From: a virus
Lineage: Duplodnaviria > Heunggongvirae > Uroviricota > Caudoviricetes
Virus record (IMG/VR): IMGVR_UViG_2703718843_000008
DNA: 17,915 bases
Strand: one strand, 5' to 3'
Part shown: positions 1 to 17,915 of the stretch, piece by piece
Position numbering within the stretch: the stretch's first letter is position 1
Layout: the number at the start of each line of letters is the position of its first letter
Made by a program: the position numbers and the translations under genes
The notes under the pieces: model-generated
The model's database searches: none
Told to the model about the DNA's origin: nothing
What the model saw: the letters and a program-made list of their open reading frames with translations, nothing else

Positions 1-411
1 ATGCCTGCCCCCGTCGTCCTGATCCTTGCGGCCGGGCGTGGAGAGCGCTTTCTCGCCTCCGGGGGAAATACCCATAAGTGTATCGGCTGGCGTCAGTCCC
101 CGGAGGTTGCGCCTTATCGCTGGCCATTTGAAGAAAACGGGAGAACTTTCGACCTTGCGATTGAACCGCAGATTACGACTAATGATCTGCGTCTGATGTT
201 GAGGCTGGCTCTTGCCGGCGGAGGAATAACAATTGCCACTCAGGAAACTTTCAGGCCATATATTGAAAGCGGTAAGCTTGTATCGCTGCTTGATGACTTT
301 CTTCCACAATTTCCGGGCTTCTATCTGTATTTCCCACAGCGTCGCAATATTGCACCAAAGCTCCGCGCCCTGATTGACTACGTCAAAGAATGGCGGCAGC
401 AATTGGCTTAA
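1..411 (+). CDS. yagP: LysR-family transcriptional regulator, C-terminal substrate-binding-domain fragment (probable gene remnant)
   Basis: 136-aa ORF starting at base 1. C-terminal part (TFDLAIEPQITTNDLRLMLRLALAGGGITIATQETFRPYIESGKLVSLLDDFLPQFPGFYLYFPQRR) resembles the end of a LysR substrate-binding domain. No N-terminal HTH, so probably a fragment. Size and position next to an integrase/tRNA-remnant match my recollection of yagP in E. coli K-12 (unverified). Confidence 0.55.
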   Translation: MPAPVVLILAAGRGERFLASGGNTHKCIGWRQSPEVAPYRWPFEENGRTFDLAIEPQITTNDLRLMLRLALAGGGITIATQETFRPYIESGKLVSLLDDFLPQFPGFYLYFPQRRNIAPKLRALIDYVKEWRQQLA

Positions 412-537
412 ATGTCTGCACCTGCACTGCCTGATGTCAGAACAGTATTTTGATGAATTGCCAAGGTTACAATGGCACAAATACGGCACAGGAGGAAACG
501 TGGTGTATTTAAATATGGGGTAACTCTTTGATTTTAA

Positions 538-554
538 TGGTGCCGATAATAGGA
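538..554. repeat. Distal att core: 17-bp direct repeat TGGTGCCGATAATAGGA, identical to 12161..12177 (18 bp identical if 537/12160 is included)
   Basis: Exact repeat seen at both ends of the satellite. The sequence is the reverse complement of the tRNA 3' end (TCCTATTATCGGCACCA). Confidence 0.65.
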
Positions 555-671
555 ATAAAATAAAACGATAACACACTGAAAAATATACAAAAAAGAAACA
601 CACCGTTAAGTAATGCCCCCGAAAATGCCCCCATAATAGATGCCGCAGTAAGTCGACTTGTCCCAAGGACT

Positions 672-714
672 GGTAAGTAATGTCAATAGCGGGAACAAAG
701 AGACATTACTTACC
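672..714. repeat. Perfect 13-bp inverted repeat (GGTAAGTAATGTC / GACATTACTTACC), 17-nt spacer, just downstream of the PRTase gene stop
   Basis: Seen directly. No U-tract follows on either strand, so it is not a canonical intrinsic terminator. Confidence 0.4.
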
Positions 715-734
715 GAGAATGGAATCCATTTAGG

Positions 735-1961
735 TTATGCTGGCCAATCCCACTGCTGATAGGCAGAGAATAGGCGCGTGAGCTCAGCAGGCGCAAGAAT
801 ATCAACAATATTAGCTCTGTAGCTATGCGATTTACCTAATGGAACATTTTCGAAATGATTAGCTTGATAAGGATTAAAATCGTGAAGCTCACCTAATGTT
901 GAGATATCGGTATTAATAGTTTTAAGCCAAGAAACAAGAATTACTTTTGCCCCTGTTCTCTGTATGTAAGCTCTTGCCGATTCAAAACTATAGCCTCGCG
1001 TTGTTATATCATCTATAAGAAGTACTGTTTTACCAGGGCCTAAAGGTGGTTTTTTATAGGTAGTTCTAGGATTTCTGTGTGGCTTAGAATTAAGACAAAT
1101 TGTATTAAGTTGATTGCAATGGTCAATTGCAACTCCCTCATTTCTTGCTTTTTGAGATTTTTTGGAAGTCGTATGCCTTAAAATAAGATCTGGGATATAC
1201 GTCTTGCGAAAACATTTTCCAAATATTGAAATCGCTTCATCCATGATATTATTCCCATATCCTTGCTTATGCCCTGGATAAACACTAACATAATTAATCA
1301 TCTTATGAATGCCACTAAAATAGAGACTGGATATTAAGGCACTCGTCCAAAATTCAGGATGGCCTAATCCATGTTTAGCAGCACGAGCATCTTCAGAGTA
1401 AAGAGTATACTCTTCCTTCATGGTGCTGAAAGGAGCAAGTGCATAGAAATTAAAATCACCATCGTGAATTTCATGACACCAAAGATGCTCTCTTAAACAG
1501 AAGGTATCTATAAATCTAGCAATATCTTTAGGGGTTGAAAACTCGAAACCATAATCTGTTTTGTCTGCCCACCATGTAGCTCTTAAAAAGAGCAACTCAC
1601 CATTAACTGCTGTTTGCATGTCGTTTATCGAAGCACCAATGTACAAAGTTTCTGTACTTTCCCAACCCATCAAATCAAGGACATATTTTGTAGCATCCGC
1701 AGTTGGCTTCCCTGGAATGCTCTTATCTTTCGCTCGACAAAGATATTTAAATTCTCCCCAATGCTTTTGTAACACATCCTCTAAAGGGGTTCTTTCATCT
1801 CCGACAACCCACCCCCTGTTAGTGAATACAACAAACTCGATCTTTTTAGTTCTGAAATATCTAATTAATTTATCTACCTCTGCAAAGATTTCGCTATCGA
1901 TCTTTCCCTTAGGCACAAGAATATCTTCAACACTAAGAATCACACCCTTAATTTTGCTCAT
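735..1961 (-). CDS. Two-domain protein: N-terminal HAD-like domain with non-canonical motif I, C-terminal type I phosphoribosyltransferase (PRTase) domain; candidate defense effector
   Basis: 408-aa ORF, ATG preceded by AAGGAAGA. C-terminal PRPP-binding signature GKTVLLIDDITTRGYS. N-terminal HAD-like motifs (FVVFTNRGW; GKP; IGASINDMQTA) but the usual DxD nucleophile position reads SVEDIL. AT-rich. Confidence 0.85.
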   Translation of the reverse strand: MSKIKGVILSVEDILVPKGKIDSEIFAEVDKLIRYFRTKKIEFVVFTNRGWVVGDERTPLEDVLQKHWGEFKYLCRAKDKSIPGKPTADATKYVLDLMGWESTETLYIGASINDMQTAVNGELLFLRATWWADKTDYGFEFSTPKDIARFIDTFCLREHLWCHEIHDGDFNFYALAPFSTMKEEYTLYSEDARAAKHGLGHPEFWTSALISSLYFSGIHKMINYVSVYPGHKQGYGNNIMDEAISIFGKCFRKTYIPDLILRHTTSKKSQKARNEGVAIDHCNQLNTICLNSKPHRNPRTTYKKPPLGPGKTVLLIDDITTRGYSFESARAYIQRTGAKVILVSWLKTINTDISTLGELHDFNPYQANHFENVPLGKSHSYRANIVDILAPAELTRLFSAYQQWDWPA

Positions 1962-1971
1962 TTCATCTTCC

Positions 1972-3036
1972 TTAGAGATCTAAGCTCTGCTGTATCGGCT
2001 GTGCTTTTAAATCATGATTATTATTCAAAATATAATTACTCATCTCATTCAATTCAAAAGGCATTAAAAAAGATAAAGAATTTCTATTTTCTTCAGCAAA
2101 CTTCAATTCTGGTCTACTTTCATACGTAGTAGGAAGATATGGACTCGCTATCTTTTTTGCATACTTAAAAGCATAATCAACAGTATGTGATGTTCCACTT
2201 TTAATATTCCATTCGACTGGTATTAGTGAATCACATAAAGCAGCCTGGATTCTGTTGCGCCTTACAAAATTTTCTGCGCTATATGTTTGTTCAGGTAGAT
2301 ACTCGGTAACGATAGCCCCACCATTAGAAACTATTGCTCGATATAACTCTTTAGAACCTTTCGGATACTCGACAAAAATCCCATTACCCAATACCGCAAT
2401 AGTTGGAATGCCATATCTCAGCGATTCATAATGACAACATTGATCTATTCCTGTCGCCAAACCACTGACTGTTGAAACATCTTTAGAATATAGAGAAGAA
2501 ACAATCAGTTTTACTAGAAAAATACCATCATCCGTTGGCTTTCGTGTCCCCACAATTGCAACAGATTTCTTATTAAGAAGTTCATAATTACCATGAACAA
2601 AAATCCAAAATGGCGGATCGCTTATGTTCTTTAATGATTGAGGAAATGTAGCCTGATCATAAAAGGTGAGCACAATACCATTTTTATTGAGTTCACGAGC
2701 TCTCTCCAGTCCCTTAGACCAAAGGTCTTGTTGAAATGTTTCCCAAGATATATTTTTAGGCAAGGAAACTCTTAGATATCCTGCCAAGGCATCAGCTGTA
2801 TTATCTTTTAATATATTCTTAAATCCAATTTTGGATTGATAGATTTTGCGAAGCGTCCAGTAACCAACCCCCTTTAGACAAGTTAAGGCAAGAAACGCAA
2901 TAATTTCATTTTTCCAAAACTCTCTAACTTCAGTGTAATCTTTATATTCCATTTTACGTTTGCCTTTTAGATTACAACCCGTACTCAACACAAAAAATTT
3001 AGAAAATTGTTGCCAAAAGCATATTATAAATAGCAT
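1972..3036 (-). CDS. DprA/Smf-like (SLOG superfamily) protein; candidate defense partner of the PRTase protein
   Basis: Rossmann-like DprA signature VAIVGTRKPTDDG ... SGLATGIDQCCH ... TIAVLGNG ... YP ... RRNRIQAAL. Stop codon lies 10 nt before the PRTase ATG, so the two are co-transcribed. True start may be the internal ATG at 2952 (MEYKDY...); the first 28 codons are AT-rich and include a TATAAT. Confidence 0.8.
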   Translation of the reverse strand: MLFIICFWQQFSKFFVLSTGCNLKGKRKMEYKDYTEVREFWKNEIIAFLALTCLKGVGYWTLRKIYQSKIGFKNILKDNTADALAGYLRVSLPKNISWETFQQDLWSKGLERARELNKNGIVLTFYDQATFPQSLKNISDPPFWIFVHGNYELLNKKSVAIVGTRKPTDDGIFLVKLIVSSLYSKDVSTVSGLATGIDQCCHYESLRYGIPTIAVLGNGIFVEYPKGSKELYRAIVSNGGAIVTEYLPEQTYSAENFVRRNRIQAALCDSLIPVEWNIKSGTSHTVDYAFKYAKKIASPYLPTTYESRPELKFAEENRNSLSFLMPFELNEMSNYILNNNHDLKAQPIQQSLDL

Positions 3037-3317
3037 CTTACCGCAGATTTGTGAAGCAACAACATCCCTAGGAGAAACCTTAACCTAGCGGGATAACTTA
3101 CTGACCAATCCTCAGCTAGCTCATTGAATTGCCCCCATATCGCACAGCCCCGCACGCCTGCCCGCTTCGCTTAACAGACTGGTTTTCATGCACCTCATAA
3201 ATCGTCTCAGAAGCCACCAAACAAGGGCTTTCTCGTCAAAAATGGTGCATAAGACTCATGCGTTTTCATGCGCCATAGACATGCACTCATGCGCTCTCAG
3301 GCCAGCCAGGGAAAAGG

Positions 3318-3346
3318 TGTTAAAAATCCCGGTACTCGACCGGGAT
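3318..3346 (-). terminator. Intrinsic terminator of the late (sid-psu-ogr) operon
   Basis: On the minus strand, stem AATCCCGGT / ACCGGGATT with 5-nt loop, followed by TTTTAA; about 20 nt downstream of the ogr-like stop. Confidence 0.55.
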
Positions 3347-3366
3347 TACGTGAGAGTTTTTTCTAA

Positions 3367-3639
3367 TCAGACAGGAATCTGCTGACGGCTTGACAGTTTT
3401 GACGCGGAGCCATAGCGATTGAGCGTTTGCTGTTGTTTTACCAGGGTTTGTGATTTGTCTGGTTCCTGTTCATTGCGCCGGGGTTTCATGATTATCTTAT
3501 CCACACTCTCCAGTGCCGTAAATGTGCAGGAACATTCCAGATTCTGGCACTGATACCACGAGCGTTTAACTGACGGAGCTTCATAGGCTGCTGTTCTGGC
3601 GTGTGCAACTGTACCGCATTCCGGACATTTAAGTGCCAT
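3367..3639 (-). CDS. ogr: Ogr/Delta-family zinc-finger late transcription activator
   Basis: MALKCPECGTVAHARTAAYEAPSVKRSWYQCQNLECSCTFTALESV matches the P2 Ogr / P4 Delta C-x2-C ... C-x4-C pattern. ATG at 3639 is preceded by AGGAG; the ORF-track start at 3648 is a GTG. Confidence 0.85.
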   Translation of the reverse strand: MALKCPECGTVAHARTAAYEAPSVKRSWYQCQNLECSCTFTALESVDKIIMKPRRNEQEPDKSQTLVKQQQTLNRYGSASKLSSRQQIPV

Positions 3640-3644
3640 TAATA

Positions 3645-4196
3645 TCACTCCTGTATATCGTTAATGTCATTCAGGCGTTGCTGAAAACGCAGATGTTGTG
3701 CCGGAGTGTAAGAGCCCTGGCAATCACGAATCATACTGGGGTCAGGCATCAAACCGGATTCATCCAGGATCTCACGATAATCCCCGGCAATTTCAGGCGG
3801 TGTTATTGCCAGCTGGCGAACCAGAGCACTGCGTAATATACGAAACGCAACGTCAACCCCTCCGCGTCCCTTCAGGAACGGAGCCAGTGCAGATGTCAGG
3901 GCTGCCCCATTCGCCTGCATAAAATTGCTGAGAGCGGCTTCTGTGCAGGCCTCCATCAATAAATGCTGCGAGTAAATGCATTCGCGCGCAGCACAGTTAA
4001 TTTGCCATTTCAGCACATCCAGACGTTCCCGCAGTAATTCGAGCTGTCGGGCATAATCTGCTGGTTTTTCTGTGGCAGTGAGGAGAGATGCTATCTGTTG
4101 TTCAACGGCTTTTCGGCTCTCACTATGTCCGGCCCACAGAATACGGGCATTCCGAAAACTGGTAAGTGCCTGGTCAGGTGTGCCTCGGGCCGTCAT
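3645..4196 (-). CDS. psu: Psu-like polarity suppression protein (P4 family)
   Basis: 183 aa. Segments LKWQINCAA ... FMQANGAALTSALAPFLKG ... YTPAQ resemble P4 Psu as I recall it. ATGA overlap with the upstream gene; AAGGAG RBS. Confidence 0.7.
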   Translation of the reverse strand: MTARGTPDQALTSFRNARILWAGHSESRKAVEQQIASLLTATEKPADYARQLELLRERLDVLKWQINCAARECIYSQHLLMEACTEAALSNFMQANGAALTSALAPFLKGRGGVDVAFRILRSALVRQLAITPPEIAGDYREILDESGLMPDPSMIRDCQGSYTPAQHLRFQQRLNDINDIQE

Positions 4197-4936
4197 ACTG
4201 CTTTCTCCTTCTCAGCAAGTTCCTGACGAACCTTTATTTTATGCATAGCTGCCGGAGAGAGTTGATTACTGAAATCCAGACGCGCCGCATAATCCGGGGC
4301 AACTCCCGCCAGTTTAAACACCGGGTCCTGTTCAGGCATCGCATCGTTAGCCAGAGCCGGTCTGGTGATATGTTTATGAATAAAGTCTTTCAGCACTGTG
4401 TCCGGGTCATTAACTGAATTCACCACACCCACAACGGCACTGGCTTCCCGGCCCATTGTGGATTTAAGCAGGCTCAGCGTCTGAATAAGCGCTTTTCCAT
4501 GCGACTGCATAAAATCCTCCCAGATTTGTTTTGCGCGAATATCCACAAGAATGTTATGCGCGTGGATATACTTTCCGGCTAATTCCGCAGCTTTCTGCGG
4601 CAAAAGTGCATTTTCGCTTTCCTGAGCCGCCAGCAGCTCATCAAAATCCTCAAGCGTTTCTCGTCCCAGCGCAATTTCCGTGCGCAGTTTTTTCATTTCC
4701 TTTGAGACCACGCCCTGACTTTCACGAAACAGCGTGCGCCACTCCTCATTCAGTGTATTCGTCGTGGATTCCATTTCAGCGCGGCGCTGGCGGATTGTCG
4801 CAATATTATCCGCTGCCGCTTTCTGCTGACGACGTGCTTCAAGCCATGCGTTTCTGGCTGTGTTCATGGTTTCCAGTGCCCGCTGCGTTACAGCCGGAAA
4901 AGTGGAAAGGTTGTTATTCACTGCGGTGTTGTTCAT
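4193..4936 (-). CDS. sid: Sid-like capsid size determination (external scaffold) protein, putative
   Basis: 247-aa helical, Gln/Glu/Ala-rich protein directly upstream of psu and ogr. Assignment rests on size and position, not a specific motif. Confidence 0.45.
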   Translation of the reverse strand: MNNTAVNNNLSTFPAVTQRALETMNTARNAWLEARRQQKAAADNIATIRQRRAEMESTTNTLNEEWRTLFRESQGVVSKEMKKLRTEIALGRETLEDFDELLAAQESENALLPQKAAELAGKYIHAHNILVDIRAKQIWEDFMQSHGKALIQTLSLLKSTMGREASAVVGVVNSVNDPDTVLKDFIHKHITRPALANDAMPEQDPVFKLAGVAPDYAARLDFSNQLSPAAMHKIKVRQELAEKEKAV

Positions 4937-5114
4937 GACTTCTCCTGTCGGGTTGGTTCGTTACGTCAATTGTGTCGTGGCTGACACAAGCACACTATCG
5001 GTGCTCAGTGTGTGGTGGCTGGCACAACGGGCGCTTGCGGTTATTCAGACGTGGCTATGAAAGCCAGCCAGATAAAAATGCCCACTGTTTCAGTCTGCTT
5101 TATGTCCCTGATGC

Positions 5115-5311
5115 GGTGGAACAGGTGAAACATGTGTTACAGCTTTGTTTTATAAATCATTTATATACACTGCACCGGTGGAACATCGCGGGTAACAAGG
5201 TGGAACAGCGGATTGGCTGGCGTTACATCTGTTCCACCTCACTATTTCAGAAGGTGGAACAGGTTCAGCCCCTGTAAAATACGGTTGTTCCACCTGTTTC
5301 ACCTGTTACCC
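5115..5311. repeat. Iteron cluster with AT-rich tract; putative satellite replication origin / cis replication region
   Basis: At least 7 copies of GGTGGAACA / TGTTCCACC in both orientations (5115, 5177, 5199, 5230, 5253, 5286), plus GGTGAAACA / TGTTTCACC variants and an AT-rich stretch at about 5137..5170, immediately downstream of the primase-helicase gene. Confidence 0.6.
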
Positions 5312-5337
5312 TTAATAAATAAGACTCACGCAAAGCC

Positions 5338-8010
5338 TTAACCCGGCACCTCGCTGTTGAAGACATAGAGCCTGCGGGGATTCATCTCTGGCGGGCGAAT
5401 GGTTGTCTGGAGTTTGCCATCAGTGGAGGGCAGCAGGTATCCACGATCTGCGCACAGACGCGCCACCTTGCGCGGGTCAAATCCCCTGCAGATTTCTTTC
5501 CAGCCGGACGGCATGACATAAAACGTAGTGACAGCTTCCGTGCCCTGCGCGGTACTGCCTTTCTCCACCCTGCGCCAGCCCACCATATTGGCGGGACGGT
5601 TGCGCTCGTCATACCAGTCTGCAAAGCGGCTGTACTGATTCGCGGTAAAGAAACTGCGAACCTGCTCCAGTGCGGCGATATCTTCCTGATTGGCGGTGTG
5701 CCCGCGCTCTTTCAGCCATGCGTTCAGGCAGACGCGGGTTGCCCGCAATGCTTCACCCTCAGGCCAGCCGGTGATACCCAGACGGGTTGCCAGTTCACCT
5801 GCCATCGCCACCAGTGCAAAGCGGTTCACAGCCCGGCCCACCTGATTGCCTGCATCTTTCGGAGTCAGGGCGGCAGCATATTCCTTCATCAGCGATTTTG
5901 CCTGTGCCGTTAGTCCGTTAAGATCAGCGGTCAGTGCTTTCAGCCACTCCCGGAACGGCGAACCGTAGTAGCAGGACGTGGCCCATTCAAGATGCTCTGC
6001 CAGAGCCTTGCCGCTGTCGAAGCCGTGCAGCTCCTCAAAAACGCCAAACTTCCCGGAATCGCTGGGGATCTGGATCATCCTGACTTCCATCCCGGCAAAA
6101 GTACGCTCACCGGCCTTTGCCGCATGTTCGGTCAGAGATAACTCGCCAGTTGAAAAGAACAACAGGCGCCACTGCTTACGGGTACGCAGTTCACCGTCCG
6201 TACCGGCACGACTCTTGCCCTGACCGTTTGCCAGCATGTAGGCGATATTGCCTGCCTCGCGTCCGTCAACTTCCCGGATCTCATCAAGCATCATGGCGGC
6301 ATCGTTGCGGCGGCTGGCACATCCCTCCAGCGCGTTGCCGGTGGCCCGCCATGTCTGCCAGTAGTCAGGCCCGCCGCAGACGGAGGTTGCCGCTTTCATG
6401 GTGGTGGTCTTACCGTCTGTCGATTCCCCTTTGAGGTGGTAGCCGCCGCCGTCCATACCAACCAGCCGTAACAGTGGTGCAGCAAAGGCCAGGCTGACAG
6501 CAAATGCCACGCGGGAGTTGCCGGTACAGTAGCGGGATACGTTCTCCCGCCATTCCTCTGTTGTGCCCGACACGCGGAAATCACGCCCCTGCACGGAAGT
6601 GGTCTGGAGAATGACACCCTCTGCACCTTCACCGCTGACCTCATCCTGCAGGACGTAAACCTGACCATGCCAGCCAGTACGGCTGACGCAGGTCACGCGA
6701 CGTTCCGGTTTACACAGTGAGATATATTCCATCAGGCGTGCGCGTGCCTCACCGGTGGTGCTGATATAAGACAGCCCGTTAACAAGCAGTACCCGGCGCA
6801 GTTCCTCACCACTGCCGCTCAGCATTTCCATCGGCATCGCCCAGCGGCGACGCTCACCCCACGTATCTTCCCATTCCAGCAGTCGTCCGAAGTTACCGCC
6901 ATCGGCATCGCAGGTGATTGCCGTCACGCGCAGCGGGCTGCATATTTTGACGTTCTGGATCTCCGTCTCACCGTTGCGCTGTACCTGCTTTTCATACCAG
7001 AGATATTCCTGGGTAAGACGGAACCCGTGCGGCAGTTGCGTGCGGCCTTCCCCGCACAGTACCAGACCGTTGCGAAAGGCTTCACGGGCACGGGTAATAC
7101 CGTGCTCCCGATGAAAGTCATTCCAGTCAGCCTTAATCTCTCCTGGTGGCAGCGTCATCCAGCCGCCAACAGCTTTTGCCGCCCGTTCAGCAAAGGCTCT
7201 GCCGGGATTCTCCCCCCCGTCCTGAAAATCGTTATCACCGGCGATGATAATTTTTACCTCAGGCCAGCGTGCCCGCAGCGACTGCGCCACATTGGGCAGG
7301 TTGCCCGCAGATATGGCAGCCACTACGCATCCGGCAGTGAGCTGGCTTACCGTCAGCGCCGTAGCGTAACCTTCGGTAATCACCACCTGTACCGGTGGTT
7401 CAGACGGTAACGGGCTGAGCGACACAAACGCGCCTTTCATCGTGCTGCCGGGCAGTATGCTTTTTTCACCCGTCGGGGCGATAAGCTGTGCACCGGTCAC
7501 GGCTCCGGTGTTGGTCGTGAGTGGTAACAGCAGGGAACCGGCAGGAAAATCCTTACCGCTGATATGCTGCACGCTTCCGGTCAGAGAGGCCGGGTATCCG
7601 GCGAACCCTTTTCCTGCCAGATAGGCACTTTCTCCCGTGTGGCTCTCTTTCATCAGCGTCGCCACGGTAAGGCTCATGTCGCGTTTAGGGGCTTTTTGTC
7701 TGGCAGGCTTAACAGGCAGTTCCTGCACATCCGGCACATTAAGCACCTGCGCCACCTGCTGCGCAGCCTTTCTGACGTTGTAGCCGGTTACGAGCTTAAC
7801 CAGATCCAGACCGTCACCATTGCCACACTGGCTGCAGATCCACGTCCCGCGCCCGTCAAGGTCATCGAGGCGAAAACGATCCTTGCCCCCACATTTCGGG
7901 CAGGGACCGTGCCTGCCGTTTTCAGGTACATCAATACGCAGCATATGCAGAATAACGGGCCATTTCCCCCGCGCGGCGGCTGAAATCTGCGTAACCGTCT
8001 GTATTGTCAT
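5338..8010 (-). CDS. P4 alpha-like replicative primase-helicase
   Basis: 890 aa. N-terminal zinc-binding motif CPKCGG ... CSQCG; Toprim-like VVITEGYATA ... IIIAGDND; P-loop GESTDGKTTT. ATGA overlap with the upstream ORF. Confidence 0.9.
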   Translation of the reverse strand: MTIQTVTQISAAARGKWPVILHMLRIDVPENGRHGPCPKCGGKDRFRLDDLDGRGTWICSQCGNGDGLDLVKLVTGYNVRKAAQQVAQVLNVPDVQELPVKPARQKAPKRDMSLTVATLMKESHTGESAYLAGKGFAGYPASLTGSVQHISGKDFPAGSLLLPLTTNTGAVTGAQLIAPTGEKSILPGSTMKGAFVSLSPLPSEPPVQVVITEGYATALTVSQLTAGCVVAAISAGNLPNVAQSLRARWPEVKIIIAGDNDFQDGGENPGRAFAERAAKAVGGWMTLPPGEIKADWNDFHREHGITRAREAFRNGLVLCGEGRTQLPHGFRLTQEYLWYEKQVQRNGETEIQNVKICSPLRVTAITCDADGGNFGRLLEWEDTWGERRRWAMPMEMLSGSGEELRRVLLVNGLSYISTTGEARARLMEYISLCKPERRVTCVSRTGWHGQVYVLQDEVSGEGAEGVILQTTSVQGRDFRVSGTTEEWRENVSRYCTGNSRVAFAVSLAFAAPLLRLVGMDGGGYHLKGESTDGKTTTMKAATSVCGGPDYWQTWRATGNALEGCASRRNDAAMMLDEIREVDGREAGNIAYMLANGQGKSRAGTDGELRTRKQWRLLFFSTGELSLTEHAAKAGERTFAGMEVRMIQIPSDSGKFGVFEELHGFDSGKALAEHLEWATSCYYGSPFREWLKALTADLNGLTAQAKSLMKEYAAALTPKDAGNQVGRAVNRFALVAMAGELATRLGITGWPEGEALRATRVCLNAWLKERGHTANQEDIAALEQVRSFFTANQYSRFADWYDERNRPANMVGWRRVEKGSTAQGTEAVTTFYVMPSGWKEICRGFDPRKVARLCADRGYLLPSTDGKLQTTIRPPEMNPRRLYVFNSEVPG

Positions 8011-8390
8011 ACTTCCCCCTGATACAACGTCACACCAGTACTGCAGAAGTCATCAAAGGTCGCCGGAAGCGTGCGGTACATCTCCGCCATTACTTCACAG
8101 CCGCGCGCGGTCAGTACCGGCGGCGCGGTCAGCAGTGACGGCTCCAGCATGTCAGTCAGCAGTGCCAGCGCGGCAGCGGCGCCCTGTGCTTCGCCGTACT
8201 CGTTAATCAGTGCGCACTCGATATGCAGCGCAATGGCCATTTCAATACGCTCCACCGTCAGGCTGTGCGGACCATACTGATCACTGCCAGTTTCGTTCAG
8301 CATTTTCTGCCGCCATGCTGAAGCAATAGCCCGCCGGTAAAGCGCGGTTGTCATTTCTGCCGGGAAAATGGAAACCTGCGGCTGGTTCAT
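8007..8390 (-). CDS. Hypothetical satellite early-operon protein
   Basis: 127-aa ORF with strong RBS (GAAGGAGGTG); translationally coupled on both sides by ATGA overlaps. Confidence 0.55.
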   Translation of the reverse strand: MNQPQVSIFPAEMTTALYRRAIASAWRQKMLNETGSDQYGPHSLTVERIEMAIALHIECALINEYGEAQGAAAALALLTDMLEPSLLTAPPVLTARGCEVMAEMYRTLPATFDDFCSTGVTLYQGEV

Positions 8391-8671
8391 CTGGCACCTC
8401 CTTCAATCAGTGCACAGCTGTGCGCAATATCCGTCAAATCTGCCCGCAGGTACTCCATCAGCGCGGCGACACCATGCGCACAGCCAGCGTCCAGTGCTCC
8501 GGCCTGAGACGAGTATTCAGAAAAGAGAAGCTGGAGCATGTCGCAGGCATTTCTTGCGCGGGTCAGCTTTCCGAAACTGTCCTCTGACAACCCATAGGCA
8601 AAAGCACCGGTATTGTGTTTTTCAGGCAAAGTGTGGCCCTGAGCACCGTTGTGCCCGTTTGAAATATTCAT
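8387..8671 (-). CDS. Hypothetical satellite early-operon protein
   Basis: 94-aa ORF, ATG start with ACGGAG RBS, ATGA overlap with the downstream gene. Confidence 0.55.
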   Translation of the reverse strand: MNISNGHNGAQGHTLPEKHNTGAFAYGLSEDSFGKLTRARNACDMLQLLFSEYSSQAGALDAGCAHGVAALMEYLRADLTDIAHSCALIEGGAR

Positions 8672-8702
8672 CGTGGATTACTCCGTTTTCAGCGGTATTT
8701 TG

Positions 8703-9062
8703 TCAGAGAAACTTTGAATAGTGACCGTCGTCAGGCTCAGCAGAACGCCGTATGCTACGCTCCCGCCAGCGGATAAATAGCACAGACGGATGCAGTGTCA
8801 GCGGGCCGGAACCACTACCGCCTGCAGGAGCTGGTGCAGGCTTAAAGAGCGGTACATCAAACAGGCGCGTATACCGCTGTTCAAACCATGCCAGAGGGCA
8901 GGAAGAAAGCTGGTTGTCGCTGTCATGACGTATCAGCACTTCACAGCTGAATTCAGGATTAACCAGCGCCACAGAGGGCGAGGCTTCAATTAATCGGATA
9001 ATCGTGACCGTCCAGCCACGTTCATGCTGCCAGCGTTCGCCGGGGTGCGGATAATTACGCAT
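8703..9062 (-). CDS. Hypothetical satellite early-operon protein
   Basis: ORF-track start at 9092 is a TTG; the ATG at 9062 (MRNYPHPGERW...) is preceded by GGAGGTG and is the likelier start. Confidence 0.5.
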   Translation of the reverse strand: MRNYPHPGERWQHERGWTVTIIRLIEASPSVALVNPEFSCEVLIRHDSDNQLSSCPLAWFEQRYTRLFDVPLFKPAPAPAGGSGSGPLTLHPSVLFIRWRERSIRRSAEPDDGHYSKFL

Positions 9063-9231
9063 GTTCACCTCCGCAGGGAATGCGCCCGGCAAAGCTCAGT
9101 ACATAATCCGGGGCAAGTCTGCGCCGCGCTGACCGCTCGTTATCTGCGGTGATCCTTAACATCACAGGACGGGCATTGCGTTGACTGCGGTTGATCGCCG
9201 CAAATAACCAGGTACACTTCTGTTTAGCCAT
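9055..9231 (-). CDS. Small hypothetical protein (58 aa), first gene of the leftward operon
   Basis: ATG with AAGAGGT RBS; MAKQKCTWLFAAINRSQRNARPVMLRITADNERSARRRLAPDYVLSFAGRIPCGGEHA. Below the 60-aa ORF-track cutoff. Stop overlaps the next gene's start. Confidence 0.4.
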   Translation of the reverse strand: MAKQKCTWLFAAINRSQRNARPVMLRITADNERSARRRLAPDYVLSFAGRIPCGGEHA

Positions 9232-9320
9232 CTTCGTTACCTCTTATAACGGTTGGTTAAATGCCCGATTTGTGTTCCCGCACAATCGGGCATTGCTTTT
9301 ACAAGCGAACTATACTTACA

Positions 9321-9365
9321 ATGGTAATTACCATGTAGTCATCATATTCTAGGGTAATTACCATG
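9321..9365. promoter_or_regulatory. Two palindromic operator-like sites in the divergent promoter region
   Basis: ATGGTAATTACCAT (9321..9334, perfect 14-bp palindrome) and GGTAATTACC (9353..9362). The second overlaps the ATG of the ribbon-helix-helix gene. Confidence 0.5.
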
Positions 9366-9536
9366 TCAACACCACAAGAGAAACGTTCCCCACCATTCCA
9401 AATGCGTCTTACCGACGATTTTAGGTTGCAACTCGAAAAAGAAATGCGCAAAGATGGAGATAGCGCGTTGGCAACTTGGATTAAAAGAATTTTACGTAAA
9501 GAACTACAATCACGCGGGATTGACCCTAAAGGTTAA
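9363..9536 (+). CDS. Arc/Mnt-like ribbon-helix-helix repressor (57 aa)
   Basis: PPFQMRLTDDFRLQLEKEMRKDG-DSALATWIKRILRKEL follows the beta-strand/helix/helix pattern of Arc-type repressors. Divergent from the early operon. Not in the ORF track (under 60 aa). Confidence 0.55.
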   Translation: MSTPQEKRSPPFQMRLTDDFRLQLEKEMRKDGDSALATWIKRILRKELQSRGIDPKG

Positions 9537-9568
9537 TCAGTTAAATATTACTAACTATCAATTAAGGC

Positions 9569-9859
9569 TTAGGGAGTAGGTGATAATCTATTCCCTTTAT
9601 TAATTGCTCTTGCCTTATTTCTCATCCCCTCAAACTGTTGACCTGAGTTTTCTTCAAACCCATCTCGCCACTTATAATAATCAGCAGCGCGCCATCGGGA
9701 CATCCGACCTATTTTTATAGGTTTTGGAAAGCGATTCAGAGAAATCAATCGATAAATCCATTTGTCACTTAATAAACAATCGGAAGTAATAAACTTCATA
9801 TCGATCAGAGAATCCATTGAAGGTCGTTGCAAAGTAGTATTATCATGTTTAGATAACAT
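9569..9859 (-). CDS. AlpA/Vis-family HTH protein (excisionase or regulator)
   Basis: 96 aa; IYRLISLNRFPKPIKIGRMSRWRAADYYKW matches the AlpA-type pattern (FP-P-I-G ... W ... W). GGAG RBS. Confidence 0.75.
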   Translation of the reverse strand: MLSKHDNTTLQRPSMDSLIDMKFITSDCLLSDKWIYRLISLNRFPKPIKIGRMSRWRAADYYKWRDGFEENSGQQFEGMRNKARAINKGNRLSPTP

Positions 9860-9984
9860 TCATCATTCTCCGTTTATCTAAGTCTATTGGCTTCAACACG
9901 GAAAATTAAAACATAGGTTATAAATGAGAAAAATGTGACTAATGAAAAAAATCCAAAATCATTAGTCACAATAATTGTTAACAT

Positions 9985-10809
9985 TTAGTTAAACTTAATG
10001 TTTTTCATGCAACTACGTAGCAAGCTAACAACAGTATCATAGCTCAAAGGTGGTTCTCCGGTCTTAGGCCAGAACTCACTGGCATGTTGAAAAAGATAAT
10101 CAGCTATCGCTGCTGGACTCTCTCTTCTTAGCCTCATATCACGATGATAGAGCGAAATAATAGCCATGAGTATTTCAGTTCGAGGAACAGCATGTTTTTG
10201 TTTTTGCGCCTCAGATTGTGATTTATATTTATTGGCGTTTTTTATCCGTTTTTGTTCGCATAAGACTATATCAATGAATTTTTGAATCTGTACCTTTGTA
10301 ATCCACAAAACCTCAAAAAGATAATAATTTTCTTTTTCATCATAATTTACATAAAGAATTACCTTACAATTTATATTAGGCGTACCCGCCAGTAGAAAAT
10401 GAATAGGCCAGGAATCCGGTTGCCCCTCATGCTTAACTAACAGATCTTTATATTCATAATCAACAGCCCATAAACCGGATATAAAGCATCGAATAAAACC
10501 ATTTTTATCAATTAAATTATTTTCATCAGGGATTCTTATAGAGCTTAAGTCTGACAACATAATATTGCCATTTCTATCTCGTGGTAAATATTTCAGATTA
10601 GATAAGAACTCATCCATTTGACCATCAATCTTCAAACCACATGAAACATCATACTCATCATCATGGAATTCCATGCATAGCTCTACATCTCGTTCTCTGG
10701 CAAACCAGAGTATATCCTTTTCACTACAACCAATTTTTTCTGAAGCTTCATCCAACTGGTAGTAATCTCTGAGCAGAGAATCAGTATTATTAATTTTTAA
10801 AATATTCAT
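9985..10809 (-). CDS. Hypothetical protein, AT-rich orphan cargo gene translationally coupled to the integrase
   Basis: 274-aa ORF whose ATG overlaps the integrase stop (ATGA). Marked AT-rich codon usage; no motif I can recognise. Confidence 0.65.
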   Translation of the reverse strand: MNILKINNTDSLLRDYYQLDEASEKIGCSEKDILWFARERDVELCMEFHDDEYDVSCGLKIDGQMDEFLSNLKYLPRDRNGNIMLSDLSSIRIPDENNLIDKNGFIRCFISGLWAVDYEYKDLLVKHEGQPDSWPIHFLLAGTPNINCKVILYVNYDEKENYYLFEVLWITKVQIQKFIDIVLCEQKRIKNANKYKSQSEAQKQKHAVPRTEILMAIISLYHRDMRLRRESPAAIADYLFQHASEFWPKTGEPPLSYDTVVSLLRSCMKNIKFN

Positions 10810-11996
10810 TTATGAGTACCAATTAGCTCAGATAAATAATTAGCATACCATTGCATCATTTCTCTTCTCCCTTCGAGATATTGGGCATGGTTATAAATTC
10901 CACGAATAGAGTTTTTGTCCGAATGAGCAAGCTGGGTTTCAATCCAAGCGCTGTTAAATCCTTTCTCATGTAGAATTGTACTCATCGTATGCCTGAAACC
11001 ATGTCCCGTAACACGCCCTGCATATCCAATACGTTTAAACACCTGATTGATGCTTGCTTCACTCATAAATTTGCTAGGATCGTTGCGTCCAGGGAACATC
11101 AGCGGGTAGTTCCCAGTTAGTTCTTTCAAACTTTTGAGATGGGATAATGCTTGTTTTGGTAACGGGACAATATGGCTCCTACGCATTTTCATACGTTCTT
11201 TTGGGATCTCCCACACCGCATTATCAAAATCCACCTCTCGCCACTCACCTGCTCGTAGTTCTCCAGTTCGTAGACCTGTCAGGATAAGTAAATGCGCCCC
11301 CAACAATACAATTGGACTTCCTGAATAAGAATTAAGGGCATTAAAGAACTCCGGTAGTTCGTTGGCTTTGAGGAATGGATAGTGGACTGCTTCATGTCCT
11401 TGCATCGCACTGGCAAGATCCGGTGCCGGATTGTAGATTGCCCTACCCGTTACGATGGCATAGCGAAAAACTTCACCGCATCGCTGACGGACTTTCTTCG
11501 CTTTCTCCATAGCGCCTCGAGCTTCTATCAACCTCAGAACTTCAAGCAGTTCAAGGGGCTGAATATCAGCTATAGGTCTGTGCCCAATATGCGGAAAAAT
11601 GTCTTTCTCAAATGCCTCAATGATGTCGGAAGCATAGCCCTCAGACCATTTGGATGATTTCATTTTGTGCCACTCTAACGCCACTTCTCTGAATGGGTTA
11701 AGTGTCTCAATCGCTGCGTTTAAAGCCTGCTTTTTGGCTTTTTTGACTTCGCCGGGATCTTCACCTGCTGCGAGTAGTTTCTTTGCGTCTTCTCGTTTTT
11801 GTCTGGCATCAGCAAGTGTGACTGTTGGATAAACACCAAAGGACAATCGTTTCTCTTTACCAGCAAAACGGTATTTCATACGCCAGTAACGCGAGCCATT
11901 AGGTTCGACCTGAAGGTATAGGCCACCTCCATCAAACAGCTTATAGCTCTTCTCTTTTCCTTTCGCAGCTTCAACCTTGCGGGCATTCAGCATCAT
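10806..11996 (-). CDS. int: P4-type tyrosine integrase
   Basis: N-terminus KSYKLFDGGGLYLQVEPNGSRYWRMKYRFAGKEKRLSFGVYP is typical of P4-family integrases; C-terminal catalytic residues HGFRHT ... Y. ORF-track start at 12065 is a TTG; ATG at 11996 or 11993 (MMLNARKVE) fits the family N-terminus better. Confidence 0.9.
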   Translation of the reverse strand: MMLNARKVEAAKGKEKSYKLFDGGGLYLQVEPNGSRYWRMKYRFAGKEKRLSFGVYPTVTLADARQKREDAKKLLAAGEDPGEVKKAKKQALNAAIETLNPFREVALEWHKMKSSKWSEGYASDIIEAFEKDIFPHIGHRPIADIQPLELLEVLRLIEARGAMEKAKKVRQRCGEVFRYAIVTGRAIYNPAPDLASAMQGHEAVHYPFLKANELPEFFNALNSYSGSPIVLLGAHLLILTGLRTGELRAGEWREVDFDNAVWEIPKERMKMRRSHIVPLPKQALSHLKSLKELTGNYPLMFPGRNDPSKFMSEASINQVFKRIGYAGRVTGHGFRHTMSTILHEKGFNSAWIETQLAHSDKNSIRGIYNHAQYLEGRREMMQWYANYLSELIGTHK

Positions 11997-12160
11997 TGGG
12001 GGCACATTTCCTAGACCGAACAGAACATGCCCCTGATTGTGCCCCCAACCGCGTGTTGATTTCAAGAGACAAGGGTTGACCTCAAACGTATGAAAACAAC
12101 GTAATATATATGTTTTTAAATGATTTTGTTGATGTGGGTTGACTTGGGAAAACTAGGTGA

Positions 12161-12209
12161 TGGTGCCGATAATAGGAGTCGAACCTACGACCTTCGCATT
12201 ACGAATGCG
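12161..12209 (-). pseudogene. ptwF: Partial tRNA-Thr(CGU) gene, 3' 49 nt only (thrW-like att remnant)
   Basis: Minus strand reads CGCATTCGTAATGCGAAGGTCGTAGGTTCGACTCCTATTATCGGCACCA: anticodon stem-loop with CGT anticodon, T-arm (GGTTCGACTCC), acceptor 3' strand and CCA. No D-arm or 5' acceptor strand upstream. The symbol is my recollection of the K-12 name. Confidence 0.75.
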
Positions 12210-12318
12210 ATGTTAATGCATTTTTAACTACTTGAGCAATCAATCAAAACAACATACTTTATATTATAAAACACCAAGTTATAGCAATAAACCCGTTGAT
12301 TGAAATTAACAAAAGTTG

Positions 12319-13719
12319 ATGTTTATTCCCTCCATTTACTTACACCAGCAGTTACATTATTGTAAGACAGCAATTCTCAACTGGAGCCGAAAAATGGCGC
12401 TTTCAAGACAAAAATTTACCTTCGAAAGACTTCGCAGATTCACCTTACCGGAAGGGAAAAAACAAACTTTTCTTTGGGATGCAGATGTAACAACCCTGGC
12501 ATGCCGAGCAACTAGCGGAGCAAAAGCCTTTGTATTCCAAAGCGTATATGCGGGGAAAACCCTTCGCATGACTATTGGCAACATTAACGACTGGAAGATT
12601 GATGATGCGAGAGCCGAGGCAAGACGGTTACAAACATTGATCGATACAGGGATAGATCCACGAATTGCTAAGGCTGTAAAAATCGCAGAAGCAGAATCCC
12701 TGCAGGCAGAATCACGTAAAACAAAAGTGACTTTCTCCGTCGCCTGGGAAGACTATCTTCAAGAATTGAGAACCGGTATCAGTGCAAAAACTAAACGCCC
12801 ATATTCTACTCGATACATTGCCGATCACATTAACTTGTCCAGTCGTGGAGGCGAAAGTAAAAAAAGAGGCCAAGGCCCGACTTCGGCTGGACCATTGGCT
12901 AGTTTGCTCAACCTGCCGTTATCGGAGCTAACCCCAGATTACATAGCAGCGTGGCTGAGTACAGAAAGGCAAAATAGACCTACCGTCACTGCTCACGCTT
13001 ATCGCCTACTACGTGCTTTCATCAAATGGAGTAATTATCAGAAAAAATATCAAGGGATCATTCCTGGCGATCTGGCACAAGATTACAACGTAAGAAAAAT
13101 GGTTCCCGTGTCAGCGAGTAAAGCTGATGATTGCCTGCAAAAGGAACAACTAAAAAGCTGGTTTAGTGCCGTGCGTAGCCTCAATAATCCTATTGCATCG
13201 GCCTATCTCCAAGTACTTTTGCTCACTGGTGCTCGGCGTGAAGAAATTGCGTCGCTTCGCTGGTCAGACGTAGATTTCAAATGGTCAAGCATGCGAATTA
13301 AAGACAAGATCGAAGGTGAACGTATCATCCCTCTCACTCCTTATGTTTCTGAATTGTTAAATGTACTAGCGCAATCCCCAAATTCTGACGTAAATAAGGA
13401 GGGTTGGGTTTTCAGAAGTAACAGTAAAAGTGGCAAAATTATTGAGCCGCGTTCAGCGCACAACAGAGCGTTAGTGCTGGCTGAGTTACCACATATCAGC
13501 CTTCACGGTTTACGTCGTAGTTTTGGTACTTTGGCCGAGTGGGTTGAAGTTCCCACTGGTATTGTTGCTCAAATTATGGGACACAAACCCAGCGCTCTTG
13601 CCGAAAAACACTATCGCCGTCGTCCGTTAGATCTGTTACGAAAATGGCACGAGAAAATTGAGACATGGATCTTAAATGAAGCAGGTATTACCATAAAAAA
13701 CAACGTTGATATGCGTTGA
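12319..13719 (+). CDS. intF: Tyrosine integrase of the neighbouring cryptic prophage
   Basis: Tyrosine recombinase motifs LLLTGARREE ... HGLRRSFGT ... GHKPSALAEKHY. First ATG at 12319 gives 466 aa (ORF-track start 12316 is a TTG). Confidence 0.85.
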   Translation: MFIPSIYLHQQLHYCKTAILNWSRKMALSRQKFTFERLRRFTLPEGKKQTFLWDADVTTLACRATSGAKAFVFQSVYAGKTLRMTIGNINDWKIDDARAEARRLQTLIDTGIDPRIAKAVKIAEAESLQAESRKTKVTFSVAWEDYLQELRTGISAKTKRPYSTRYIADHINLSSRGGESKKRGQGPTSAGPLASLLNLPLSELTPDYIAAWLSTERQNRPTVTAHAYRLLRAFIKWSNYQKKYQGIIPGDLAQDYNVRKMVPVSASKADDCLQKEQLKSWFSAVRSLNNPIASAYLQVLLLTGARREEIASLRWSDVDFKWSSMRIKDKIEGERIIPLTPYVSELLNVLAQSPNSDVNKEGWVFRSNSKSGKIIEPRSAHNRALVLAELPHISLHGLRRSFGTLAEWVEVPTGIVAQIMGHKPSALAEKHYRRRPLDLLRKWHEKIETWILNEAGITIKNNVDMR

Positions 13720-13835
13720 TTCCATTAAAAATCAACATATTACAAAATATCATCAACTATTGATCAAGATAGATTTTCATGTATCGTAATACACAGTTTA
13801 GTCAATGATACAGCAACTACACAGGAGATAAGCCA

Positions 13836-14276
13836 ATGGCAACCCCAGCAACTGTATCCATAGAACCCACTCTGGCAGCTATCAGAGCTCGCTGGTGTAT
13901 TAATTCAAGTAAAACAACTCAATCCTTTAACGATCCTGCGTCCATGGAAGAGGTTGTCGAGTATCTCAAAGGAACATACTCAGCTCTTCGCAAGTCTGTC
14001 GCATGCGCCAAACTGAAAATTTTACATCTTAAACAAAGAATGCAAAATGCTACTAACTTTCTCGCGCGTCTGATGTCATGTAAAAATCAGGCATCCAGAT
14101 CGCATCACAGTACGGCTAAATCAGCTAAAAGTGCCTTATCATCAGATTCAGGTGATGGTAGTGACCCCGACCCCGAGCCCGAAACGTTTCCTTCTGCCTT
14201 CATTACTACCCCTACTAATTCAATAATGCTTAAAGCTTTCTTTGCCAATATCTCAATCACTGAGGTGGCAAAATGA
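13836..14276 (+). CDS. yagN: Hypothetical prophage protein
   Basis: 146-aa ORF, AGGAG RBS, Ser-rich acidic C-terminal region. Symbol from recollected size and context only. Confidence 0.6.
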   Translation: MATPATVSIEPTLAAIRARWCINSSKTTQSFNDPASMEEVVEYLKGTYSALRKSVACAKLKILHLKQRMQNATNFLARLMSCKNQASRSHHSTAKSAKSALSSDSGDGSDPDPEPETFPSAFITTPTNSIMLKAFFANISITEVAK

Positions 14277-14497
14277 GCGCATTCAAACTCCCGGATACAT
14301 CTCAATCACAGCTCATTTCAACAGCTGAGTTAGCTAAAATCATTAGCTACAAATCTCAAACCATTCGTAAATGGCTTTGTCAGGACAAATTGCCTGAGGG
14401 GCTACCTCGCCCAAAACAAATCAATGGCCGCCATTACTGGTTACGTAAAGATGTCCTCGATTTTATAGATACATTTTCTGTACGAGAAAGTCTGTAA
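14273..14497 (+). CDS. Small HTH protein, AlpA/excisionase-like
   Basis: 74 aa, GAGGTGG RBS, start overlaps the upstream stop (ATGA). LISTAELAKIISYKSQTIRKWL ... INGRHYWLRKDVLDFI. Confidence 0.55.
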   Translation: MSAFKLPDTSQSQLISTAELAKIISYKSQTIRKWLCQDKLPEGLPRPKQINGRHYWLRKDVLDFIDTFSVRESL

Positions 14498-14615
14498 TAA
14501 ATTACAGATTTAATTTTATTGATTTATAGCGATGTTGCCCCGAGAAAAATGGGGCAACACTGAGAAATTTCAGATAGTAGTTTTATATTGAGATAACAAA
14601 GAGGTTTCCTTAAAA

Positions 14616-15470
14616 ATGTCTAATAGTGTTACTAATTTTGAGATGAGCAGCGTTCTACCAGGAAAAAAACCTTGTCAAGGCAAAAACAATGAGTCACAGG
14701 TAGTACAGACTACTCCCATAAAAAAACACTCAGTCACGTTCAAAAATCAATCTTCATTAGGAGTAATTGATCATTATGCCAGACTAACAAATAAATCTCA
14801 CTCTTCCGTAATAGCGGAAGTTGTGGATTTGGCTATCCCTATATTAGAAAAATGCAATCGTCATAACTGGTCAATAAATGAAATAAAAAATGACCTGTTA
14901 AAGTTCTCTATAAAAGAAAGCATCAATCGAAGCCGAGGTAAAACAGAAGTAACTCTGGAAGAGTACTGTTCGTTAATCTGGAAAACGAACATCATGAGTC
15001 CATTAAAAATCCCCATTGCAGATTACTTTCAACTGAACGCTAATGATGAATTCATGGGGAAAGATGAAAAAACAGTTATACGTGAAAGGCTATCCTCGCT
15101 AAGGGAAAATTACGATATGGAAAAAGCCATTTACATTTACAATCAAAGACATTTTGATGTAAAGCATCAAAGTGTCTCAGGATATTCAAACATTATTCTT
15201 ATTCATAGAACAACCTTTGAGGGTTATTACTTTGATGCCGGGCAGGCTCTACTCTTGTCAACATCCCAATTGATTATATTCGGGATAAATGAAGTTCTTA
15301 GAAGAAAGGGGATTGTTATGCCTTATCCGGTTGTTTGTTGGATTGATATTTACCATGTCAATGAAATGGTGGTTATGCTGCCAGTGCTCCGCAAAACAGA
15401 TGTTTCCAACCGTGTTAATGTACCGGATGACATCATTATAAACCCATACTCACAAGAGAGCAGAACCTAA
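14616..15470 (+). CDS. yagM: Hypothetical prophage protein
   Basis: 284-aa ORF, AAAGAGG RBS, AT-rich. Symbol from recollected size and context only. Confidence 0.65.
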   Translation: MSNSVTNFEMSSVLPGKKPCQGKNNESQVVQTTPIKKHSVTFKNQSSLGVIDHYARLTNKSHSSVIAEVVDLAIPILEKCNRHNWSINEIKNDLLKFSIKESINRSRGKTEVTLEEYCSLIWKTNIMSPLKIPIADYFQLNANDEFMGKDEKTVIRERLSSLRENYDMEKAIYIYNQRHFDVKHQSVSGYSNIILIHRTTFEGYYFDAGQALLLSTSQLIIFGINEVLRRKGIVMPYPVVCWIDIYHVNEMVVMLPVLRKTDVSNRVNVPDDIIINPYSQESRT

Positions 15471-15496
15471 GAGGTAACAAAGAAGGACAAACAATT

Positions 15497-16195
15497 ATGA
15501 GAGGTAAAATACTACTTTACCAGTTAAAGTATCGCTGGCAATCACTCTCTATTTTTGGTTGTTTTTTATGCAAAATGACATTATTCAGGTATCAAAAAAT
15601 AATTTATGACACCGGAGTGCATCAGATGCGTTCATTTTTTTACACCATATGCAGTAGCGAACAGCAAGAAAGCATTACAGATCATCACTCACTTGCTGAG
15701 ATATGCCAAAAATTTAATATTCTACCTGAACATGTTGTGATCGAGCAGGTAGATATTAAAGAGGTTGTTTCAGAGCAACGTTTACTCAGACAATTGATTC
15801 ATCATGAAATGAACCGGCAGGACACGCTTGTCATTCCAGATCTAAGCTGTCTTGGCAGAACTGTGGAGGACTTACAGAATATTTTATTTTTTTGCCTTCA
15901 AAAAGAAATGTTTATCTACAGCTACCATCCAGCTTCAAGGATAGAGCCTTCTGCTGAAAGTTGCTTGTCTTTTTTGATTGCTCGTCAGGATACGATTGAC
16001 ATTCACAATCTGAAATCAACTAAAAGCCGATATCGACATGTTAAGAAGAAATTAGGACGAAAGGAGGGAAGCAAATACCGACGTGATATCACAATACTTA
16101 AGAAAGGTGGATTTACTCAGGCTGAGATTGCAAAGAAATTGAGTATCAGTTTATCGACTGTGAAGCGGCACTGGAATAACGGAATCATCGGTTAA
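15497..16195 (+). CDS. yagL: Serine-recombinase-like protein with C-terminal HTH, probably catalytically degenerate
   Basis: Internal MRSFFYTICSSEQQ aligns with the resolvase N-terminus MRxFGYARVSTxQQ (Ser kept, the conserved Arg is Ile). C-terminal HTH GGFTQAEIAKKLSISLSTVKRHW. 232 aa. Confidence 0.65.
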   Translation: MRGKILLYQLKYRWQSLSIFGCFLCKMTLFRYQKIIYDTGVHQMRSFFYTICSSEQQESITDHHSLAEICQKFNILPEHVVIEQVDIKEVVSEQRLLRQLIHHEMNRQDTLVIPDLSCLGRTVEDLQNILFFCLQKEMFIYSYHPASRIEPSAESCLSFLIARQDTIDIHNLKSTKSRYRHVKKKLGRKEGSKYRRDITILKKGGFTQAEIAKKLSISLSTVKRHWNNGIIG

Positions 16196-16299
16196 TTCCA
16201 GAAGCTAATTGCAGAGTAACTTTTTAACAGCCATCACAGGCTGGGGCTACCTTCGTCTCAAATTTAGATGTTGGATAGGTATTATATAATGGCATTGTG

Positions 16300-16444
16300 T
16301 ACTCTTACTACCTGTATTCACCAGTAAGAGTAGTAATCAGATCAGTATGTCCGTACTAAAATCTGATACCAGTATATACCGACAACAGTGACCAGGAATA
16401 GCCCTGCCTGTATGGCATCCCTGTACGGTCTGCTATAGACCGTA
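16300..16444. repeat. Structured intergenic region with several inverted repeats and CCTGTA motifs
   Basis: 10-bp IR TACTCTTACT / AGTAAGAGTA (16300..16332); 7-bp IR ATCAGAT / ATCTGAT (16336..16367); hairpin TACGGTCT-gctat-AGACCGTA (16424..16444); CCTGTA(T/C) at 16311, 16407, 16419 and its complement at 16453. Confidence 0.4.
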
Positions 16445-16466
16445 GGACCAAATACAGGTATATATT

Positions 16467-17093
16467 ATGAAAACATATCAAGGTACTCATGGAGTACATA
16501 TCCTCGAATATCAGAGTAAGATTAATAAATTATTATGTTATTTGACTAACCGGTATCCTAGGTTAATTGCTGTACGTGTCGATCTCCACTATCCCAAAAT
16601 AGTTGATAACGGTGACAATATCTGTTGCTTCCCTAACCTGGAACCTGGGGTGATATCCCGGATGCGTGAATCCCTCAGAGCTAAGCTGGAGGCTGACCGT
16701 ACCCGTAAGGTGCGTGAGGATAAACGCATTTACCGTTGCCCTTTATTTATTATATGGGCGAAAGAGTATTCTGAATCAGGTAAATGCCACTATCACATTT
16801 GCCTGTTGTTCAACAAAGACGCTTACTACCACCTCGGGGATTACGATCAGGACGATAACCTTAGAGGGATGATCACAGGAGCCTGGTACAGCGCCCTGAG
16901 ACTGGAGAGAGACGATCACCCTGGTCTGGTCCATTTTCCTGAAAACTGTAAGTATGTGCTAGACACCAATAGTACTGACTTCCAGCAGAACTACCAGGCG
17001 CTGTTAACCCGACTGGACTACCTGACCAAAGTTGAAAGCAAAGTGTTTGGTGAAGGAGACCGTAACTTCGGCTGTAGCCAAATCGAACTGTAA
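16467..17093 (+). CDS. yagK: YagK/YfjJ-family prophage protein
   Basis: 208-aa ORF with AGGT RBS. Sequence recalls the YagK/YfjJ family found in E. coli cryptic prophages (recollection, unverified). Confidence 0.7.
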   Translation: MKTYQGTHGVHILEYQSKINKLLCYLTNRYPRLIAVRVDLHYPKIVDNGDNICCFPNLEPGVISRMRESLRAKLEADRTRKVREDKRIYRCPLFIIWAKEYSESGKCHYHICLLFNKDAYYHLGDYDQDDNLRGMITGAWYSALRLERDDHPGLVHFPENCKYVLDTNSTDFQQNYQALLTRLDYLTKVESKVFGEGDRNFGCSQIEL

Positions 17094-17102
17094 GTCGGTA
17101 AT

Positions 17103-17138
17103 GGCCTTCTCAGTGAGAAGGCCTTATTTGTATTGTTT
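17103..17138 (+). terminator. Intrinsic terminator downstream of the yagK-like gene
   Basis: Stem GGCCTTCT / AGAAGGCC with loop CAGTG, followed by TTATTTGTATTGTTT; 10 nt after the stop. Confidence 0.6.
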
Positions 17139-17183
17139 CAAAAAATTACTAAAATGCAGTTTCGTTACGCAATTTTCTATAGA

Positions 17184-17915
17184 TTACTGATAGTCATCAG
17201 CAAGTCCGCTACTAAATAACGTTTCTGCATTTTCAGCGGTAGCAACAGCATCCTGCACATCCTGCCGTTTCAAATCTAACACTCGTAATTTACCCTTTAC
17301 TTCGGCGACAGATTCGATTCGCCTGTAAGCATCAGAATGATGTTCGGCATATAGCGCAAGTCCTTCCAGTTTGGGCAAAGCATCAGCCAGATGTAGGCTA
17401 TGTGGATCTACCAGGTCCACAACCATTTTGCCATCCTGTTCGGCAAAGAACAGGAAATCGGGACGAACAATCTTGTACTGTTCAGCTTCAACATAAGCGA
17501 TTCCCAGTGACGACTGCCCTGTGTACTGTGGATTACGATACCAGAAAGCAAATCCTTCACGTTTGGTTTCGATCTCAAAAACCTTGGTTTCCCAATGGTT
17601 CAACAGAGCCGGATAGTTCCCGCTTTCGTCACACAACAAATGGTGTTTCCAGACTGGAAGGTCAGCTTCCTTTTCACCTTCACGCACCCTGGTCATTTCA
17701 AACTTGTTCGCCGGCCTGACCAGATCCACATCCTGCGGTTCGGTACTCATTTCGACGATTTGACGATAGGCCTCTTTACGCTCATCTTTCAACGACTTGA
17801 TTTGCGGTGTGTACTCGGCCAGCCACGCCTTCGCCAGTCTATCGGCCTCGCCATCGAAGTAATCCTGCACCTCCATCACCAGCCCCATGCCAGCAACGGT
17901 AACACGAGCCTCCAT
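17184..17915 (-). CDS. yagJ: Hypothetical protein; reaches the window edge, so possibly truncated at the N-terminus
   Basis: 243-aa ORF convergent with the yagK-like gene. The ATG sits exactly at the window end, so the true start could lie outside. Symbol from recollected size and context only. Confidence 0.5.
   Translation of the reverse strand: MEARVTVAGMGLVMEVQDYFDGEADRLAKAWLAEYTPQIKSLKDERKEAYRQIVEMSTEPQDVDLVRPANKFEMTRVREGEKEADLPVWKHHLLCDESGNYPALLNHWETKVFEIETKREGFAFWYRNPQYTGQSSLGIAYVEAEQYKIVRPDFLFFAEQDGKMVVDLVDPHSLHLADALPKLEGLALYAEHHSDAYRRIESVAEVKGKLRVLDLKRQDVQDAVATAENAETLFSSGLADDYQ

Follow-up and report, generated by a model that had tools for sequence, protein, structure and literature searches.

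The 271-bp spacer that separates yagL from yagK (16196-16466) is best read as a cis-acting control region of yagK, not as an array of YagL sites. With a probability of roughly 0.5, we consider that it combines the yagK promoter with a leader that sequesters the yagK Shine-Dalgarno (SD) sequence, and that YagL may act as a modulator of this leader. Observed directly are the conservation of the spacer, its pairing potential, the strand bias of this pairing, the covariation of an anti-SD strand, the loss of catalytic residues from YagL and the folds. The window, that is, the whole 17.9-kb stretch of DNA that was analysed, corresponds to the CP4-6 island of K-12-type E. coli, and the features used below are the following.

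15626-16195, + strand: yagL in the form probably used, 189 aa plus stop, a catalytically degenerate homologue of small serine recombinases
15641-15655, + strand: remnant of the YagL active-site loop, Y6-T7-I8-C9-S10 (alignment A1), in which the Arg8 equivalent is Ile and Ser10 is not conserved in the family
15845-15859, + strand: codons for YagL S74-C75-L76-G77-R78 (A1), equivalent to resolvase D67-R68-L-G-R71 with the Asp and the first Arg lost
16061-16192, + strand: C-terminal helix-turn-helix (HTH) of YagL, located by Pfam, alignment and model; the most conserved part of the family
16206-16217, + strand: motif A, TAATTGCAGAGT, with which the conserved element begins on its upstream side; almost invariant in front of yagK/yfjJ-family genes
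16230-16249, + strand: 5' strand of helix P1, GCCAUCACAGGCUGGGGCUA, a mimic of the SD region that competes for the anti-SD strand in predicted structures
16263-16268, + strand: -35-like TTTAGA, from a promoter scan
16268-16285, + strand: motif B, TGTTGGATAGGTATTAT, found family-wide; 5' strand of helix P3, abutting the reported -10
16285-16290, + strand: -10-like TATAAT, abutting motif B
16300-16332, + strand: hairpin H1, a 10-bp stem with a 13-nt loop, which would be the 5'-terminal hairpin if the transcript starts near 16297
16336-16367, + strand: hairpin H2, with outer stem AUCAGAU/AUCUGAU and an inner 5-bp stem; 31 G.U cells in nine pairs and no A.C
16369-16380, + strand: invariant CCAGUAUAUACC, which supplies the 3' strand of P3 and could also pair with the SD-proximal GGUAUAUA (16457-16464)
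16399-16416, + strand: 3' strand of P1, the core of which, CCUGUAUGG (16407-16415), is the anti-SD
16425-16443, + strand: hairpin H4, ACGGUCU/AGACCGU; G.U/A.C 16/7
16427-16449, + strand: alternative hairpin H4', GGUCU (16427-16431) with AGGACC (16444-16449); G.U/A.C 36/1
16452-16469, + strand: SD region and start of yagK; AUACAGG (16452-16458) pairs with the anti-SD, the SD is AGG (16456-16458) and the AUG lies at 16467
16467-17093, + strand: yagK, encoding an HUH-superfamily (Rep/nickase-like) protein; the gene to which the spacer belongs

Of 5,426 complete E. coli genomes, 377 carry the spacer, with one place per genome as the median and two as the maximum, a copy number at odds with the common REP-type element that a sequence-only reading of this DNA had named as an outcome that would overturn it. 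Matches on plasmids were limited to seven conjugative E. coli plasmids with at least 99% identity, which are taken to be F-primes carrying K-12 DNA because of their laboratory K-12 sources, and the phage collection searched gave no match. Wherever the flanking DNA extends far enough, a yagK homologue stands after the spacer, and the gene in front of it is either yagL or a gene for a DUF3987 protein. Since the spacer also stands behind the DUF3987 gene in places without yagL, it belongs to yagK and not to yagL. The leader evolves 2-13 times slower than the synonymous sites of yagL, and the region spanning motifs A and B 5-90 times slower. In many Enterobacterales the module is part of islands, close to their P4-type integrase gene, and at the loci examined the order is int, alpA, DUF3987 gene or yagM/yagL, spacer and HUH gene. 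YagK itself is annotated as a member of the inovirus Gp2 family; it presents the HUH nuclease fold, and H108 and H110 (HxH) together with Y185 and K188 (YxxK) are invariant in 38 sequences. The gene is described as transcribed, within a yagJ-yagK excludon, and the literature found on yagK, yfjJ and PF11726 offered nothing mechanistic on their function.

The three inverted repeats previously noted in the 271-bp spacer were all recovered, at 16300-16309/16323-16332 (10/10 paired, loop of 13), 16336-16342/16361-16367 (with an inner 5-bp stem) and 16424-16431/16437-16444 (8/8, loop of 5), and three long-range inverted pairs were added to them (16236-16245/16402-16411, 16283-16295/16366-16378 and 16309-16318/16451-16460). 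The CCTGTA motif occurs three times on the + strand of the spacer (16311, 16407, 16420) and once on the - strand (16453). As the whole window contains nine instances versus 6.0 +/- 2.2 expected, four in 271 bp constitute a real local cluster, and to this extent the sequence-only reading was right about K-12. The four-copy pattern is, however, exclusive to the K-12 lineage, with most relatives holding zero or one copy, and CCTGTA was hence rejected as a binding-site repeat. Structure prediction places the folding of the spacer well beyond chance on both strands: the + strand folds at -82.3 kcal/mol, versus -64.3 +/- 4.6 for shuffled sequences (z -3.9), and the - strand yields a z of -2.8. All 30 distinct homologues fold far better than their shuffles (mean z -4.5 for the + strand), and the + strand is the more stable one in 24 of them. 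Among the three roles previously envisaged for the region (binding sites for YagL, a relic res or inversion site, or a structured RNA), the last is the best supported, on account of a wobble bias towards the + strand and of a covarying helix between the anti-SD and the SD.

The wobble bias is seen in one-sided changes, which favor pairing on the + strand (G.U versus A.C cells) in H2 (31/0), P3 (5/0), H4' (36/1), H4 (16/7) and P1 (75/14). G.U-type pairs are frequent, and some of them are fixed. H1 lacks such a bias (11 G.U, 15 A.C) and shows C-G/U-A exchanges at pairs 102-141 and 103-140 of alignment A2. RNAalifold returned a weak consensus for the whole spacer (covariation term -1.6) because hairpin arms and insertions differ between lineages, and helices defined by hand on the same sequence-only alignment were used in its place. 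In these helices 94.5% of cells are paired, versus 29-43% when the partners are slid. Double-sided covariation over the whole structure is weak, being observed in 5 of 64 pairs, and 215 of 500 shuffles did at least as well. Both strands of P1 and of P3 are almost invariant, and recognition of the DNA by a protein therefore fits them as well as pairing does. An additional local hairpin, H3 (16372-16400), was discarded as a family-wide element; it fits a Yersinia/Klebsiella-type lineage only, with 174 of 270 cells Watson-Crick and 33 A.C across the family.

The helix between the anti-SD and the SD region provides the strongest comparative signal. A duplex of 8-12 bp, with energies of -10 to -18 kcal/mol and ending 5-8 nt before the AUG, can be formed in all 22 distinct combinations, and the native pairings outperform permuted ones, with 0.1% of permutations reaching the native mean. 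On an anchor-based alignment, 82.7% of the cells of this helix are paired, versus 23-57% with slid partners, and its covariation score (0.226, versus 0.190 +/- 0.012) was reached by none of 500 shuffles; one of its pairs is G-C in nine sequences and A-U in four, which come from two separate lineages. A constraint-based calculation puts the cost of opening the SD at 6.4-10.3 kcal/mol, versus 3.3-4.3 kcal/mol for shuffled leaders, in five lineage representatives (p 0.016-0.08 each). The leader alone is predicted to expose the SD less than the full-length RNA does in 29 of 30 sequences. The two hallmarks looked for in an SD-sequestering leader, a conserved complement of the SD with compensatory change and an SD accessibility below that expected from composition, are thus both present in the K-12 yagK subfamily. 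As a family-wide rule, SD sequestration was rejected, since it is significant in this subfamily only (p 0.65 in the other yagK/yfjJ subfamilies), and so was long-range pairing between the A-B interval and the leader, which is significant only in the K-12 subfamily and in one yfjJ-like subfamily.

Even where the YagK proteins are only 46-57% identical, the distance between motifs A and B is either 64-66 or 74-76 nt. The invariance of the two motifs is left unexplained by RNA folding. A promoter scan upstream of yagK yielded TTTAGA-16-TATAAT, the same promoter proposed for this gene from genomic SELEX with the sigma-70 holoenzyme, an assay that reports RNA polymerase binding in vitro (PMC3946193). 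In most relatives the two hexamers are separated by 14 nt, not 16, and the K-12 promoter may therefore be a peculiarity of its lineage. Inspection of motifs A and B for a sigma-54 element or a conserved -35 produced nothing convincing, and a search for an intrinsic terminator after yagL was likewise negative, with no terminator-like site either between yagL and yagK or after any hairpin of the spacer.

YagL, the product of the gene upstream in K-12, is homologous to resolvases and invertases; its catalytic function was lost long ago, and it has been kept as an HTH nucleic-acid-binding protein. In the K-12 CP4-6 island yagL is annotated as an ORF of 232 aa (15497-16195). The true start is probably 15626 (Met44), giving a protein of 189 aa that reads MRSFFYTICSSEQQ. 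The 43 N-terminal residues added by the annotated start at 15497 lack conservation, in-frame stops occur upstream of Met44 in relatives, YagL homologues measure 189-190 aa and a GGAG precedes the Met44 codon in most relatives. The unconserved N-terminal residues and the in-frame stops suggest that the annotated 232-aa ORF needs correction. Since sequence searches against solved structures returned chance matches only, the fold had to be obtained by modelling. The AF2 model (pLDDT 73) presents the full small-serine-recombinase fold, with Tn3 and gamma-delta resolvases as top Foldseek matches (E 7e-9 to 4e-8 over ~190 columns). YagL therefore has the resolvase fold plus HTH, in a protein of ~180-200 aa, that characterizes small serine recombinases, and falls short of the curated thresholds for them. 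Pfam PF00239 scores 20.1 bits versus a cut-off of 23.3, covering profile positions 50-141 only, and the NCBIfam Mpi invertase model NF009949 matches residues 6-182 with an E of 4e-11 and 43 bits versus a cut-off of 272.

The catalytic residues were compared with those of gamma-delta resolvase, the N-terminus of which we take to be MRLFGYARVSTSQQ, with the residue numbers of the reference active site likewise assumed. In alignment A1 (14 sequences), Y6 is kept, S10 is matched by a Ser and R8 is replaced by Ile, in agreement with the resolvase-like pattern around Ser without the conserved Arg that had been described before. Resolvase D67 and R68 correspond to Ser74 and Cys75, R71 is kept as Arg78 and ~4 residues are deleted in the region of the E-helix. 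Alignment with gamma-delta resolvase thus leaves the catalytic set incomplete, and the full-length fold match bears out the assignment of YagL as a degenerate serine recombinase. Both R8 and R68 are missing in all 13 relatives, and R78 is replaced by Gly or Glu in some, so that the Arg8/Asp67/Arg68/Arg71 set is not preserved. The nucleophile position by which membership of the class is judged is occupied across the family by S, I, C, A, H, Q or K, and the Ser of K-12 YagL is therefore no evidence of retained chemistry. The N-terminal MRxFxY and the LGR motif are still recognisable. Also as expected from the sequence, the protein ends in an HTH: Pfam HTH and sigma-region-4 families match residues ~185-229 of the 232-aa form, the model places three HTH helices at 152-183 of the 189-aa form, and some species retain the HTH part alone, as a ~50-aa ORF at the same position. 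The dN/dS of yagL (0.13-0.19) indicates that the protein is retained for a non-catalytic function. In vitro, the HTH (residues 187-232 of the 232-aa form) binds RNA at micromolar concentrations, with a Kd of 3-6 uM published for YagL, and RNA-chaperone activity has been reported for YagL by the same study, which worked with the annotated 232-aa protein and calls it a 'general RNA chaperone' (PMC11587861, RNA Biol 2024); the accessible part of that report proposes no native RNA target. This is the sole experiment found on YagL, and a role as a DNA-binding regulator, as the sequence-only reading had it, is putative.

Taken together, these observations are compatible with two superimposed layers of control. 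At the DNA level, motifs A and B, helically phased, may represent a weak, probably factor-dependent promoter and an upstream protein site across the whole yagK/yfjJ family. At the RNA level, and in the K-12 yagK subfamily only, a leader of ~170 nt, whose start site and ends are predicted ones, would fold into H1, H2 and H4, and pairing of the anti-SD with AUACAGG would cover the SD, so that yagK mRNA should be poorly translatable by default. The 16230-16249 strand, which lies upstream of the -10, may capture the anti-SD strand in the 18-bp helix P1 or form instead a local hairpin (CAGCC-AUCACA-GGCUG). This strand would be carried only by transcripts that read through from the upstream gene, yagL here and the DUF3987 gene elsewhere, with or without processing of the resulting RNA, and the choice among P1, the anti-SD:SD helix and the local hairpin would then set the amount of YagK. 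Because dsRNA binding and refolding activity have been published for it (PMC11587861), YagL may bias the refolding of the leader through direct interaction. Given that the spacer is present in places without YagL, this link is the weakest step, and YagL would be dispensable for the element as such. A stronger version, in which YagL is a dedicated RNA-remodelling factor that switches the leader from a kinetically trapped, SD-sequestered state to P1 and thereby licenses an HUH nickase that cuts the same spacer as its origin, is distinctly improbable. If true, a single 271-bp element would be both RNA switch and origin, a catalytically dead serine recombinase would be serving one specific RNA, and nicking by YagK would launch replication or mobilisation of the excised island.

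The main rival to the promoter-and-leader reading, which we regard as unlikely but deserving of serious attention, is that the spacer is the origin on which YagK acts, whether double-strand, single-strand or of the oriT type. YagK would cut the + strand at or near an invariant motif, with GGTA(A/T)TAT in motif B as candidate nick site, and the hairpins would be recognised, or would prime the complementary strand, in the displaced + strand during rolling-circle replication or mobilisation. HUH enzymes usually act on hairpinned single-stranded DNA beside their own gene, a point that was counted against the leader. The structure is sense-strand-specific, a likeness that we draw with filamentous-phage intergenic regions, and motifs A and B are invariant at fixed spacing amid divergence, as protein-recognised origin elements are. 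In two subfamilies that share no sequence here, a long imperfect inverted repeat encloses motif B (p <= 0.003 each). The DUF3987 domain encoded in front of the spacer elsewhere is a predicted helicase of mobile-element replication (PMC5862659), and int/alpA islands count Gp2-like genes among their core genes (PMC12595487). Against this, the best-supported helix covers and covaries with the SD, which would be meaningless for DNA, and frequent, partly fixed G.U-type pairs suit RNA better. In the 17.9-kb window motifs A and B each occur once and iteron arrays are absent, and a stem partner for motif B conserved in every subfamily, although sought, is weakly supported (family-wide Fisher p 0.012; 2 of 15 individually significant). 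An origin would be compatible with a promoter and a leader in the same DNA.

The remaining explanations are less probable still. There is a slim chance that the repeats (ACAGGC.../...GCCTGT and GGTAT.../...ATACC) are duplex DNA operators, essentially the binding sites envisaged before, at which YagL or the AlpA-like YkgV, as a dimer or tetramer, would bind, loop the DNA and repress the yagK promoter. The near invariance, without covariation, of both arms of the long-range repeats fits this idea, as do the two A-B spacings (65 and 74-76 nt), which differ by roughly a helical turn and suggest recognition from one face of the duplex, the resolvase-type HTH of YagL, of which an HTH-only version occupies the same place in other species, and, as a loose analogy, the binding of P. 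aeruginosa AlpA between the -35 and -10 of a target promoter (PMC9371919). Duplex operators would not be expected to show one-sided substitutions that keep pairing on the + strand only, as in H2 and H4', and the same spacer occurs without yagL; moreover, H1 stems change sequence yet keep their pairing, and the repeats are separated by 75-190 bp, with intervening hairpins that differ in length. A frozen invertible promoter switch or relic res site, with 16230-16249 and 16399-16416 as former crossover sites of the YagL ancestor, is very improbable. Inverted repeats do flank the segment bearing the -10, and the neighbouring gene encodes a homologue of invertases, with the Mpi 'master DNA invertase' family as its top NCBIfam match, but of the 371 matching E. 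coli records among the 5,426 complete genomes none matches an inverted construct over 80% or more of its length, and the 30 distinct homologues, drawn from many genera, are all collinear, which disfavors the relic-site option raised from the sequence. The loss of catalytic residues across the YagL family and the presence of the spacer after a DUF3987 gene without a recombinase point the same way, and the repeat arms are accounted for by P1/anti-SD pairing. Equally remote is a trans-acting small RNA, derived by processing of, for instance, the 3' end of yagL or the leader of yagK. The strong conserved structure of the + strand and a promoter-like site would suit it, but the hairpins lack terminators, the element was never found apart from yagK and, in cis, its conserved 3' portion base-pairs with the neighbouring SD. 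An Rfam 15 scan of the whole window returned nothing in the spacer at E <= 1, and a focused scan of the spacer returned two chance-level matches (18.7 and 13.7 bits versus gathering scores of 42).

The spacer and yagK form a widespread, unstudied module that could explain how 'cryptic prophages' control a potentially dangerous nickase, and whether excised islands replicate or get mobilised. Its regulator or nick site could be sought by way of motifs A and B and the phased distance between them. For YagL, characterised so far solely as a 'general RNA chaperone', the adjoining multi-state yagK leader is a concrete candidate target, and the construct studied probably bore 43 non-native residues and may need correcting. 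Finally, the loss of catalytic residues throughout a family under purifying selection is a clean example of the re-use of a recombinase fold.

Leaders in which the SD is sequestered and upstream strands compete are known from the 'fold-back inhibition' of read-through transcripts of the IS10 transposase and from translational attenuators and operators. The yagK spacer shares with them a conserved anti-SD that pairs with the ribosome-binding site, an alternative upstream partner, a predicted outcome that depends on the 5' sequences carried by the transcript and a downstream gene for a DNA-cleaving enzyme of a mobile element. In contrast to these systems, the strand upstream of the yagK leader is predicted to release the SD instead of occluding it, and the putative leader is long and has three further conserved hairpins and no Rfam match. 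Origins of HUH/Rep systems comprise the filamentous-phage intergenic region upstream of gene II, the dso and sso of rolling-circle plasmids and the stem-loop origins of CRESS viruses. Like these, the spacer is hairpin-rich, strand-specific and directly upstream of an HUH gene, with invariant AT-rich motifs and RNA polymerase binding in vitro; unlike them, it is chromosomal, in a P4-integrase/AlpA island, its strongest comparative signal is pairing with the SD and its nick site is only putative. With small serine recombinases (Tn3/gamma-delta; Hin, Gin, Mpi), YagL shares size, the fold of the catalytic domain, the E-helix and the C-terminal HTH, and it differs from them in lacking R8, D67 and R68, in a nucleophile Ser that varies across its family, in scores below the Pfam and NCBIfam cut-offs and in a locus without inversion or res-like behaviour. 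The activity reported for it in PMC11587861 is instead RNA binding and chaperoning, and the protein described there is the same one, a resolvase-like fold that binds nucleic acid through its HTH.

Chromosomes of the E. coli K-12 type share 99.9-100% identity with the window, and the region of interest is the integrase-proximal end of the CP4-6 island, where the gene order is intF, yagN, ykgV (AlpA-like HTH), yagM, yagL, a 271-bp spacer, yagK and, on the opposite strand, yagJ. The features discussed here are the following, in window coordinates.

15497-16195, yagL as annotated
16196-16466, spacer between yagL and yagK (271 bp)
16206-16217, motif A
16268-16285, motif B
16285-16290, -10-like TATAAT, into which motif B runs

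The two small genes 3' of intF, yagN and ykgV, overlap stop-to-start as ATGA (14273-14276), which suggests that their translation may be coupled. Between a LysR-gene fragment and intF, and divergent to the latter, lies a tRNA-like sequence (12164-12237, - strand) that reaches 45.5 bits with the Rfam tRNA model and is not called by ARAGORN; its acceptor stem contains mismatches, and it probably represents a decayed tRNA copy at the attachment site of the island. The SymR antitoxin RNA model gives a weak hit within the pao gene region (9226-9297, + strand; 31.6 bits, E 0.014, the gathering score being 61) that is probably due to chance.

The three hairpins and four CCTGTA copies reported by the sequence-only reading were recovered at the same positions by repeat scanning and direct reading. 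The spacer is indeed structured (fold z-scores against shuffles of -3.9 for + and -2.8 for -) and, among the explanations offered for it (YagL-binding sites, a relic res or inversion site, a structured RNA), the last is favored. It is not a dispersed, REP-type repeat, being present in 377 of 5,426 complete E. coli genomes with a median of one copy, and it matches no Rfam family and no phage record. Relatives were gathered via YagK in one-genome-per-species contigs and via the spacer pattern in viral and metagenome contigs; 30 distinct K-12-type spacers were found in Escherichia, Mixta, Pseudocitrobacter, Citrobacter, Photorhabdus, Brenneria, Yersinia, Klebsiella, Edaphovirga, Winslowiella, Erwinia and metagenomes. 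The gene 5' of the spacer is yagL in most loci and, in several, encodes a 470-aa DUF3987 protein after an AlpA-family gene, with neither yagL nor yagM. A yagK homolog follows every copy having enough flank, and conservation begins exactly at CTAATTGCAGAGT, a few bases past whichever stop codon precedes, which together argue that the element belongs to yagK. The product of this gene falls in PF11726, with H108, H110, Y185 and K188 invariant in 38 homologs. The yagM-yagL and AlpA-family/DUF3987 gene sets appear to be interchangeable cassettes occupying one slot, the latter preceding a K-12-type spacer and yagK in L045 (5809-7619), L078 (1395-3171) and L079 (7084-8859). The AlpA-to-HUH-gene arrangement of these loci looks like a replication or mobilization module; the published prediction for DUF3987 is a mobile-element replication helicase (PMC5862659).

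Two motifs, A (TAATTGCAGAGT) and B (TGTTGGA(A/T)AGGTA(A/T)TAT), lie 5' of the gene in all retrieved yagK/yfjJ-type loci, with YagK identities down to 46%, and the sequence between and after them is wholly different between subfamilies. Measured from start to start, the two motifs are 64-66 nt apart in most loci and, in a few, 74-76 nt, a shift of about one helical turn that points to recognition on duplex DNA. Within the K-12-type subfamily, at yagL synonymous divergences of 0.6-2.2, the corresponding differences are 0.01-0.13 for the A-B region and 0.13-0.30 for the leader (the ~170 nt from motif B to the yagK start); both are strongly constrained. The best promoter-like site of the region in a promoter scan combines the TATAAT with a TTTAGA 16 bp 5' of it, and the same promoter has been proposed from genomic SELEX with the sigma-70 holoenzyme (PMC3946193). 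Further SELEX screens, with two minor sigma holoenzymes and with RcdA, also match the spacer, which the sigma-70 table marks 'HNS'; it may be a sticky AT-rich fragment in vitro. The 16-bp spacing rests on a TA insertion in the K-12 line, and the 14 bp present in most relatives argues that the yagK promoter is probably weak or factor-dependent in general. The tract at 16280-16290 reads GGTATTATATAATGG in the K-12 type and GGTATTATAATGG in most relatives, including some E. coli-like loci (L042, L052, L054), and is 5 nt longer in L031; its length (14 to 16 bp between TTTAGA and TATAAT) could tune promoter strength. In three yfjJ-like loci (L024, L015, L016), a long imperfect inverted repeat about 240 nt 5' of the gene (-38 versus -24 kcal/mol for shuffles), unrelated there to the K-12-type sequence, pairs the A-B interval with the leader and encloses motif B.

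On either strand, folding of all 30 spacers is much more stable than that of shuffles (mean z of -4.5 for + and -3.6 for -), the + strand being the more stable in 24. A structure defined by hand on a sequence-only MAFFT alignment of distinct homologs comprises two long-range helices, P1 (16230-16249/16399-16416) and P3 (16278-16292/16369-16380), the hairpins H1, H2 and H4, and a lineage-restricted extra hairpin; standard pairs occupy 94.5% of its 1,759 cells, a share that falls to 29-43% if partners are shifted by 1-3 columns. Double-sided covariation of the classical kind is modest: it is seen at 5 of 64 pairs, a count reached by 215 of 500 shuffles, with the changes lying mostly in H1, and the overall score of 0.097 (versus 0.091) is reached by 8 of 500. 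Because the 30 sequences come from related lineages, shuffle-based figures here and below overstate independence; the alignment is imperfect outside anchors. One-sided transitions reveal strand polarity, as an A.C mismatch on the + strand would be a G.U pair on the - strand. Counted on the + strand, G.U to A.C ratios are 31/0 in H2, 5/0 in P3, 16/7 in H4, 36/1 in H4' (the alternative to H4) and 75/14 in P1, H1 being strand-neutral (11 versus 15); two small hairpins 5' of the -10 follow the same trend, their variable pairs being C-G/U-G or A-U/G-U plus one G.G and one C.C cell. This large excess of G.U argues that the selected form is a single strand of sense polarity, either RNA or displaced + strand DNA, extending 5' of the -10.

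The 3' strand of P1 carries CCUGU(A/G)UGG, which is complementary to the stretch containing the yagK Shine-Dalgarno (SD) sequence in every lineage; in the window, CCUGUAU (16407-16413) pairs with AUACAGG (16452-16458), which contains the SD AGG (16456-16458), the AUG being at 16467. Across the 22 distinct combinations, the best duplex always comprises 8-12 pairs at -10 to -18 kcal/mol, with its end 5-8 nt ahead of the AUG, and native combinations average -13.7 against -12.66 +/- 0.32 when permuted, with 0.1% of permutations reaching the native value. When both segments are aligned by sequence anchors rather than by structure, 82.7% of cells are paired (23-57% when slid) and covariation is 0.226 versus 0.190 +/- 0.012, a value attained by none of 500 shuffles. 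At one pair, nine sequences have G-C and four have A-U, the latter occurring in the K-12 group and separately in L079 relative to its sister L043. In leader-only RNA, opening the SD is predicted to cost 6.4-10.3 kcal/mol, versus 3.3-4.3 when the remaining leader sequence is shuffled (p 0.016-0.08 for each of five lineage representatives), an effect absent from the other yagK subfamilies. The 5' strand of P1 (GCCAUCACAGGCU...) is similar to the SD region and pairs with that 3' strand in a much stronger helix (-36 kcal/mol over the whole interval). When the RNA is extended to begin at motif A, and so carries this 5' strand, the predicted accessibility of the SD increases in 29 of 30 spacers (mean 0.16 to 0.35). 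An invariant CCAGUAUAUACC (16369-16380) is complementary both to motif B and to GGUAUAUA beside the SD. In the K-12 lineage only, the H1 loop UACCUGUAUU (16309-16318) forms a perfect 10-nt complement of the SD region AAUACAGGUA (16451-16460), a second, lineage-specific potential SD-masking contact that accounts for two of the four CCTGTA copies.

The protein encoded upstream had been described from sequence as a resolvase-like product lacking the conserved Arg and retaining a C-terminal HTH, and alignment of 14 family members agrees: Y6 is kept, R8 is replaced by Ile and S10 is Ser, and many Pfam HTH families match the C terminus. YagL from Met44 (MRSFFYTICSSEQQ) aligns with the N termini of gamma-delta resolvase and Hin, which, with their residue numbers, served as landmarks only, and the resolvase D67-R68-L-G-R71 motif becomes S74-C75-L-G-R78. 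Homology to serine recombinases is secure despite a sub-threshold Pfam resolvase match confined to the second half of the domain (20.1 versus 23.3 bits): the NCBIfam Mpi-invertase model covers residues 6-182 (E 4e-11), a PHROG 'DNA invertase' family matches at 1e-7, and the best PDB matches of an AlphaFold model (pLDDT 73, from 19 sequences) are Tn3 and gamma-delta resolvase over the full length (E 7e-9 to 4e-8). Arg is absent from position 8 and from the R68 equivalent in all 14 aligned members, and the nucleophile position holds S, I, C, A, H, Q or K, the Ser of K-12 YagL being incidental. Together with purifying selection (dN/dS 0.13-0.19 at dS up to 2) and conservation concentrated in the C-terminal half and HTH, this family-wide loss indicates that YagL is an old, maintained, non-catalytic resolvase/invertase derivative.

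Most full-length members among 36 relatives from the database search have 189-190 aa and start at the Met44 equivalent. Because relatives from other genera carry in-frame stops upstream of this Met, which in most is preceded by GGAG, the 43-residue extension annotated in K-12 (15497-15625) is probably not real; a start at Met44 would give YagL a normal small-serine-recombinase size. The DNA of 15497-15625, the yagM-yagL spacer, is conserved even so, with a promoter-like ATGACA-17-AATAAT (15575-15603) just 5' of the GGAG and Met44. The literature search yielded a single source of functional data, a biochemical study of the 232-aa form: purified YagL binds ssRNA and dsRNA with micromolar affinity via residues 187-232 and accelerates refolding of a misfolded group I ribozyme, and the passages covered propose no native RNA target (PMC11587861). 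One group of species retains, in the position of yagL, only a ~50-aa ORF corresponding to the YagL HTH. Ten loci (L017, L019, L020, L022, L023, L038, L082-L084, L086) have it between yagM and motif A, ~200 nt 5' of their yagK, a natural counterpart of the HTH-only construct that still binds RNA (PMC11587861).

We propose, at a probability of about one half, that the spacer is a yagK control region combining a promoter region recognized as DNA with an SD-pairing leader, YagL being a candidate modulator. Motifs A and B with the -10 would form the promoter region, and the long leader would keep the yagK SD paired as one part of a three-strand switch. The releasing strand lies 5' of the -10 and so would be carried only by read-through transcripts from the upstream gene; the promoter and terminator scan placed no terminator-like site between yagL and yagK. 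YagL, no longer a recombinase, is a reasonable candidate that may modulate this switch, given its published dsRNA binding and refolding activity; the element also exists without it.

An origin or oriT on which the HUH protein YagK would act is the main rival, in our view a minority prospect. It would fit the gene context, motif invariance and specificity for the sense strand, and it does not account for the covarying SD pairing; it is compatible with the leader rather than exclusive of it. Duplex-DNA operators for YagL or YkgV are unlikely, contradicted by the strand-asymmetric substitutions. The relic inversion site of the sequence-only reading was not borne out: a frozen invertible switch is very improbable given that none of 371 matching E. 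coli records holds the spacer inverted, all homologs are collinear, the entire YagL family is inactive and some loci carry the spacer with no recombinase gene. An independent sRNA would have no terminator, and the spacer is never found apart from yagK, leaving this option scarcely credible. For the control region and its candidate modulator, YagL degeneracy and RNA binding were already partly known, and we found no earlier description of the spacer as a yagK element, of motifs A and B, of the SD-sequestering leader, or of the family-wide catalytic loss and corrected YagL start. These newly described items belong to known kinds: a pseudo-enzyme and a cis-acting leader.
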